This document shows positions 1 through 64,000 of a DNA stretch of 64,000 bases, piece by piece. Position 1 is the stretch's first letter. Each line of letters starts with the position of its first letter. The DNA lies in the NCBI GenBank assembly GCA_012103255.1, contig WLXD01000003.1, forward strand, positions 141,984 through 205,983, in the 5' to 3' direction. The translations under genes and the position numbers were made by a program. Source of the DNA: Acidobacteriota bacterium. Its GTDB lineage: Bacteria; Acidobacteriota; UBA890; WLXD01. The notes beneath the pieces are model-generated. The model had not been told where the DNA came from, did not search any database, and was given only the letters and a program-made list of their open reading frames with translations.

Positions 1-561
1 ATAGAAGTCCTGATCGAGACCCGCGACTTGCGTCTGCCTGATGTCCTCGACTACGCCAACACCATGATTCGGATAAACAATATAGTCGCCAACACCAAAC
101 CGCACAGGCAGCCTCCAAGAACACAGAGCCCCAAATATCGATCGACGATCGATTCACCATCGTAGCCGAATAGCAGGCGAAATTCAAGTCACCGGAGCCG
201 TGGAAACGCCGTGTTTCAAGGGCTTTTCGCCAATCGGTTGACTTCCACGGTGGCTCGGCAATAATGCTCGATCACCAGGCGATCCCCCTGGCCGCTGGGT
301 CCGTCCTTCGGCGCATGTGATCGTCCGGCAACGCGAGCTGCTAGCGCTGCTCGCTCTCGACGGCACTGGTAACACCGATGCGTGGCGCTGTCTCGACCAC
401 TCATCGGGCGGGAGGCTTACCGGAAAGCACCGAGAGCCGAAGCTGGCACTCATCGAACTGGGCCGTCTTGGGGCCGACCCGTTCACGCCGGACCGAATCT
501 GCGCCCCGGGACGTGCCAAGGGAGGCCGTTCGCGGGGATCGCCTGGCGTTTTTTTGCGGCG

Positions 562-2661
562 CTAGCGCCCGGCCACCACCGAGGCACGCCGCGCCGGCCG
601 CAGCGCCCGCTCAGCTGCTTCAAGCTCTGCCGTTACAGCGCGCAGGCTACCAGCGAGACCTCCAAGCGCCGCCGCCGTGTTCAAGATGTCGCCGCGACGC
701 AGCGGCTCTGCGACGGCCGGCAGTAGCAATGAGCTATAGGTGTCCTGCGGATCGGGGGCAAGCAGGACGCTCTGGTTCCAGCCGGAAGACGGCACGAGCA
801 GTCGGCGTAGTGCCCGCCGCATGTGCCGGTTGGCCTCGTCGTACGCCGCAACGGGCAGCTCTTCGGCGGATCGTGTCTGGGCACGGAGCCGACCGGCAGC
901 GACCGCCAGCTTGCCGACGGCAGACCAGGATTCTCTCAGGCCCGGAACACCGCGCTCGTGTCCCTGGAGTCGCAATTCACGTCTCACGGCGTTGAGGCCT
1001 TCGATCAGGTCTTGCGCCAGCGGCCGGTAATCCAACCCCGCAACGTTGTCATTGCCCAGACTCCACATCAGCCACGTGGCCAGCGAGGCGGCCGACTTGT
1101 GCTGGCGATAGCCGGGGTCACCGAACCGTTCCATGAACTCCAGCGAGTCGTACTGGGAGTGGTAGACCCCGGAGGCGGCCGAGAAGCCGAACCCGATGGC
1201 AGGAACCCCGGCGATGGTGGTGAAGGGCGCGTAGTCAGATCCCCCGCCGGGAAGACCAATCGGTGCGGCGGGGATACGTCCTCGCCAGCCCCTGAGCACG
1301 CTGGTACCGGGCAGCACGGGGTCTGCAACAGCGTCAGCCCCTTCGAGCAGCACCGACCGCAGCGATGGCGACGCCACTGCGGAGAAGTACGGCCCGCCGG
1401 CCACGCCGTCGAGGTTGATGTACGCCACTGCATTTTCGAGCGCTCCGATGTGCTGCTCAACCCATTCAGTGGAGCCGATCAGTCCCCATTCCTCGGCGTC
1501 CCAAGCGGCGAACACCAGCGATCGTTCCGGGCGGTTGCCACGAAGGGCCTGCGTCGCGACGACCCGAGCGGTTTCCAGCATGGCGACGGTCCCGGACACG
1601 TTGTCGATTGCGCCGCGCGTCCACGAGTCGTAGTGCGCGCCGAGAATCACCCATTCATCCGGCCGGCGGCTGCCTTCGACAATTCCCACCACATTCCGTA
1701 TGCGGCGCCAAGGGGACTCCTCGTACTCCACGGGCACCCGGACGGGCGTGCCCATGCCCCCGTAACGGTACGGGCTGCTCAGGGCCCCCTGCCAGGCGGC
1801 AGGAGCAGTGACGCCCTCGAGTTCGGCGAGCATCGCCGCGATGTCGGCGTAGCCCATTGCAACGACCGGAATAGTCGGCAGCCCCTCGGTCGGCGCGCGA
1901 CGCTCGGCTCCAACCAGCGCCGCGCGCCCGGGCGAGGCAGGATCTCCTGGTGCGCCGATCTTCACGGAGCCGCGCTGAATCGCGTTCGGAGGACGGAACG
2001 GTCCGTCGGGGTAGACGGCGCCTCGTGCAAAACCGTCGTCGGCAGGATCCGAGAAGAGAATTACGGCTGCGGCACCGGCCGCCTCCGCGTTTCGAACCTT
2101 GTCGCCGCGGAAAATCCGACCATATCGGATCAGCGCCACCTTCCCGGCGACGTCCACTCCCGCTCCTCGCAAGGTCGCGAAGTCATCGGTGCTGCCGTAG
2201 TTCGCGTACACCAGCGGCGCCAGTACGTCGCCGGAGGCCGAGTAGCCCGCCGCAACAGGATTGACGCGACTCGGAAGTTCCCGATCCTCAGCCTCAAACG
2301 CCGTCGTCGCGATCGCAGCCTTGTCGCCCGCGACCTGCACGCTCACGCGCGAGGCATGCGGGAGCCAAACGTCGTATTCGTAGGTGCGCACGTCGATGCC
2401 CCACGAGCGCATCAGAGTCGAAATCTGCACTGCCGCCCGCGCTGCCCCCGGGGTCCCGGCGACGCGAGGGCGGTCGCCCAGAAGATGCGCCATCTCGCGG
2501 AGGCCTTCGGCGGTGGGCCCGTTCGAAACGCTGGCCGCGACCGGCCGCACCCCTCGCTCCGGCGGGGTCGCGATGAGCGACGGCGCGGCCAACAGGGTCA
2601 GGCCGAGCGCGGCACATAAACCGCGCCCCGTACGAGTGTGTGATCGGGTCTCCCAGAACAT
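562..2661 (-). CDS. M28-family metallopeptidase with PA and transferrin-receptor-like dimerisation region (glutamate carboxypeptidase II-like), secreted
   Basis: 699-aa ORF with an N-terminal signal peptide. Contains M28 motifs (…WVILGAHYDSW…, …AIDNVSGTVAMLE…, …FAAWDAEEWGLIGS…). A long C-terminal helical region fits a TFR-like dimer domain. Confidence 0.8.
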   Translation of the reverse strand: MFWETRSHTRTGRGLCAALGLTLLAAPSLIATPPERGVRPVAASVSNGPTAEGLREMAHLLGDRPRVAGTPGAARAAVQISTLMRSWGIDVRTYEYDVWLPHASRVSVQVAGDKAAIATTAFEAEDRELPSRVNPVAAGYSASGDVLAPLVYANYGSTDDFATLRGAGVDVAGKVALIRYGRIFRGDKVRNAEAAGAAAVILFSDPADDGFARGAVYPDGPFRPPNAIQRGSVKIGAPGDPASPGRAALVGAERRAPTEGLPTIPVVAMGYADIAAMLAELEGVTAPAAWQGALSSPYRYGGMGTPVRVPVEYEESPWRRIRNVVGIVEGSRRPDEWVILGAHYDSWTRGAIDNVSGTVAMLETARVVATQALRGNRPERSLVFAAWDAEEWGLIGSTEWVEQHIGALENAVAYINLDGVAGGPYFSAVASPSLRSVLLEGADAVADPVLPGTSVLRGWRGRIPAAPIGLPGGGSDYAPFTTIAGVPAIGFGFSAASGVYHSQYDSLEFMERFGDPGYRQHKSAASLATWLMWSLGNDNVAGLDYRPLAQDLIEGLNAVRRELRLQGHERGVPGLRESWSAVGKLAVAAGRLRAQTRSAEELPVAAYDEANRHMRRALRRLLVPSSGWNQSVLLAPDPQDTYSSLLLPAVAEPLRRGDILNTAAALGGLAGSLRAVTAELEAAERALRPARRASVVAGR

Positions 2662-2938
2662 GGTGCGCTCAGCCTAGTGAGCAACCCCGCTCATCGTCAA
2701 AGACCCGTGGCCCGGCCTGGCCGGCGCAGTCGGGTGCGAACTGGCCGTCGAAATACCGACACCTGTCGGCCCGCCAACGACGCTATGGGGACAATCTGCA
2801 CCATAGGCGGCCACATCGACTCCGGTCTGAGCCCACCGGGACAGTCTGGCGCGCCGTTTCGGCAGATACCGCCCGCACGGCACGACGCTTGCAATGACTG
2901 TTGGCGGGTCGAAAAAGCGCGAGGCCGCCGTCCACACG

Positions 2939-3748
2939 ATGCCTCGGAAGTTCAGGTTACTGATGCAGAAGATGGCGAAGGCACTCGTATACGGTCTGGT
3001 CGCGGCAATCGCCCTTGGCGGGCCGCTCTACGCAACGGCGCTACCCGGCGAACCGGATGGCCCAGAGCCGGCTCCGCAATCACCGGACGGCTTCCGGTTC
3101 TCAGCACCCAAGGGCTCGGTCGGGCTCCGGGTTGGTTATCTACTAGCTGGTGCGGACGGCGAGATTTTCGACTTCATCACAGATCAGTTAACTGTCGACA
3201 AGGGCGACTTCAACGCACCGGTCTTCGCCTTCGACATGGGCTGGAACATCAGCGACCGCGTCGAGTTGGTCGGCGGAGTCGAATACAGCCGATCGAGCAC
3301 GCGGTCCGAGTATCGCGACTATGTCGACCAGGACGATATTCCGATCGTCCAGGACACTCGGCTGACTCAGGTGCCACTGACGTTGAGCGCGCGGTTCTAC
3401 CTGACGCCACGCGGCCGCAGCGTGGGACAGTACGCATGGGTGCCATCGGCATTCGCGTTCTACGTCGGCGGCGGTGGCGGAGCCACCTGGTACCGGCTCG
3501 AACAGGAAGGCGAGTTCGTCGACTTCCGCGATCTGGTGATCTTCGAAGACCTGTTTATCTCTGATGGCTGGGCGTTCTCCGGCCACGCATTCGCCGGCCT
3601 CGATATCAGGCTGGGTCGCTCCATCGGACTCGTCGTCGAGGGGCGCTACCAATTCGCCAGCCACGATCTCACCGGTAGCTTTGTCGGATTCGAACCGATC
3701 GATCTCAGCGGCCTGCGCCTGATGGGCGGCGTGTCCTTCAAGTTCTAG
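2939..3748 (+). CDS. outer-membrane beta-barrel protein (OmpW/OmpA-like barrel)
   Basis: Signal peptide (MQKMAKALVYGLVAAIALGG…), alternating hydrophobic beta-strand pattern, and a C-terminal …GGVSFKF ending in Phe, which is typical of OMP barrels. The start is ambiguous between 2894, 2939 and 2963. Confidence 0.55.
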   Translation: MPRKFRLLMQKMAKALVYGLVAAIALGGPLYATALPGEPDGPEPAPQSPDGFRFSAPKGSVGLRVGYLLAGADGEIFDFITDQLTVDKGDFNAPVFAFDMGWNISDRVELVGGVEYSRSSTRSEYRDYVDQDDIPIVQDTRLTQVPLTLSARFYLTPRGRSVGQYAWVPSAFAFYVGGGGGATWYRLEQEGEFVDFRDLVIFEDLFISDGWAFSGHAFAGLDIRLGRSIGLVVEGRYQFASHDLTGSFVGFEPIDLSGLRLMGGVSFKF

Positions 3749-3758
3749 GAGCAAACTC

Positions 3759-4922
3759 ATGCGATACCTAGCTGCTTCTCTCACACTCGCTCTCGGCGCG
3801 GCACTTCCCGGCGCAGCCTCCGAACAGGAAGCCGGCCTCCAGTGGAACGGCTGCTGGAGTCTCGAAGGCGCCCGTGCAGAGGCGGTCGAAGAAAGCGCCG
3901 GCGAGCGGATGGTGTGCACGTCGCTCGCCGGTTTCGGACTCGATGTGTCCACGCGTGTTGACGGCGAAGAAGTACGCCGCGACACGCTGTTGCTCGACGG
4001 CACGGGCCGCCAGGTCGAAGACGGCGGCTGTTCGGGAATCGAGCAGGCCTTCGCCTCAGCCGATGGTCAGCGCTTGTTCACGACCTCGGATCTGCGCTGC
4101 GAAGGCGGAACCCAGCGCGCCGCGTCGGGCATCTCCGCGCTTCTCTCGCCCGATGTCTGGCTCGACATCCAGGTCGTGAGAGTCGGACAAGAGCGTGAAC
4201 TGATGGTGCGCCGATTCCGCTTCGACCCGGTGGCTTCCCGCGCGTTGTGGCAAGACACTGGCGACGTGGACCTCGCTGCGCGAACAGCCCGCACCGGGGC
4301 GGCGTCGGTGGTCACCGAAGAGGATGTGATCGAGGCGACCGGCGTTGTCGATACGGCCGCGATCGAGGCATGGCTCATCGAGTCTGACGCGTCATTTGCA
4401 CTCGATGCGAGCCGGCTCATGGCTCTGGCCAATGCGGACGTGGCGCCGGAGCTGATCGACCTCATGGTGGCATTGTCGTTCCCCGACTACTTCGTAGTGA
4501 ACGAAGATCCCGAAGCTGCTCGAGGCCCCGCCGCCTACGGCTACCCCGTGAGTTTCTACGGCTACTACAGCCCCGCGTTCGCCCCATTCGGATGGGGCTA
4601 CTACCCCTGGTACTCGGGCTATCCCGGATACGGCTACCCGGGATACGGCAACCCCGGACGCCCCGGCGTCATTCTGCCCGGCAGCCCGCGATACGGCGGC
4701 CGCGTGGTAAACGGGAAGGGCTACGCGCGCGTCACGACCAACCCAGACGCGCCCTCCGGTGACTTCGGCAGCTTCCTTCGCAACGGCGGCAAGAGCCGTG
4801 GCGGTGGTGGAGGTTCGCAGAACGGTGGCGGTGGGGGCAGCGTTTCCGGCGCGGGCTCGTCCAGCGGCGGCGGCTCGAAGGCCGGCAAGACACGGACTGC
4901 CAAGCGGCGCGGCGACGGCTAG
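3759..4922 (+). CDS. secreted hypothetical protein with Tyr/Gly/Pro-rich and GGSGG low-complexity C-terminus
   Basis: Signal peptide MRYLAASLTLALGAALPGAAS. The tail carries YGYP/GYPGYG repeats followed by a GGGGSQNGGGGGS tract. It begins 11 nt after the previous stop, so the two are probably co-transcribed. Confidence 0.5.
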   Translation: MRYLAASLTLALGAALPGAASEQEAGLQWNGCWSLEGARAEAVEESAGERMVCTSLAGFGLDVSTRVDGEEVRRDTLLLDGTGRQVEDGGCSGIEQAFASADGQRLFTTSDLRCEGGTQRAASGISALLSPDVWLDIQVVRVGQERELMVRRFRFDPVASRALWQDTGDVDLAARTARTGAASVVTEEDVIEATGVVDTAAIEAWLIESDASFALDASRLMALANADVAPELIDLMVALSFPDYFVVNEDPEAARGPAAYGYPVSFYGYYSPAFAPFGWGYYPWYSGYPGYGYPGYGNPGRPGVILPGSPRYGGRVVNGKGYARVTTNPDAPSGDFGSFLRNGGKSRGGGGGSQNGGGGGSVSGAGSSSGGGSKAGKTRTAKRRGDG

Positions 4923-4924
4923 CG

Positions 4925-6160
4925 CTACTCTTCGCCGCCACTCGTGGAACGGAGATGGAGCTGGAGGCCCGTGTCATCGCGGGTCTCCAGCGCAACTGCC
5001 TGACGGCCGTGTAGCACGTCCAGCAATAACGCTCCCACGCTCTCGCGGCGCCACCCGCGGAGCACCGGCAACCGAGGCTCCTCGTCTCGCTCCTCCAGGC
5101 GCCAGCGTGCCAGCGCTTCCAGATCGCGCCGGTTGGCCAGGATTCGCGAAGAGAGTCGCATCTTCGCGGCCTCCCCGCGAAGCACCGAGTCCAGCAGGGC
5201 CGCCATCATCTCGATGCGTGGATCGCCCACGCGTGCGGGCGGCGTGCCCCAGTCGGGATATTCAGCTTCGGGGAGTGCCGCAGCCCTGGCCACCGCGTCG
5301 ATCAGCGCCTGGCCGGATCGCTGCGCCTCTCGCGGATGCAGACCGCGGAGATTCTCCACCTGCTTCATGCGCTTCGGCCCGCGCTTGGCAATCTCGACGA
5401 GAATGCGATCGGGCACGACCCGTTGGCGTGGAATATCCCGCCGCTGAGCTTCGCGTTCGCGCCAGGCCGCGACCTCCTGCAATGCTGCAAGCTTCCTACC
5501 TCGGAGGCTGCGTGCACCCCGCACCTTGCGCCACATGGCTTCCGGATCCGCCTCGGGCTGCACGGCGCTCGCGATCGCATCGAGTTCTTCTCGCACCCAG
5601 CTTCCTCGCTGTGCCGCATCGAGTTCCCCCGACAGCCGATCCGCAATCTCCAACAGATAGCGAACGTCATCGAGGGCGTACTCAATCTGGCTATCGCTCA
5701 GGGGTCTCCGCGTCCAGTCGGTATAGGCCTCGGAATGTCCGGGCGTGCGTCCGATGATGCGGTCCACGAGTCGCGCATATCCGATGCTGTCGCCGTAGCC
5801 GAGAAACGCAGCCGCGATCTGAGTATCGAAGTGGCGTTCGGGGACGCGGCCCGCAAGGCCGGCGATGATCTCGAGGTCCTGAGAGGCCGCGTGAAAAACG
5901 ACCTCTGGGCCACCATTCACGGCATTCCATAGTGGTTCAAGGTTGTCGACGGCAAGCGGATCGACGGCCGCAAGCACGTCATCCGTGGCGATCTGTACCA
6001 GGCACAGCTTCGCGTAGTAGGTACGCTCGCGCATGAATTCGGTGTCGAGCGCGATCCTCGGTGCGTCGCGAACCTGGCCGGCAAGCTCGTCGAGCGCGGC
6101 CTGATCTCGGATGTACTGATGTTGTGCCATGTAGAGTCCCGAACTGACGATTCCCTCCAT
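4925..6160 (-). CDS. rnd: ribonuclease D (3'-5' exonuclease + HRDC domains)
   Basis: …IALDTEFMRERTYYAKLCLVQIA… aligns with the DEDDy exonuclease motif I of RNase D, and a C-terminal HRDC-like region follows. The ORF finder's upstream extension to 6697 looks non-proteinaceous; the ATG is at 6160 (alternative 6130). Confidence 0.85.
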   Translation of the reverse strand: MEGIVSSGLYMAQHQYIRDQAALDELAGQVRDAPRIALDTEFMRERTYYAKLCLVQIATDDVLAAVDPLAVDNLEPLWNAVNGGPEVVFHAASQDLEIIAGLAGRVPERHFDTQIAAAFLGYGDSIGYARLVDRIIGRTPGHSEAYTDWTRRPLSDSQIEYALDDVRYLLEIADRLSGELDAAQRGSWVREELDAIASAVQPEADPEAMWRKVRGARSLRGRKLAALQEVAAWREREAQRRDIPRQRVVPDRILVEIAKRGPKRMKQVENLRGLHPREAQRSGQALIDAVARAAALPEAEYPDWGTPPARVGDPRIEMMAALLDSVLRGEAAKMRLSSRILANRRDLEALARWRLEERDEEPRLPVLRGWRRESVGALLLDVLHGRQAVALETRDDTGLQLHLRSTSGGEE

Positions 6161-6181
6161 GGACGTTAACCGATCGGAGCC

Positions 6182-7687
6182 ATGCAAGGAGCCACGCCCG
6201 AGCTCAGCCCGGCTCTGCGAGCCCCCATCGAGGAGTTCGAGAACTTCTTCGCGAGTCCGTCGAGTGGACGCGCCCGCTCGATGGCAGCACCGAGCGCCGG
6301 CAGTGAGCAGCGGCGTGCCTGGCCCTCCAGCAGCGACGTCGACCCCTGCGCCGATTCGGCGGTCGCGCTTGCGCGTCGACTCGCCCGCGGCGACGTCGAC
6401 GCAACGGAGATCGTCGAGGGCACGCTGCGGCGAGCGCGCAGAGAGGAGTCCCTCAACGCTTTCATCACGATCTCCGAGACTCGACTGCGCGACGAGTCGC
6501 GAGCCGCCGCCGCACTGGTGGGCGTCCATTCCCTCGCCGGCGTGCCCCTGGCCCACAAGGACATCATCGCCACCAAGGACGTGCGCACCACCGGCGGCTC
6601 GGACTCCCGAGCCAACGCGGTGCCCACAACCGACGCCGAGATCGTCCGACGCTTCCGCGTCCGGGGCCTGCCATTGGTCGGCAAGACCAACACTCATGAA
6701 CTCGCCACCGGCATCACCGGTCAGGTCAGTGCCGCGGGCGCGGTGATGAATCCCTGGGACACCACTCGAGTCACCGGTGGAAGCAGCAGCGGGTCCGCCG
6801 CGGCCGTGGCCGCGGGCGTCGTGACGCTAGCAACGGCAACAGACACGGGGGGGTCGGCGCGGATCCCGGCGGCTTGCTGCGGCGTGGTGGGCTTCAAACC
6901 GACTTACGCAGCGGTTCCTGCGCATGGCGTGATCCCGTTCTCGTGGACGCTCGATCACGTGGGTCTCATGGCCCGCTATTCCAACGACATATCGGCCGCG
7001 GCCTCTTGTCTGGGACTACGACCGACTCCCGCGCGTGATCGCGCGTCGCTCGCCGGCCTTCGCTTCGCACTACCCGAACACCTGCTTGCCGAGGCCGATC
7101 CAGCCGTTGCCGACCTGGTGGGCGAGGTTGCCACCAGGCTCGAGGCAGATGGCGCGCATCGGGTCGATCCGCAGTGGCCGAGCTGGTTCGACCACGCAGA
7201 CGGAATCGCCGCTTCGATTTTTCTGTCGGAGGGCGCCGCGGTGCATAGCGACGTGTTGGCCGACGATGCAGCTCTGCTGCAGCCGCCTACCCGAGCTCTG
7301 TTGCGTTCGGCCGACGCCATTGCGACGGGCAGCTACACCATGGCTTTGGCCGGCCGCCAGGCGAGCATCCGGGCAGCGAACAGTTTCTTCAGTGAGGTGG
7401 ACGTACTGCTATCCCCCGCCCTACCCATAGGTGCTCCGCGAATTGATCAGGAAATGATTGCACTGCCGGAGGGCACCGTGGATGTGCGCGCCGCACTCAC
7501 CCGTTACACGCGCCTATGGAACGTGACCGGTAATCCGGTGGTCTGCGTGCCGTGCGGCATCGCCGAAGGCCTGCCCGTAGGCGTGCAGTTCATCGGTCCC
7601 CGCCACAATGATCGTGGCCTTCTCGGTGTGGCGGGTCGTTACGAGCAACTGCGCGGCCGCTTCCCGTCGGCGCCGGCCAGCGGCTAG
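6182..7687 (+). CDS. amidase-signature family amidohydrolase
   Basis: Carries the Gly/Ser-rich amidase signature …[14 protein letters not shown]… and the conserved …GKTNTHE… block. Transcribed divergently from rnd. Confidence 0.8.
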
Positions 7688-7697
7688 CAAGCAGGAT

Positions 7698-8108
7698 TCA
7701 GCTGAAGTCGGTCGAGAGGTGCAACGAAGTGCGCTTGGCGCGCTGCCGATTCCACATCCAGACCATGCCGAGACTGGCCCAGGCGCCGAGCAAAACCAGG
7801 CTACCGATCACGCGGCCCTCGAGGCGAGCCAGAGTCCGGCCCATGTCGACGGTGGTCTCCCACGCGCCCATGTCCATCATCGCCAGGTTGTAGGTATCAG
7901 GCGACACACGTTCCAGGGAAGCGAGCTCCTGGTTCGTGTAGGGCGGCTCGGGCAGATAGCGATCGTCAAACACGTACTCGCCAGCGCGGCCACCGACTAC
8001 CCCCGCAACCCAGATCGATGCCCAGGCAGCGAGCAGGAGCACCGCGGCGCGCTGCCACGGAAAACTGGGCGGTGCTTCGAGTTCGTCGGGATATGGGTCG
8101 GTTGCCAT
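7698..8108 (-). CDS. hypothetical membrane protein
   Basis: 136-aa ORF with two hydrophobic helices. No recognised domain. Confidence 0.4.
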   Translation of the reverse strand: MATDPYPDELEAPPSFPWQRAAVLLLAAWASIWVAGVVGGRAGEYVFDDRYLPEPPYTNQELASLERVSPDTYNLAMMDMGAWETTVDMGRTLARLEGRVIGSLVLLGAWASLGMVWMWNRQRAKRTSLHLSTDFS

Positions 8109-8137
8109 CGGTTCACCTTGAATGACTAATACTATCT

Positions 8138-8160
8138 AAAACTATCTTTTCAATAGTTTT
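8138..8160. promoter_or_regulatory. perfect palindrome AAAACTAT-N7-ATAGTTTT in AT-rich divergent intergenic region
   Basis: Read directly: aaaactat cttttca atagtttt. It is flanked by TAATGACT(A/G)AAT direct repeats at ~8120-8130 and 8170-8181, and sits in the only AT-rich stretch for kilobases. Confidence 0.45.
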
Positions 8161-8394
8161 CAGCACTCATAATGACTGAATCCATGCACCGTCAACAAGC
8201 CTTAGATGCCCGTTGCGCCACAAAGTTGGAAGCGCGCCGAACAACGAGGAGACGCCTAGGATCCATGGCTCGTACTGCCGGCGGGCGCCGAACCCTGGGT
8301 GTAGAATCGATGTCAGCAGCCGCTCTTCCAGCTCCGAGCGCTGCTCTCGCGCCGCGATCGGCGCCCTTCGCCTAGCACCTCGACTGACGCATTC

Positions 8395-9555
8395 ATGTCC
8401 TCGACTCCGTCTCCTGACGCGGCTGCTCGCCACCGCATCGGCATCTACGACCAGGGCGAACCCGGCCCGACGATCCTCGTCATGTCGGCACTGCATGGCA
8501 ACGAACCCGCCGGATTCCGGGCGTTCGAGCGGGTGTACGAGCGTCTCCTGGCGGACAAGACGCCGTTTCGGGGCCGACTCGTCGGCTTTGTTGGCAACCT
8601 CACGGCACTCGACAAGCAGCAACGCTTCATCGACGAGGACCTCAATCGCATCTGGCAGCCGGGCGACATCGCACGGCGCGCTGCGATCCCCTGGGAGGAG
8701 CGTTCCAGCGAAGGCCGCCAGCAGGCGGAGTTGCTAGCCGCGCTGGAAGGGGAGCTGGGCCAGGCGAGCAACGAGCCCATTTACTTTCTCGACCTGCACA
8801 CGAGCTCCGCTCAAGGGAAACCGTTCGTGTGCATCGGCGACACCTTGCGCAATCGCAACTTCGCCACTCAGTTCCCAGTGCCCGTGATCCTCGGTCTCGA
8901 GGAGCAAGTGGACGGTGCGATGCTCGAATACGTGAACAATCTCGGGCATGTGACCGTGGGCGTAGAAGCAGGTCAACACGACGACCCGACATCGATCGAC
9001 TTCCACGAAGCGTTCGTGTCTCTGGCCCTTGTCGGAACGGGATGCGTACACCGCAACGACCTCTCCTGTTACAACGAGATGCGGGCGCGACTCGATGCCG
9101 CGGGTGCCTCGTTGCCCCGAGTTCTCGAGGTGCGCCATCGTCACCCGGTGTCAGCGGCCGATGACTTCCAGATGCGACCCGGCTACGAGAACTTCCAGCC
9201 TGTGAAGGTTGGAGAAGAACTCGCTCAAGATGCGCGCGGCGCAGTGCAGGCGCCGGAGACCGGCCGCGTCCTGTTGCCGCTCTACCAGGGACAGGGCGAC
9301 GACGGATACTTCCTGGTGCGCGAATTCGCCAAGTTCTGGTTGGCGGTGTCGGCGTTGCTGCGCAGGCTCAAGCTCGGACGGTGCGCCCGCTGGTTACCCG
9401 GGGTCCATGTGCACCATGGCGACGCCAACACGCTCGTCGTGAACCGCGGCGTGGCGCGCTGGTTCACCGTGGAGATCTTCCACTTGCTGGGCTACCGGAA
9501 GGAGCGCTCGGACGGTGATCAGTTGCTCTTCTCGCGCCGTGTCGAAGACTTCTGA
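8395..9555 (+). CDS. succinylglutamate desuccinylase/aspartoacylase (AstE/AspA, M14-like) family protein
   Basis: …ILVMSALHGNEPAGF… is the HGNE zinc-binding motif of the AstE/AspA family. Confidence 0.7.
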   Translation: MSSTPSPDAAARHRIGIYDQGEPGPTILVMSALHGNEPAGFRAFERVYERLLADKTPFRGRLVGFVGNLTALDKQQRFIDEDLNRIWQPGDIARRAAIPWEERSSEGRQQAELLAALEGELGQASNEPIYFLDLHTSSAQGKPFVCIGDTLRNRNFATQFPVPVILGLEEQVDGAMLEYVNNLGHVTVGVEAGQHDDPTSIDFHEAFVSLALVGTGCVHRNDLSCYNEMRARLDAAGASLPRVLEVRHRHPVSAADDFQMRPGYENFQPVKVGEELAQDARGAVQAPETGRVLLPLYQGQGDDGYFLVREFAKFWLAVSALLRRLKLGRCARWLPGVHVHHGDANTLVVNRGVARWFTVEIFHLLGYRKERSDGDQLLFSRRVEDF

Positions 9556-9561
9556 GCAGGA

Positions 9562-10635
9562 CTAACCGTCGAGGAAGATGTCGGGCCACTGGTCGTTGCC
9601 TGAGAAGAACGTCAAGCGCCTAGCGCTCTCCCACGAGTCCCCTACCCGCCACGCGTAGATCTCGTAGTCGGCGCGATCGTGCTCATGCCCCTCAGCCGCA
9701 GCGGCCCACACCATCCACGAACCGTCCGACGACAACTTCGGGAAGTACTCGTGGCTGCGATCGCCTGGCAGGTCCATGAAGACATCGCTGCGACTGCCGT
9801 CGGCTGAGCCGCGCATCACGCGCGTTCCACCGTTACCTTCGGCCTCCATCCACAAGAGGTCGCTTGTCCCTGGCACCCAGGTCGTCTGGCACACGTGACC
9901 GGGCGTGAGTCGCAAGAATTCGCCGCCGTCGGTAGGTGTAACGATGGCGCCGAACCGGGCCAGAACCATAGCGAGCTGATTCCCGTCAGGATGCAATTCG
10001 GGATCCCCGAGATCGCGCCCCTCGGCACTCGCCGTGGTGTCGAACAGAACCCGCTCCGTCTCTGCGGCCAGGTCCAACTCGATCACCTGCTTGTCGCGCT
10101 GGAAGACGATACGTTCGCTTGCGCTCCAGGTGGGATGGTAGCCGCGACGCGCGACGCGACGCGATGCCCCCGAATCGAGATCCATCACGTGCACGTCCCA
10201 CGCGTTCGTTTCCCGAAACGACACCCACTCCCGCCGGCTCCGCATGAACACCAGCCGGGTGCCGTCCGGCGAGAAACGTGCGCCGAAGTCCACGTTGGGA
10301 TGATCGGTTAGCTGCTCGAGCTTGCCTGCTGGTAGCCGCACCAGGTACAGCTCGTGATTGCCGGACCGGTTCGAACTCCACACGAGGCGCCCGGACAACT
10401 GCTCCCCGAGGGCCTGCCACTGTGCGCGCTCGCGCTCCTCATTCAGAGCAAGCCCGGATGCTTGGGGCGGCACCCAGCTTGTGGTGAAGCGATCAACCAC
10501 CGCGCGAGCCGGACCCCAGATGAACAAAGCCGCCGTCGCCACGAGGGCGCCGGCGGCCAGCCCGATAAGCGTTGGCGTGCGTCCGCGCCGCATCTCACCT
10601 GCCCGAACAGGCTCGGAGGGCGCTTCTGCACGCAT
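9562..10635 (-). CDS. TolB-like WD40/PD40 beta-propeller protein, membrane-anchored
   Basis: N-terminal TM helix plus PD40-like repeats (…FSPDGTRLVF…, …LSSDGSWMVWAAA…). Confidence 0.6.
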   Translation of the reverse strand: MRAEAPSEPVRAGEMRRGRTPTLIGLAAGALVATAALFIWGPARAVVDRFTTSWVPPQASGLALNEERERAQWQALGEQLSGRLVWSSNRSGNHELYLVRLPAGKLEQLTDHPNVDFGARFSPDGTRLVFMRSRREWVSFRETNAWDVHVMDLDSGASRRVARRGYHPTWSASERIVFQRDKQVIELDLAAETERVLFDTTASAEGRDLGDPELHPDGNQLAMVLARFGAIVTPTDGGEFLRLTPGHVCQTTWVPGTSDLLWMEAEGNGGTRVMRGSADGSRSDVFMDLPGDRSHEYFPKLSSDGSWMVWAAAAEGHEHDRADYEIYAWRVGDSWESARRLTFFSGNDQWPDIFLDG

Positions 10636-10643
10636 CGCGGTGC

Positions 10644-11831
10644 CTAGTACTGCGGCCAGCGCACCTCGACCGGCTCGGCGCGCTCGTTGCTCGAACGCAG
10701 GCTCAGCCTGGCGTGCGTGGAAACGAAGAACCAGACGATTTCGCCGACCTTCGGAACCCAGCTGGTCAGCGGGCCATTACCCACGTGCGGGCCGATCGCC
10801 CGGTGGGTGCCGCCCGACTTGGCGGCCTCGATGCCTTTGCAGACCTGACCTGGACGAAGCCACTCCCACGTACCAGCGTGGAGCTTGCCGTCCACAAACG
10901 CGACGATCCAGGGGTTGCCCTCGACGCCGTCACGAACGGGCCAGGCACCGGCCTTCGTGTGGAACACGCAGATCAGGTTACGCGTGATCGTGACCTTGGT
11001 CATCGTCGACGTCACGCGATAGGTGGAGATATCGCGCGCAGCGTTGCCTGCGATGATCGCGCGACTCAGATCCACCGTACCCCCGGCTTCGGTCACCTCG
11101 ACACGCAGGGTTCGCGAACTCTTGGTCTGGCCAAAGACCGTGGTAAAGGTCGCCTTCACCTTGAACGTCCCTTCGGCCGTATAGGTATGGCTACGCGTGA
11201 CCTCGCGCGCGAAATCCTCGACGGTATCGGTGGTGCCATCGCCCCAATCGATCGTGAGCGTTCCCTTGGCCGCGCGAGCCTCACGCGCGAACACCATGAA
11301 CCTGTACTTGGAAGCCTCGTCCAGGGCCGCGGAGTCATCCGCGATCACCTCGAAGTAGTACTTCAACGACTTGTCTACCCGAACACGGGCACGGCCGCGG
11401 GCCAGGGTTGTGTCGCCATCTACCAGGTCGAAGTTCATCTGGTACGAACCAGGGCTCTTCCACGTGTGCTTCACCACAGCGCGACGGTCGAAGTTCATCT
11501 TCTGCGTCTTGCCGTCGCCGAAGTCCATCACGAGCTTGGCGTCACGAATCAGGATGCCTTCACCGTCAACAGCAGTGACCTTGAAGGTCGTCTCACGCTT
11601 GGCGCGGACGTTGTCTTCCTTGCCCTGCAAGAGGATGGTGACGGCGCCGAGCACGGACGCTGCGGAGAACTCCGGGCCTCGCTCGGTGATGTCCTCCATC
11701 GGACGGTTCAGCGGAAAGTCGTCAACGTCGTGCGGCAGTTGTTCCTGCGCAATCGAACCAAGCGCCGGAGCCAAGAGGACTGCGGCCAGAACCATGTAGA
11801 CCAGTCGCGAAAAGAATCGATCTTCGGGCAT
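10644..11831 (-). CDS. secreted PKD-domain repeat protein
   Basis: Signal peptide, then PKD motifs …MDFGDGKTQ… and …WGDGTTDTVED…SHTYTAEGTFKV…. Confidence 0.65.
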   Translation of the reverse strand: MPEDRFFSRLVYMVLAAVLLAPALGSIAQEQLPHDVDDFPLNRPMEDITERGPEFSAASVLGAVTILLQGKEDNVRAKRETTFKVTAVDGEGILIRDAKLVMDFGDGKTQKMNFDRRAVVKHTWKSPGSYQMNFDLVDGDTTLARGRARVRVDKSLKYYFEVIADDSAALDEASKYRFMVFAREARAAKGTLTIDWGDGTTDTVEDFAREVTRSHTYTAEGTFKVKATFTTVFGQTKSSRTLRVEVTEAGGTVDLSRAIIAGNAARDISTYRVTSTMTKVTITRNLICVFHTKAGAWPVRDGVEGNPWIVAFVDGKLHAGTWEWLRPGQVCKGIEAAKSGGTHRAIGPHVGNGPLTSWVPKVGEIVWFFVSTHARLSLRSSNERAEPVEVRWPQY

Positions 11832-12044
11832 CGAGTAAATCTCTCAGGCTTTGGGTTATTGCCCCAAATGAAAAGGGGGCACTCGGACCACGGCTTGTCA
11901 GACGCGGAAATCCTCCGCGGTTTGCTCCCATGGTGGTGCAGTGAGTTTTTCGGACTCGCCCCTTAATCCAGACACTGATGATTCTAGAGAGCCTGTCCGG
12001 TTGTTGCAATGCACGGAACGTTGCGAACGTGCTCCAGCTCGGGT

Positions 12045-14990
12045 CTATTGCGACGGCTCTGAGGTCGTGCCGCCGTCCCAGTTTTCGGGCAGCAGCGAGA
12101 TCTGAACGTAGTTGTCGAGGTCGAAGTAGCGGCCCGCGGTGCGTTGGACGCCCTCAGGCGTAATCTCGAGAAGCGACGCCTCGTACTCGAGGATCTCGAG
12201 TGGATCGTCGCCTCGCTCGTAGGCGCTGACCAGTTGGCCAAGCCAGAAGCCGTTCTCCTCAAGCGACAGTTCGTACGAGCGACGGAAGCTCTCCGTCACA
12301 GCGTCGATCTCGCTTTGCTCGGGCGCTGCTGCCCGTAGCTTCTCGATCTCCGCAAAGACCTGCGCGGTGAGTTCCTCGACGCGATCCGGATCCGATCCGA
12401 AAGTAATCGATACCGAGTACAGGGGGTGCGGACGGTCTACCAACGAAGCCGACACCTGCGCTCCGTAGGTGCCCGCGAGGTCTTCCCGAAGCACCTCGCG
12501 CAGTCGGGTCTGCAGCACCTCGCCCATCGCGGACAACGACTCGCTTTCGGTGTCGACGTCCTCGCCAGGACCGTCGCCGCTGAAAACGATGGTCGTGAGG
12601 CTCTTGGGCTCCACGCCGCGATTCACGGTTTTCTTGATAACGCCGCGCGGCGTGCGAATGCCTTCATCAACCCAGGTCTCTTCGCGACCACCGCCGGGCA
12701 AACTGGCCAGATAGCGCTCGACCATGGGACGCAGCTCACCGAGATCGACATTGCCGACGATCACGAAGGTGAAGTCACTCACGTCTCCGAAGCGGTCGAC
12801 GTAGAAGAGATACGACTTCTCCAGATCCATCTCGTCGAGCAGATCAACGGTGAGTGGCTGCCGTCGCGGGTGGTCCTGGGTAAGCGTGCGCTGCACCGTC
12901 TCCTGGAAAGCTGCTTCCGGACTCACATCGCGGTTGGCGAGCCCAACGGTCATGCGCTCGCGGATGAGGTCGAAAACAGTTTCGTCGGCGCGCGGTTCGG
13001 TGATCGTGATGTAGGCGAGCTGGAACATCTGCTCGAGATCGCGCGGAGCTGCGGTGCCGATGAGCCCTTCACCAAGCGGCCCGATCAGAGGGCGCACACT
13101 GGCGACCTTGTCTGAGAGAAGGTTTGTGATCTCGCGCTGACTGAATCCGCCGAATCCGCTCGACGACACCACCTGCACGGCGCTCGAGGCTGCAACGTAG
13201 TCGTCGTCCGGGGCGAGCGAGGAGCCACCCGGGCTGATCGCGCGGAACAACACCTGCTCCTGGCGGAAGTCGGTGGGCTTGATCACCACGCGGGCGCCGT
13301 TCGAGAGCACCCACTCGGTGACCCCCAGTTCGGGGATCTCGCTTTCCTCGACAATGCTGCCGGGTTCCGGGTCGACGGACACCAGCGGCCGATTGACCGT
13401 CGTGTCGATGTAGGGTCGCAGCCAGGCGTCGTCTTCCAGCTCCATCGCCGCGAGCAGTTCCGCTTCCGTCGGCTGCTGCAAATCCGCCCGATCGGGCATC
13501 GTGACCAATACGACGCGGTCGTCGTCCAGCAGCCAGTCCTGTCCGACCTGGTTCACCTCGTCGAGCTCGATGCCCGGCATGAAGCGCTGGTACAGCCCCC
13601 ACTCGTAGTCAATTCCGGGGGTCGACTCGCCCTCCAGGAAAGCGCGCGTGAACTCCTCGGCGAAGTTGCGCGAGTCCTGCACTTCCTGCTCGGTGTACAG
13701 GTTTTCGAAGAGCCGCATGAGCTGGTTCTTCTCGCGTGCGAGCTCGGACTCGGTGAAACCAAAGCGAGCAACCCGCTCCAGCTCAGCGAAGATGGCGCGC
13801 AACCCGGCGGCAACCTCACCATCGGCAACGGCCGCGCCCATCACGAACGCTTCGGAACTGGGTACGAAGATGTCCTGACTTGCACCTGCGCCGAGGAACG
13901 GCGGGTTGGGTGCCTGCGCCTGCTCCGCCAGTCGGCGGTTGAACATGCGCATAAACACGCCCTCGATGATGCTGCGACGATAAGAGCCGTGATACGCCTG
14001 GCGACGCAACGGCTGGTATTGGTAGAACTCCACCGTCGACATCGTCGCTTCGGGGTCCGTCACGATCGAGAACCGCGTTCCCTCGCGCTCTTCGATCTGC
14101 TCGTAGACGCGCGGGCGCGCATCATCGGGCCCGGACTCGATCCGGCCGAAATGCTCGCGAATCTTGCCCTCGATCACATCGCCGTCGAAATCGCCGACTG
14201 CGATCACCGCCATCAACTCGGGGCGGTACCACTCTTCGTAAAACCGGCGTGCCGCACCGTGGTCGAATTCGCGCAACACGTCGATGTCGCCAATCGGCAG
14301 CCGCTCTGAATAGCGCGACCCCTCGAAGAGCACCGGCAGCTGCTGATCGCGCACACGCGAACCCGCGCCGAGGCCAAGGCGCCACTCCTCGATCACAACA
14401 CCGCGTTCCTTGTCGATCTCCTCGCCGTCCAGGGTCACGTTGTGGGCCCAGTCTTCGAGAATCTGGAACGCCGAATCCACGATGTCTTCGCGATCCGTTG
14501 GAATCACGAGGAAGTAGTTCGTGTTGTCGAACCCCGTGGAGGCGTTGACGTGCGCGCCGAAGCGCATGCCGAAGGATTCGAGCAGGGTCACGAGCTCTTG
14601 CTTCGGATAGTTCTTGGTACCGTTGAACGCCATGTGCTCGACGAAGTGCGCCAGTCCGAGCTGATCCCGGTCCTCCTGCATCGAACCCGCACGCACCACA
14701 AGCCACAGCTCGGCGCGCTTCGCCGGGTAGCTGTTTTCGCGGATCCAAAATCGCAGTCCGTTGTCGAGCTCCCCGACACGGATGCGGGGATCCACAGGCA
14801 TGTCCGCATCGAGCGGCGCCGTGGCGGCAGCCGCCGAGTCTGAGATCACCCGCAAGCGCTCGATCGGTTGGGGCCCCTGCGCAAACGCGGCGGCCGGAAC
14901 GAACAGGGTTGCCACCACGACCACAGACGTCAAACGAGTTCGCTTCAATTTCGGTCCTTGCGGTCGGGAGAAGGTCTCAGGTGTTTCCAT
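12045..14990 (-). CDS. M16-family zinc metallopeptidase (pitrilysin/insulinase-like, duplicated M16 module)
   Basis: 981 aa with a signal peptide. The inverted zinc motif HFVEHMAFNGT (HxxEH) is present, and the size fits two tandem M16 active/inactive domain pairs. Confidence 0.85.
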   Translation of the reverse strand: METPETFSRPQGPKLKRTRLTSVVVVATLFVPAAAFAQGPQPIERLRVISDSAAAATAPLDADMPVDPRIRVGELDNGLRFWIRENSYPAKRAELWLVVRAGSMQEDRDQLGLAHFVEHMAFNGTKNYPKQELVTLLESFGMRFGAHVNASTGFDNTNYFLVIPTDREDIVDSAFQILEDWAHNVTLDGEEIDKERGVVIEEWRLGLGAGSRVRDQQLPVLFEGSRYSERLPIGDIDVLREFDHGAARRFYEEWYRPELMAVIAVGDFDGDVIEGKIREHFGRIESGPDDARPRVYEQIEEREGTRFSIVTDPEATMSTVEFYQYQPLRRQAYHGSYRRSIIEGVFMRMFNRRLAEQAQAPNPPFLGAGASQDIFVPSSEAFVMGAAVADGEVAAGLRAIFAELERVARFGFTESELAREKNQLMRLFENLYTEQEVQDSRNFAEEFTRAFLEGESTPGIDYEWGLYQRFMPGIELDEVNQVGQDWLLDDDRVVLVTMPDRADLQQPTEAELLAAMELEDDAWLRPYIDTTVNRPLVSVDPEPGSIVEESEIPELGVTEWVLSNGARVVIKPTDFRQEQVLFRAISPGGSSLAPDDDYVAASSAVQVVSSSGFGGFSQREITNLLSDKVASVRPLIGPLGEGLIGTAAPRDLEQMFQLAYITITEPRADETVFDLIRERMTVGLANRDVSPEAAFQETVQRTLTQDHPRRQPLTVDLLDEMDLEKSYLFYVDRFGDVSDFTFVIVGNVDLGELRPMVERYLASLPGGGREETWVDEGIRTPRGVIKKTVNRGVEPKSLTTIVFSGDGPGEDVDTESESLSAMGEVLQTRLREVLREDLAGTYGAQVSASLVDRPHPLYSVSITFGSDPDRVEELTAQVFAEIEKLRAAAPEQSEIDAVTESFRRSYELSLEENGFWLGQLVSAYERGDDPLEILEYEASLLEITPEGVQRTAGRYFDLDNYVQISLLPENWDGGTTSEPSQ

Positions 14991-15033
14991 GATCGAATAC
15001 TGGCTCGCGTGGGTCTAGGCGTAATCGATCATG
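14988..15033. promoter_or_regulatory. 9-bp inverted repeat CATGATCGA…TCGATCATG overlapping the M16 peptidase start codon
   Basis: Read directly: ccatgatcga (14988-14997) and tcgatcatg (15025-15033), separated by 27 nt. The left arm includes the CAT complement of the ATG. Confidence 0.35.
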
Positions 15034-15192
15034 TGCGCGACGACGCCGGAGCGCTTGAATTTTCGACTGACAACGTCACGCCCGGTGCGTTAACTTTCAA
15101 TTGGCTGTTTGTAGCAACGGTGGTACCCGTGAATCGGGGCGAGATCCGGTCACCATCGCGCGCTTTCCAGATCAATCTAACCGGATACCACT

Positions 15193-16509
15193 GTGCACTT
15201 CCGTACCCCGCTCCTCGTGCGCGTACTCGCTCTGTTTCTCATCGTCGTCGCCTGGACACCCAGTGCTACTGGGCAGGAGTCCGACGCACTCGAGGCGAAC
15301 GGCGCCTTGCGCGTCTTCCTGGATTGCGACCGCGGATGCGACCGGGACTTCATCCGGCAGAACATCGACTTCATCAACTGGGTTCGAGACCGCCGCGACG
15401 CCCAGGTGCACCTGCTAGTAACTCGGCAAGGCACTGGCGGCGGCACCGAGTTCCAGCTCGAGTTCATCGGAACCGAAGACTTCGAAGGGCAGGATCAGAC
15501 TCTGCTGTTTGCCAGCAGCAGCACAGACACCGACGATGAGCGGCGGCGAGGGTTCGCGAGGACCATTCGCCTTGGGCTGGCGCGATACATCGCCCAGACG
15601 CCCATGGCCATCTACGCCGATCTCGAGTTCACGCCGCCGCGCGACGAAAACGGCGACACGGTTATCGCGGCAACGCCCGAGTCGGACCCGTGGAACTTCT
15701 GGGTCTTCTCCGTTGGCCTCAACGGGAATTTCCGCGGCGAAGATCGCTTCAGCGGCGAAGAGTTTGAAGCCGAGGTCGACGCGAGCCGCACGACGGAAGC
15801 CTGGAAGATCCGGCTCGACTCTGAGATGGAGTACGAACAGCGCGACTTCGAGTTCGATGATGGCTCGGTGTTCAAGGACATCTCCCGCAGCTTCGAAACG
15901 GGCGGCCAGGCGATCAAGTCATTGGGCGATCACTGGGGTGCCGGACTTGGCGCCAGCGTGAAGGAGTCGACCTTCTTCAACCTTGCGCCCTCGTACCGGC
16001 TCGCCGGCGCCGTCGAATACAACATCTACCCGTACTCGGTGTCGTCTCAGCGTCAGCTCACCTTCACGTACTTTCTCGGCGGGAATCGCTTCAACTACGA
16101 CGAAGAGACCATCTTCAACAAGACCGAGGAAACGCTCATCGATCAGGGGCTCATCGCCTCACTCGATGTCGAACGTCCGTGGGGCTCGGCCAACATCAAC
16201 CTCGAGGCCACTCATTTCCTGCAGCACCCCGAGGACTACAACATCGACCTCAACGGCCGCGTTGAGTACCGCGTGCTACGCGGACTGAACCTGAACGTCT
16301 TCGGCAGCGTGAGTTCGATCAAGAGCCAGCGCTTCTTGCCCATCGGCGGCGCCTCCGATGAGGAAGTCCTCCTCGAGCGGCGAGCGCTTGCCACCGACTT
16401 CCGGTTCCGGGTTGGCCTTGGCATTCGATACACGTTCGGGTCGATCTACAACAACGTGGTCAACTCGCGCCTCGGTGGGCGGCGCGGCGGATTCCACGAG
16501 ATCTTCTAG
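15193..16509 (+). CDS. secreted hypothetical protein, probable outer-membrane beta-barrel
   Basis: Signal peptide MHFRTPLLVRVLALFLIVVAWTPSATGQ. Beta-rich with a C-terminal …GGFHEIF (aromatic terminal residue). Confidence 0.5.
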   Translation: MHFRTPLLVRVLALFLIVVAWTPSATGQESDALEANGALRVFLDCDRGCDRDFIRQNIDFINWVRDRRDAQVHLLVTRQGTGGGTEFQLEFIGTEDFEGQDQTLLFASSSTDTDDERRRGFARTIRLGLARYIAQTPMAIYADLEFTPPRDENGDTVIAATPESDPWNFWVFSVGLNGNFRGEDRFSGEEFEAEVDASRTTEAWKIRLDSEMEYEQRDFEFDDGSVFKDISRSFETGGQAIKSLGDHWGAGLGASVKESTFFNLAPSYRLAGAVEYNIYPYSVSSQRQLTFTYFLGGNRFNYDEETIFNKTEETLIDQGLIASLDVERPWGSANINLEATHFLQHPEDYNIDLNGRVEYRVLRGLNLNVFGSVSSIKSQRFLPIGGASDEEVLLERRALATDFRFRVGLGIRYTFGSIYNNVVNSRLGGRRGGFHEIF

Positions 16510-16571
16510 CCACTCCGTGAAAGATCGCGGCGGGTCTGCGATGATTCGGCCTCCTATTCCCCATAGGCCGG

Positions 16572-17900
16572 ATGATGCACCTACGTCCCAGATTCTTCGT
16601 GGCCGGCACCCTTGCCCTCCTCGCGGCAACGGCCGGCGCTCGTGCCTTCGATGTTTCCGCCGTCCCGTCCTCCCGCGCAGGGACGTCTGACGACGTCGAG
16701 ATGATCGCCGTTGCGGGCGAAGCATCGTCATATTGGTCGCGCTGGCGCGGCCCTTCCGGACAGGGCTTCGTCGAGGGCGACGGCTACGCTGACACCTGGT
16801 CCGAAACCGAGAATGTGCGCTGGCGAACGCCCGTCCCCGGCGCCGGCAACTCATCGCCCATTATCTGGGGCGATCAGATCTTCGTCACTGCGGCATTCGA
16901 TGGCGGCCGCCAGGTTGCGGTGCTGAGCTACGGCCGGGACGATGGTGCGCTGCTATGGCGCACCGACGTGCCCCAACCCAGTGTGCCGGAGAGTCCGCAC
17001 GGTAAGAACGGGCACGCGTCCAGCACTCCGTCGACCGACGGCGAGTTGGTTTACGCGTATATGGGCAATCACGGCCTCGTCGCGGTGAACTTCGCAGGTG
17101 AGATCGTCTGGCACCGCGAGTTCGGTCAGATCCTCGCATCGCACGGCACCGCCGGATCTCCGCTGCTGCACGACGGCAAGGTGATCGTTTACCAGGATAT
17201 GCGCGGCGGCACCGATGTCGGCTCGTTTGTGGCGGCATTCGACGCCGCAACGGGCGAGACCGCCTGGTGGACGGACCGCGAAGAGAACACCGGCTGGGGC
17301 ACGCCTGTTGCGATTCGGGTCGGCGATCGCGAAGAACTCATCGTTAGCAGTCAGCGCAAGGTCTACGCCTACAACCCCGCCGACGGCTCCGAGCTCTGGC
17401 AGGTTGACGGCAACCTCTTCGAGGTGATCCCGACGCCGGTTGTCGGCCATGGCCTGGTCTTCGCCTCGTCCGGCCGTGCCGGCCCTACGCTCGCAATCCG
17501 CCCCGGCGGAACAGGCAACGTCACCGAGACGCACGTCGCTTGGAGTAGCCCGAAAGGCTCCCCGTTCGTGCCCTCGGGGCTGCTGCACGGCGACTACCTC
17601 TACCTGATCAACGACATGAGCTCGGTGCTTACCGTCTACCGCGCTTCCACCGGCAACGTCATGTACCAGCAACGGCTCGGCCGCGCTCAGCGCGAGAGCT
17701 TCTCAGCTTCGCCCGTGGTGATCGGCGACAAGATCTTCGTCACCAACGATGGCGGAGACACATTCGTGATTGGCGCCGGTCCTGAAGAGAATCTGCTCCA
17801 CGTCAACCGCATGGGCGAACGCACGCTCGCCTCGCCCGCGCTGGTAGACGGCACCTGGTATATCCGCACCGCCGAGGCCCTCTACGCCATCGGCGACTGA
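16572..17900 (+). CDS. PQQ-like beta-propeller repeat protein (BamB-like)
   Basis: Repeated …G.L.A.D..TGE..W… PQQ-repeat pattern (…GALLWRTDV…, …GEIVWHREF…, …GETAWWTD…, …GSELWQVD…). Signal peptide present. Confidence 0.7.
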   Translation: MMHLRPRFFVAGTLALLAATAGARAFDVSAVPSSRAGTSDDVEMIAVAGEASSYWSRWRGPSGQGFVEGDGYADTWSETENVRWRTPVPGAGNSSPIIWGDQIFVTAAFDGGRQVAVLSYGRDDGALLWRTDVPQPSVPESPHGKNGHASSTPSTDGELVYAYMGNHGLVAVNFAGEIVWHREFGQILASHGTAGSPLLHDGKVIVYQDMRGGTDVGSFVAAFDAATGETAWWTDREENTGWGTPVAIRVGDREELIVSSQRKVYAYNPADGSELWQVDGNLFEVIPTPVVGHGLVFASSGRAGPTLAIRPGGTGNVTETHVAWSSPKGSPFVPSGLLHGDYLYLINDMSSVLTVYRASTGNVMYQQRLGRAQRESFSASPVVIGDKIFVTNDGGDTFVIGAGPEENLLHVNRMGERTLASPALVDGTWYIRTAEALYAIGD

Positions 17901-17928
17901 AGTCCCTTTCTCGCAACGGAATCGCCGC

Positions 17929-20900
17929 ATGCGCCACGCCCGCCGCTCCCTCGTCGTCACGCTGCTGACCCTCCTCGCGAGCCCGGCAGCGACCGCACAG
18001 AAGAAAGGACTGTCGCTGGAGGCGACGCGAACGATCGCCTTCACGACCTCCGAAGGCACATACATGAACGTCGACGTCTCGCCTGACGGCTCGACGCTCG
18101 TGTTCGATCTGCTCGGCGACCTGTACACACTGCCGGCGGCCGGCGGCCAGGCCGTTCGACTCACCTCGGGCCTGGCGCACGACACCCAGCCTACGTTCTC
18201 TCCGGACGGCACCCGGGTCGCGTTCATCTCCGACCGGTCGGGTAGCGACAACCTCTGGGTCCTCGATCTGACTGATGAAGCCGCCAAACCCGAAGCGATC
18301 AGTACCGAGCGTGCCAAGGTGGTCAGCACCCCCGAGTGGGACCCGGACGGCGAATACCTCCTGGCACGGCGTTCGGGAGACTTGTGGCTCTACCACGTTG
18401 ACGGTGGCTCGGGCCTGCAGCTTTCGGACAGCGACCGCGTGCGCGGCATCACCGGCCCAACGTTCGGGCCTGAGGGCCGCTACATCTACTTCGCGGCGAG
18501 CGGCGGCGGGTTCCCGTCGGGTCTGGCGCGAGTGAACGGTTGGCAGGCGCGACGGCTCGACCGGGTGACCGGTGACGTCGTGTCGATCACCGCTTCGCCC
18601 AACGGGGCGTACCGCCCCCGCGTTTCACCCGATGGGCACTGGATGGTCTACGGCGCTCGCGTCGATGCCCAGACGGGGTTGCGAATCCGCGATTTGCGGT
18701 CGAGCCGCGAACGCTGGCTTGCGTTCCCCATCGACCGGGACAACGCCGAGCGACCTGGCGTTCTCGATCTCATGCCGCGTTGGGACTTCACGCCGGACAG
18801 CGCGGCAGTTGTGCTGGCCACGGGAGGCACCTTCCATCGCATCGCCCTCGAGGATGGCGCCGACACCACGATCGCGTTCAGCGCCGACGTCGAGATCGAC
18901 CTCGGCCCGTTCGTGTTCTTCGAATCACCGCACGATGACGGTCCGGTCCACGTGCGCAACGTGCGCTACGCAGGCGCGAACGCTGACTCCGATCGGATCG
19001 TGTTCTCGGCTCTGTCGAAGCTGTGGACGATGGCGCTCCCCGACGGCACGCCTGCTGAACTGGTGCACCAGCCATTTGGGCAGTTCCAACCTGTGTTCTC
19101 GAACGACGGCGCCTGGATCGCGTATGTGACTTGGGACGATGTCGACGGCGGACATCTCTGGAAGGTTCCCTCGAGCGGCGGTAACCCCGTGCGCCTCACC
19201 GAACATGCAGGTTTCTACCTGCACCCAGCCTGGTCGCCGGACGACAGCAAGCTTGCCCTCGTGCGCGAAGACGCCGCCGTGTTCCGCAACATCTGGTCGC
19301 GCAACACAGGCGAGATCGTCTGGCTGCCGGCCACCGGCGATGGTCTGTCGATCGTTGGCTCCGCGCCCTCTGACAACCGTCTGACCTTCAGCGCCGAAGG
19401 CGATCGCATTCGCTTCGTAGCGAGCGTCGCCTCCGGGGCTTTCGATGGCAGTCGGCCTGCCCGCTCCGAACTCGTGTCAGTTCGCCTCGATGGAACCGAC
19501 CGGCGCGTCGTGGCCAACATCAACGCGGAGACATGGGAAGCCGTGCCCTCGCCCGATGGGCAATGGCTGGCATGGACGACGCGCGAAGACGTCTACGTAG
19601 CGGCTCTGCCGTTCTCGCCCGAGCCGCCGAGCATTGGCGAGTCGAGTGGCCCTGGGCCCGTGAAGCGTGTCACCCGTGAGGGCGGCCTCGATATCCACTG
19701 GGAGGACGGTTCCGACACGCTGGCCTGGGTGTTCGGAGACACCTACTACCGTTTCGGACTCGAAGACGCGCTGTGGGAGGCGGAGCCTGAAGAAGACGAC
19801 GCCGACGATGGTGCTCCAGATGGCGACGCCTCCGACGACGGCGCCACGACCGACGCCACCGTCGGCGATGACGCCGATTCGACGGGAACCGACGCTGACA
19901 TCGATGCCGTGGACGAAGAACCCGAGGGTCCGCAGCCCACCGAGTTTGTCGTCAACCTCGATGTGGATCGTCGGATCCCGAGGGGCGCCAAGGCCATCGT
20001 CGGCGCGACGGTCGTGCCGATGACCGGCGCAGAGGCGACCATCCCTGACGGCGTGGTGCTCATCGAAGACAACCGCATCACCGCGGTCGGCTCGCGCGAC
20101 GAGGTCACGATTCCCGATGGCACGGAGATCTTCGACGCTTCCGGCAAGTTCGTGATTCCCGGTCTGATCGATCTCCACGCTCACCTCCGGCAACCGCGTG
20201 AAGTGTTCGTCCAGACCAACTGGTCATACCTCGCTAACCTCGCGTATGGCGTCACCTCGGCTCGCGACGTGTCAACGAGCAGCGACTCGTTTGCCTATGC
20301 CGAACTCGTGGAGACTGGCGCCGTGTGGGGTCCGCGCATCTACAGCACCGGTCGCGCCATGACGTCAGGCAACGCCAAGATCGACAGTCTCGAGGACGCG
20401 CGGGCGATGCTCCGGCACTACAAGAAGCTCGGCACCGACGTGGTGAAGCAGTACATGCAGCCGCACCGTCGCCAGCGGCAATGGGTCATCCAGGCCGCGA
20501 TGGAAGAAGAGATGAACGTCACCAACGAAGGCGGTGGTGATCTGCGCCTCAACATCACGCAGATCCTCGACGGCTACACCGGACTCGAGCACAGCTTGCC
20601 GATCGCCGACGTTTACGACGACGTGGTGCAACTGATCGCCCAGTCGCAGACCTGGTACACGCCCACTCTGGTGGTCTCCTACGGCGGCCCCACCGCGGAG
20701 TGGTACTTCTACCAGACCACCGAAGTTCACGACGATCCGAAGTTGTCGCGGTTCACGCCCCACGATGACCTCGACCGCCGCACGCGTCGCGGGCAGATGA
20801 ACGCGCTCGACGAGTACCATTTCATCGCCGTCGCAGAGGGCGCCGCCAGGGTCTTGCAAGCTGGTGGAAACGTCGGCATGGGCGCTCACGGCGAACAGCA

Positions 20901-21231
20901 AGGGATCTGCGCGCACTGGGAGATCTGGGCGCTGCAGATGGGCGGCCTCACGAACTACGACGCCCTGCGCACCGCCACATCAATCGCCGCTGATGGCCTC
21001 GGCCGCGCCGCCGATCTGGGCACCATCGAGGTCGGCAAGCTCGCCGATCTGGTGGTGCTCGACGCCAACCCGCTGGCCGACATCCGCAACACAAACACCG
21101 TGCGGCTGGTCATCAAGAACGGCGACGTCCACGACGGCGACACGCTCGCCCGCCTGGGCAACGATGCCGCGGAACGCCCGTCGATTGGCTATCGCGCCAC
21201 CGGTGCGCCCCCCGAAACCGACCGGCGATAG
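17929..21231 (+). CDS. TolB-like beta-propeller / metal-dependent amidohydrolase fusion protein
   Basis: N-terminal PD40 repeats (…FSPDGTRVAFISDRSG…), an acidic D/A/G/T low-complexity linker (nt ~19780-19930), and a C-terminal amidohydrolase fold (…FVIPGLIDLHAHL…, …VVLDANPLADIRNT…). Confidence 0.8.
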   Translation: MRHARRSLVVTLLTLLASPAATAQKKGLSLEATRTIAFTTSEGTYMNVDVSPDGSTLVFDLLGDLYTLPAAGGQAVRLTSGLAHDTQPTFSPDGTRVAFISDRSGSDNLWVLDLTDEAAKPEAISTERAKVVSTPEWDPDGEYLLARRSGDLWLYHVDGGSGLQLSDSDRVRGITGPTFGPEGRYIYFAASGGGFPSGLARVNGWQARRLDRVTGDVVSITASPNGAYRPRVSPDGHWMVYGARVDAQTGLRIRDLRSSRERWLAFPIDRDNAERPGVLDLMPRWDFTPDSAAVVLATGGTFHRIALEDGADTTIAFSADVEIDLGPFVFFESPHDDGPVHVRNVRYAGANADSDRIVFSALSKLWTMALPDGTPAELVHQPFGQFQPVFSNDGAWIAYVTWDDVDGGHLWKVPSSGGNPVRLTEHAGFYLHPAWSPDDSKLALVREDAAVFRNIWSRNTGEIVWLPATGDGLSIVGSAPSDNRLTFSAEGDRIRFVASVASGAFDGSRPARSELVSVRLDGTDRRVVANINAETWEAVPSPDGQWLAWTTREDVYVAALPFSPEPPSIGESSGPGPVKRVTREGGLDIHWEDGSDTLAWVFGDTYYRFGLEDALWEAEPEEDDADDGAPDGDASDDGATTDATVGDDADSTGTDADIDAVDEEPEGPQPTEFVVNLDVDRRIPRGAKAIVGATVVPMTGAEATIPDGVVLIEDNRITAVGSRDEVTIPDGTEIFDASGKFVIPGLIDLHAHLRQPREVFVQTNWSYLANLAYGVTSARDVSTSSDSFAYAELVETGAVWGPRIYSTGRAMTSGNAKIDSLEDARAMLRHYKKLGTDVVKQYMQPHRRQRQWVIQAAMEEEMNVTNEGGGDLRLNITQILDGYTGLEHSLPIADVYDDVVQLIAQSQTWYTPTLVVSYGGPTAEWYFYQTTEVHDDPKLSRFTPHDDLDRRTRRGQMNALDEYHFIAVAEGAARVLQAGGNVGMGAHGEQQGICAHWEIWALQMGGLTNYDALRTATSIAADGLGRAADLGTIEVGKLADLVVLDANPLADIRNTNTVRLVIKNGDVHDGDTLARLGNDAAERPSIGYRATGAPPETDRR

Positions 21232-21242
21232 ACGCGGCCGGG

Positions 21243-23936
21243 CTACTCCGATCGCAGACTCACCGCCGGATCTAGAGCAAGGGCCCGGCGGGCCGGAATC
21301 ACTGTTGCGACAAGAGCCACCAGGAGCAGCAACGTGGGGACGCCGAGATAGACCAACGGCTCGCCGGCGTTCACACCTTCGAGCACCGCGGCCAGAAGCC
21401 GACCGATCGGGATCGCCACCGCCAGACCGATGGTCGCTCCGATCGCCGTGAGCGCCATACCGCGCCGCACGGCCAGGGCCAGAACCTGGCGTGGGGCTGC
21501 GCCGAGCGCCACCCGAACCCCGAACTCGCGCGTTCGCCGTGCGACACGGTACGCAAGCAGGCCATAGAGGCCGACCGCCGCCAGGCCCAGAGCAGCCGCC
21601 CCGAAAGCCGCCATCAGGCTCGTCGGCAACCAGACGATCACGAGCGAGTCGCGAACGATCTTCTCCAACGTGCGCACCGAGTCGACCGGGATCGCCGCAT
21701 CGACACGCCACACCGCGTCCCGGACTTCCGTGGCCATCTCGGCCGCGGGCCTGCCATCAGACTTGATCGCCAGCAGCATGCGCGCACGAGCATCGGTCTG
21801 TTCGTACGGCACGAAGAACGCGGGGCCCGGCGGATCCAGCATGGTCAGGTGCTGGAAATTTCGAATCACGCCAACGATGGTGATCCAGTCTTCGTCGTCC
21901 CCGCCGCGGATGCGTTGCCCAATCGCATCGCCTTCACGCAGGTGACGCAGCAACGCCTCGTTCACAACGGCGACTCGCGCGGAATCAGCCCGGTCCGCAT
22001 CCTCGAACAGCCGGCCGCCCACGACGGTCGCGCCCATGGCGGGCAGGTAGCCCGCTGTCACCGCGCGGTAACCCGCTGACGGCGTGCGCTCCAGGTCCTC
22101 GACGCCCTCGACCTGGAGGTCGCTGACGGGATTGCTGAACGACAAGGGCAAGATCGACGTGGCACCAACCCCGTCTACCCCCCGAACGGACTCGATCTCC
22201 CGAATCGCTTCCCGATAGAAGTTCTGCCGAGACTCCACGCCTTCGTAGCGCGGGCCGTTGGGAGCTACCTCGATGGTTAGCACGTCGGCGGCCTCGAATC
22301 CCGGGTCCTTCGCCACCAGACCGGTGAACCCTTTCACCATCAGACCAGACCCGATCAACAGCACCACTGACACGGCAACCTCGGCGACCAGGAGTAGGCT
22401 GCGCAGCCGACCTCGGCCCCCTTCGATGTGACCGGATTCACCGCTGGCTCGCATCACCGTGCCGAGATCCGCACGTGCGGCGCGGAACGCGGGAACCAGG
22501 CCGAACACGATCCCCGAGGTCGCCGCGACCAGAAAGGTGACCAACAAGACCCGCATGTCCGGACCCGCCTGCGTCGCCGCGGACGAAGTCTCGAGAACGG
22601 CCTCGGGCAGACTGGCGACCAGCAGCCTGCCGGAGAAGCTAGCGGCGATGTGCCCGACGACGACGCCGGCCAGCGACACGATGACGCACTCCACCAGCAG
22701 CTGTCGGACGATCCGCGCTCGCGACGCTCCCAGCGACTTACGGATCGCGATCTCACCCTGGCGTGTGGCACCACGGGCCAGGAGAAGATTTGCCACGTTC
22801 GCGCAGCAGATCAGCAAGACGAATCCGACGGTTACCAGCAACACGGCCAGCGCGGGCGCCATGATCTCGCTCATCTGCTCCCGCAGCAGCACCGCCCGGG
22901 CGCTCACTCCTTCGTTGGTCCCCGGGTAGTCCTCTTCCAGCTGCGCCATGATGCTCGCCAATTCGGCACTGGCTGTGTCGATGTCCGTACCGTCGGCGAG
23001 GCGCCCGATGACGATCTTGTTCCGCTCCGATCGGGCGTTGACAATCTCCTCCGTCGCCCAGCGAGCCGGCCGCCACAGATCACCGCGGGCGACCAACTGC
23101 GGGTACTCGAACCCTTCGGGCATGACCCCCACTACGGTGTGTTCACGCTCGTTGAGGAGCATCGCCGTGCCGACGATCTCGGGGTCCGCGCCGAGCCGTT
23201 GCCACAGTCGCCAGCTCAGGACGACGACATCCGGGGCTCCTACTTCGCCATCTGCCGAACCGAAACCGCGACCGAGAACCGGGGCCGAGAGCAGCACCCC
23301 AAAGGTGTTGGTCGTGACCGTATAGCCGGTAAGGGCGAGCGGCTCCTGGTCTCCGTTGAGATTGACGGCCCAGCTGTGCGAGATCGCGATGTCCTCGAAC
23401 GACTCGCTGCGCTCCCGCAAGTCCACCCAGTCCGCCGCCGACGTCGCGCCAACACTGACTCCAACGTCCGGCCGGGTCGTCCAGATCATCGCCAGGCGAT
23501 CCCCCTCCCCGAAGGGCAGCTCCGCGAACATCAGCGCATGGGTCATACCGAAGATGGTCGCGTTGGCCGCCATTCCTACGGCGATCGTGATGATGGCGAC
23601 GGCCGCGAAACCTGGGCTGCGCATCAGATTGCGCACCGCATAGCGGATGTCCTGAACGGTGTCGGCGAACCAGCGACGACGGCTCCGCCGCTGCGGCCGG
23701 GGTGCTCCGCCCGAGGGCAGCGGTTCGGGCAACAGGCGGCGCTCCTCGAGTCCGTCGCGGAGCACCCGAGGAATTGTTCGCGACCAAAGCCTGGCGAGGC
23801 CGGTCAGCCCGTCACGACGCCACGTCGCGTTGTGCAACAGGCCGAAGTCGGCGAGAACCATCTCGCCGTAGCGCGCCCGGAACGTACGCGGGTAGGCGGT
23901 GAGTAGAGCCCTGTACAGCACCTGCGATCGACTCAA
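21243..23936 (-). CDS. FtsX-family ABC transporter permease (MacB-like, duplicated-permease 'ADOP' type)
   Basis: 897 aa with two FtsX/MacB_PCD-like halves and a conserved N-terminal cytoplasmic leader (MSRSQVLYRALLTAYPRTFRARYG…). Overlaps the upstream padR by 4 nt. Confidence 0.8.
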   Translation of the reverse strand: MSRSQVLYRALLTAYPRTFRARYGEMVLADFGLLHNATWRRDGLTGLARLWSRTIPRVLRDGLEERRLLPEPLPSGGAPRPQRRSRRRWFADTVQDIRYAVRNLMRSPGFAAVAIITIAVGMAANATIFGMTHALMFAELPFGEGDRLAMIWTTRPDVGVSVGATSAADWVDLRERSESFEDIAISHSWAVNLNGDQEPLALTGYTVTTNTFGVLLSAPVLGRGFGSADGEVGAPDVVVLSWRLWQRLGADPEIVGTAMLLNEREHTVVGVMPEGFEYPQLVARGDLWRPARWATEEIVNARSERNKIVIGRLADGTDIDTASAELASIMAQLEEDYPGTNEGVSARAVLLREQMSEIMAPALAVLLVTVGFVLLICCANVANLLLARGATRQGEIAIRKSLGASRARIVRQLLVECVIVSLAGVVVGHIAASFSGRLLVASLPEAVLETSSAATQAGPDMRVLLVTFLVAATSGIVFGLVPAFRAARADLGTVMRASGESGHIEGGRGRLRSLLLVAEVAVSVVLLIGSGLMVKGFTGLVAKDPGFEAADVLTIEVAPNGPRYEGVESRQNFYREAIREIESVRGVDGVGATSILPLSFSNPVSDLQVEGVEDLERTPSAGYRAVTAGYLPAMGATVVGGRLFEDADRADSARVAVVNEALLRHLREGDAIGQRIRGGDDEDWITIVGVIRNFQHLTMLDPPGPAFFVPYEQTDARARMLLAIKSDGRPAAEMATEVRDAVWRVDAAIPVDSVRTLEKIVRDSLVIVWLPTSLMAAFGAAALGLAAVGLYGLLAYRVARRTREFGVRVALGAAPRQVLALAVRRGMALTAIGATIGLAVAIPIGRLLAAVLEGVNAGEPLVYLGVPTLLLLVALVATVIPARRALALDPAVSLRSE

Positions 23937-24283
23937 CTGGATCCTCCGATCGGCAACACGCTTTTGTTGCGCGCCACGCTCACAAGGCGCTCCAATCGCT
24001 CGGCCTCGCGCGCGACAACATCGACTCCCGCTTCGGTCAACTCATACTGCCGCCGTCGGGTCTCGTCCGGCTCGTGCTCGGTCACGAAGCCCTCGCGGGC
24101 CAGACGTCGGAGCGACCGGTACAGATTGGCGGGGTCCATATGCACGGCCCCCTCGCTCTCCTCGGTGATGCTCTGCAGGATCCGGTAGCCATGACCGCGC
24201 CCTTCAACGAGCGCAAGCAGGATCAGAAAGTCACGGGCCGCAAGCGGCAACGCCGGCACAACATCACGATTGAGTGCTTCCAT
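23933..24283 (-). CDS. PadR-family transcriptional regulator
   Basis: …LILLALVEGRGHGYRILQSITEESEGAVHMDPANLYRSLRRLAREGFV… is the PadR winged-helix signature. Confidence 0.8.
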   Translation of the reverse strand: MEALNRDVVPALPLAARDFLILLALVEGRGHGYRILQSITEESEGAVHMDPANLYRSLRRLAREGFVTEHEPDETRRRQYELTEAGVDVVAREAERLERLVSVARNKSVLPIGGSS

Positions 24284-24291
24284 CGAGAACT

Positions 24292-24323
24292 CTCCAGAAG
24301 GTTCTTTTCGTTAGGTTCTGGAG
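24292..24323. promoter_or_regulatory. 8-bp inverted repeat CTCCAGAA-N16-TTCTGGAG immediately upstream of padR
   Basis: Read directly, 9-40 nt upstream of the padR start (24283). Candidate autoregulatory operator. Confidence 0.4.
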
Positions 24324-24371
24324 ATGACCCTATTGGTCACAAGACTAGTAGTCAAACGACAAAGTCGTCTT

Positions 24372-25464
24372 TCACGCGATCTCAGTGTTTTCCGCACTAG
24401 GCTGCAGCCACCGTGATCCGGTCCGCACGAAGTACGTCAACCACATGACGATTCCAACGAACTTGGCGCCGTCTTCGAAGATGAACGGGTTCAGCCCGGG
24501 AATGCTCACGACGTCCAGACCCACGGACGTGATGAAGAATCCGAGGGCGATGGCAAGTAGTTGCCACTCCGTCGCACGGATGATTCGTCGGAACCGGGTC
24601 AGATAGGCCGCTATCGCGATCATGTAGGTGACGATCAGCACTTTCTCGGGAATTCCGAGGCGAGGGAGTTACGCGCTCGTGCCACAGAAAGGTGTCGTCG
24701 AGGGCAAGCACGGTCGTGAACACCGCCGAGGCCACCAAGAACCGCCGCACGGCCGGATTGGCGGTCCAGTTGATGCCCGCCACGAAGAAGCAGATCGCCG
24801 CCGCAGCGGCCCAAAGCAGGAGCCCGAGCTGCGATAGCGCGCCCGTCACGGGCGGCAGGCCAGCCACCTGCGTCACATCCCGAATCAAGACGTCGAACGG
24901 CACGCCCGCGACGAATCGCTGCTCCACAACAAAGCCTATTGGCACGGCGGCGGCAGCGAAGGCAAGAAGCATGACCCGCGCCAGCGGCATGCGGGCCGAC
25001 CGCTGGACGACGTGTTCCGGGCTTGCACCGATCCGGAGGCGTCCGCCCGCGGCTGCGGCGATCAACGCAAGCAGGGCGGCCAGCGCGAGACCCGCCGTCG
25101 TATGCCATACGGCATATTGCGACGTGACGATCACGAAGCCAAAGGTCGCCGCCACCGCCACCGCCAGCGGCAACGCGACAACGCGTGCGGGCACCCGCGC
25201 ATCGGCGCTGGTCCACAAGGCGACACCCAGCACAAGCAGCAACGCCCCTGACACGCGCGCAAATCCGATGCCGGCCCAAACAACCTCGACAGCGGGAGCC
25301 GGTTCAAGCGGCGGAACCGCCTGCCCGCCGATGACCTCGAATGCCGTGGGCCCCGCAAGCGCAACCCACAGCCCGAGCGCCACGGTCAACGCGGCGACGC
25401 TCCGCGCAAAGTACTGCCACATCGGCAGGAGGCGTGAGGAAGAAGCGTGGGTCTTCGGTGACAT
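24372..25464 (-). pseudogene. polytopic membrane protein gene interrupted by a frameshift (or sequencing error) near 24650-24680
   Basis: The 355-aa ORF (24397-25464) loses protein-like character after …LALDDTFLWHE. The hydrophobic continuation (…EKVLIVTYMIAIAAYLTRFRRII…WLTYFVRTGSRW…) lies in another frame (24372-24641). The two frames overlap around 24641-24676. Confidence 0.45.
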
Positions 25465-25580
25465 GCGTCAGGTCCAGGGCTTTGCCTGGCGACGACCTGG
25501 CGACGCCGGGCGCGAGCCCAGCATAGTTGAATGCCCGCCGGACCAACAGGCTCGCGCCGACGGGCTAAGATCGGAGCCGT

Positions 25581-25664
25581 CGCCGGAGTGGTGGAATGGC
25601 AGACACGCGGGATTCAAAATCCCGTGGGCTTTATGCCCGTGTGGGTTCGAGTCCCACCTCCGGT
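25581..25664 (+). tRNA. tRNA-Leu (anticodon CAA), class II with long variable arm
   Basis: Hand-folded cloverleaf: acceptor GCCGGAG/CTCCGGT, D-arm, anticodon stem CGGGA/TCCCG with loop TTCAAAA (anticodon CAA), 17-nt variable stem-loop GGGCTTTATGCCC, T-arm GTGGG-TTCGAGT-CCCAC, discriminator A. Confidence 0.85.
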
Positions 25665-25752
25665 ACTTATGCGATGAGCGGCATCGGAAAACGCGACGCT
25701 AGCGGTTTCTCCCACAGCAAGTTCCGCGCGACTTCGCCGAAGGAGAAACAGG

Positions 25753-26223
25753 ATGCCGAAACCCATCCGCTACTCACTTGTCTCGATGCTCGGTGTCGGC
25801 CTGGTGGCCACGTGGCAGGCATTCAATGTCGGAGTCGAGTCGGGTGCTGAGCAGGCGTTCCAGGAGAACTCAACTTCGGCCGCCGAGCCGGACTTTGTCG
25901 GTCATTGGGAGGGCTCGATCGCAGGGGTAATCACGCTCGTCTTTCACATCACGGAATCGGACGGGACGTACTACTCGACGCTCGATGTTCCGCAGCAGGA
26001 CCTGGCTGGACGGGTCATGGACAGCACCACGATCGATGGGACGAAGCTTCGCATCACGTTCGATCTGATAGGGGGCGTCTTCGCGGGCGAGATGCTGGAT
26101 GACGGCACGATAGCGGGGACCTGGCGCCAAGCGCATGGAGGCGACCCGTTTGCCCTGAATCTCCGGCAGCGGGGTAGCGAGTCGTTGGCGCCCGCCGAGG
26201 CGCCGGGCCGCGTCCCGGGCTAG
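25753..26223 (+). CDS. secreted hypothetical protein
   Basis: 156 aa with an N-terminal hydrophobic signal/anchor. No motif recognised. First gene after the tRNA. Confidence 0.5.
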   Translation: MPKPIRYSLVSMLGVGLVATWQAFNVGVESGAEQAFQENSTSAAEPDFVGHWEGSIAGVITLVFHITESDGTYYSTLDVPQQDLAGRVMDSTTIDGTKLRITFDLIGGVFAGEMLDDGTIAGTWRQAHGGDPFALNLRQRGSESLAPAEAPGRVPG

Positions 26224-26355
26224 AAGGGATCCCCCGCCTCGCCGCGGTGGTGGCTTGCACCACGGTGTCGCACGCTGACCACGAGCGCGACGACCTGGTC
26301 AGCGAACCGCTGCCTGCACCTCGCACGAGTAGAAAGCGCTCTCGTGGATACTCAA

Positions 26356-27264
26356 CTAGCCCACGAACCCGCCCCTGACGGCGCGCACGCCGTAGGCCCA
26401 GAAGCCCTCCAGGTCCGGCGGGAACCTACTGATTTCTCCGGCCCGCTGGCGCGAGCCGTGCGTCTTGTGCGTCTTGTACAGCAAGAACAGACCGAGATTC
26501 TTCATTGTCTGGTCGCGTTCTGTCGCCGCTTCCTTCTCTGCGACGGACTCGAGCACAGCAATCGCGAGATCCGGCGCTTCTCTCATCATCACAAGCGCGG
26601 CACCGTATCTCACTGCATTCTTGATCGACGGGACGTCGTGGTAGCTCGCCCTTAGCTCGTTGAGCTTGGGTTCGATTTGCTCCACCGATCGGGTCCACAT
26701 CGCGGCCCGCTGAGCTGGCGATGACCGGGGCGGCAGTACGTCCGTTTCCGATAGCGCCATCGTTATAGCGACGTGAACGTAGGTTTCAGGTGCCCAGAGG
26801 GTTTCTTCGGCTGAGTCACGGCTATGGCTAACGACCCCGCCGAACAGAAGGGCGATCAGCGCCGTGATGGCAGCAGCCCGCATCGAGGGAAGCGGCTTGT
26901 AGTGCGTCGGCGCGGACGCGGGCGTTGCCTCGGGCGTCGGCGCGTGAGGCGTGAACAGCACGCCACGGCCGTGCAAGGTGCGAAGGAAGACCGGGGCTGC
27001 AGCCGTCTCGCCAAGAGCGCGCCTCAGCAGATGGACGACTTCGCAGATCGACTGGTCGGCGACCGCGGTTGCCGGCCAGCACGCTCCGAGTAGCTCATCC
27101 TTCGTGATCGGGCGGTCCGGGTTCGCTAGCAAATAGCTCAACACGCGGGCGCATCGGGGGTCCAGGTCAACCCGACCATCAGCTCGATGAAGCGACCCCG
27201 TCAGCGCGTCGAACTCCATGTCTCCAACGCGTGATCGTAGAGCCTTGTCCGATCCGTTCTGCAT
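26356..27264 (-). CDS. CadC/ToxR-like membrane-bound transcriptional regulator (OmpR-type winged helix + TM + periplasmic helical/TPR-like domain)
   Basis: The N-terminus …LDPRCARVLSYLLANPDRPITKDELLGACWPATAVADQSICEVVHLLRRALGE… matches the Trans_reg_C winged helix. One TM helix (AAITALIALLFGGVV) is followed by a helical periplasmic region. Confidence 0.65.
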   Translation of the reverse strand: MQNGSDKALRSRVGDMEFDALTGSLHRADGRVDLDPRCARVLSYLLANPDRPITKDELLGACWPATAVADQSICEVVHLLRRALGETAAAPVFLRTLHGRGVLFTPHAPTPEATPASAPTHYKPLPSMRAAAITALIALLFGGVVSHSRDSAEETLWAPETYVHVAITMALSETDVLPPRSSPAQRAAMWTRSVEQIEPKLNELRASYHDVPSIKNAVRYGAALVMMREAPDLAIAVLESVAEKEAATERDQTMKNLGLFLLYKTHKTHGSRQRAGEISRFPPDLEGFWAYGVRAVRGGFVG

Positions 27265-27478
27265 GGCAACGGTTCTATCACACCAAGCGCGGAGCCTGCG
27301 GGAACCACGGGGGAGCCGCCAAAACTAAGAAACCACTAAGGACTTTCTAGCCCCGATCGCGCACGGTCCGTGCCACCAATCCATTACTACAGACGGGGTC
27401 GCGCAGAAGGGGTTCGCGTGCTCGACGGCACGCTCCAGTCCACCCGCCCCGTCAGGCAGCTATGCCGGAGGTTTTGCG

Positions 27479-27733
27479 ATGGCCGAAACGAGAATCGCCG
27501 ACCGAAACGACGACTATACGACCGTGGCAGATAGGGCCAACCGAGTGGGCTGTGACTGCTGTTGCACGGACGCCGTCGCCCGCGTCCTTTGCTGCTGGAT
27601 GCAGACCGATGAAGGCAGCCAGGGGAATCGCGACAACACGGCCGAGTTCGCGAGCCAGTTGATGGCGGCCCTTGGGTGCGATCCGCAAGCAGTATCGAAG
27701 AGTCGTCGCGCTGATGACTGCGACATCGACTAA
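27479..27733 (+). CDS. small acidic Cys-rich hypothetical protein (possible partner/antitoxin of downstream RelA/SpoT-domain gene)
   Basis: 84-aa ORF preceded by GGAGG 6 nt upstream. Its TAA stop lies within the RBS (GGAGG) of the next gene. Contains a CDCCC…CC cluster. The coding call is uncertain. Confidence 0.25.
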   Translation: MAETRIADRNDDYTTVADRANRVGCDCCCTDAVARVLCCWMQTDEGSQGNRDNTAEFASQLMAALGCDPQAVSKSRRADDCDID

Positions 27734-27745
27734 CGGAGGCACAGC

Positions 27746-28708
27746 ATGAGTCTCCCGTACCGGTTTCTGTTTGGCGCTTTCTTCGCAGTCTTGCCGGCGT
27801 CAGTTGGTCTTGGCCAGGAGACCGCGCAGGCACCGCAAACCGCGAGCGTTTCACAGGAGGTGCTCGCGCCGGTGACCGTCGCGCGTCGCCTGTCCTCAGC
27901 CAACACCATCAACTGCAAGCTAGGGGACTACGCGACGGCCGACTTCTTCGCCCTTCCTCCCGACGAGCAAGACCTGTTCCTGACCGAGTTCCGGGCTAAG
28001 TACGCGGCCACGCTGCGCGCGACGCGCGATGCGCTACGCGCCCTACTGCCCCGGCCCGTTTACATGGTGTCATTCCGCCTGAAGACGTCGGTGAGCATCA
28101 AGGAGAAGATCACCCGCAAGGGCTACAGCTGCTTCTCCCAGTTCTCCGACATCGTGGGCACACGAGTGATCGCTCCTGCGTACGCCTCGTTCGGGGCCAT
28201 CCAGCGAACGATCACCGACACCTTCGATGTCGCCAAGGCCGAGAACCTACTCGACGACAAGCCCGGCGGTGGCTATCGCGCCCTGCACTATGACGTGATA
28301 GTGCTGGGGCGCAAGGCCGAGATCCAGGTCATGACGCGCAGGATGGCCGCCTTCACGGAGAGTTCTCATCCACTCGCGTACAAGGGGCCGTACGCGGAGC
28401 CGAATGACCCGTCGAAGGACACTCCGGAAGCCAAGGCTGTCCGCGGGTATCTGAAGAAACTGGGCGATGCGATTCACGAACTGGATAGAGGCAACTCAGC
28501 TACTCTGCCCCCGATCCCCGCGACTCTCCCGGACGACGCCCAGGAGCGGCTCAACAAGACAATGGTTAAGCTTGTCTCGCTGAGTTCCATCGATCCAATC
28601 ACGCCGCTTACGTTCGCGGAGATCTTCGTCAACCCGGCGCTTGCTCTGCTTGAGTTCTACGCGCTAGACGAGTTCCTTCCCATCGCGCTGATCGAGCAGG
28701 AACAATAG
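27746..28708 (+). CDS. RelA/SpoT (RSH) nucleotidyltransferase-domain protein, toxSAS-like, with signal-peptide-like N-terminus
   Basis: …RLKTSVSIKEKITRKGY…DIVGTRVI…GGYRALHYDVIVLGRKAEIQVMTRRMAAFTESSHPLAYKG… matches the RelA_SpoT synthetase core (D-x-G-R-V, GY(R)xLH, EIQ(V/I)xT, YK). There is no HD hydrolase domain. N-terminus MSLPYRFLFGAFFAVLPASVGLGQE. GGAGG RBS 7 nt upstream. Confidence 0.75.
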   Translation: MSLPYRFLFGAFFAVLPASVGLGQETAQAPQTASVSQEVLAPVTVARRLSSANTINCKLGDYATADFFALPPDEQDLFLTEFRAKYAATLRATRDALRALLPRPVYMVSFRLKTSVSIKEKITRKGYSCFSQFSDIVGTRVIAPAYASFGAIQRTITDTFDVAKAENLLDDKPGGGYRALHYDVIVLGRKAEIQVMTRRMAAFTESSHPLAYKGPYAEPNDPSKDTPEAKAVRGYLKKLGDAIHELDRGNSATLPPIPATLPDDAQERLNKTMVKLVSLSSIDPITPLTFAEIFVNPALALLEFYALDEFLPIALIEQEQ

Positions 28709-28854
28709 CCGCAATTGCCAGGTTCCGCGGCGCACATGCAACCTATCTCGCCTGTGCGCGCGGCGAGAGCCCGAAACTTCCACAATCTCCTACACACTTC
28801 CACAAGTTGTGCAGAAAACTCTTTAAATATAGATATCTAAGAGTGCAGGCACAG

Positions 28855-28908
28855 GATTCAAAATCCCGTGGGCGCAAGCCCGTGTGGGTTCGAGTCCCAC
28901 CTCCGGTA
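28855..28908 (+). repeat. direct repeat = truncated 3' portion of tRNA-Leu(CAA) (attR-like), copy 1
   Basis: 54 nt identical to the tRNA from the anticodon loop to the discriminator, except the variable-arm loop (gcaa vs tttat). Confidence 0.85.
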
Positions 28909-29113
28909 CTAATATTTTCGACGACTTACCTCGTTGCCGAACAACGCTTGGACAACCGGAGCCTGGCGCGCCGCCGGATCGGACCCTGGTACGCAGAGGT
29001 CGGATCTCGTAGGGTCGTCTGCGACGCTTGTACGCGGCTTCACTGCTAGCCTGGCCGGTACCCCGTCAGCCCTCCGACAAGGGGCCGGCCGTCGGCGTTC
29101 GGCCGACCTGGAG

Positions 29114-29956
29114 ATGCGAAACATGGCGGACGACACCCCCCCGTCGATCGAGCAGATTCGCGAATGGCTGGCCCACGAGAGCATGTCTGGGTATGGCTTG
29201 ATGCGCCGCTGCACGTGGCCGGGAAGGAAGCCCGCCGTAGAGCTTCTCTACATCATCGACAGCACCGGGGGAGAACAAAGCCGGAAGCACCGAATGTCCC
29301 ACGACCACTATCGCTGGGTCACCCGGATGTTCTGGCGCTCTCGTCGCCTGTACGAGGCAATTCTCTTTCTTCTCGATGCCGCTCAGCCCGAAGAAGCGGC
29401 AATCCTGGCGCGCTCGTTGTTTGAGGACAGCATGCGTCTAATGGAGCTCGCTGAGGACGAAAACAAGCGCGACGCCCGGATCATCTGGTGGATGAACGAC
29501 TCAATTCAGCGAGCGTTCAACCTGCAGAGGGGGGATCCGGCATTTGAAGTCGAGGACAGACTCATACTTTCACGCCACGAGTTGGAGGGGCGGCGGGCGG
29601 GCCTGCAAAGGTACGCTGCGTACCACGGCGTGACCAAGTACGAGAGGTTCAGTTCGCCCAAGGACGCGGCTACCCGGTTTGATCGGAAGATGTCCTATTC
29701 CCTGTACATGTGGGCGCATCAAGCGACGCACGGGAACGACGCCGTTTGGGGAGTCGCAGCCGTGAAGCGGCCGGAAGGCGGCGAACTCCTGAATGCGAAG
29801 ACAGCGGATGTCCTGTGGCTCAAGATGGTGGCCAACTTTGCCATCCAGGCAGTGTTCGATGCCATGATCGCCGCCGCCTCAGTGCTTGGATGGGCAGTGC
29901 CAGAAGAAGCGTTCTCGAAACTCGACGAGTACCAGCAAGCTCGCGACGAGCAATAA
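29114..29956 (+). CDS. hypothetical protein (all-alpha, no recognised domain)
   Basis: 280-aa ORF; alternative ATG at 29123. No motif I can name. Confidence 0.5.
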   Translation: MRNMADDTPPSIEQIREWLAHESMSGYGLMRRCTWPGRKPAVELLYIIDSTGGEQSRKHRMSHDHYRWVTRMFWRSRRLYEAILFLLDAAQPEEAAILARSLFEDSMRLMELAEDENKRDARIIWWMNDSIQRAFNLQRGDPAFEVEDRLILSRHELEGRRAGLQRYAAYHGVTKYERFSSPKDAATRFDRKMSYSLYMWAHQATHGNDAVWGVAAVKRPEGGELLNAKTADVLWLKMVANFAIQAVFDAMIAAASVLGWAVPEEAFSKLDEYQQARDEQ

Positions 29957-30687
29957 CCGGTGCCCCGGCGGCCAGGAGGCGTGCCTGGACATCGCTTCTG
30001 CGAGCGGTCGTCGGGATCTCGGTCTCGTCGTCTAGTCAGCATCGCGCAACGTCTCTTCGAACTGCTGTACTTCCAGCCTTCGGAGCCGGTGCTTCGAGAC
30101 TCGTTGCGCCAACTGCGCCGCTGACCCAACGCCAGCCTCAATCTGGCTCGTTGGTGGCGAGTCGGAAACATAGGGGCGCCGTCGAGCCGTCTGTGCACTT
30201 GCCCTCGTTATCCCGGCGCTCTAGTTGCCGTGCCGTGCCAATCTTGAAGTAGTCGGCGTCGGCCGTGCGGCCGCGCCGGAGCCCAGGACCAGGGGCTGGC
30301 CCCACGGGCCCACCGCCGCATGCTCGACATCGCGAAGGGCTCTTTCGTGTACCGGATAGTGCGGCCGTCCACGCGTAGTGCGTCTTCGGCCTCCGATCCT
30401 TCTTCGTAGCGCGTGATCAAGATGGTATCCGCCCGGTCACCTATCAGCATGAACAGGGCAACTCTTGGGCCCCGCCACACCGCTCGAAGCCTCTCCGGTG
30501 TTCCGGCGGCGTGCGGTGCGCACATGGTGCCTGTAGTGGCCCGCGCAACTCTGGCTGCCATCGTCGGGCCAGCCGGCGGCTGTCCGCTGCCGCTCCGAAG
30601 CTGAACGGCTCGCGGGGTCCCAGACGCTCACCAGGGTGCAGCTCGCTCCCGCTGCCGTCGATCAGGACACTGCGGCCCGCCGGCAGA

Positions 30688-31275
30688 TCAGCGGTGTCCG
30701 TCCGCAGCGCCAGTGCCCGGCGTAGGGAGTACCGGTTCGTCGTCCATGACGTCGTTCTGGTTGAGCAACGGAACAATTAGCACGTCCCCGTTCGTAAAGA
30801 CCTTGGCGTCCTTTCTCGCCAACGTTGCTTTGTAGTGGTAATTGCCTACGCGTTGAACCTCGAAACTCGCACCGTCCTGCGTGCTTTCGTACTCAACGAA
30901 GTCCTTTCCGCCTTGGCTTCTCTTCCATTTGTCCTGCTCAAACTCGATCCATCTGTAGCGCATGATTCGCGCCCGCTGAGGCTCAGGTTTCGGTTCGGGC
31001 GGGTTCTCGAGATACTTGTGGCGCTCTGGCAAATGCACAGCGAATCCATCGACCCAGATACGCGCGTCGTTCACCTCGTACCACTCCGAACCGAGACCGG
31101 CACGAGGGTAGATCTGCAGGCGACTGTTCTGGTAGTCGCCTGCCCGCCAAGAGAAGGCGCGATCATACGGCCGACCCGGACCATTCTCGTCCCACCCCTT
31201 GAGGCTGCCGTCCTCTTTGTGGGTGCCCCACAGAACCACCTCTACGAATCTATGGCAGAACAAAGCCAGGTCCAT
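30688..31275 (-). CDS. hypothetical protein
   Basis: 195-aa ORF, divergent from the TIR gene. Charged and aromatic-rich (…WYEVNDARIWVDGFAVHL…). No recognised domain. Confidence 0.5.
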   Translation of the reverse strand: MDLALFCHRFVEVVLWGTHKEDGSLKGWDENGPGRPYDRAFSWRAGDYQNSRLQIYPRAGLGSEWYEVNDARIWVDGFAVHLPERHKYLENPPEPKPEPQRARIMRYRWIEFEQDKWKRSQGGKDFVEYESTQDGASFEVQRVGNYHYKATLARKDAKVFTNGDVLIVPLLNQNDVMDDEPVLPTPGTGAADGHR

Positions 31276-31544
31276 CTCGTCCCTCCATGGTCGTTTGAGC
31301 GAATGCAGCTAGAACCCGCGCCGGGTTCCCTTTCCGACAACTGCACAGGCGCGCCTATTCAAATTGGTCTCGTTTCGTCGCCAACTGCTCGAGACCGCTG
31401 CGCGTGGGAACGATCGTCGAGGGCTCCCGCTCCCCGCAGGGCATGTAGCGTTGACGTCAAAGTTCCCATATAGTTCCCTCATGGGAGTCGGGATGCGGAT
31501 CGTGGGAAATGGTGAAGTGTAGGAAGTGTTCGCAGGAGGCCGGT

Positions 31545-33137
31545 ATGAGAAGGGATAGGGGCGGGCTTGTGGTTGATCTAGCGGCAGAACTGGAAACCCT
31601 GATGAAGGCCGGAGGGGTGAAGGGCTACGTCAAGGCGAGCGAAGCGCCTATCCTCGGCGTCTGTGCGGAGCACTCTGGCCGCGATCAAGAGCCTCGGCAA
31701 GCGCTGGAGGCGCTCGTGCGATCCGCGATCGCGAGGATCGACGCCGGCCAGGACCGGGAGGCCCTGACTGAACTGTTCCTGGCACCCACGGGCGATCAGT
31801 CGCTGGCCGCACGCGGAGCGAAGGCGGCCGAACACTTTGACATCAGCTACGACGCGCTCCGCCGTCGGAACGATCAAGGCGTCCGGCGAATCGATTCGCT
31901 GTTGGAGCAGCTGGCGGCGAACGTCAACCGCGTCTGTCCGCTGGATGATCTTCTCGGTGACGCAGGGTATCGAGGGGCTTCGCTCGACCCGGGGCCCGGT
32001 GCAGTGAGTCGAGCGCAAGTCTTTCTGAGCTACTCGCACCACGATGATGCGCACGAAGGCGGCCTAGTTTCCTCGCTTCGAGACGCCCTGATCCGGGAGT
32101 TCCGTTTTCAGACCGGCCAGGACCTTCGCGTGCTCCATGACAAATCCGGGATTGAGTTCGGCGAGGACTGGCGGCGGAAGATCGAGGATTTGCTAAGCCA
32201 GACCAGCTTCCTACTCGTGATCCTTACGCCATCGTTTCTGACGAGCGAGCAGTGCCGGGCCGAGTTGGCGAGGTTTCTGCAGCATGAGCGGGCACGAGAC
32301 CGAGATGACCTCGTATTGCCGATCTACTACGCCCCTGTGGATGAGGACGCGGAGGACCACCTCGTAGCGGCATTGCTTGCGCGCCAGTACGTGGACTGGC
32401 GAGGGTTGCGGTTCCTGGACTTTGGTTCTCCCGAGATCAGGATGGCAGTTGCCAAGCTGGCGACGTCTGTCGCCGCTGCACTTGGACGCCGACCCGAGCC
32501 GGTCGAGACTCCGACAGACGACGTTTCCCCGACAGAACTCGGCACGGTTGAGCACTTCGCGAAGATGCAACTCGCGCTTCCTCGGGTCATCCGCGGCATC
32601 GCGACATTCACGAGTGAGCAAGAGGGCGTTGGGAACGAGTTTCGGCAGACTACGGAGCAGCTGAACAGGTTGAACCAGAGCGGCCAGGGAGCTGCTTCGC
32701 AGCTGTTCGTTGCGACTCAGCTGCGGTCGAGGCTGGAGCCCTACGCAGACCGGATGGAGGGGATCTCAGCCGGCGTCCGTGAGGACCTTGAGCTGATCAA
32801 AGGCGGCATCCACGCGATCGCGGCTGAACTTCCAGACTCTCAGGAGGCGGGGCTCGAGGAGACGACGCTCGGTATGCTCGACGCTATCCGCGAGTCGCTA
32901 GGTGCGATGCAGGATGCCGAGGACAGCGTCGAGGAGTTCGCCGACGTGGCCACAGGGCTAGGCCAGAAAACCTCGACGCTGAGGCCTGTGCTGAATCGAA
33001 TCGTGGCGTCCGCTCGCTTCGTCCGCACTTGCAAGGAGCGGTTCGCGCAATGGCTTGGCATTCTTGAACAAGCCCTGGACGACTGGCGGAGAAAGGCTGC
33101 GTCCGTTCCGCCGCCCGAGGACGAATCCCAGCGGTAG
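31545..33137 (+). CDS. TIR-domain protein with N-terminal helical (HTH-like) region and long C-terminal coiled-coil/helical domain
   Basis: …AQVFLSYSHHDDAH…GQDLRVLHDKSGIEFGEDWRRKIEDLLSQTSFLLVILTPSFLTSEQCRAELARFL…LVLPIYYAPVD… is the canonical TIR pattern, including the Glu in the …SEQCRAEL… block. AGGAGG RBS 5 nt upstream of ATG 31545; an in-frame upstream ATG exists at 31509. Confidence 0.8.
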   Translation: MRRDRGGLVVDLAAELETLMKAGGVKGYVKASEAPILGVCAEHSGRDQEPRQALEALVRSAIARIDAGQDREALTELFLAPTGDQSLAARGAKAAEHFDISYDALRRRNDQGVRRIDSLLEQLAANVNRVCPLDDLLGDAGYRGASLDPGPGAVSRAQVFLSYSHHDDAHEGGLVSSLRDALIREFRFQTGQDLRVLHDKSGIEFGEDWRRKIEDLLSQTSFLLVILTPSFLTSEQCRAELARFLQHERARDRDDLVLPIYYAPVDEDAEDHLVAALLARQYVDWRGLRFLDFGSPEIRMAVAKLATSVAAALGRRPEPVETPTDDVSPTELGTVEHFAKMQLALPRVIRGIATFTSEQEGVGNEFRQTTEQLNRLNQSGQGAASQLFVATQLRSRLEPYADRMEGISAGVREDLELIKGGIHAIAAELPDSQEAGLEETTLGMLDAIRESLGAMQDAEDSVEEFADVATGLGQKTSTLRPVLNRIVASARFVRTCKERFAQWLGILEQALDDWRRKAASVPPPEDESQR

Positions 33138-33598
33138 GCACGAGGGCCCGGGCGCGCTCCTGGCCAGCCCCGCGGATCACAGGTGCTTGAGACCCACGGT
33201 CTCAACAGTATTCCCCCCAATCGTCGGCCAAGATGTTGCTCGATTCCTGAACCAGGAATCGAATGGCGCCGGGGGCGCCGCAACACCTCGGCCCGACTCC
33301 GTGGTGATTGGTGGAGCCTCAGCGAAATCCCGCAGCCGTCTCTCCATCTCGGCAGGACGGAATTGACACGGAGTCGGGGTTGGTGCCCGACGATTGGGGG
33401 GAATCACAAACCTAAGGAACGCAACGACTTAGGTTTGTTCTTGAGCTTCCGGTAGGTATTCGTTTCCTGAAACGAATAGGCAGGTGGAGATCTCGACCGT
33501 GCAGCCGGCGAGAACCCGAAACTTCCACAATCTCTTGCGCACTTTCGCAGTGCGGAGATTTTTCTTCTTTATTTATAAGTATTTAGATCAGGCATCAT

Positions 33599-33655
33599 CG
33601 GATTCAAAATCCCGTGGGCTTTATGCCCGTGTGGGTTCGAGTCCCACCTCCGGTA
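33599..33655 (+). repeat. direct repeat = truncated 3' portion of tRNA-Leu(CAA) (attR-like), copy 2
   Basis: 57 nt identical to the tRNA 3' part (cggattcaaaatccc…cctccggta), including the variable loop. Confidence 0.85.
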
Positions 33656-33730
33656 TTTTGGAGTCGAAGCGTCGCAAGGCGGTACCAGGGGACGACGGAG
33701 GGCAACTCGGTGTCGTGGGGAATCAGCTTT

Positions 33731-34171
33731 CTAGTCGAGCACGTTCGCCCGAGACGGGCCCGACACGAAGACCAGGCTTCCCGCCACGCCGCTCAGAAAC
33801 AGCGCTGAGGTCAAGTAGAACAGCCCTTCGATCGATTCGAGTGCGTCGCTGAGTGTCAGTCCGGCGCCGACGCTCATCGCCGACGCGACCCCGATGAGCA
33901 CCACGAACAGAGTCGTGGCGAGCGCGGTGATGGCCAGAGAGAATCTCGCGGCTGTGCCGAGTTCCGTCTTCAACGCCAAGCTCACCAGTCGCAGACCTCC
34001 GCCGAACAGAAGCGCGAACAACAGGATGCTGATGTGCTCGAATGGCGTTCCCTTCAGGAACCCGCTCAAGAACATCAGGACGAAGAGCACGATCAGCCCC
34101 CAGACCACCGCGCGGATTCGTCTGCGTTCGTTGTCGCGGCTAGGCCCTTTCTTCTGGTTCGCGCCCATCAT
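33731..34171 (-). CDS. small hypothetical membrane protein (4 TM helices)
   Basis: 146-aa hydrophobic ORF (MMGANQKK…). The ORF finder's 460-aa extension is spurious. Confidence 0.4.
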   Translation of the reverse strand: MMGANQKKGPSRDNERRRIRAVVWGLIVLFVLMFLSGFLKGTPFEHISILLFALLFGGGLRLVSLALKTELGTAARFSLAITALATTLFVVLIGVASAMSVGAGLTLSDALESIEGLFYLTSALFLSGVAGSLVFVSGPSRANVLD

Positions 34172-34390
34172 CAAGCCTCCAGGACGTGCCTGCCGGTCGC
34201 CGGCACGATCGTCAGGCGTTCCCATCGAGTAACGGTTGACGACGTCAACATTACATTTCGATGTTGTCGGCGTCAACATATGCACTCCGACCTTCCGCGC
34301 CTTCGGTGCGCGGTTCCGCAACTGGCGAGCCACGACGATGCCCCCGCGGGTGCCTGGACACTGCCTGGGCTCAGGTTCGAAAATAGTGCG

Positions 34391-34954
34391 ATGGACGACG
34401 CACGCGTGAGGGAACTGATGCGGTCGGCGTGGGCCAAGCGCCGGTCTTCCTTCGATGCCACCCCTACGGATTGTCGGTCCCTGCTCGCCGCTGCGAAGCA
34501 GGAGTTGACCGAGGCGTCCGAACTGTCTCGGTCCACGGGCGGCGCGACGTATGCGCAGGCGATCCACTTGCTCGCGAACGTCGAGGTCGACCTCGACGAG
34601 CCGGGTCGTGCCCGACGGCTGTGGGAGGAGGCAATCGCAATACTCCGAACCACCGACGACGTTCTGGAGCTGGCCCATAAGCTGCGGCACCTCGGAGACC
34701 TGCACCATCGCGCCGAGCGGCTGGCGGCGGCGGCGGCTTGCTACGACGAGTCGCTGCTGATCTATCGAGAGCACACGGGGCCGGGCAGCCTCGACTTTGC
34801 CAACGCCGTCAGCCGCGCAGCCGAGCTCCAGGAGCGACTCGGAGAACGGGCGGAGGCGGCTCGGTTGTGGCGCGAGACCCGCGACCTGTACGCCTCGGTG
34901 AACCTGCCGGCCGGCGTAGAGCAGGCCGAGCGCCGTTTGCAGCGGCTGCGCTAG
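34391..34954 (+). CDS. TPR-like repeat protein
   Basis: 188 aa. Helical repeats with alternating A/L-rich pairs (…AQAIHLLANVEVDL…, …AAACYDESLLIYRE…, …AEAARLWRETRDLY…). Confidence 0.45.
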   Translation: MDDARVRELMRSAWAKRRSSFDATPTDCRSLLAAAKQELTEASELSRSTGGATYAQAIHLLANVEVDLDEPGRARRLWEEAIAILRTTDDVLELAHKLRHLGDLHHRAERLAAAAACYDESLLIYREHTGPGSLDFANAVSRAAELQERLGERAEAARLWRETRDLYASVNLPAGVEQAERRLQRLR

Positions 34955-34970
34955 CGCGATCGTGCCCCCA

Positions 34971-34993
34971 TGGGTTCGAGTCCCACCTCCGGT
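34971..34993 (+). repeat. direct repeat = 23-nt 3' end of tRNA-Leu(CAA) (T-loop to discriminator), copy 3
   Basis: gggttcgagtcccacctccggta is identical to 25642-25664. It lies 16 nt after the TPR gene stop. Confidence 0.75.
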
Positions 34994-35111
34994 AGCTAGA
35001 ACATTCGCTCGCTGATTCCGGCGCCCCCTGTCGGCAGCATCGTCGTCTGCAACGTGTAGCATCACGGATTCCGAAACTGCGCAGCACGAAGCGCTAAACC
35101 AGGGAGTCCGC

Positions 35112-35957
35112 ATGAAAACCCGCTCGACCGCACTCTGGCTTACCGTGGGCGCTACCGCCCTGACGCTCGCGTGCGCTCCTGCCGCAGAAACCGAAGATCC
35201 TGCGCCGGAGACCGCCGCCCAAGAAGAGGCGCCCGAGTCGCCGCCGCATTGGACCTACGAGGGACAAACGGGACCGGCCGCCTGGGGCGGCCTGAGCGCG
35301 GAGTTCTCCGCGTGCGCCGAGGGCATGCAGCAGTCGCCGATCGATATCACCGGCGCCCTCGCGGAAACACTCCCGGAGTTGCGTGCCCAGTTTGGTGAAG
35401 TCGCCCTGCGGATCGTTCACGCGGAACACGTCGCCGATGCGATCAACAACGGTCACACGATCCAGGTGAACTACACCGAGGGCGACATGCTGAGCGTGGA
35501 CGACACCGATTACGAACTGGTGCAGTACCACTTCCACAGCCCGAGCGAACACACGGTAGAAGGCGCGCACTTCCCCATGGAGATGCACTTCGTGCATGCG
35601 GCGGCCGACGGCGCACTCGCCGTGATCGGCGTGTTCATCGAGGAGGGCGAACACAACGACGCCTTCGATCCGATCTGGAACAACCTGCCGCAGGAACAGG
35701 GCGTGGAGAATCACATCGGCGAGGTAACCGTCGACGTCGACCAACTGCTGCCCGCGAACGCAACCAGCTATCGCTACGCCGGCTCGCTCACGACGCCTCC
35801 CTGCTCGGAAGGCGTTGCCTGGATCGTGATGACCGAACCCATCCAGCTGTCCGGGGAGCAGATCGGGGCGTTTACGGCCCTGATCGAGGGGAACAACCGC
35901 CCGGTGCAGCCGCTGAACGGCCGGCCGATCGTCACCGACCAGGTCGAGAATTCCTGA
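35112..35957 (+). CDS. alpha-class carbonic anhydrase, secreted
   Basis: …HWTYEGQTGPAAWGGL…QSPIDI…, …QYHFHSPSEHTVEGAHFPMEMHFVH…, and …GSLTTPPCSEGVAWIV… are alpha-CA hallmark blocks (zinc-ligand His residues). Signal peptide present. Confidence 0.9.
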   Translation: MKTRSTALWLTVGATALTLACAPAAETEDPAPETAAQEEAPESPPHWTYEGQTGPAAWGGLSAEFSACAEGMQQSPIDITGALAETLPELRAQFGEVALRIVHAEHVADAINNGHTIQVNYTEGDMLSVDDTDYELVQYHFHSPSEHTVEGAHFPMEMHFVHAAADGALAVIGVFIEEGEHNDAFDPIWNNLPQEQGVENHIGEVTVDVDQLLPANATSYRYAGSLTTPPCSEGVAWIVMTEPIQLSGEQIGAFTALIEGNNRPVQPLNGRPIVTDQVENS

Positions 35958-35977
35958 CCCGCTGAGGTAGAACGGTC

Positions 35978-37270
35978 ATGTCTCTCCATGCTCTACGGAC
36001 TCGTGAATCCATAGGCCCAGCCAATCGCGCTGCCGCACTCACTCTCGTTCTCGCCGTGCTGCTCTTGCCCGCCACAGCGGTCTCGGGGCAGGAGCAGGAG
36101 ACGGCCGCAACCTCGAACGACGAGGCTTCCGACGCCGGCGGCGCTGAGGGAACCTCGGAGGCGACAGGCGAACCCTCCGGCTCGAAGGGGATTCTTGCGG
36201 AGCCGATCCAGGTCGGGGATGACCTCAGGTTCCAGTTTGGCGGCTTTGTGAAAACCGACCTGATGCAAGATCTCGATCCGATCGGTAATGCCTATCAGTT
36301 CAAGGTCAACTCGATCCCGATCGAAGGCACGCCCGAGTCGCTGGCAGGCGGACGCACCACGTTCTCGGCGCGCCAGACACGACTGACCGTCGACATGCGG
36401 ACCGCCGAGTCGGCTGGGGGCGTGCGCGCATACGTCGAAACTGACTTCTTCGGCGACGGCAACTCGCTCCGGATCCGGCACGCGTTCGGTGAGTGGAAAG
36501 GGCTGATGGCGGGCCAGAACTGGAGCACATTCCAGGACATCGAGACCCGACCCGCCACCCTTGACTACGAAGGCCCCGACAGCGAGGTCTTCGTACGTCA
36601 GGTCATGGTGCGATACACCGGGCGTCCCTCAGAAGAACTGGAGTGGTCTGTCGCCCTCGAGGACCCAGACAGCCAGGTCACGGTGGGGTCCGACGTTGTC
36701 GGCAGCGGGCGCAGTCAGATACCGGACTTTGCGGGCCGGGCGAAGTTCAAGGGCAGCTGGGGACAGTTCCAGGCGGCCGGCCTATTGCGACAAATTCGGT
36801 TCGTCAGCGACGACGGCCTGGTGAACGAGACGACGGGCGGCTACGGCATCAACGTGGCGGCGAAGCTCAACCTCGGCTCTAGCGACGCGTTGATGGGACA
36901 CTTTGCGGTTGGTTCAGGCATCGGGCGCTACATCGAAGTCTTCAACGGAACTGGCACCGATGCCACCCTCACGCCAGACGGAAAGCTCGAGGCAATGAGC
37001 GCGTACGGGTTCGTGGCCGGTTTCACCCACCATTGGGACAGCCAGTTGCAATCGACCCTGAGCGGCGGCCTCGCTCACGTCGGCAATGAAGCGAGTCAGC
37101 CGGACGATGCGATCCAGGAAGCGCGATCTGTTCACCTCAACCTCGTCTACGCGCCGATTCCGCTGGTCAACATCGGCGGTGAGGTGATGTGGGGCGAGCG
37201 CGTGAACAAGAACGGCGACAAGGGCAGCGCTGTCCGACTGCAGTTCCAGGTGACTTACAAGTTCCGCTAG
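35978..37270 (+). CDS. outer-membrane porin-like protein (DcaP-like)
   Basis: Signal peptide, an acidic/Ser-rich N-terminal extension, then beta-strand-rich sequence ending …QFQVTYKFR. Confidence 0.5.
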   Translation: MSLHALRTRESIGPANRAAALTLVLAVLLLPATAVSGQEQETAATSNDEASDAGGAEGTSEATGEPSGSKGILAEPIQVGDDLRFQFGGFVKTDLMQDLDPIGNAYQFKVNSIPIEGTPESLAGGRTTFSARQTRLTVDMRTAESAGGVRAYVETDFFGDGNSLRIRHAFGEWKGLMAGQNWSTFQDIETRPATLDYEGPDSEVFVRQVMVRYTGRPSEELEWSVALEDPDSQVTVGSDVVGSGRSQIPDFAGRAKFKGSWGQFQAAGLLRQIRFVSDDGLVNETTGGYGINVAAKLNLGSSDALMGHFAVGSGIGRYIEVFNGTGTDATLTPDGKLEAMSAYGFVAGFTHHWDSQLQSTLSGGLAHVGNEASQPDDAIQEARSVHLNLVYAPIPLVNIGGEVMWGERVNKNGDKGSAVRLQFQVTYKFR

Positions 37271-38565
37271 GCGCCCGGACCTCCGGCGGGAGTGCCGGGC
37301 TTCTCCTGCATCCGCGGCAGGCTCCGTCCCCACAGGAAGAGCGGTACGTTCACGACGAGGAGCACGACGGGGAGCCAGACCAGCGTTGCACCAAGGACGG
37401 CCTCCTCCTCTGGGGAGCCCGGCGACGGAGTCACCCCGCCGCCCGCGATACGGAAGGCCGCGGCGTAGAGGGCACCCACGACGCCGTAAGAGAGGTTGCC
37501 CGCCAGGCTCTTGAACGACAGTACGGTGGCCCGCTGCGACGACGCGGTCGCCTCGTTTAGGTACTGCGAGCTGAAATATCCGAGCATCTGGAATCCGATC
37601 GCCATCGGAACGATGAAAATGGCGCCGTACCACGATCGGGACACAGCGACTCCGCCGAGCGAGACCAGCATCAGGGCCGAGATGACCGCGAAGATCTGGT
37701 TCGGCGCCAGTCGGTGCAGAAGGGCGCGGGATAGCGTCGGAGAGAACAGACCGACGGCGGCAAAAACGGCGCCCAGGACGCCGAAGAGTGCGGCGGGGAT
37801 CCCAATCATGCGGAAGTAGCTACTGTTCAACGTCAGGAACAGTCGCACCACGCTATCCAAGACGAGGAAGAAGAGGATCACCGCCAGGATGAACCTCGTG
37901 CGCCAGATCCAGCTCGCGGCCTGCCGGATCTGGTCGACACTGTCGCGCAGTTGAACGACGCCCTTGACGGTGGCGGTACCCGGTTCCGACATCCCGAGCG
38001 CCGAAACGAACGCGCCGATCCCTAGTAGGAGCGTGAGGTAGACAGGGAAACGAACGGTCATCGACGCCTCGAGGCCCGCCTCGATCCCCACGACGGAAAG
38101 CGCGCTGTTCAGAAAGTCCGCGTCGTAAACCGCTGCACCAACCACCATGGCGATGAGGAACCCGGCAGCGGAGATGCGCTGCAGTCGCGCGAGTACGTCG
38201 GGCCACTCCGAGTCACGTCCGACTTCGAGGAGGGACTCGTAGGCGAGCGCCTCGTCCGCGCCACTCGCGGCCGCCTCCGCGAGCCCCGACAGGATCCTGT
38301 TGACCAGAAACATCGCGAACAGCAACGTCGCGTTGCCCGTCGGCGCGAAGCCCATGACGGCCATCTCGACGATCATCAACGCCCCGGCTGCCACGACGAG
38401 CGGCCGCCGTCCGATCCGGTCGGAGACGGCGCCGAGGGGCAGCTCGAAAGCGACGATCGAAACGGCCCACGCCACGTTCAACACCGCGTACTGGTCGAGC
38501 GTGAGCCCAAGATCGACGAAGAAGATCGCCAGGACGGGGTAGTAGAACCGGGCGTTGAATAGCAC
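37267..38565 (-). CDS. MFS transporter
   Basis: 12 predicted TM segments and the MFS motif-A-like …GAVSDRIGRRP… between TM2 and TM3. Confidence 0.75.
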   Translation of the reverse strand: MLFNARFYYPVLAIFFVDLGLTLDQYAVLNVAWAVSIVAFELPLGAVSDRIGRRPLVVAAGALMIVEMAVMGFAPTGNATLLFAMFLVNRILSGLAEAAASGADEALAYESLLEVGRDSEWPDVLARLQRISAAGFLIAMVVGAAVYDADFLNSALSVVGIEAGLEASMTVRFPVYLTLLLGIGAFVSALGMSEPGTATVKGVVQLRDSVDQIRQAASWIWRTRFILAVILFFLVLDSVVRLFLTLNSSYFRMIGIPAALFGVLGAVFAAVGLFSPTLSRALLHRLAPNQIFAVISALMLVSLGGVAVSRSWYGAIFIVPMAIGFQMLGYFSSQYLNEATASSQRATVLSFKSLAGNLSYGVVGALYAAAFRIAGGGVTPSPGSPEEEAVLGATLVWLPVVLLVVNVPLFLWGRSLPRMQEKPGTPAGGPGA

Positions 38566-38646
38566 CCTGAACGCAAGAAACCTCTGGACGTTGCCCGGCC
38601 AGGGAGCGGAGCTACTGCCGGTACTCAGACTTCACCTCCAAAGCAC

Positions 38647-39003
38647 CTACTTGCTATCGAATCGCTCGTTTGCCCGCAACAGTGACGCCTCGTTCTCCGC
38701 GCCCCAGTCGCAGATCATCTTGAAGATCGGGTGCAGACTCTGACCCAGCGCTGAGATCTCGTACTCCACTCGCGGCGGAATCTCCTCATGGAAAGTGCGC
38801 TCCACGAGCCCGTCCCGCTCGAGCTCCCGCAGTCGCTGAGTCAGCATCTTCTGAGAAATGTCGGGAATTGCTCGGCGGAGTTCGCTGAATCGTTGACGTC
38901 CGTAGAACACCAGCGAAAACACGATCGCAGGTTTCCACTTGTTCCCGACGACCTGCATCATTCGTTCAACGCGATCGATCAGCTTCCGTTCTTCGGGTTT
39001 CAT
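38647..39003 (-). CDS. HxlR-family (MarR-like winged helix) transcriptional regulator
   Basis: …VVGNKWKPAIVFSLVFYGRQRFSELRRAIPDISQKMLTQRLRELERDGLVER… is the HxlR signature. Confidence 0.8.
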   Translation of the reverse strand: MKPEERKLIDRVERMMQVVGNKWKPAIVFSLVFYGRQRFSELRRAIPDISQKMLTQRLRELERDGLVERTFHEEIPPRVEYEISALGQSLHPIFKMICDWGAENEASLLRANERFDSK

Positions 39004-39100
39004 TATGAGAGTCAGTATACATTAGGTGCCTTATTGACAAAGTAAACCACGTTTCTAAAAGATACTGGGACCTCAAATCTCAAACTCGAGAAACGGACGT

Positions 39101-39499
39101 ATGAGCACCATCGACGCAGACGACTTCGGAACGATTGAGCGCGACGAGACGACCAATCTGGTGCGCCTCAGCTGGCTCCCGGAGACCGAAGACATGACGT
39201 TGGAAGACTTCAGGAACACGCTCACGGTGCTCGCAGACGCCGTCGTCGAGCACGGCGCCAGCGGCGCCTTGGTGGACGTGCGGGAGTTTCGTTCAGAGGT
39301 TCCCGAAGAGGATGACGGCTGGCGCGAAGAAGTGATTGTCCCCAGGTACAACACCGTGCTTAGCCGGTTTGCATGGCTGGCAGGCCCTGAATTCGAGGAA
39401 CTGCCCGGGGGTGGCGGCGTGTATTCGAACGACGGCGAGGAGTACGCGAATCGCTGGTTCCACGACGAGGACGAGGCGATCGCCTGGGCCACGGCCTGA
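39101..39499 (+). CDS. hypothetical acidic protein
   Basis: 132-aa ORF divergent from hxlR. No recognised domain. Confidence 0.4.
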   Translation: MSTIDADDFGTIERDETTNLVRLSWLPETEDMTLEDFRNTLTVLADAVVEHGASGALVDVREFRSEVPEEDDGWREEVIVPRYNTVLSRFAWLAGPEFEELPGGGGVYSNDGEEYANRWFHDEDEAIAWATA

Positions 39500-39545
39500 C
39501 AACACTCGACGTTTGCGTGGTCAAGAACGCCGCAAGCAACCGATG

Positions 39546-40937
39546 CTAGCGCCAGAAGGGGATGACATGGACGCGGCTCGCGTCTTTGATCGCGTCGGCC
39601 AATGTGCCGCCTCCGGTCGACGTAGCTTCCGTGAACTGAGCCTCTAGCTCGGCGCGCCGCGCCGCGCTGATGTCGCGGACGAGCCGCAGTTCGTGACGGC
39701 CCGGCGGAAACGCGGCAACGTTGAGTCGGGCTACTACGCCGCGCATGCCGCTAGCGCGGTCGGTGGCGAAATCAAAATGCTCCGGTGACACCGCGGCCCC
39801 ATTCATCGAGACTTCATAGAGATCGCCGATGCATCGCGCCGCGGCTGCATCGTCCGGCTCGCCATCCACAACTCGCGTAACGACCGATTCGCAACGTTCG
39901 CGCAGAAGCTCGTTGTCGTCGCGCGGGTAGTACGTAATAAGAAGACGAACATAGTCGCCTTCGATCACCTCCGACTGGATCGCCGGCGAACGGCGATGGA
40001 TCGCGCCGGCGAGTCGCTGATCAGCGTAGTACGCGGGCACCAGCTCGGCGGACGAACCTTCGCCAGGCCCCAGGAGCAAACTATCGAACGGCGTACCTCC
40101 GTTGAACAGGTCCAGATCGCTCACGAGAAACATCGCAACTACCACGGCCCCGATCGTCTGCAGAACCGTGGCGAAACGGCGTTGGCTCGTGCGAGTGGCG
40201 ATCGTCAGCGTCAGCGGGTGAAGCACAGGGCCGAGCGCGACGTAGTAGGAGAGGCGCAGGATGCCGCGGATCGCCCAGGCCAACCGCGAATCCGGTGCAA
40301 TCCGCTCGCGCATCTTCCGGTCGAGCAGCAATGCACCGACGAACGGCAGCAGCCAGACAACGACAGCCATTGCCGCGGCCACGACGAGAAGGCTCGACCC
40401 GGGTACGGCGTACGTGACGATCCAGTAACTCGGCACGCCGATGGCGAAGACGCCGACAATCGAAAGCACCAGGTTGCCGACCAGGATCGCCGCGAAGGCG
40501 AAGATCAACCGGCAGAAGCCATCGGCGTTGCGCACAGCCTCCTCGAGCGAAGGGACGAGACGCTTCGCCAAAGCCAGACCAATGGGGCCGCGATTCTGGA
40601 CGGCGTCCCATCTGATTCCTTCCGGGTAGAGGGAATGCAATCCTGCCAATCCGACCCAGTAGGCGCGCGCAGCGATGTGCAGCACGAACGTAGCGATCAA
40701 CGCGTAGGCGAGCAGCGACAGGTAGTAGTAGGCGAAGAAGTAGCCCATCCGCAGATCACCTGCGGCGATGACGCTCACCCGATCCCACCATCCGGAGAGG
40801 CGTGTGGGCGCGCCCAGAAGGGCAAATACCAGTGCCCCAGAGATCAGAAGTTCGACCTCCCACGTCTGGTCGAACAAACCTCGGCGCGGTGAACCCGGGG
40901 CATCTATGGGAGAGCGGTTGTCGATCGAATCGTTCAT
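39546..40937 (-). CDS. hypothetical polytopic membrane protein with C-terminal soluble domain
   Basis: 463 aa with about 7 TM helices. No motif recognised. Confidence 0.5.
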   Translation of the reverse strand: MNDSIDNRSPIDAPGSPRRGLFDQTWEVELLISGALVFALLGAPTRLSGWWDRVSVIAAGDLRMGYFFAYYYLSLLAYALIATFVLHIAARAYWVGLAGLHSLYPEGIRWDAVQNRGPIGLALAKRLVPSLEEAVRNADGFCRLIFAFAAILVGNLVLSIVGVFAIGVPSYWIVTYAVPGSSLLVVAAAMAVVVWLLPFVGALLLDRKMRERIAPDSRLAWAIRGILRLSYYVALGPVLHPLTLTIATRTSQRRFATVLQTIGAVVVAMFLVSDLDLFNGGTPFDSLLLGPGEGSSAELVPAYYADQRLAGAIHRRSPAIQSEVIEGDYVRLLITYYPRDDNELLRERCESVVTRVVDGEPDDAAAARCIGDLYEVSMNGAAVSPEHFDFATDRASGMRGVVARLNVAAFPPGRHELRLVRDISAARRAELEAQFTEATSTGGGTLADAIKDASRVHVIPFWR

Positions 40938-41123
40938 GGCGGGGAGGACTCCTGGCGTCGGACGGCCGCTATGATACCGCCCGTAGCGCCGTGCCTGGTC
41001 GAAGCCGGCCCCCGCCGGTGGTCCGTCGGACGGACCACGCCGACCAGGTTCGATAACTTGACCTGGGTTCGACCAGACACCACGGTCGTCTCAGACTCAC
41101 AGTGATTTGGGGGCACGCGAGAT

Positions 41124-41312
41124 TTGAATCAACCGACAGGACTCAACACGCTCATTGGCCTCGCCACCGCGGGGACAGCGGTTGTCGGGCTATTCGCCCT
41201 CGTCGGAGGTCTGCTGGTGTTCACAGCCGGTGAGTTCGTGGCCGCGGCCCTGTTCCTCCTGGCCGCGGCCGTGGCTTTCGGCGCGTTGGCGATCGCCCTG
41301 CTTCGCAGTTAG
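41124..41312 (+). CDS. small hypothetical membrane protein (2 TM)
   Basis: 62-aa, very hydrophobic. Its stop overlaps the end of the convergent BNR gene. Low confidence in the coding call. Confidence 0.25.
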   Translation: MNQPTGLNTLIGLATAGTAVVGLFALVGGLLVFTAGEFVAAALFLLAAAVAFGALAIALLRS

Positions 41313-44300
41313 CTCGCAACCCCGACTCCGAGCACTCCGGCCTCGGCCAATGCGCCGTTGAAATCATCCAGCTCACCGCCGAGGACTGCATGCAGTCGAT
41401 CAGCGATGCCGCGCCAGATCGTTGCCAGGTCCGCGGCACGTTCTCGAGCTCCTCGCGTGGGCTGCCGATCGGGGCCGCCAGAGAGATAGCCGTCGGGCCC
41501 GGTCACGGCGCCGTAAACCGAGGCGTACTGCGACATCAGCTGGGGTCCGTAGTTGAACAGATCCTGGATCCCTTCGGCGGCCGGCTGGTAGAGCATCGCC
41601 TCGATCTCGGTGAGCTCGTCGATGATGTTGGCACCCGCAGACGCAATGTCGTCAGCCGCGTCTGAGCCCGCCGCGCGAGCTACTGCGGCCTCCACCTGAT
41701 CGCGCGCCGACCAGAGGGCGGCTATGGAGTCCGCGATCGCCTGCATGTTGTCGCGCAGGCCAACGGCCAGCTCAACCTGTTCTGCGAGCCGCGCGTCGGT
41801 CACGTCGTGGAGACGCGGATCGAGCCGCACCTCGAAAGTTGTCTCCCCCAGCGCCTCTCGATTCATCGCACCGCCGGAACTGAGCCGCGCGGTGTATGTG
41901 CCCGGCGCGGCCTTCGGTCCGCCGGTGTAGCCCCACACCTGAACGCCATCGGGAACCTCCGGAGACTCGTGCTGCAGGTCCCACACGAAGCGGTTCAGGC
42001 CAGCCGCGACTGGTAGTGGATTGCCGCCGTCCTCGTCATCATCGCTGGAATACGTCCGGATGACAGTTCCGCTGGAGTCCAGAATCTCGAGACTCAACGG
42101 GGACTCCCCTGCCCCTTCGGCAACGCTGGGAGTCAAGGAGTAGTGCACCGTGGCGCCCTGGGGAGGCGAGTCGAGCGGAGTGTCGCCGCTAGCCCCGCCC
42201 ATGTTGGCCCGCCAGGCTGGCCGTGGGGCGAACAGATGCACGCCGTCGACACCCGCCGCCAGTTCGCGCAACGGCGTCATGTCGTCGAGGATCCAGAACG
42301 AACGTCCCTGCGTGGAGACCACCAGGTCGTTCTGGTGCACGCGCATGCCGGTGATGGGAGTTACGGGAAGATCGTTCTGCAAGCTCTGCCAATGCGCCCC
42401 GTCGTCGAAGGAGACGAATACGCCGAATTCGGTGCCGGCGAACAGCAGTCCGGGCGTCACCGGATCTTCGCGAACCGTCCGCACCGGGTAGTCGCTCGGG
42501 ATGCCGTTGCCGTCAGTGAGGAGCGTCCACGAGGCGCCCCAATCGTCGGTCGCGTAGATGTACGGGGCAAAGTCATCGAGCCGATAGCGCTGCACGGCCA
42601 TGATGGCGCTGCCAGGCGCGTGCCGGGAGACCTCGATCTCATCCACGGTACCGAGACCAGGCATGCCATCCGGCGTGATATCCGTCCAGGTGCTGCCACC
42701 GTCACGACTCACATGGACGCGTCCGTCATCACTACCGGTCCACAGCTCGTCCGCAGCGAATGGCGACTCCGCAAGCGCGAAGATCGTGCCGTACATCTCC
42801 ACGCCGGTGATGTCTCGATGGATCGGCCCGCCGGCGTAGTCCTGATGCTCCGGGTTGTCGGTGGTGAGATCAGGGCTGATCGTCTCCCACGTGAAGCCGG
42901 CGTCGGTCGTCCGGTGCAGGTAGTTCGACGCGTGGTAGACCACGTTCGAGTCGTGCTCCGAGATAAGGATCGGTGCGACCCACTGGAAGCGATACTTCAG
43001 GTCGCGCCCGGCTGAACCGGCCTGTAGTTGCGGGTAGATCAGCACATTGCGGTACTCGCCGGTCGCCTGATTCACATACGAGATCTCGCCGCCATAGCAG
43101 GCGCCATAGCTGATGTCGCGGTTCTTCGGGTCGACGACGATCGGCCCGGTCTCGCAGCCGCCGGGGTTCACCCAACCCGTCTTCGGGTGCAGGGTGTTGG
43201 CGTCGTGCCACGCGGGCACCCCGATGCCGGTGTTGTCCTGCTGACCGGCGTAGAGGCGATATGGGAAACCATTGTCCACCGAGACGTCGTAGAACTCCGC
43301 GGTCGCCTGGTTGTAGTAGGTCGACCAGGTACGACCGTCGTTCATGGTCACCTGGGCACCGCCATCGTCGCCGACCACCATCCGCTTCGGGTCGTCCGGG
43401 TTGATCCACAGGTCGTGAACGTCGCCGTGCGGCACCTGGATCACTTCGAAGTTCTCGCCGCCGTCAATCGACTTCAAGAGCCGCGTGTTTAGTGCGAAAA
43501 CGGTGTTGTCGTCAGTTGGGTGCGCGATGATGTGCGTGTAATACCAAGCCCGCTGACGAAGACCGCGGTCGGTGTTCACGAGCTCCCACGAGTCACCGCC
43601 GTCATCGCTGCGATAGACGCCACCATCCGGGTCGAGCGCCTCGATCAGGGCCCAGACGCGGGCCGGGTTCGACGCGGAGATTGCCAGACCGATCTTGCCG
43701 ACCACGCCCGTTGGCAGACCATTGTCGAGCGCGGCGTCCGTGAGCTCCGTCCACGAGTCACCGCCGTCGGTCGAGCGCCAGATCCCGGACTCCTCTGAAC
43801 CACTGATCATCGTCCAGGGCTTGCGCTCCGCGGTCCACATCGAAGCCCAGACATCGCGCGGGTTGCGCGGGTTGATCTGAATGTCCATGGCGCCGGTACG
43901 GTCGGATACACCGAGCACCTGCTCCCACGTCGCCCCGCCATCCCGTGAACGATAGACACCGCGATCCGGGTTCGGGCCGAACGGGTGACCGAGCGCCGCC
44001 GCGAAGACAACGTCCGCGTCGCGCGGATCCACCTCAATCGAGCCAATCTGGCCAGCCTCGGCAAGACCGATGAAGTGCCAGGTCTTTCCAGCATCGGTCG
44101 ATTTCCAGGCGCCGCGCCCGGTTGACGTGTTGCCCCGCGTGTCGGCAGAACCCGTGCCCACGTAGATCACGTTGCGATCACTATCCGCGACATCTAGTGA
44201 ACCAACCGATCCGCCAAAGGTGCCGTCGGTGATGTTGTTCCAGGTATGACCCGCGTCGTCCGTCACCCACACGCCGCCACCCGTGGTTCCCATCCAGTAG

Positions 44301-44520
44301 GTGTCGGGTACGTCAGTGTGCCCCGTCACGGCGGTTGATCGGCCGCCGCGATACGGGCCCACCATTCGCCAATCGAGTGCCTGAAGCATCTCCGGCGCAA
44401 CGACGGTGTTGGCATCCATTGCGCCCGAGTCCTGGGCGCCGGCAGGTCCTACGATCGAGATCGTAAACAAGGCGGCGAGAAGAAGTGACGAGGCCAGGGG
44501 GCGAAAGCGACGCAACATCA
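41309..44520 (-). CDS. BNR/sortilin (VPS10)-repeat glycoside-hydrolase-like protein, secreted
   Basis: About 11 BNR motifs S/T-x-D-x-G-x-T/S-W (TDDAGHTW, STDAGKTW, SRDGGATW, STDGGDSW, SDDGGDSW, SIDGGENF, TTDAGFTW, SRDGGSTW, TDDWGASW, SFDDGAHW). Signal peptide at MLRRFRPLASSLLLAAL; the start is likely 44520 rather than 44719. Confidence 0.8.
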
Positions 44521-44751
44521 GGGAATCTCCGGGTTCAACAACGGGCGCCCCGAACACCGTGGGCTCCGGCGCCAACTCTAGTGCGGCTTGGCCTGCTGGT
44601 GTGCTAACTCGAGACTGCCTGGCACCGTGCAGGCCGGGCCTGGCCACCATGAGGGCCCGACCAGATCGTTCTGGATTCCCTTGCGGGGCGCCAACCGTAA
44701 CCCTGTGATCCAGCAGCACTCCATCGCCACGCGTCTATCTCGCACTGGACA

Positions 44752-46113
44752 ATGAACCTCTACCAGGACGTCTTCTTTCGCGGTCTGGATCGGCTCCGTC
44801 AGCGACGGAACATAGACCGCCTGCAGCAGCTGCGCGCGTCGCAGTTCTGGAGCGCACAACGAATCCAAGAGCGGCAACTAGAGCTGCTCAACGAGCTGCT
44901 CCGGGTGGCGCGCGAACACTCGCCCTACCATCGCGAACGGCTCGCGACACTGCGACTGCCGCTGCGCTCGCTCGAAGAGCTGGTGATTGTCCCGCCGCTT
45001 CGCAAGCGCGAGATCCGAGAGCACCGCGAGGCCATCCGAACGGTGCACCTGCCCGGCGACCGCTACGGCCTGGCGCACACAGGTGGCTCCACAGGCGAAC
45101 CGACGTATTTCTACTTGGATCGACAGGGCCGCGACTGGAATCGGGCCAGTGTCTACCGGTCAGCAGAGTGGGCCGGCACCGCCCTAGGCCGACGTGCCAT
45201 CGACGTTTCGGGCTCGGTCTACGACCGACGCAAAGCATCGACGATCCGCAAGCGACTGGCCGACCTGGTCCTCCGACACCGTCACTTCTCACTAGTGGCC
45301 CCGGGTGAGGCCGAATTTGAGTCGCTACGCCGAATGGTCCACCGATTCAAACCTCACAGCATGTGGGGCTACACCAGCGGCATCGTCGGGTTGGCCGAAT
45401 ACATGGAGTCCTCTGGACGCACCGATGCGTTTCCCTCGCTGGCAGCGTTGGTCACGAGTTCTGAAACTCTACTGCCCCACCATCGAGCCACGCTGGAGCG
45501 TGTCTTCGGCGCCTGTCGGCTCTTCGACCATTACGGCAGTCGCGAGATGTACATCGCGGCTCAATGCTCACAACGTAGCGGCTATCACCTACACGCCGAC
45601 GTCGTGTTTACCGAGATCGTGGACGACGACGGAAACCCCTGCGCTTCTGGGCAGCCTGGGCGTGTCCTCGTCACCGATCTGACGAACCACGCTTTCCCCT
45701 TCATCAGATACGAGATTGGAGACGTGGCGGCGCTCGCCGAAGATACGCCGTGCCCGTGTGGCGTGCGACTACCGCGCCTGGCGCGCGTGGAGGGCCGCAT
45801 CCCGGACATGATCAAGCTGCCCGACAGGGTAATCACACCCCCAAACATCGCAACGCCGCTCGCCGAAACGCCAGGCGTTCGTGCGTTCCAAGTGCGCCAC
45901 GAACAACCGGATGAGATCCGCGTGCTCATCGAGGCCGACGCGGCGTTCGACCAGACCGCGCGCCGGCATGTGCGGCGACTGATGGAGAGGCTGGTCGCCG
46001 GTCAGGCGCGCGTGGAAATCGTCACTGACGAACCGATTGAGGTGCCGGCGTCCGGCAAGCGGCGCTTCGTGGTGTCGAACGTGGCCGACCGAGATTCGGA
46101 GCGAGCCGCGTAG
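44752..46113 (+). CDS. phenylacetate-CoA ligase-like adenylate-forming enzyme (PaaK/CapK/F390-synthetase family)
   Basis: …GLAHTGGSTGEPTYFY… is the P-loop-like AMP-binding motif of the PaaK family. Size and C-terminal region are consistent. Confidence 0.65.
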   Translation: MNLYQDVFFRGLDRLRQRRNIDRLQQLRASQFWSAQRIQERQLELLNELLRVAREHSPYHRERLATLRLPLRSLEELVIVPPLRKREIREHREAIRTVHLPGDRYGLAHTGGSTGEPTYFYLDRQGRDWNRASVYRSAEWAGTALGRRAIDVSGSVYDRRKASTIRKRLADLVLRHRHFSLVAPGEAEFESLRRMVHRFKPHSMWGYTSGIVGLAEYMESSGRTDAFPSLAALVTSSETLLPHHRATLERVFGACRLFDHYGSREMYIAAQCSQRSGYHLHADVVFTEIVDDDGNPCASGQPGRVLVTDLTNHAFPFIRYEIGDVAALAEDTPCPCGVRLPRLARVEGRIPDMIKLPDRVITPPNIATPLAETPGVRAFQVRHEQPDEIRVLIEADAAFDQTARRHVRRLMERLVAGQARVEIVTDEPIEVPASGKRRFVVSNVADRDSERAA

Positions 46114-46116
46114 CCT

Positions 46117-47936
46117 CTACTCGATGCGGCGGAACGTGAAGGTTCCCAGCGGTGCCACCGCTCCGTTGTTCAGGAACGGGAACCCATCAAGGCGCTGGAT
46201 CGTTGCCCTGGGCACCGTCGCGGAATTCGCGGACGTGAACGTTGTGCCGCTGTCGGTGCCCGCGTCGTACGGCTGCAGCGGCACGACGAGTTCGTCAATC
46301 CAGTCGCCGCGCTCCAAAGGCTCAGGCCCGAGACGCCCACAAACCAATCAGGACTGGGCGCGATCATCGACACGAGCGTGACGAACGGAGCTCCCGGGTC
46401 GATGTCGAACTCCAGAGCTACCCGTCCGGGAGAGACCCCGATCGCACCGCCCGAGAGCGTCGAACGAGCGGTGCCCAGATCGATCGCATCCCGCACCTCT
46501 CCGAGGAGGCTGCCCTTGGCCCCGAACTCCGCCATCTCCTTGATGCCGGTTGAGGCGATCTCATCGCGGGCCCAGAACGTTGCCGCGCTGGAGTGCGTGC
46601 CCCCCACGAGGCCGGAGAAATGTGCGCTCGACGGATAGTCGGCGGGATGCGTGGCGGCACTCCAGGTCGCGTCGAACGTCACCTCATAGCGGGCGGCAGG
46701 CGCGGCGTCGGTTTCCACGCGCAGTAACCGGCCGTCCGCGCTGAGCACGTAAAGGAGTCCGTCTGGACCGATACGCATATCGCGGATCGGCCCGAACCCA
46801 TTGCCCCAATGCACCGACCTGGCCTCGGCCGCCTTGTCGACGACGCGATCGGCGAGTGCACCGGCGAGACGCAACCGGTCACGCTGGGCAGCCCTGGGCG
46901 GCAACTCCAACAAATAGATGTCGCCGGCGGCGCTTCCAGCCACGAGTCGGTCACGCAGCTTGGGGCCGTAGGCATCGGTACCGAGAAAGGACAGGCCCGA
47001 TACACCCGGCGCCTTCTTCCAACTCAGTGCGGGATCTCCGTACTCGGCACCGGGCACGACGGGCAGGTCGGACGCCTCGCTCGCCGCATTGCCGTTCTCT
47101 GAATACCGGGCGTCACGGTCGTCTGGCCCCACGATCAGCACCCAGCCGCCGTTCATGCCCGGGGCCGCTGAGTTCAGTTCATCGTACTGACCTGGACCCT
47201 GGTCCAAGAGCCAGGGTGTCCCCGTCAGCCCATCGATCGCGAGTCCGTTGCCGTCGCGTAGCCCAAACGCGAACCAGCGGCGCAGCGTTTCGTCATCACT
47301 GGACGAGAACGGATTGTCGTCGGGGACCATTCCGTCAGGGCTGAGGCGGAAGAGCGCACCGCTTCCGGAGCTCGACCCGTCGTCTATGTTCTGTTCGGTC
47401 CGAGCTGCCCCGAGCCCGAGACTGCCTACCAGCCCGTAGAGCATTCCGTCTGAACCGAATCGCAGCGGGCCGCCATTGAGCTCATTCCCCGCCGCGGCCG
47501 CAACAGCGCCGACTGGAAAGCTGGCGATGCGCCGCGGCTGTCGCAGACGCTTACCGGAGAGCCTTAGCCGAACGACGCGGTTGTCCCGCCAGCGCCCGCC
47601 GCGCTGACTGGAGTAGTGAACGAACACGTGACCGTCATCGGTGAAGTTCGGGCTCACCGCAAGGCCGAGTCCGCCTCGACTCCCTTCTGTAGCCACTCGC
47701 AGACGGGCGACGACACGATCGCTCGCGCCGTCGCGGACTCGCAGTAGCCGTCCAGAGCGCTCGAGCACGAGGACGTCTCCTGCTCCAAGGAAATCGAACG
47801 CCACGGGATCGTTCAGATCGTCGGAGACCAGCACCACGTTCGTGCCCTTCGAATCGACCTCCTGAGAGGTGGCCGGGAGGGCGAGCGCAATACACAGCAC
47901 GGCGGCGGGTAGTGTCCAGCGAGACGAAGACTTCAT
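46117..47936 (-). pseudogene. glucose/sorbosone dehydrogenase-like beta-propeller fused to Spondin_N domain; reading frame broken by 1-nt indel at A/T homopolymer ~46317
   Basis: N-terminal GSDH-type propeller with a signal peptide. The C-terminal …YEVTFDATWSAATHP…PDWFVGVSGLSLW matches Spondin_N and then goes out of frame. The continuation …LERGDWIDELVVPLQPYDAGTDSGTTF… lies in the adjacent frame (46117-46347). Inserting one T in ctttgg would restore …GLSLLERGDWIDEL…. Confidence 0.65.
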
Positions 47937-48030
47937 CGGATGCGATCCTGAATAGAAGCGGAGTAGGCGTGCGAACTTGCTCCCAGTTTGCCGCAGACTC
48001 CCGCACGGTCACTCGAAAAACGAGGTTCAG

Positions 48031-49251
48031 ATGGCGATCGCCAGCGACAGAGTTGAATTCGCGGGCTCCCAGGGCACGCTGGCTGGGCGGCTCGACATCC
48101 CCTGTGCAGAGCCGCGCGCCGTTGCGCTCTTTGCGCATTGCTTCACCTGCAACAAGGACATCTGGGCGGCGAAACGGATCGCCGCGGGCCTTGCGGATCT
48201 CGGGATCGCCGTACTCCGATTCGACTTCACTGGGCTCGGCAGCAGCGATGGCGAATTCGCGAGCACCAACTTCTCTTCAAACGTCGAAGACCTTGTACTC
48301 GCGGCGGAGTTCCTACGGGCCAGGCATCAGGCCCCCGCACTGCTGATTGGCCATAGTCTCGGCGGTGCCGCAGCACTCACGGCGGCGCGGGATATCCCGG
48401 AGTGCGAAGCGGTCGCCACCATCGGGGCCCCAGCCGAGGCGGCTCACGTCCGACACCTCGTTGACGACGCAGCGAGTGAAATCGCGACCGAGGGCGAGGC
48501 GTGCGTGAACATCGGCGGGCGGCCATTCCGAGTCCGACAACAATTTCTGGACGACCTCGAGAATCACTCGCTGGCGTCGAAGCTGTCTGGTCTCGGGCGG
48601 GCCGTGCTCATCTGCCACTCGCCGCAAGACACGGTCGTCGGGATCGACAACGCTCGCGCACTCTTTGAGGCGGCCAGGCATCCCAAGAGTTTCGTGTCGC
48701 TCGATGGGGCGGACCACCTGGTGTCGGAGCCCGCTGACGCGGAGTACGTCGCGTCGGTCATCTCCGCGTGGGCGAGACGCTATCTATCCGGCGTGGAGCC
48801 CGCTGCGCAAGCACCAGACATACCGACCGGCACCGTGCGGGTTTCCGAGACGGGCGCCGGCAAGTTCGCGAATCTTGTGCAAGACGGCCGTCACGCGATT
48901 ATGGCGGACGAGCCGAGCGGCGTCGGCGGTGATGACCTCGGTCCGTCACCCTACGAGCTGCTCGCAGCGAGCCTCGGCGCGTGCACGAGCATGACCCTGC
49001 GAATGTACGCCGACCGCAAGGGCTGGCCCCTCGAGTCGGTCGCGGTCGATGTTCGCCACGACAAGGTCCACGCAGAGGACTGTGCGCAGTGCTCCACGAA
49101 GACCGGTCGCATCGATCGCCTTGCCACGGAGCTTGAACTGTCCGGACCGTTGACCGATGAGCAACTCGACCGGCTGCTCGAGATCGCTCACCGTTGCCCG
49201 GTTCATCGAACGCTCACCGGCGAGATCGATATCCCGGTGAGCCGGCGATAG
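48031..49251 (+). CDS. alpha/beta-hydrolase (BAAT/dienelactone-hydrolase-like) fused to OsmC/Ohr-family domain
   Basis: N-terminal …VALFAHCFTCNKD…IGHSLGGAAAL… (nucleophile elbow GHSLGG). C-terminal …GPSPYELLAASLGACTSMTLRMYADRKGW… is the OsmC-like fold with conserved Cys. Confidence 0.7.
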   Translation: MAIASDRVEFAGSQGTLAGRLDIPCAEPRAVALFAHCFTCNKDIWAAKRIAAGLADLGIAVLRFDFTGLGSSDGEFASTNFSSNVEDLVLAAEFLRARHQAPALLIGHSLGGAAALTAARDIPECEAVATIGAPAEAAHVRHLVDDAASEIATEGEACVNIGGRPFRVRQQFLDDLENHSLASKLSGLGRAVLICHSPQDTVVGIDNARALFEAARHPKSFVSLDGADHLVSEPADAEYVASVISAWARRYLSGVEPAAQAPDIPTGTVRVSETGAGKFANLVQDGRHAIMADEPSGVGGDDLGPSPYELLAASLGACTSMTLRMYADRKGWPLESVAVDVRHDKVHAEDCAQCSTKTGRIDRLATELELSGPLTDEQLDRLLEIAHRCPVHRTLTGEIDIPVSRR

Positions 49252-49278
49252 TTGTCGCGATTGACCTGGCGACGGCGC

Positions 49279-49725
49279 CTAGTCGTCGGCGCCGAGCAGG
49301 CTCCATTCGTAGCTGACGAAGCGTTCGAGATCAACGGTCGCTCCGCCGTCTTCGTAGAGGCAGCGTGCGGGAACGTTGTCGGTCTCTGTTCCTACCCACG
49401 CCTCATGGCACCCTCGTCGCTTCCCTTCATCCAAGGCGCCCGCCAGGACTCGCCTGCCAGTGCCCTGCCGCTGATGCGTCGGCGCCACCCCGACCTCGTT
49501 GATCCACAACGCCGGCGGCTTGTCAGGATAGAAGTACTCGACCGCTGACACCATGCCCACGACCAGCTCATTCGCCAGTGCTACGACGAGGATATGGCGG
49601 CGGTCGCCAAGGAAGCGCACCGCTTGCTCGGCAAGAATCGGGCGATCGAAGACGTCTTCTGCCACGGCGGAAAGAACGTCCTCGTCGCCTGAACCAAGCA
49701 CCCGGATTCTGATGGACTCGCTCAT
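49279..49725 (-). CDS. GNAT-family N-acetyltransferase
   Basis: …INEVGVAPTHQRQGTGRRVLAGAL… is acetyl-CoA-binding motif A (Q/RxxGxG/A). Confidence 0.6.
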   Translation of the reverse strand: MSESIRIRVLGSGDEDVLSAVAEDVFDRPILAEQAVRFLGDRRHILVVALANELVVGMVSAVEYFYPDKPPALWINEVGVAPTHQRQGTGRRVLAGALDEGKRRGCHEAWVGTETDNVPARCLYEDGGATVDLERFVSYEWSLLGADD

Positions 49726-49948
49726 GTCTGCCCCCCTTTCGTGCGTCATGCGATTCAGTACGCCAATCCGTTCTATTCTCGTTCTATCGTTGGCAACCAT
49801 CGGTGCCACGGACGCACACAGTCAAGAGCGCATCGCCGCCGAGCCGATGAGCTACCGAGGCGGCGCCTGGCTGGAGCGGGTTGGACGGCCGGACGAAGAG
49901 CGCCCGCATACAACACCCGCCGCTGCGGGACTGGTATCGCGCCTGCTG

Positions 49949-50998
49949 CTAGGCCGAAGTCAGGCCGTTGGCCTGATCCACCGCATCTTGCGGCGTGAGC
50001 GCATACCCATCGGCGCCGAACACGTTCCATGCCTCTGGAGCATCAGTGAAGCCGGGGCCACCCACGATCACCTTTACATCGGAGCGCTCGCTCGACCTGA
50101 GCGCCGAGATCGTCAGCGCCACGCGGTTGAGCTGGGTCACGATCGACGCGGACAGCGCCACGACATCGGCGTTGTGACTGACCACCGCTTCGGCAACCGC
50201 GTCGGCGGGCGTGTCAGCACCAAGGAAAACCGTGCGCCAACCGCGGGTTCGGAAGAAGTCAGCCACGAAGCGGGCGCCAAGATCGTGCGCGTTGGTCTCG
50301 ACTGCGGCCACAATGATGGTCTTCCCGGTCGGGTCCTGTTTCTCCATCTGCCGGGCAAGTAGAGCACTCGCTCGCGCCGTGGTCTGGGTAACGACGTGCT
50401 CATCAGCAACCGACGCCTCATCGAGGAACCACATCCGGCCGATCTCGCGCTGCGCCGGAATCAGGATCTCGACGTAGGCGCGTTCCGGGCCACGCTCCGC
50501 CGCGATCTCTTCGACGAACTCCATCGCGTCGTCCTGCCGCCCCTCAAGAGCCAGCGACATGTACTTCAAGACCGGACGGTGTTCATCATTGTCCGGGTCG
50601 AGCGCCGACCGGATCGGGGCCGCCCCCGCCCCCAGGGCATCTCGGGCCGCGCCGAAGTAAGGCTCCAATATCTCGGCTGGCTTAGCCGGCAGACTGTCTC
50701 TGAGGATCTCCTCAAGCGCATCAAGAGCCACCGCCAGATCGTCCGGTCTGAGGCCGCGCACCTGAAAGGCGTGCGCGTTCCACCGCGTCTGCGCCCCAAA
50801 CACCGTGGGAGCCTGTGCATCCAACGCCGCTGCCAGTTCGCGCAGTCTTTGAATCTGATTGTCCTGCCAGCGTCCGTGCGCGCCCGGAGCGAAACGCTCC
50901 TCCAGGGCAGCGTCACGCTCGAGCATCAAACTGGCGGCGTGGCCCGCGAAGTTGGTCTCGCCTTGCCGGATCAGGGCCGAGTAGAACGCTTCGTTCAC
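49949..50998 (-). CDS. cobalamin (B12)-binding domain protein: N-terminal unknown region + B12-binding_2 helical bundle + B12-binding Rossmann domain, no DNA-binding domain
   Basis: …IGRMWFLDEASVADEHVVTQ… is the CarH/MerR-B12-like W-x9-EH motif. …IIVAAVETNAHDLGARFVADFFRTRGW… is the DxHxxG His-on motif. Starts with GTG overlapping the upstream TGA (GTGA). Confidence 0.7.
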   Translation of the reverse strand: MNEAFYSALIRQGETNFAGHAASLMLERDAALEERFAPGAHGRWQDNQIQRLRELAAALDAQAPTVFGAQTRWNAHAFQVRGLRPDDLAVALDALEEILRDSLPAKPAEILEPYFGAARDALGAGAAPIRSALDPDNDEHRPVLKYMSLALEGRQDDAMEFVEEIAAERGPERAYVEILIPAQREIGRMWFLDEASVADEHVVTQTTARASALLARQMEKQDPTGKTIIVAAVETNAHDLGARFVADFFRTRGWRTVFLGADTPADAVAEAVVSHNADVVALSASIVTQLNRVALTISALRSSERSDVKVIVGGPGFTDAPEAWNVFGADGYALTPQDAVDQANGLTSA

Positions 50999-51861
50999 GG
51001 CGCCACCACGCTGGCGACCAGGTTGATGCGCTCGCGCGATGACACCATTACGCCACCCGGGCGCTCAACCGTGACGGCGAACAGAGTCGCGTCTGTGACT
51101 GGCAATGTCGGCAGGATGGGCACGACGACTTCTCCGTTCTCCAAAATGTCGAAAACGCCACCATCCACAGGGTAGCGCTCGTCCCGTGCCGAGTCGAAGA
51201 TCCAGAGTTGATATTGGAACTCGTTCGCATCATTGGGCACGAGACCGGCGAAGCGCATGAAGCCGCGCTGCTCCGCCGCGCTCCAGACAACGTCGCCCGT
51301 CGCTGCCGACGCAGTCGGGTCGTCCGTCGCAGTCCACTCGATCGTGACCACGTCGGTACCGGCAACGAGCAGGGCCTCCCGGGCATCGAAAGGAGATAGC
51401 TCAGCAGCGGCCGGGGTCGGTCCGTTCAACTCGCTGCTGGTATCAGGAGAGACAGCTCCGCGAAAGGCCGGGAACCATCCCAGCGCCGCAACGAGCAGCG
51501 CCATCGCCGCCACCGCCCAGGCAGGTGCGGACCCCCGCCGTTCGGGGAACGCGACGAGGTTGTGGTTCCGTTCGACGCCTTCATCTACCGACTGCTGTGG
51601 TTCACCCGCCGGCTCCGGCTGTCGTTCGCACCACTCGTCGCCGGCAATTCTCAACTGCCGTTGGAGCGTCTCTGGCATCTGCGAGGTGCCCCGATCGAGG
51701 GCGAGCATCAACGCCGCAGCGGCCCGATCGAAGCCGTCATGCTCCGCAGATGGCTCCGCGGCAAGCAGGGACTCAAGACGTTCCGACTCCGACGCACTCA
51801 AGCCGCAGGCAGCACGGAGGGCCAGCAGCGTATCGAGTTCCGAGTGCAGGTGAGCGTTCAT
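50995..51861 (-). CDS. anti-sigma factor (RskA/anti-sigma-K-like)
   Basis: The N-terminal helical anti-sigma region (…DTLLALRAACGLSASESERLESLLAAEPS…) and TM segment (WAVAAMALLVAALGWF) are assigned by position and hydrophobicity (inference). The C-terminal domain matches the RskA family (…ALLVAGTDVVTIEWTA…, …FAVTVERPGG…). Its ATG overlaps the sigma-factor TGA (ATGA). Confidence 0.65.
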   Translation of the reverse strand: MNAHLHSELDTLLALRAACGLSASESERLESLLAAEPSAEHDGFDRAAAALMLALDRGTSQMPETLQRQLRIAGDEWCERQPEPAGEPQQSVDEGVERNHNLVAFPERRGSAPAWAVAAMALLVAALGWFPAFRGAVSPDTSSELNGPTPAAAELSPFDAREALLVAGTDVVTIEWTATDDPTASAATGDVVWSAAEQRGFMRFAGLVPNDANEFQYQLWIFDSARDERYPVDGGVFDILENGEVVVPILPTLPVTDATLFAVTVERPGGVMVSSRERINLVASVVAP

Positions 51862-52451
51862 GCCTCACCTCCTGTCGACTGCTCGGTCTCGAGTCTTTGC
51901 CGCACGTACGCAAGGCCACGCGTGATGTGCGACTTCACGGTGCCCAATGGCATCTCGAGAGTGTTCGAGATCTCCTGGTGCGTTAGCCCCTTGTAGACGG
52001 AGAGTTCGAGAACTCGTCGCCGTTCGGGCGGAAGCTCCGCGAAGCTCTCTGCGGCGAGGCGCGCCTCGGCCCCGCGCTCGATGCTGATGTGCTCGTCGGA
52101 TGGAGGCTCAGGCCCCTCGTCGTCGATCGTGTCCAGGTCTAGCCGGCGGCCCCTGCGCCGTAGTCGATCAATCACGCGACGTCGCGCCACCATGGCCACA
52201 AAAGACTGTTCGGACGACTTCGAGCCATCAAAACGACCCGCCGACTTCCACAGTTCGATGAACACCTCTTGTACGGCGTCCTCGGTCTCGGCGGCGTTCC
52301 CCAGATATCGCCTTGCAAGCGACCAGACGAGCCCTCCGTACTGCTGCAGGCATGCCTGCACAGCGGCGGGGTCTCCGTTCGCGATACGCGTAAGCAGCGA
52401 CTCTGTTGACACGTCGTCCACTCGGGGTTGCACGTCGGCTGGCCGCGGCAT
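51858..52451 (-). CDS. ECF (sigma-70 family, group IV) RNA polymerase sigma factor
   Basis: Region 2 (…AVQEVFIELWKSAGRFD…) and region 4 (…LELSVYKGLTHQEISNTLEMPLGTVKSHITRGLAYVRQRL…). The start is taken at ATG 52451 (MPRPADV…); the longer ORF to 52610 looks non-proteinaceous. Confidence 0.8.
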   Translation of the reverse strand: MPRPADVQPRVDDVSTESLLTRIANGDPAAVQACLQQYGGLVWSLARRYLGNAAETEDAVQEVFIELWKSAGRFDGSKSSEQSFVAMVARRRVIDRLRRRGRRLDLDTIDDEGPEPPSDEHISIERGAEARLAAESFAELPPERRRVLELSVYKGLTHQEISNTLEMPLGTVKSHITRGLAYVRQRLETEQSTGGEA

Positions 52452-52648
52452 GGTAACCGGCCGTGACGCTGGCGTAGTTCCAACGCCCAGTGCCGTCACG
52501 GAGTCGAGGTTGCCTGCCGATCGCTTCACGCGGAACTCCTCGAATTGCTCGATTCGCCGGAAACCATGCCTTTCACCGAGTATTCGTAGCCCCCGCGTGC
52601 CCGGATGCACGCTAATTCGGCGCTTGGCGCCACGCTACACTTGCGCCA

Positions 52649-53341
52649 ATGGATACCGCCGAGATCACCGTGAGTGAACCGTTGTCCGGTTCGCACGAAC
52701 TGAAGTTCGAGCTGAAAGCGCAACGCGCCGCTCCTGCGCGCGCGTTCCTCGACGCAACCTTTCGGCCCGATCCGGACTTCCCGGCCGGGCACGTTTCGAC
52801 GATTTACTTCGACACCCCCAACTTGCGGTTCCTGCGCGAGAAGGCCAACTCCGATCACCTCAAGTCAAAGGCACGCCTGCGCTGGTATGACGACGCCGCC
52901 AGCGGGCCGCTTTTCGCCGAGATCAAGAAGAAGGCAGGCGGGCGGAGGCTCAAGCAGCGAGCCCGCGTAATCGCACGTGCTGCCGACCTCGTCTCGGCGC
53001 CGCTCGAATCCGGTGCCTACCGTAGTGTCATCGAGGAACTGGTGGCGCTGGCCGCGATCCCGACCGGCGTGAGCCCGATATTGCAAATCAACTACGGCCG
53101 CAGACGCTACGTAGACACCACCACCGGCTCGCGGATCTCCCTCGACACACAGATCCGGGTCACCAGGATCAACACGCGCCTGCTGTCACGATTCGACCCG
53201 CTCCCGCTCCGGTCCGCGGTACTCGAGGTGAAGGGCCCCGAGGCGGAACCGTTGCGCCGGCTGGGCCCGCTCGTTTCGTTCGGGTGCCACCGAGCAGCGT
53301 TTTCGAAGTATCTTCGCTGCTACGAGAAAGCTTGCGCATGA
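52649..53341 (+). CDS. VTC-domain (CYTH-like/polyphosphate-polymerase-like) protein
   Basis: …HELKFELKA…FRPDPDFPAGHVSTIYFDTPNLRFLREK…LKSKARLRWYDD… matches the conserved N-terminal pattern of bacterial VTC-domain proteins (ExK, YFDT). Confidence 0.6.
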   Translation: MDTAEITVSEPLSGSHELKFELKAQRAAPARAFLDATFRPDPDFPAGHVSTIYFDTPNLRFLREKANSDHLKSKARLRWYDDAASGPLFAEIKKKAGGRRLKQRARVIARAADLVSAPLESGAYRSVIEELVALAAIPTGVSPILQINYGRRRYVDTTTGSRISLDTQIRVTRINTRLLSRFDPLPLRSAVLEVKGPEAEPLRRLGPLVSFGCHRAAFSKYLRCYEKACA

Positions 53342-53403
53342 ACACGGCCGGTAGACGCCGGCAAAAGTAGACACCCCCTGTAGCGATCCCCAGTCGCCGA
53401 AAA

Positions 53404-54105
53404 ATGATCGAACAACTCTGGGACGGCCTGCAGGGCTTCGGCTCCGGGGACATGGCCAGTCTTGGGCGAGGTGCGCTCTTGCTCGGGCTTGGCGTCTCCC
53501 TCGCCGCATCGCTGTTCGTTGCGTATCTGTACCAGGTGTTCTACCGCGCCCGCGCAACGGGCTCACAGGTGCATCACGCGTTTCCCCTGATGGGGCTCGC
53601 CATCACCGCGATTTTCATCAGCGTGCAGTTTTCGCTACCGCTGTCGCTCGGCCTACTCGGCGCCTTGTCGATTGTGCGATTCAGGACACCGATCAAAGAA
53701 CCCGAGGAGATCGGCTTCATCCTGCTCGTCATCGCGACATCGTTAACGGCGGCCACGTTCAACCTGGGCTTCCTGGCGCTGTTGCTCGGCGTAGCCGTGG
53801 CAGCACTTCTCGTCATGCGGATGGACCCGAGCTTCCTCTCGCGGCGCAAGGCCGACGGCATGTTCATGGCGACTCTGCCGGCGGGCGCCGATCCGGACGC
53901 GCTGGACAAGGTCGTGGGCGCTCTGAAGGCTGCCGCCGGGCACGGAACCATCGACAGCATTACCGAGAGCGAGGACGAAGTTGCCGTGGCATTTCGAATC
54001 GCCCGAATGAAGGCCAACGACACGCCTGAACTGATCCGGAGCGTGAAGGAGGCCGCCCCCGGGGTCCGCACCAGTGTCTTCTTCTACCGTGCCGGCGACG
54101 TCTAG
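53404..54105 (+). CDS. DUF4956-family membrane protein
   Basis: Three TM helices then a soluble C-terminal domain. …ALSIVRFRTPIKEPEEIGFILLVIATSL… is characteristic of the family that co-occurs with VTC proteins. Confidence 0.55.
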   Translation: MIEQLWDGLQGFGSGDMASLGRGALLLGLGVSLAASLFVAYLYQVFYRARATGSQVHHAFPLMGLAITAIFISVQFSLPLSLGLLGALSIVRFRTPIKEPEEIGFILLVIATSLTAATFNLGFLALLLGVAVAALLVMRMDPSFLSRRKADGMFMATLPAGADPDALDKVVGALKAAAGHGTIDSITESEDEVAVAFRIARMKANDTPELIRSVKEAAPGVRTSVFFYRAGDV

Positions 54106-54113
54106 CGGCGACG

Positions 54114-55847
54114 ATGTGGACGCGGCGTAACGACAGCAAGGGCAGTCCGGTTGCCATGTGTGCCGGCCTGGCGGCGCTCACGGCCGTCTTGTTTTGGTTT
54201 GATAGCCGCCCCATCGCAGCCAACGCCCGCGAGCAACTGCAGGTTCGGACCGCGCCCACTCAAGCGTTCGGGTCTGGCGCCACGGTGAGTGCTCTGCGCC
54301 AGCTCGGCCGGATTCATCCTCACCCGTTTGATCTCTCCGTTGACGTGAATTCGCTGGCAGCGGCTGGCCCCGATGGGAGGCGTCAGGTCGAGGCCTACGC
54401 CCTGGACCCGGAGGTGCCGGCAGAGCTGCCGAGCAGTGCGTCGCTGCCTGCCGACGTGTGGACCAACGCAGAAGTTGATGTTCTATCGCTCACGCTGCGC
54501 GACCGAGCAGCCGCCGCCCTCCTCGCCGAACCGGATCAACGCGGACTGGCATCTGAGCGCCCTGGCTACGTGACCCTGGTTCGCGGTGGCCGGATAGCCT
54601 TCGCGACCGGCGTCGGCGTTCGGATTCACGGAGGCACGAGCCGAGTACGCTCCGAAAACAAGAGCTTCCGGATCTACTTCCGGGAAATCTACGGAGAAGA
54701 TGGGATGCCCGCGGAGTTGGTGTTCGACGACGGGCCCCGCGATCCTCTCCGCGAGATCATCGCCCACAACGATGTGCGCACCGATCCGACCGGACAGGCC
54801 TACCGCTTCGTCAACGCCATGGCATACGCCGTCGCCGAACGCCTCGGGAGTCTCGTGCCGCGACTCCGCCCCGTCCGTTTCTTCCTGAACGGTGAATTCA
54901 AAGGTGTCTATTTCGTCACCGAGCGCCTCGGGCCCGACTACCTTGCGGCCCGTTTCAGCCACGCCAACTTCACGGCCGCCAGAACTCGCCGCGACAACTT
55001 CTCAGGATGGTTCGAGGGCGGCGATCGCGATGCCTACGACGCGTTCGTCGGCCAATACGTCACGGATCGGAGTCAGCCCGATTGCACGCTTAACGCGCGC
55101 CGGGCGGAGCGAGATGTCGATCTGGACAACCTGACAAACTGGTTCGTGGGCGTGCTCTTCAACGGAACCACTGACTGGTATCAAGGGTTGATCGCGCGCG
55201 ACGAGGCGGCGGAAGGGCCGTGGTTCTGGGTGAACTGGGATCTCGACCACAGCTTCACCACGCGCCGGATCGGCGGCAGCACTCCGTGGGCCCGCGACAT
55301 GTTCCGGCTCGTCCTCAACCGCGGTATCCGGCCGCGTTCGGTAATCCTGTCGCGCCTGATCAACGGCGATCCGGAATACCGTGAGCGGCTCGCCCGGCGC
55401 CTGGTTGATGCGCTCAACCACGAACTCACGGAAGAGTTCCTACGGGATCTCGTCGGGCAATACCGTCGCATCGCTGACACCTACGGAATCGAGGATCAGG
55501 TCTTTCTCGATCGAATCGAGACCTTCTTCGAGCACCGCCCGGACGTAATCTTGCGGCAGGCCGCCGAGCATCTGGGCTACGGAGCGCCAGCATCGGTCGT
55601 CGTCAAAATGAGCGACGGTGGCGCCGGGACCGTCGACGGACACGCGTTCGTCGAGCGCGCCGAACTCCGCTACCTGCGGGGCATGCAACTGGAGATCCGT
55701 GTCCCAAGAGCGGCGGGTCGCAGACTGTCCGCGTGGCGCATCGACGGTCGCGAGCAGGCCGCGAGCGGCGCGCGGCTCACTGTCACTGTGGAAGCAGACA
55801 CGACGATCGAGGCGATCCTGGAAGGACGTGACGCGGCGCGGAGATAG
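54114..55847 (+). CDS. CotH-like atypical protein kinase family protein, secreted
   Basis: …VRIHGGTSRVRSENKSFRIYF… (CotH 'rGnsSr…KkSyrikf' block) and …WFWVNWDLDHSF… (CotH D-x-D nucleotide-binding block). N-terminal hydrophobic anchor. Confidence 0.6.
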   Translation: MWTRRNDSKGSPVAMCAGLAALTAVLFWFDSRPIAANAREQLQVRTAPTQAFGSGATVSALRQLGRIHPHPFDLSVDVNSLAAAGPDGRRQVEAYALDPEVPAELPSSASLPADVWTNAEVDVLSLTLRDRAAAALLAEPDQRGLASERPGYVTLVRGGRIAFATGVGVRIHGGTSRVRSENKSFRIYFREIYGEDGMPAELVFDDGPRDPLREIIAHNDVRTDPTGQAYRFVNAMAYAVAERLGSLVPRLRPVRFFLNGEFKGVYFVTERLGPDYLAARFSHANFTAARTRRDNFSGWFEGGDRDAYDAFVGQYVTDRSQPDCTLNARRAERDVDLDNLTNWFVGVLFNGTTDWYQGLIARDEAAEGPWFWVNWDLDHSFTTRRIGGSTPWARDMFRLVLNRGIRPRSVILSRLINGDPEYRERLARRLVDALNHELTEEFLRDLVGQYRRIADTYGIEDQVFLDRIETFFEHRPDVILRQAAEHLGYGAPASVVVKMSDGGAGTVDGHAFVERAELRYLRGMQLEIRVPRAAGRRLSAWRIDGREQAASGARLTVTVEADTTIEAILEGRDAARR

Positions 55848-55855
55848 CTCAGCGA

Positions 55856-56104
55856 CTAGCCGTGTCTATCGTGGCTTTCCTCATAGCGCCGTCGCTCATG
55901 GGTTCGATCGCTCGCAAGGGAACGATCTCGGGCCTTGGCGGATCGCATCGCCTTCCCGTGGCTCGCCGAGGAATGCACGGACGGCGTCGACAACTGTCGT
56001 TCGAGCTTTGTCGAACCGCACTCAGGACACTCGGCCGGAGTCCCGGGCATCACCAGTGCCTCGAAGTCATGGCCACACGCGCAGACATAGTCATGGATCG
56101 GCAT
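55856..56104 (-). CDS. FmdB-family zinc-ribbon protein
   Basis: MPIHDYVCACGHDFEAL…CPECGS…: CxxC…CxxC ribbon with the typical N-terminal M-P-x-Y-x-Y-x-C. Confidence 0.6.
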   Translation of the reverse strand: MPIHDYVCACGHDFEALVMPGTPAECPECGSTKLERQLSTPSVHSSASHGKAMRSAKARDRSLASDRTHERRRYEESHDRHG

Positions 56105-56225
56105 GCGGTGAGCCTAGATTGGTCGTACTACAGTGTCCAACGGTGTTGGCAGTCGGCGTGACGAGGTCGACTCATTCAAACTACGATCTGGGCTGGAACG
56201 CCGTCCCCACCAGGAGACCACCGCG

Positions 56226-56885
<660 letters not shown>

Positions 56886-56910
56886 CTCCTAGACATCGGC
56901 ACCTAGTCTC

Positions 56911-56951
56911 TGCGGGCGCGACCACCTGATGTCGCGCCCGCGGTGCGTTTG
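56911..56951 (+). terminator. putative intrinsic terminator after peroxiredoxin gene
   Basis: 11-bp perfect stem gcgggcgcgac / gtcgcgcccgc with an 8-nt loop, followed by a weak U-tract (ggtgcgtttgg). Confidence 0.4.
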
Positions 56952-56988
56952 GCTCCAGGGCGCCTCCCGGCAAGGGCGACTTGCATCC

Positions 56989-57028
56989 GAACTATTCGCA
57001 GTTCTACTATTCCCGAATAGCGAATAGT
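56989..57028. promoter_or_regulatory. nested palindromic operator (half-site CTATTCG/CGAATAG x4) upstream of padR
   Basis: Read directly: aACTATTCGCagttctaCTATTCccGAATAGcGAATAGTc. An outer 9-bp inverted repeat contains an inner CTATTC-CC-GAATAG palindrome, 24-60 nt upstream of the start at 57052. Confidence 0.5.
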
Positions 57029-57051
57029 CATCCCCAGATCGACTCTCTGCG

Positions 57052-57408
57052 ATGGTTGCCTCGGAACAAAGCCAAGCGCCGCTTGGGCCGCATCTTTTTG
57101 AAATCCTCCTCGTTCTCGCGGACGGCAGCGCCCACGGCTATGGCATCGTGGGGGCGATTCGCGAGCGCACTGGCTCGCGTGTGGTTCTCTCCACAAGCAC
57201 GCTCTACCGCGGCATCGAGCGCTTGCTGGCTCGCGGACTCATCGCCGAAGCCGATGGCAACGCCGAAGACTCCTCGGGCGGCCCGCCGCGCAAGTACTAC
57301 CGCCTCACGTCCATCGGCCGGAGCGCTGCTGAACAGGAGGCCCGTCGGCTCCGTGAGGTCGCGGCGGCAGCGGAGGCGCGATTCCTCGCGCCGAGGTCGT
57401 CCCGATGA
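57052..57408 (+). CDS. PadR-family transcriptional regulator
   Basis: …LFEILLVLADGSAHGYGIVGAIRERTGSRVVLSTSTLYRGIERLLARGLI… Overlaps the downstream permease by 4 nt. Confidence 0.75.
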   Translation: MVASEQSQAPLGPHLFEILLVLADGSAHGYGIVGAIRERTGSRVVLSTSTLYRGIERLLARGLIAEADGNAEDSSGGPPRKYYRLTSIGRSAAEQEARRLREVAAAAEARFLAPRSSR

Positions 57409-60038
57409 GCCGCGGCACGAGCGGCGTGCTTGAATGTATCCACGGCAGTGCCATTCGGGTGCTCGCGCCGAATCTGTGGCGGCGGCGCGAGGCGGATCTT
57501 CAGGCAACGTTGGCCGACCTTCATGCGGAGGCTCGCTCCAAAGGCGGGCTAGCTGCTGCGATCACGCTCGTGATGCGGGAATGTCGCGTCCTCGTCACTG
57601 AGCTCCTGCGTGCCTGCCGACAGGCCATCATCGGGGGGCTCGGTTCGGACCTGCGCTACGCCATCCGCGTACTGCTGCAGCGCCCCGGCGCCACTGCCGT
57701 CATGGTGCTGACCATGGCTCTCGGCATCGCTGTCAACGTGACGGTGTTCCGCGCGGTGCAGCAGGCCATTCTGCAGCCGTTGCCATTCGACGAACCCGAA
57801 CGTATCGCGATCCTCTGGGACTACGACCTCGAGCGCGGCCGCAACGCAGTCGGAATCTCGACGGCGCTGGCGTTCGACACCTACCGCAACGGCGGTGGAG
57901 CGCTCGCCGAGTTCGCGGCCAGCCGCAACGGCACGCTGACGCTGACCGGGCTCGAACGTCCGCTTTCTCCCCTGAAAACCTTCATGACGCCGAGCCTACA
58001 TGCGCTTTTCGGGGTCGCGCCCATCCTTGGCCGCACTTTCACCTCCGAGGACGCAGCTCTGGGTGCCGCGCCGGTGGCTATGTTGAGCCACGAACTCTGG
58101 CAGCAACTTGGTGGCGACCCGTCGATCGTCGGGCAGCCTCTGGAACTGGACGGCGCTGACTCGACAATCGTCGGGGTCATGCCTGCGGGCTTCCGATTTC
58201 CGCTCGGCAACAACCCTCCTCTGCTCTGGGCCCCGCTCCAGGTCGAGGACTGGTCCGAACGGAACACGCGCAACCTGTTCGTCTTCGCTCGGCTGAACGA
58301 ACACATCAGCTATGAGCAGTTCGGTAGCGCGATGGACGAGCTCGGGGCGAGCCTGGCCGCGACCTACCCGGACTCGTTCGGCGGTCGCGGCGTGCGCGTC
58401 GATGCGCTCCAGGACCGAGCCTTCGGGCCCGCGCGGGTACCTCTCCTTGTACTGATGGGAGCGGTGGGCTTCGTCCTACTCATCGCGTGCGTCAACATCG
58501 CCAACATGCAGCTGGCACGAGCCCTCGGACGAACCCGCGAGCTGGGATTGCGAATCGCCATTGGTGCGAGCCAGACGCGGATCGTTCGACAGCTCATGGT
58601 CGAGGCACTCCTGGTGGCAACCGCCGGAGGTGGACTCGGTCTGCTTGCCGTGCTTTGGACAGGTCCTTTCGTGGACCGGTTCATGCCGCCCTGGGCGAGC
58701 AATGAGTTCTATTCCACCGGATTGGCCAACACGCAGGTAGTGATCTTCACCGCGTTCGCGACCATTGGCACCGCCCTGATCTTTGGACTGGCCCCGGCGC
58801 TTGCAGTCGCGCGCGGAGCGCGCAATGACGCGACGATGCGAACGAGCACCGAAGGCCGGACCGGCCGGCGACTCCGACGCGGCCTCACGATCGCAGAGGT
58901 GGCCATCTCGCTCGTACTCCTTGCGGGTACCGGCTTGATGGTCCGGAGCCTGGTCTCGCTGAGAGCCCTGGACCCCGGGATCACGACCGAGCGCCTCACG
59001 GTGATGCGCACCGGAGTGCGCGGCGACGAGTATTCGGTTCCGGAGCGCCGCGCCGCGCACTATCGGGACGTTGTCGCGCGCCTCAACGAATTGCCGGGCG
59101 TTGAGTCCGCCACTGCAGGTGATCGACTTCCACCCACGGGACTCGGCGCGAGCGTAGCGTTCACCGTGTCGAATGGTGCCGCAGTGGATCATGGGCACGA
59201 GCCGCGGATCGGGATTCGCTCAGTGACTCCCGGCTATTTTGCCACGCTGAAGATCGAGGTCATCTCTGGTATTCCATTCGGGCACGAAACCGATCTGGCC
59301 GGTGAACCGGTGGCCGTGATCAACGAGACCGCCAGGCGACGCTTCTGGCCTGAAGCCGACCCCGTGGGTTCCACGATCACGCTGCTGGACGACGCCACAC
59401 CGCGGAGGATCGTTGCCGTCGTCGGGGACGTGCGCACGTGGGGAGTACCGCCCGAAACTCCGCCGATGCTGTTCCTGCCCCATGAACAACGGGCCGCCGC
59501 AACGATGACTCTGGCCGTCCGCACGGAGCCGGGCGCGGCCGTGTCGGTGGAGGCCATGCAGAAGATCATTCTTGATGCAGAGCCTCGCTCCCCGATCTAC
59601 AACGTCACGACGATGGACCAGCGAATAGAGGACGCCAACCGGAGCGTGACCGGCATCGCCGAGCTACTCGGCTGGTTCGCGATGCTGGCGCTGGCCCTGG
59701 TCACGATCGGCATCTACGCGATCATGTCGCAGACGGTGCGTGAGCGGTTCCGCGAGTTCGGGATCCGGATGGCGCTCGGCGCCCCGGCCAAGAGCATGCT
59801 CCGGCTGGTGGTGCGCGACGCACTCCGCATCGCCGCATGGGGCAGTGCCGTCGGACTCGTGGGCGCGCTGACCTTGGGGCGCGTACTGACCGGCCTGCTA
59901 TACGACGTCGCGCCTCATGATCCCGTCACCATGGGCGCAGTACTCCTCGGGATGGCAGCCGTCGTCGTGACCGCGAGTGCGGTCCCAGGCCTTCGAGCGG
60001 CCCGCACCAACCCTGCCGACACGCTGCGCCAGGACTAG
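57405..60038 (+). CDS. FtsX-family ABC transporter permease (MacB-like, duplicated 'ADOP' type)
   Basis: 877 aa. Same architecture and conserved N-terminal leader as 21243-23936. Confidence 0.8.
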   Translation: MSRGTSGVLECIHGSAIRVLAPNLWRRREADLQATLADLHAEARSKGGLAAAITLVMRECRVLVTELLRACRQAIIGGLGSDLRYAIRVLLQRPGATAVMVLTMALGIAVNVTVFRAVQQAILQPLPFDEPERIAILWDYDLERGRNAVGISTALAFDTYRNGGGALAEFAASRNGTLTLTGLERPLSPLKTFMTPSLHALFGVAPILGRTFTSEDAALGAAPVAMLSHELWQQLGGDPSIVGQPLELDGADSTIVGVMPAGFRFPLGNNPPLLWAPLQVEDWSERNTRNLFVFARLNEHISYEQFGSAMDELGASLAATYPDSFGGRGVRVDALQDRAFGPARVPLLVLMGAVGFVLLIACVNIANMQLARALGRTRELGLRIAIGASQTRIVRQLMVEALLVATAGGGLGLLAVLWTGPFVDRFMPPWASNEFYSTGLANTQVVIFTAFATIGTALIFGLAPALAVARGARNDATMRTSTEGRTGRRLRRGLTIAEVAISLVLLAGTGLMVRSLVSLRALDPGITTERLTVMRTGVRGDEYSVPERRAAHYRDVVARLNELPGVESATAGDRLPPTGLGASVAFTVSNGAAVDHGHEPRIGIRSVTPGYFATLKIEVISGIPFGHETDLAGEPVAVINETARRRFWPEADPVGSTITLLDDATPRRIVAVVGDVRTWGVPPETPPMLFLPHEQRAAATMTLAVRTEPGAAVSVEAMQKIILDAEPRSPIYNVTTMDQRIEDANRSVTGIAELLGWFAMLALALVTIGIYAIMSQTVRERFREFGIRMALGAPAKSMLRLVVRDALRIAAWGSAVGLVGALTLGRVLTGLLYDVAPHDPVTMGAVLLGMAAVVVTASAVPGLRAARTNPADTLRQD

Positions 60039-60072
60039 TCCCCGCGGGGGCTAGCACGCAACCCCCCGCGCG

Positions 60073-61602
60073 CTAGTCCTTGCGGGGCACGCGTTGGTCC
60101 GCCATGGCGGCGTGATAGACGAAGGCCGCCATCACTACAGCGTTGTGCTTCAGATCGTCAATCGGCAACGTGTCGTAGAAGTCCATGTTCGTGTGGCCGC
60201 CAGTTCCCCCGGCACGATCCTGTAGGAACTGAAATCCAGGCAGCCCGGCGCCGTCGAATGGCACGTGATCGGTACTCCCCACGCCGCGAATCGACACTGT
60301 CGTCACGCCAAGATCACGAAATGGTGCGATCCAAGCCTCGAACATCGGCCGAGCAGCCTCGTTGCCTTGCAGGTAGATACCGCGGTACTTGCCAGGGCCG
60401 TAGTCCTGATTGAAGTACGCCGAGAACTTCTCGTAGGCCGGCGTGGTGCCACTTGCCGGATCGCCGAAGTGACGGTTCACGTATGCGCGCGACCCGAAGA
60501 TGCCTTGCTCTTCGCCGGACCAGAGCGCGACCCTGATCGTGCGTCGCGGCTGCGCGCCGAGCGCGGTCAGAATTCTGGCTGCCTCAAGCATCACCGCAAC
60601 GCCCGAGGTGTTGTCACTCGCGTTGGGGCTCGCGTGCCAGGTGTCGAAGTGGGCGCCGAGCATCACCACTTCGTCGGCCAGGTCAGTGCCAGGGATCTCG
60701 CCAAGCACGTTGGCCGCCTGCTGCACTTCATTGCCGATCGTGTTCCGAACCTCGACCTCGACCCGCACATCAATCCCGCGCGACACGATGCGGTGCATGC
60801 GGTTGTAGTGCTCAGGCGTGATGGCCACGATCGGAAGAGAGTCGAGGCTCTCCTGACGCGCCCACCGGTCGACCTTGGTGCCCGGGCGGCCGAACCCGCG
60901 CACGGCGCCCGGCCAACCACTACGCGACTCCAACAACACCGGAACCCCCTCGGACTTGAAGAACGCCATCCGTTCGCCGTCATCGAGGTCATCGGGCCCT
61001 GGCTCTGGGCGCGTGCGTGGTGTAGCGGGAGGCGCCGGCATCGCCAGCTCGCGCAACTCCTCGTTGGTGCGGGATGGCGACCCGCGATTGATTCTGTCGA
61101 GGTCAATCACGGCAGGAGGTGTCCAGAGCACTGCCTTGCCGGCAAGACGCCCCCGCCACCGCTCCAGCTCGGCCAGCGAACGCGAATCCACCACCACAGC
61201 GTCCAGTTGCAGTGCCCCATCGGTGCCCGGCGTGTGGCTCAGTGGGTAGCCGACCATCGGTTGGTAGTCGGGTTCCAGCAAGTGCAACGACACGTAGTCG
61301 TTGCTCCATGCGATTCCGTAGTCCATGAACGGCTCGATTTCGATGTTCGTCAAGCCGATGCGCTCCATCTCCCCGATCGCCCACCGCTGCGCCCGCCGCA
61401 TGCCCGGCGACACCGTCAGGCGCGCGCCCAGCACGTCCGTCATATACGACAGCGTGTCGGGCAGCTCCGACCGTTCGAAGCCCTCGTCGCGAATGCGCGA
61501 GACCATCTCGAGGTCTGCCTCATACGTCTGCGGGGTTGCGACCGCCCCACTCGGCAGCAGGACGAGGATGAGCAACAACGCGGGAAATCGACGGAGATTC
61601 GA
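60073..61602 (-). CDS. M28-family aminopeptidase with PA domain, secreted
   Basis: …VVMLGAHFDTWHASPNASDNTSGVAVMLEAARIL… and …VALWSGEEQGIFGSRAY… are M28 zinc-ligand blocks. The signal peptide follows ATG 61602. Confidence 0.8.
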   Translation of the reverse strand, partial: SNLRRFPALLLILVLLPSGAVATPQTYEADLEMVSRIRDEGFERSELPDTLSYMTDVLGARLTVSPGMRRAQRWAIGEMERIGLTNIEIEPFMDYGIAWSNDYVSLHLLEPDYQPMVGYPLSHTPGTDGALQLDAVVVDSRSLAELERWRGRLAGKAVLWTPPAVIDLDRINRGSPSRTNEELRELAMPAPPATPRTRPEPGPDDLDDGERMAFFKSEGVPVLLESRSGWPGAVRGFGRPGTKVDRWARQESLDSLPIVAITPEHYNRMHRIVSRGIDVRVEVEVRNTIGNEVQQAANVLGEIPGTDLADEVVMLGAHFDTWHASPNASDNTSGVAVMLEAARILTALGAQPRRTIRVALWSGEEQGIFGSRAYVNRHFGDPASGTTPAYEKFSAYFNQDYGPGKYRGIYLQGNEAARPMFEAWIAPFRDLGVTTVSIRGVGSTDHVPFDGAGLPGFQFLQDRAGGTGGHTNMDFYDTLPIDDLKHNAVVMAAFVYHAAMADQRVPRKD

Positions 61603-61757
61603 CATCTGGACCTTCCACTTCAAGGCATTCGAGCCGGTTGGCGCGCTCTGGCAACAGCCACGGCGCGCGCCTATGCTACAGCCCGCAATGCAGGAGAGGC
61701 CAAGCGGTGAAGCTGCTGTCGCTCTCCCCAAACCACTCACCCAGGCCCGGAGGCAAG

Positions 61758-63503
61758 ATGACCGGCTCGAGAATCTTCATTGCTCTAGTGGCCTGCAGCG
61801 TCGTTGGCTGCGCGGCGCCTCCCGAGCCTGCCGACATGATCCTCACCAATGGAAGGATCTACACGCTCGACTGGGACGATCCGGACCTGGAAGGCGTGCC
61901 CGCGCCCAACGCGCCCTTCAGCGACTCATGGCAGCCTGACGCGGAAGCCATCGCGGTGAGCGGCGGAATGGTGGTCGCGGCAGGCACCTCGGATGAAATC
62001 GAGCGCTGGCGCGACGACTCCACCGAGGTAGTGGATCTGCAGGGTGCAACGGCCATTCCCGGGCTGGTCGAGTCGCACTCACACGCGGCCGGACTCGGGC
62101 GGAACTTGCGACGTCTCGACCTGCGCGGAGTGATCGGCGAAGAAGACGCGGTCGAACTCATCGTCGCGAAGGCCGCCGAGACCCCTCCCGGCGAGTGGAT
62201 TCTGGGTTGGGGCTTCGACGAAGGCGAATGGGCCACGCATGGGTACCCGGACAACGATCTGCTCTCGCGCCAGGTGCCCGATCACCCCGTCGTGCTTTCC
62301 GGTCTGCACGGCTTTGCCACCTGGGCCAACCAACGTGCACTCGATGAGGCCGGCATCGACGCGGACACGCCAACGCCCTCAGGCGGCACCGTGAGTCGCG
62401 ACTCCGCCGGCAATCCAACCGGGATTTTCCTGAACCGCGCCTCCGGAATGCTCGGCGCCGCGATCCCGGATGCCGGCGCCGCCCAGTTGGAGGAGGACCT
62501 TCGCCTGGGACTCGAGGAACTCGCCCGGTCGGGCTACGTCCGGGTGCACGAAGCTGGAGTCGGGTCATCGCTCCTGGCGGCGATGGAGTCGCTGGATGCA
62601 CGCGGCGCTCTGCCCACGCGCGTTTTCGCCATGCTCTCGGCGCGCGACGAACCTCTTTCGCGCCGCTTCATCGAGAGCGGTCCAGTGGCTGAAGCCGCTG
62701 GGTCGCGACTCGCGGTGCAATCGGTGAAGGCGTACTACGACGCTGCGCTCGGCTCTCGCGGAGCGCGGATGATCGAAGACTATTCCGACATGCCTGGCCA
62801 CCGCGGCACGAGTGGCAACGACTACGGTTTCGATCAGGCCCTGGTGGCGGAGTTGATGGCAGCCGGTTTCCAGGTAGGAATTCACGCCATCGGCGATGCA
62901 GGCAACCGCGAGACTCTCGATTTCATCGCCGGGGTGTATGAGGAGGCCGAGGGAACCGAGGCGCGGCGTCATCGCATCGAACACGCGCAGGTGATCCACC
63001 CGGATGACCTTACCCGTCTCGCCGAGCTCGGCATCACGGCCTCGATGCAACCGCCGCACGCCGTGGAGGACAAGACCTGGGCCGAGGAACGAGTAGGACC
63101 GGATCGTATCCGTGGCGCATACGCATGGCGCTCGCTACGCCGGGCCGGCACGAGCGTCATCTTCAGCTCCGACCTCGCCGGCTCCGACCACAGCATCTTC
63201 TATGGATTGCATGCCGCCGTCACCCGTCGCGACAAGCAGGCCGAGCCGATGGCGGGCTGGTATCCGTAGGAGAGGTTCACGCCAGAGGAGGCGATCCGGG
63301 CCTACACCTCCTGGCCTGCCTGGGCCGGATTCGACGAACGCGATGCGGGCAAGCTGGCGCCAGGCTACCGGGCCGATGTGACCGTCATCGATGTCGATCC
63401 CTTCGCGCTCCCGATCGATCGCTACGCAGAGATTCTTGACGGGCGCGTGCTGCTGACGATGATCGGCGGCCGCGTGGAGCACCGAGCCACCGAGCTCCCA
63501 TGA
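61758..63503 (+). pseudogene. amidohydrolase-3 family (metal-dependent hydrolase) gene interrupted by in-frame TAG at 63267-63269
   Basis: N-terminal …ILTNGRIYTL…, metal-binding …GLVESHSHAAGLG… and …GIHAIGDAGN…. The ORF stops at …RRDKQAEPMAGWYP(TAG) and continues in the same frame with …ERFTPEEAIRAYTSWPAWAGFDERDAGKLAPGYRADVTVIDVDP…LLTMIGGRVEH to TGA 63501-63503. That continuation is the canonical C-terminus of this family. Confidence 0.7.
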
Positions 63504-63593
63504 GGGGGCAGCAGAGGTTGCAATCACGGGCTACGATGATCCCGACTCCCCGATTGATGGCGCGATCAGATTCCGCGCAACGAGGCCTCTACA

Positions 63594-64000
63594 GTGGAGA
63601 GTTCCGTGACGTCGACTGCGGCTGATCCCAAGGCAGAGCCGGACTGGCAACACCTCACCGCCAAGTTTCTGCGCCCGGACCCGCTGAAGAGCTCCTGGCA
63701 GATGATCAACTCGCTGCTGCCCTATGCCGGCATGTGGGTGTTGATGTACTGGAGTCTCGACTATTCCTACTGGTTGACGCTTGCGCTCTCTATCCCGGCA
63801 GGCGGTCTCCTCGTGCGGATCTTCATCATCTTCCACGACTGCACGCACGGCGCGTTCTTTCAGTCGAAGCGCGCGAATGGACTGGTCGGCTACGTGACCG
63901 GCGTGTTGACTCTCACGCCTTTCGACCAGTGGCGTCGTGAGCACGCGATGCATCACGCCACATCCGGAGATCTTGATCGCCGGCACGTTGGTGGCGAGAT
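63594..64000 (+). CDS. membrane fatty-acid desaturase family protein (5' part, runs off window)
   Basis: A frame open from 63558 with candidate GTG starts at 63594 or 63606. Two TM helices, then His box 1 …IFHDCTHGAFF… and His box 2 …HAMHHATSGDLDRRH…. Confidence 0.6.
   Translation, partial: MESSVTSTAADPKAEPDWQHLTAKFLRPDPLKSSWQMINSLLPYAGMWVLMYWSLDYSYWLTLALSIPAGGLLVRIFIIFHDCTHGAFFQSKRANGLVGYVTGVLTLTPFDQWRREHAMHHATSGDLDRRHVGGE

Follow-up and report, generated by a model that had tools for sequence, protein, structure and literature searches.

The question raised by this locus is what a cobalamin-binding protein does in an operon that otherwise encodes an ECF sigma factor and an RskA-type anti-sigma. 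ECF sigma factors represent one of the principal signalling routes of bacteria, and the B12 photoreceptors known so far are, to our knowledge, DNA-binding repressors (CarH/LitR), antirepressors (AerR/PpaA) or enzyme regulators (photocobilins). The window, i.e. the whole 64,000-nucleotide stretch of Acidobacteriota DNA that was analysed, had received a first-pass annotation in which the B12 protein was proposed to be wired to the sigma factor via the anti-sigma.

Organization of the operon

Three co-directional ORFs lie on the minus strand, and all the coordinates and 4-nt overlaps previously given for them were reproduced.

51858..52451, minus strand: ECF sigma factor of 197 aa, with sigma2 and sigma4 only (Pfam)
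50995..51861, minus strand: RskA-type single-pass anti-sigma of 288 aa (Pfam RskA_C at residues 115-271)
49949..50998, minus strand: photoglobin-B12 protein of 349 aa, putative AdoCbl photoreceptor (Pfam, AF2 model, fold matches)
49916..49929, minus strand: terminator-like GC hairpin, 20 nt past the B12 stop codon
ATG at about 48031, stop at 49251, plus strand: alpha/beta-hydrolase-OsmC fusion gene (domain search)
56133-56885, plus strand: 1-Cys peroxiredoxin, 3.7 kb distant, beyond an unrelated VTC/DUF4956/CotH cluster

The sigma stop and the anti-sigma start are joined by ATGA (51861-51858, minus strand), with a Shine-Dalgarno sequence graded strong (AGGAGGTGA) just 5' of the anti-sigma start, while the anti-sigma stop and the GTG start of the B12 gene, which fits the N-termini of 15 aligned homologues, are joined by GTGA (50998-50995, minus strand). 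Overlaps of 4 nt are common in operons and by themselves not beyond chance; it is the recurrence of the B12-sigma linkage in other genomes, described below, that is beyond chance. A longer, 250-aa version of the sigma ORF from GTG 52610 was rejected because homology sets in at about residue 11 of the 197-aa ORF, and this start is also disfavoured by a candidate promoter that overlaps it.

The downstream GC hairpin is a possible, weakly evidenced end of the operon, the number of terminator-like sites in the region being not above shuffled expectation, and a sigma-70 promoter scan of the region gave no match. The idea that the neighbours are oxidative-stress genes survives in part. The OsmC-fusion gene is indeed close by, convergent to the B12 gene and separated from it by a GNAT gene alone, but the 1-Cys peroxiredoxin was ruled out as a linked gene by its distance and lack of a promoter motif.

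The sigma factor and the anti-sigma

The sigma factor (Pfam Sigma70_r2, r4_2 and Sigma70_ECF) has as its best solved relatives by sequence M. tuberculosis SigK (4nqw_A, 1e-19) and R. sphaeroides RpoE (2q1z, 3e-16), and a minimal sigma2-sigma4 ECF encoded in the same operon as an RskA_C anti-sigma, as found here, is a SigK/RskA-type feature. It scores 108.8 bits against the NCBIfam SigK model NF007228, far under the curated cutoff of 226, and its translation contains a single Cys (C34), the C133/C183-type redox pair of Mtb SigK not being present.

The anti-sigma comprises the following parts, all on the minus strand.

51577-51861: cytoplasmic domain (approximately residues 1-95)
51463-51528: hydrophobic segment (approximately residues 112-133)
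51049-51519: extracytoplasmic RskA_C domain

It has at least 2009 homologues, among the best 120 of which there is no fusion to a B12 domain, and no relative was detectable among solved structures.

A photoglobin-B12 protein

The third gene encodes a protein without signal peptide or transmembrane segment, whose predicted parts are listed here (minus strand throughout).

50627..50998: photoglobin (phycobiliprotein-like globin) domain, residues 1-124 (domain profile and domain model)
50348..50578: B12-binding_2 four-helix cap, residues 141-217 (domain search, AF2, family counts)
50429-50431 and 50396-50401: W190 and E200-H201, inside the B12-binding_2 cap
49958..50320: Rossmann-type B12-binding domain, residues 227-347 (domain search, AF2, family counts)
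50285-50287: lower-ligand His238, within N-A-H-D-L-G

The earlier domain calls were borne out by Pfam, which recognizes B12-binding_2 (150-214) and B12-binding (227-333), and so was the description of a cobalamin-binding protein lacking a DNA-binding domain, since neither an HTH nor a MerR domain was found in Pfam and domain searches and the N-terminus is occupied by a globin. The CarH-type W-x9-E-H motif noticed in the helical bundle is present as W190-x9-E200-H201 (WFLDEASVADEH) and is conserved among 82 family members (W 82/82, E 81/82, H 75/82); in the other seven, some of them sigma-linked, Arg replaces the upper His201. The Rossmann motif, by contrast, had been misread as DxHxxG. It is NxHxxG (N236-A-H238-D-L-G241), with Asn as the family norm (Asn 79/82, His 82/82, Gly 74/82). 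An AF2 model (pLDDT 91.7) submitted in full to Foldseek gave as top fold matches CarH, the B12 domain of a C. thermophilum MerR protein and photocobilins, with target-normalised TM scores of 0.77-0.88 to the CarH and C. thermophilum B12 domains. By sequence and model, the B12 domain is thus of the CarH (photoreceptor) type.

The extension of about 125 aa at the N-terminus, previously of unknown type, is a photoglobin by profile and fold. The full model returned B12-domain matches only, and the globin became visible through a domain profile and a separate domain model. The profile matches the globin domains of photocobilins (8j2x/8j2w 7e-8, 8j2y 1e-4) and, less well, allophycocyanin (0.026), and the TM scores of the model are 0.83 with smURFP, 0.80 with allophycocyanin and 0.75 with 8j2w; neither Pfam nor NCBIfam recognizes the domain, apart from a weak Phycobilisome match in one relative. 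Pocket Trp and Arg residues are kept (W73 82/82, R81 77/82; equivalent to Trp296 of SasPcob and Trp289/Arg297 of AbPcob), but the bilin-binding signature, the photoglobin CxQD and Asp270 of SasPcob (PMC10151467, PMC10979010), was not found in the window protein. The Cys position is W44, Trp in 82/82 members, and the key Asp position is N47, His in 63/82 relatives. Because the Cys/Asp signature is replaced, a classical bilin site is improbable here. The globin is probably an interaction or tuning domain. The whole is best described as a predicted photocobilin-like photoglobin-B12 sensor, a kind of protein described in 2021-2024.

Linkage to sigma factors in other genomes

Conservation of the gene order, on which the earlier proposal depended, holds as a linkage between the B12 family and one ECF sigma group across Acidobacteriota, Planctomycetota and Gammaproteobacteria, all family members coming from uncultured organisms. 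A search of genome contigs with the single protein gave no matches, whereas one with a narrow alignment did. Of the relatives left after dereplication, 59 are flanked by 1.6 kb or more on each side, and 23 of these have a same-group sigma (44-56% identical to that of the window) within 1.6 kb; about 60% of these well-flanked relatives are without an adjacent sigma, and no sigma match was found beyond 1.6 kb of a B12 gene in 662 kb. Sigma-linked members are scattered over the entire B12-family tree and occur in six arrangements: sigma>anti-sigma>B12, convergent, divergent, B12>sigma, B12>sigma>short anti-sigma and sigma>B12. A Phycisphaerae MAG has the identical three-gene order at 34% identity.

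The variable element is the anti-sigma, which may be complete, cut back to the cytoplasmic domain or missing. In the closest relatives, an RskA C-terminus or a 74-aa gene for the anti-sigma domain only lies directly upstream of the B12 gene, and the extracytoplasmic part was lost in at least nine loci. At least 12 distinct loci have the B12 gene coupled directly to the sigma gene without any anti-sigma, and in B12>sigma operons of this sort the genes overlap or abut. There the B12 protein is, as far as gene content tells, the sole candidate regulator. The proposed wiring need thus not pass through the anti-sigma. Elsewhere, a close relative of the B12/photoglobin module carries a fused GGDEF output domain (P0151), and in one derived clade the B12 gene is the last of an RND efflux operon. 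Fusions of the module to sigma or anti-sigma domains were not found, although tandem-globin proteins were.

Promoter motif and putative regulon

An ECF-type promoter motif, TGAATCC-N16-CGAA, precedes these sigma genes and the B12 gene. It was defined upstream of six sigma genes, and sites from loci other than that of the window served to build the PWM (lowest training score 18.1). At 35-170 nt 5' of the B12 gene, the motif is present in 23/85 metagenome loci (1.16 versus 0.061 per kb, 19-fold) and in 35/56 independent genome loci (2.5 versus 0.054 per kb, 47-fold). Upstream of most B12>sigma operons no clear copy was found, locus L045 alone having a site with one mismatch. It may be observed, against gating of the sigma by the B12 protein, that a position behind the sigma's promoter is equally expected of a mere regulon output.

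Two sites in the window are of interest.

52580..52609, minus strand: candidate sigma promoter TGCATCC-N15-ACGAAT (PWM), with -35 at 52609-52603 and -10 at 52587-52583
47949..47978, plus strand: weak promoter-motif match TGAATA-N16-GCGAA, third-best PWM match in the window (score 8.8)

The former is the best PWM match in the 64 kb on both strands (score 14.9) and lies 158 nt 5' of the sigma ATG. That it is a sigma-dependent autoregulatory promoter is probable, not certain, because its score is below the lowest training score. The latter is located just 5' of the alpha/beta-hydrolase-OsmC fusion gene, a possible regulon member by this match; the probability that such a site falls by chance next to one of the few gene starts nearby was estimated at a few percent.

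In related loci, the motif also precedes fasciclin, cyclopropane-synthase-like (CMAS) and SDR genes. These loci carry fasciclin, CMAS, SDR, amine oxidase and photolyase-like genes, a gene set with a photo-oxidative flavour that agrees with the photo-oxidative stress regulon suggested by the first-pass annotation. By analogy, the putative regulon resembles those of SigK and RpoE-ChrR.

How might the sigma factor be gated?

A model may be outlined in which a cytoplasmic AdoCbl light sensor, by sequence and fold a domain-permuted photocobilin relative with a CarH-type cobalamin-binding module, gates the sigma factor of an autoregulated three-gene operon via protein-protein contact, a reading to which we give an even chance. 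AdoCbl would be held base-off/His-on via H238 and capped by W190, E200 and H201. Light would break the Co-C bond and alter the conformation or oligomeric state of the B12 protein, as in CarH and photocobilins, which could shift its cytoplasmic contact with the sigma or with the complex of sigma and anti-sigma domain. The sigma, thereby freed or held, would control a photo-oxidative-stress-type regulon and, as feedback, the supply of more sensor, the B12 protein playing the role of a second anti-sigma or of an anti-anti-sigma. Control of partner enzymes by photocobilins through protein-protein contact was shown experimentally (PMC10979010). Weighing against the model are the well-flanked relatives without an adjacent sigma, the RND clade, the failure to find sigma or anti-sigma fusions, the low score of the window's promoter site, the lack of clear motif copies before most B12>sigma operons and the Arg for His201 in seven members.

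The alternative that deserves most attention is that the photoglobin-B12 gene is a target of the sigma without feedback, whose product acts on another partner or sequesters and protects photolabile cobalamin under light stress. This would account for the 19/59 loci in which the gene carries a sigma-type promoter of its own without a sigma beside it, for locus L090, where it is found among typical output genes (SDR, DUF427, CMAS), and for the clade in which it is co-transcribed with an RND pump, and it has a precedent in the bphO/bphP photoreceptor genes of the P. syringae RpoE-type regulon (PMC5507510). It fits less well with the translational coupling of the gene to anti-sigma or sigma genes, with a linkage that persists though the anti-sigma is eroded or lost, with the finding that 23/23 adjacent sigmas are within 1.6 kb, and with the use of related modules as input domains (the GGDEF fusion; photocobilins). 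We thus regard it as rather unlikely, if a serious contender. That the protein senses cobalamin status or redox rather than light, and informs the sigma module in the way that AerR/PpaA-type B12/SCHIC proteins inform CrtJ/PpsR, is improbable. A cobalamin-binding protein without DNA-binding domain would presumably work by protein contact, 5/16 relatives have weak AppA_SCHIC matches, some members have Arg for His201 and SigK itself is redox sensitive (PMC7509140), but the protein carries both the W-x9-EH cap and the light-responsive signature GxxW/EH/GxxxP, its best structural matches are light sensors without exception, the regulon and gene neighbourhoods of related sigma modules point to light (photolyase-like fusion, CMAS) and the single Cys of the window sigma leaves no SigK redox pair. 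As for a corrinoid methyl-carrier (MtbC/MtgC-like) of a methyltransferase system that by chance lies beside a sigma operon, sub-threshold NCBIfam matches to MtgC/MtbC and the label 'methanogenic corrinoid protein MtbC1' given by some sources to relatives are what speaks for it. This role was rejected as extremely improbable in view of the absence of a methyltransferase partner from the window and related loci, the photoreceptor-type cap motif and photoglobin domain, and a sigma and promoter association far beyond chance; among the NCBIfam matches, all far under cutoffs, CarH is the best.

Returning to gating by a light sensor, a broader scenario, which we put forward tentatively and at somewhat less than an even chance, is that photoglobin-B12 proteins feed light signals, in the cytoplasm, into a widespread SigK/RpoE-like ECF group. 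They would be the first photoreceptors acting directly as ECF anti-sigma or anti-anti-sigma factors, light would be a physiological signal for RskA-type systems, and erosion of the membrane anti-sigma, first to the cytoplasmic domain and then to nothing, would reflect a shift away from sensing at the envelope towards light sensing in the cytoplasm alone. If true, a B12/globin photoreceptor gating an ECF sigma would represent a new output class in B12 photobiology, provide a testable signal for a large ECF family and offer synthetic biology a compact, orthogonal, green-light-controlled sigma switch. With the promoter motif and the predicted regulon in place, the hypothesis can be tested directly in a heterologous host.

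Comparison with known systems

The first-pass annotation knew of no described system with this configuration, and a literature search likewise found no description of an ECF sigma linked to a photoglobin-B12 protein. Published photocobilin contexts are two-component, STAS/SpoIIE, WhiB and HTH, with ECF sigma/RskA not among them (PMC8717448, PMC10979010). The AerR/PpaA systems differ in that their CrtJ/PpsR partner and the photosynthesis gene cluster are absent from the window and related loci.

The closest likeness of the B12 protein is to the photocobilins SasPcob and AbDPcob (PDB 8J2W/8J2X/8J2Y; PMC8717448; Zhang et al. 2024, PMC10979010), in which a CarH-type B12 module is likewise joined to a phycobiliprotein-like globin. 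Identity in the B12 part is 30%, the globin is homologous at 7e-8 with a TM score of 0.75 and the pocket Trp and Arg are kept; for the stand-alone forms, action via protein-protein contacts has been proposed, as here. However, the domain order is reversed in the window protein, with the globin N-terminal, an order mentioned but not characterised by Schneider et al. 2021 (PMC8717448). SasPcob Asp270 is Asn in the window and mostly His in relatives, as in the weak binder AbPcob, and the photoglobin Cys position is an invariant Trp in the family. CarH/LitR (T. thermophilus CarH, 5C8D), whose role is light control of photoprotective genes, shares the four-helix W-x9-EH cap and the Rossmann lower-axial His, but the window protein has a globin where the MerR DNA-binding domain stands and its output would not be by direct operator binding.

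On the sigma side, M. tuberculosis SigK-RskA (ECF19) and its relatives (ECF18) provide the closest solved sigma, a similarly co-transcribed RskA_C anti-sigma and, in related loci, fasciclin (cf. mpt70/mpt83), cyclopropane-synthase-like and amine-oxidase genes behind the promoter. What activates SigK/RskA is not yet known (PMC7509140). Unlike SigK, for which the C133/C183 pair is a characteristic redox feature (PMC7826278, PMC7509140), the window sigma has one Cys and falls short of the NCBIfam cutoff, and the SigK system is not known to include a B12 protein. RpoE-ChrR (R. sphaeroides; P. syringae PSPTO_1043/1042), with the second-closest solved sigma, has a similar though not identical promoter (TGATCC-N16-CGTA) and an overlapping core regulon (photolyase, cfaS, SDR, flavin amine oxidase) (PMC5507510). 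Its anti-sigma ChrR, however, has a zinc anti-sigma domain plus cupin, unlike the RskA_C-type anti-sigma of the operon, and its input is singlet oxygen acting on ChrR rather than a dedicated photoreceptor-like protein within the module.

Finally, an ECF sigma and a B12 photoreceptor also come together in the light responses of Myxococcus (CarQ/CarR and CarH) and Streptomyces (LitR-LitS). There, the B12 protein represses by binding DNA, as part of a transcriptional cascade or of a parallel branch, whereas here it is without DNA-binding domain and its gene is translationally coupled to sigma or anti-sigma genes. The recurrence of this pairing and of its promoter in many uncultured bacteria points to a so far undescribed means by which light may turn on a photo-oxidative stress programme.

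Operon organization

The three genes that the first-pass annotation had read as an ECF sigma/anti-sigma/B12-binding-protein operon are present on the minus strand as it described them, in an Acidobacteria MAG (the third protein is identical to GKS06_11485), with the following layout and surroundings:

51858-52451, minus strand: ECF sigma factor
50995-51861, minus strand: RskA-type anti-sigma factor
49949-50998, minus strand: 349-aa photoglobin-B12 protein (the third protein, or B12 gene)
52649-55847, plus strand: VTC-domain/DUF4956/CotH-kinase-like three-gene cluster, divergent from the sigma operon
46170-47936, minus strand: GSDH (glucose/sorbosone dehydrogenase)-Spondin_N fusion with an N-terminal hydrophobic signal-like segment

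Both proposed gene overlaps can be read in the sequence: ATGA at 51861-51858, with AGGAGGTGA directly 5' of it, holds the sigma stop and the anti-sigma start, and GTGA at 50998-50995 holds the anti-sigma stop and the GTG start of the third gene. Overlaps of 4 nt are ordinary in operons; the weight of this finding lies in the comparative data. The domain calls were borne out by Pfam, which identified the sigma as ECF (Sigma70_r2, r4_2, Sigma70_ECF), RskA_C at residues 115-271 of the RskA-like anti-sigma, and B12-binding_2 (150-214) and B12-binding (227-333) in the third protein, in which it found no DNA-binding domain, again as proposed.

A photoglobin-B12 protein

The AlphaFold model of the third protein (16-sequence alignment; pLDDT 91.7) starts with seven helices (2-124), which are followed by a four-helix bundle (141-217) and then a Rossmann domain (227-347). 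The W-x9-E-H motif ascribed to it is there (W190-x9-E200-H201); the lower-ligand loop of the Rossmann domain reads N-A-H238-D-L-G, and the supposed DxHxxG motif is therefore NxHxxG. All 82 full-length relatives have W190 and H238; E200 is kept in 81, N236 in 79 and H201 in 75, with Arg in the other 7. Arg at this upper His position is seen at L009, L011, L015, L037, L051, L053 and L061, some of which are sigma-linked, and the post-photolysis chemistry of such W-x9-E-R members may differ from the bis-His adduct of CarH. CarH is the top NCBIfam match of the protein, far below cutoff, with corrinoid methyl-carrier models next, and light-sensing B12 domains rank first in a Foldseek search of the PDB (a Chloracidobacterium MerR-family B12 domain, T. 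thermophilus CarH and photocobilins, the last at 30% identity). Three of the four signatures reported for 'light-responsive' B12 domains (PMC11796333) are present, namely GxxW, EH and GxxxP, the fourth (GxxH) having Thr in this protein and Gly in most relatives.

The N-terminal extension, previously listed as of unknown type, turned out to be a photoglobin by profile and fold match. A profile of 38 N-terminal domains matches photocobilins 8J2X/8J2W in their bilin-binding globin domain (E = 7e-8), then 8J2Y at 1e-4, with allophycocyanin next, and residues 1-132, modelled separately (pLDDT 91.4), superpose on photocobilin with a TM of 0.75 and an rmsd of 2.1 Å, on allophycocyanin with a TM of 0.80 and on smURFP with one of 0.83. 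Photoglobins fused before or after B12-binding domains have been described computationally (Schneider et al., PMC8717448), and proteins with the B12-then-globin order, the photocobilins, have been characterised by experiment (PMC10979010). Judged by its residues, the subfamily studied here differs from the bilin signature: Trp (W44) is invariant where the photoglobin CxQD motif has its Cys, and the key Asp (Asp270 of SasPcob) is replaced by Asn in the third protein and by His in 63 of the 82 relatives, as in AbPcob, a weak biliverdin binder, whereas the pocket Trp and Arg of the photocobilin-type globin (W73, R81) are kept. Among 1.84 billion cluster representatives, the profile found 2114 proteins with the N-terminal domain (1096 at E <= 1e-10), the best 150 of which are mostly of ~350 aa with the domain N-terminal, the remainder being mainly shorter sequences. 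Two database proteins, P0209 (717 aa) and P0211 (724 aa), have four to five tandem photoglobin-variant copies without B12 domains and weak Phycobilisome Pfam matches. Another, P0151, is a close relative of the photoglobin-B12 module and carries a GGDEF output domain.

Linkage to one group of sigma factors

The conservation check suggested for the gene order recovered sigma > RskA > B12 in a Phycisphaerae MAG (34% identity); on contigs of other database homologues, the B12 gene is followed directly by an ECF sigma gene, without an anti-sigma, in three further organisms and stands at a convergent sigma/short-anti-sigma pair in one. Run against metagenomes, the family alignment found at least 507 relatives, from which 80 loci were kept; a genome scan yielded 60 loci, mostly from uncultured Gammaproteobacteria/Chromatiales, with some from Acidobacteriota, Phycisphaeraceae, Pirellulaceae and Rhodospirillaceae. 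When every six-frame ORF was searched iteratively by HMM, a sigma was seen to adjoin the B12 gene in six arrangements.

Arrangements of sigma, anti-sigma (anti) and B12 genes
1: sigma > anti > B12 (the operon in the window, L008, L052, L118, L119)
2: sigma and B12 convergent
3: sigma and B12 divergent
4: B12 > sigma, genes overlapping or abutting
5: B12 > sigma > short anti
6: sigma > B12

In 59 loci dereplicated at 90% identity and with at least 1.6 kb on both flanks, a sigma lies within 1.6 kb of the B12 gene in 23, and the 662 kb of these loci hold no sigma-family match beyond that distance. The adjoining sigmas are 44-56% identical to that of the window, which points to a single ECF group; the solved structures nearest in sequence to the window sigma are those of Mtb SigK (1e-19) and, next, R. 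sphaeroides RpoE (3e-16). The family tree has sigma-linked members throughout, and nested in it are a clade linked to RND efflux and a large gammaproteobacterial clade that has no adjacent sigma.

In the RND-linked clade, which is monophyletic and has no adjacent sigma, the photoglobin-B12 gene is the last of an MFP-RND efflux operon, its start overlapping the 3' end of the ACR_tran gene (L007 2799-7089 and 18 further loci: L032, L040, L043, L048, L050, L054, L057, L058, L062, L063, L065, L067, L070, L072, L079, L080, L085 and L088). Such an arrangement hints that the efflux pump may be under light control.

The closest relatives of the third protein (55-56% identity) lie on short contigs with upstream gene fragments, in one case the C-terminus of an RskA protein and in the other a complete 74-aa gene encoding the cytoplasmic anti-sigma domain only. 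An anti-sigma reduced to this domain adjoins the B12 gene at L154 (2-226) and at L009, L016, L020, L031, L061, L064, L076, L129 and L137; these proteins have ~74-120 aa and lack a transmembrane segment and RskA_C. In the B12 > sigma operons of lower-GC bacteria (L035 4248-7593; also L003-L006, L041, L042, L044 and L045), an anti-sigma is absent, and a conserved 317-aa protein without Pfam match and an exported SnoaL_3-like protein are encoded 5' of the B12 gene. The anti-sigma of B12 loci therefore exists in three states: full-length, cytoplasmic domain only, and absent.

A shared promoter and its candidate regulon

The sequence TGAATC(C/T)-N-GCGAA, with exactly 16 nt from GAATC to GCGAA, stands upstream of six sigma genes at different loci, and sites outside the window gave a candidate ECF-type promoter motif, TGAATCC-N16-CGAA, and its PWM. 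With up to one mismatch allowed, 23 of 85 metagenome loci have the motif upstream of the B12 gene at a distance of 35-170 nt (65-71 nt in most), a density of 1.16 per kb vs 0.061 per kb in the background; in an independent genome set it is present in 35 of 56 loci, at 2.5 vs 0.054 per kb. Most motif-bearing B12 loci have no adjacent sigma; sigma, motif or both are present in 42 of the 59 well-flanked loci. Also found behind the motif are genes for fasciclin-domain proteins (10 loci), the sigma itself (6), a cyclopropane-fatty-acid-synthase-like methyltransferase (CMAS; 3), an SDR (3), a SOUL-like protein (2) and an amine oxidase.

At L090, on a Gammaproteobacteria MAG chromosome, an SDR gene diverges from the B12 gene on one side and a CMAS gene lies downstream on the other; a DUF427 gene (7051-7494) begins a single base past the B12 stop codon, and a Ferric_reduct membrane protein is also encoded close by. 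Among RskA homologues that have no B12 gene, the closest are flanked by fasciclin and, on the opposite side, by a photolyase-like/amine-oxidase fusion. At two such loci, L150 (5951-8425) and L152 (6185-8587), a convergent gene for an 800-824-aa photolyase/cryptochrome-like and flavin amine oxidase fusion, plus DUF3253/DUF2256, occupies the position that the B12 gene has in the window.

On both strands of the 64-kb window the top PWM match is TGCATCCGGGCACGCGGGGGCTACGAATAC at 52609-52580 (minus strand), 158 nt upstream of the sigma ATG, with a score of 14.9, under the training minimum of 18.1. The second-best, at 54287-54316 (minus strand), has a perfect TGAATCC -35-like half-site without a -10 match, falls within the CotH-like gene on the other strand and has probably arisen by chance. 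The third (8.8) is just upstream of the hydrolase-OsmC gene and lends weak support to its place in the photo-oxidative stress regulon once suggested for the neighbours, a support that the 1-Cys Prx gene lacks.

Possible roles of the photoglobin-B12 protein

What the analysis establishes is the identity of the proteins, their conserved coupling and the promoter that they have in common. The mechanism that we infer is one in which the soluble photoglobin-B12 protein would bind AdoCbl, and light-driven Co-C cleavage would change its cytoplasmic contact with the sigma or with a sigma/anti-sigma-domain complex. That the protein is a sensor gating the sigma has, in our judgement, an even chance of being correct. 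This role is favoured over that of a pure output because the B12 gene is translationally coupled to the regulator genes, because the linkage outlasts loss of the anti-sigma's extracytoplasmic sensing part or of the whole anti-sigma (the B12 protein then being the only candidate regulator), because a module as close as that of P0151 bears an output domain, and because photocobilins regulate their partners by protein contact, as found experimentally (PMC10979010). The same four points speak against the gene being regulon output only, which we consider rather unlikely, although many family members have the promoter alone, photoreceptor genes inside an RpoE-type regulon have a precedent in bphO/bphP (PMC5507510), and a search for fusions of the module with sigma or anti-sigma domains found none. 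It is improbable that the protein senses B12 or redox state without sensing light, and very improbable that it is a methyl carrier.

Comparison with known systems

A combination of photoglobin-B12 protein and ECF sigma/anti-sigma was not found described in the text of the ECF reclassification paper or of the photoglobin, photocobilin and SignatureFinder papers, whose figures may depict it, nor by literature text searches joining B12-binding, anti-sigma and ECF. The regulon of SigK resembles the gene set found here: mpt70 and mpt83 encode fasciclin proteins, and amine-oxidase and ufaA1 genes lie beside sigK. For SigK/RskA-type systems, the signal has been explicitly stated as unknown (PMC7509140). 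A likeness is also seen to RpoE-ChrR, both in its promoter, TGATCC-N16-CGTA, which resembles our motif, and in its core regulon of photolyase, cfaS, SDR and flavin amine oxidase (PMC5507510), which resembles the genes behind or near that motif. The third protein is of a known kind, photoglobin-B12 or photocobilin-like, and so is the sigma/anti-sigma pair, which is SigK/RskA-like in itself and RpoE-ChrR-like in its regulon.
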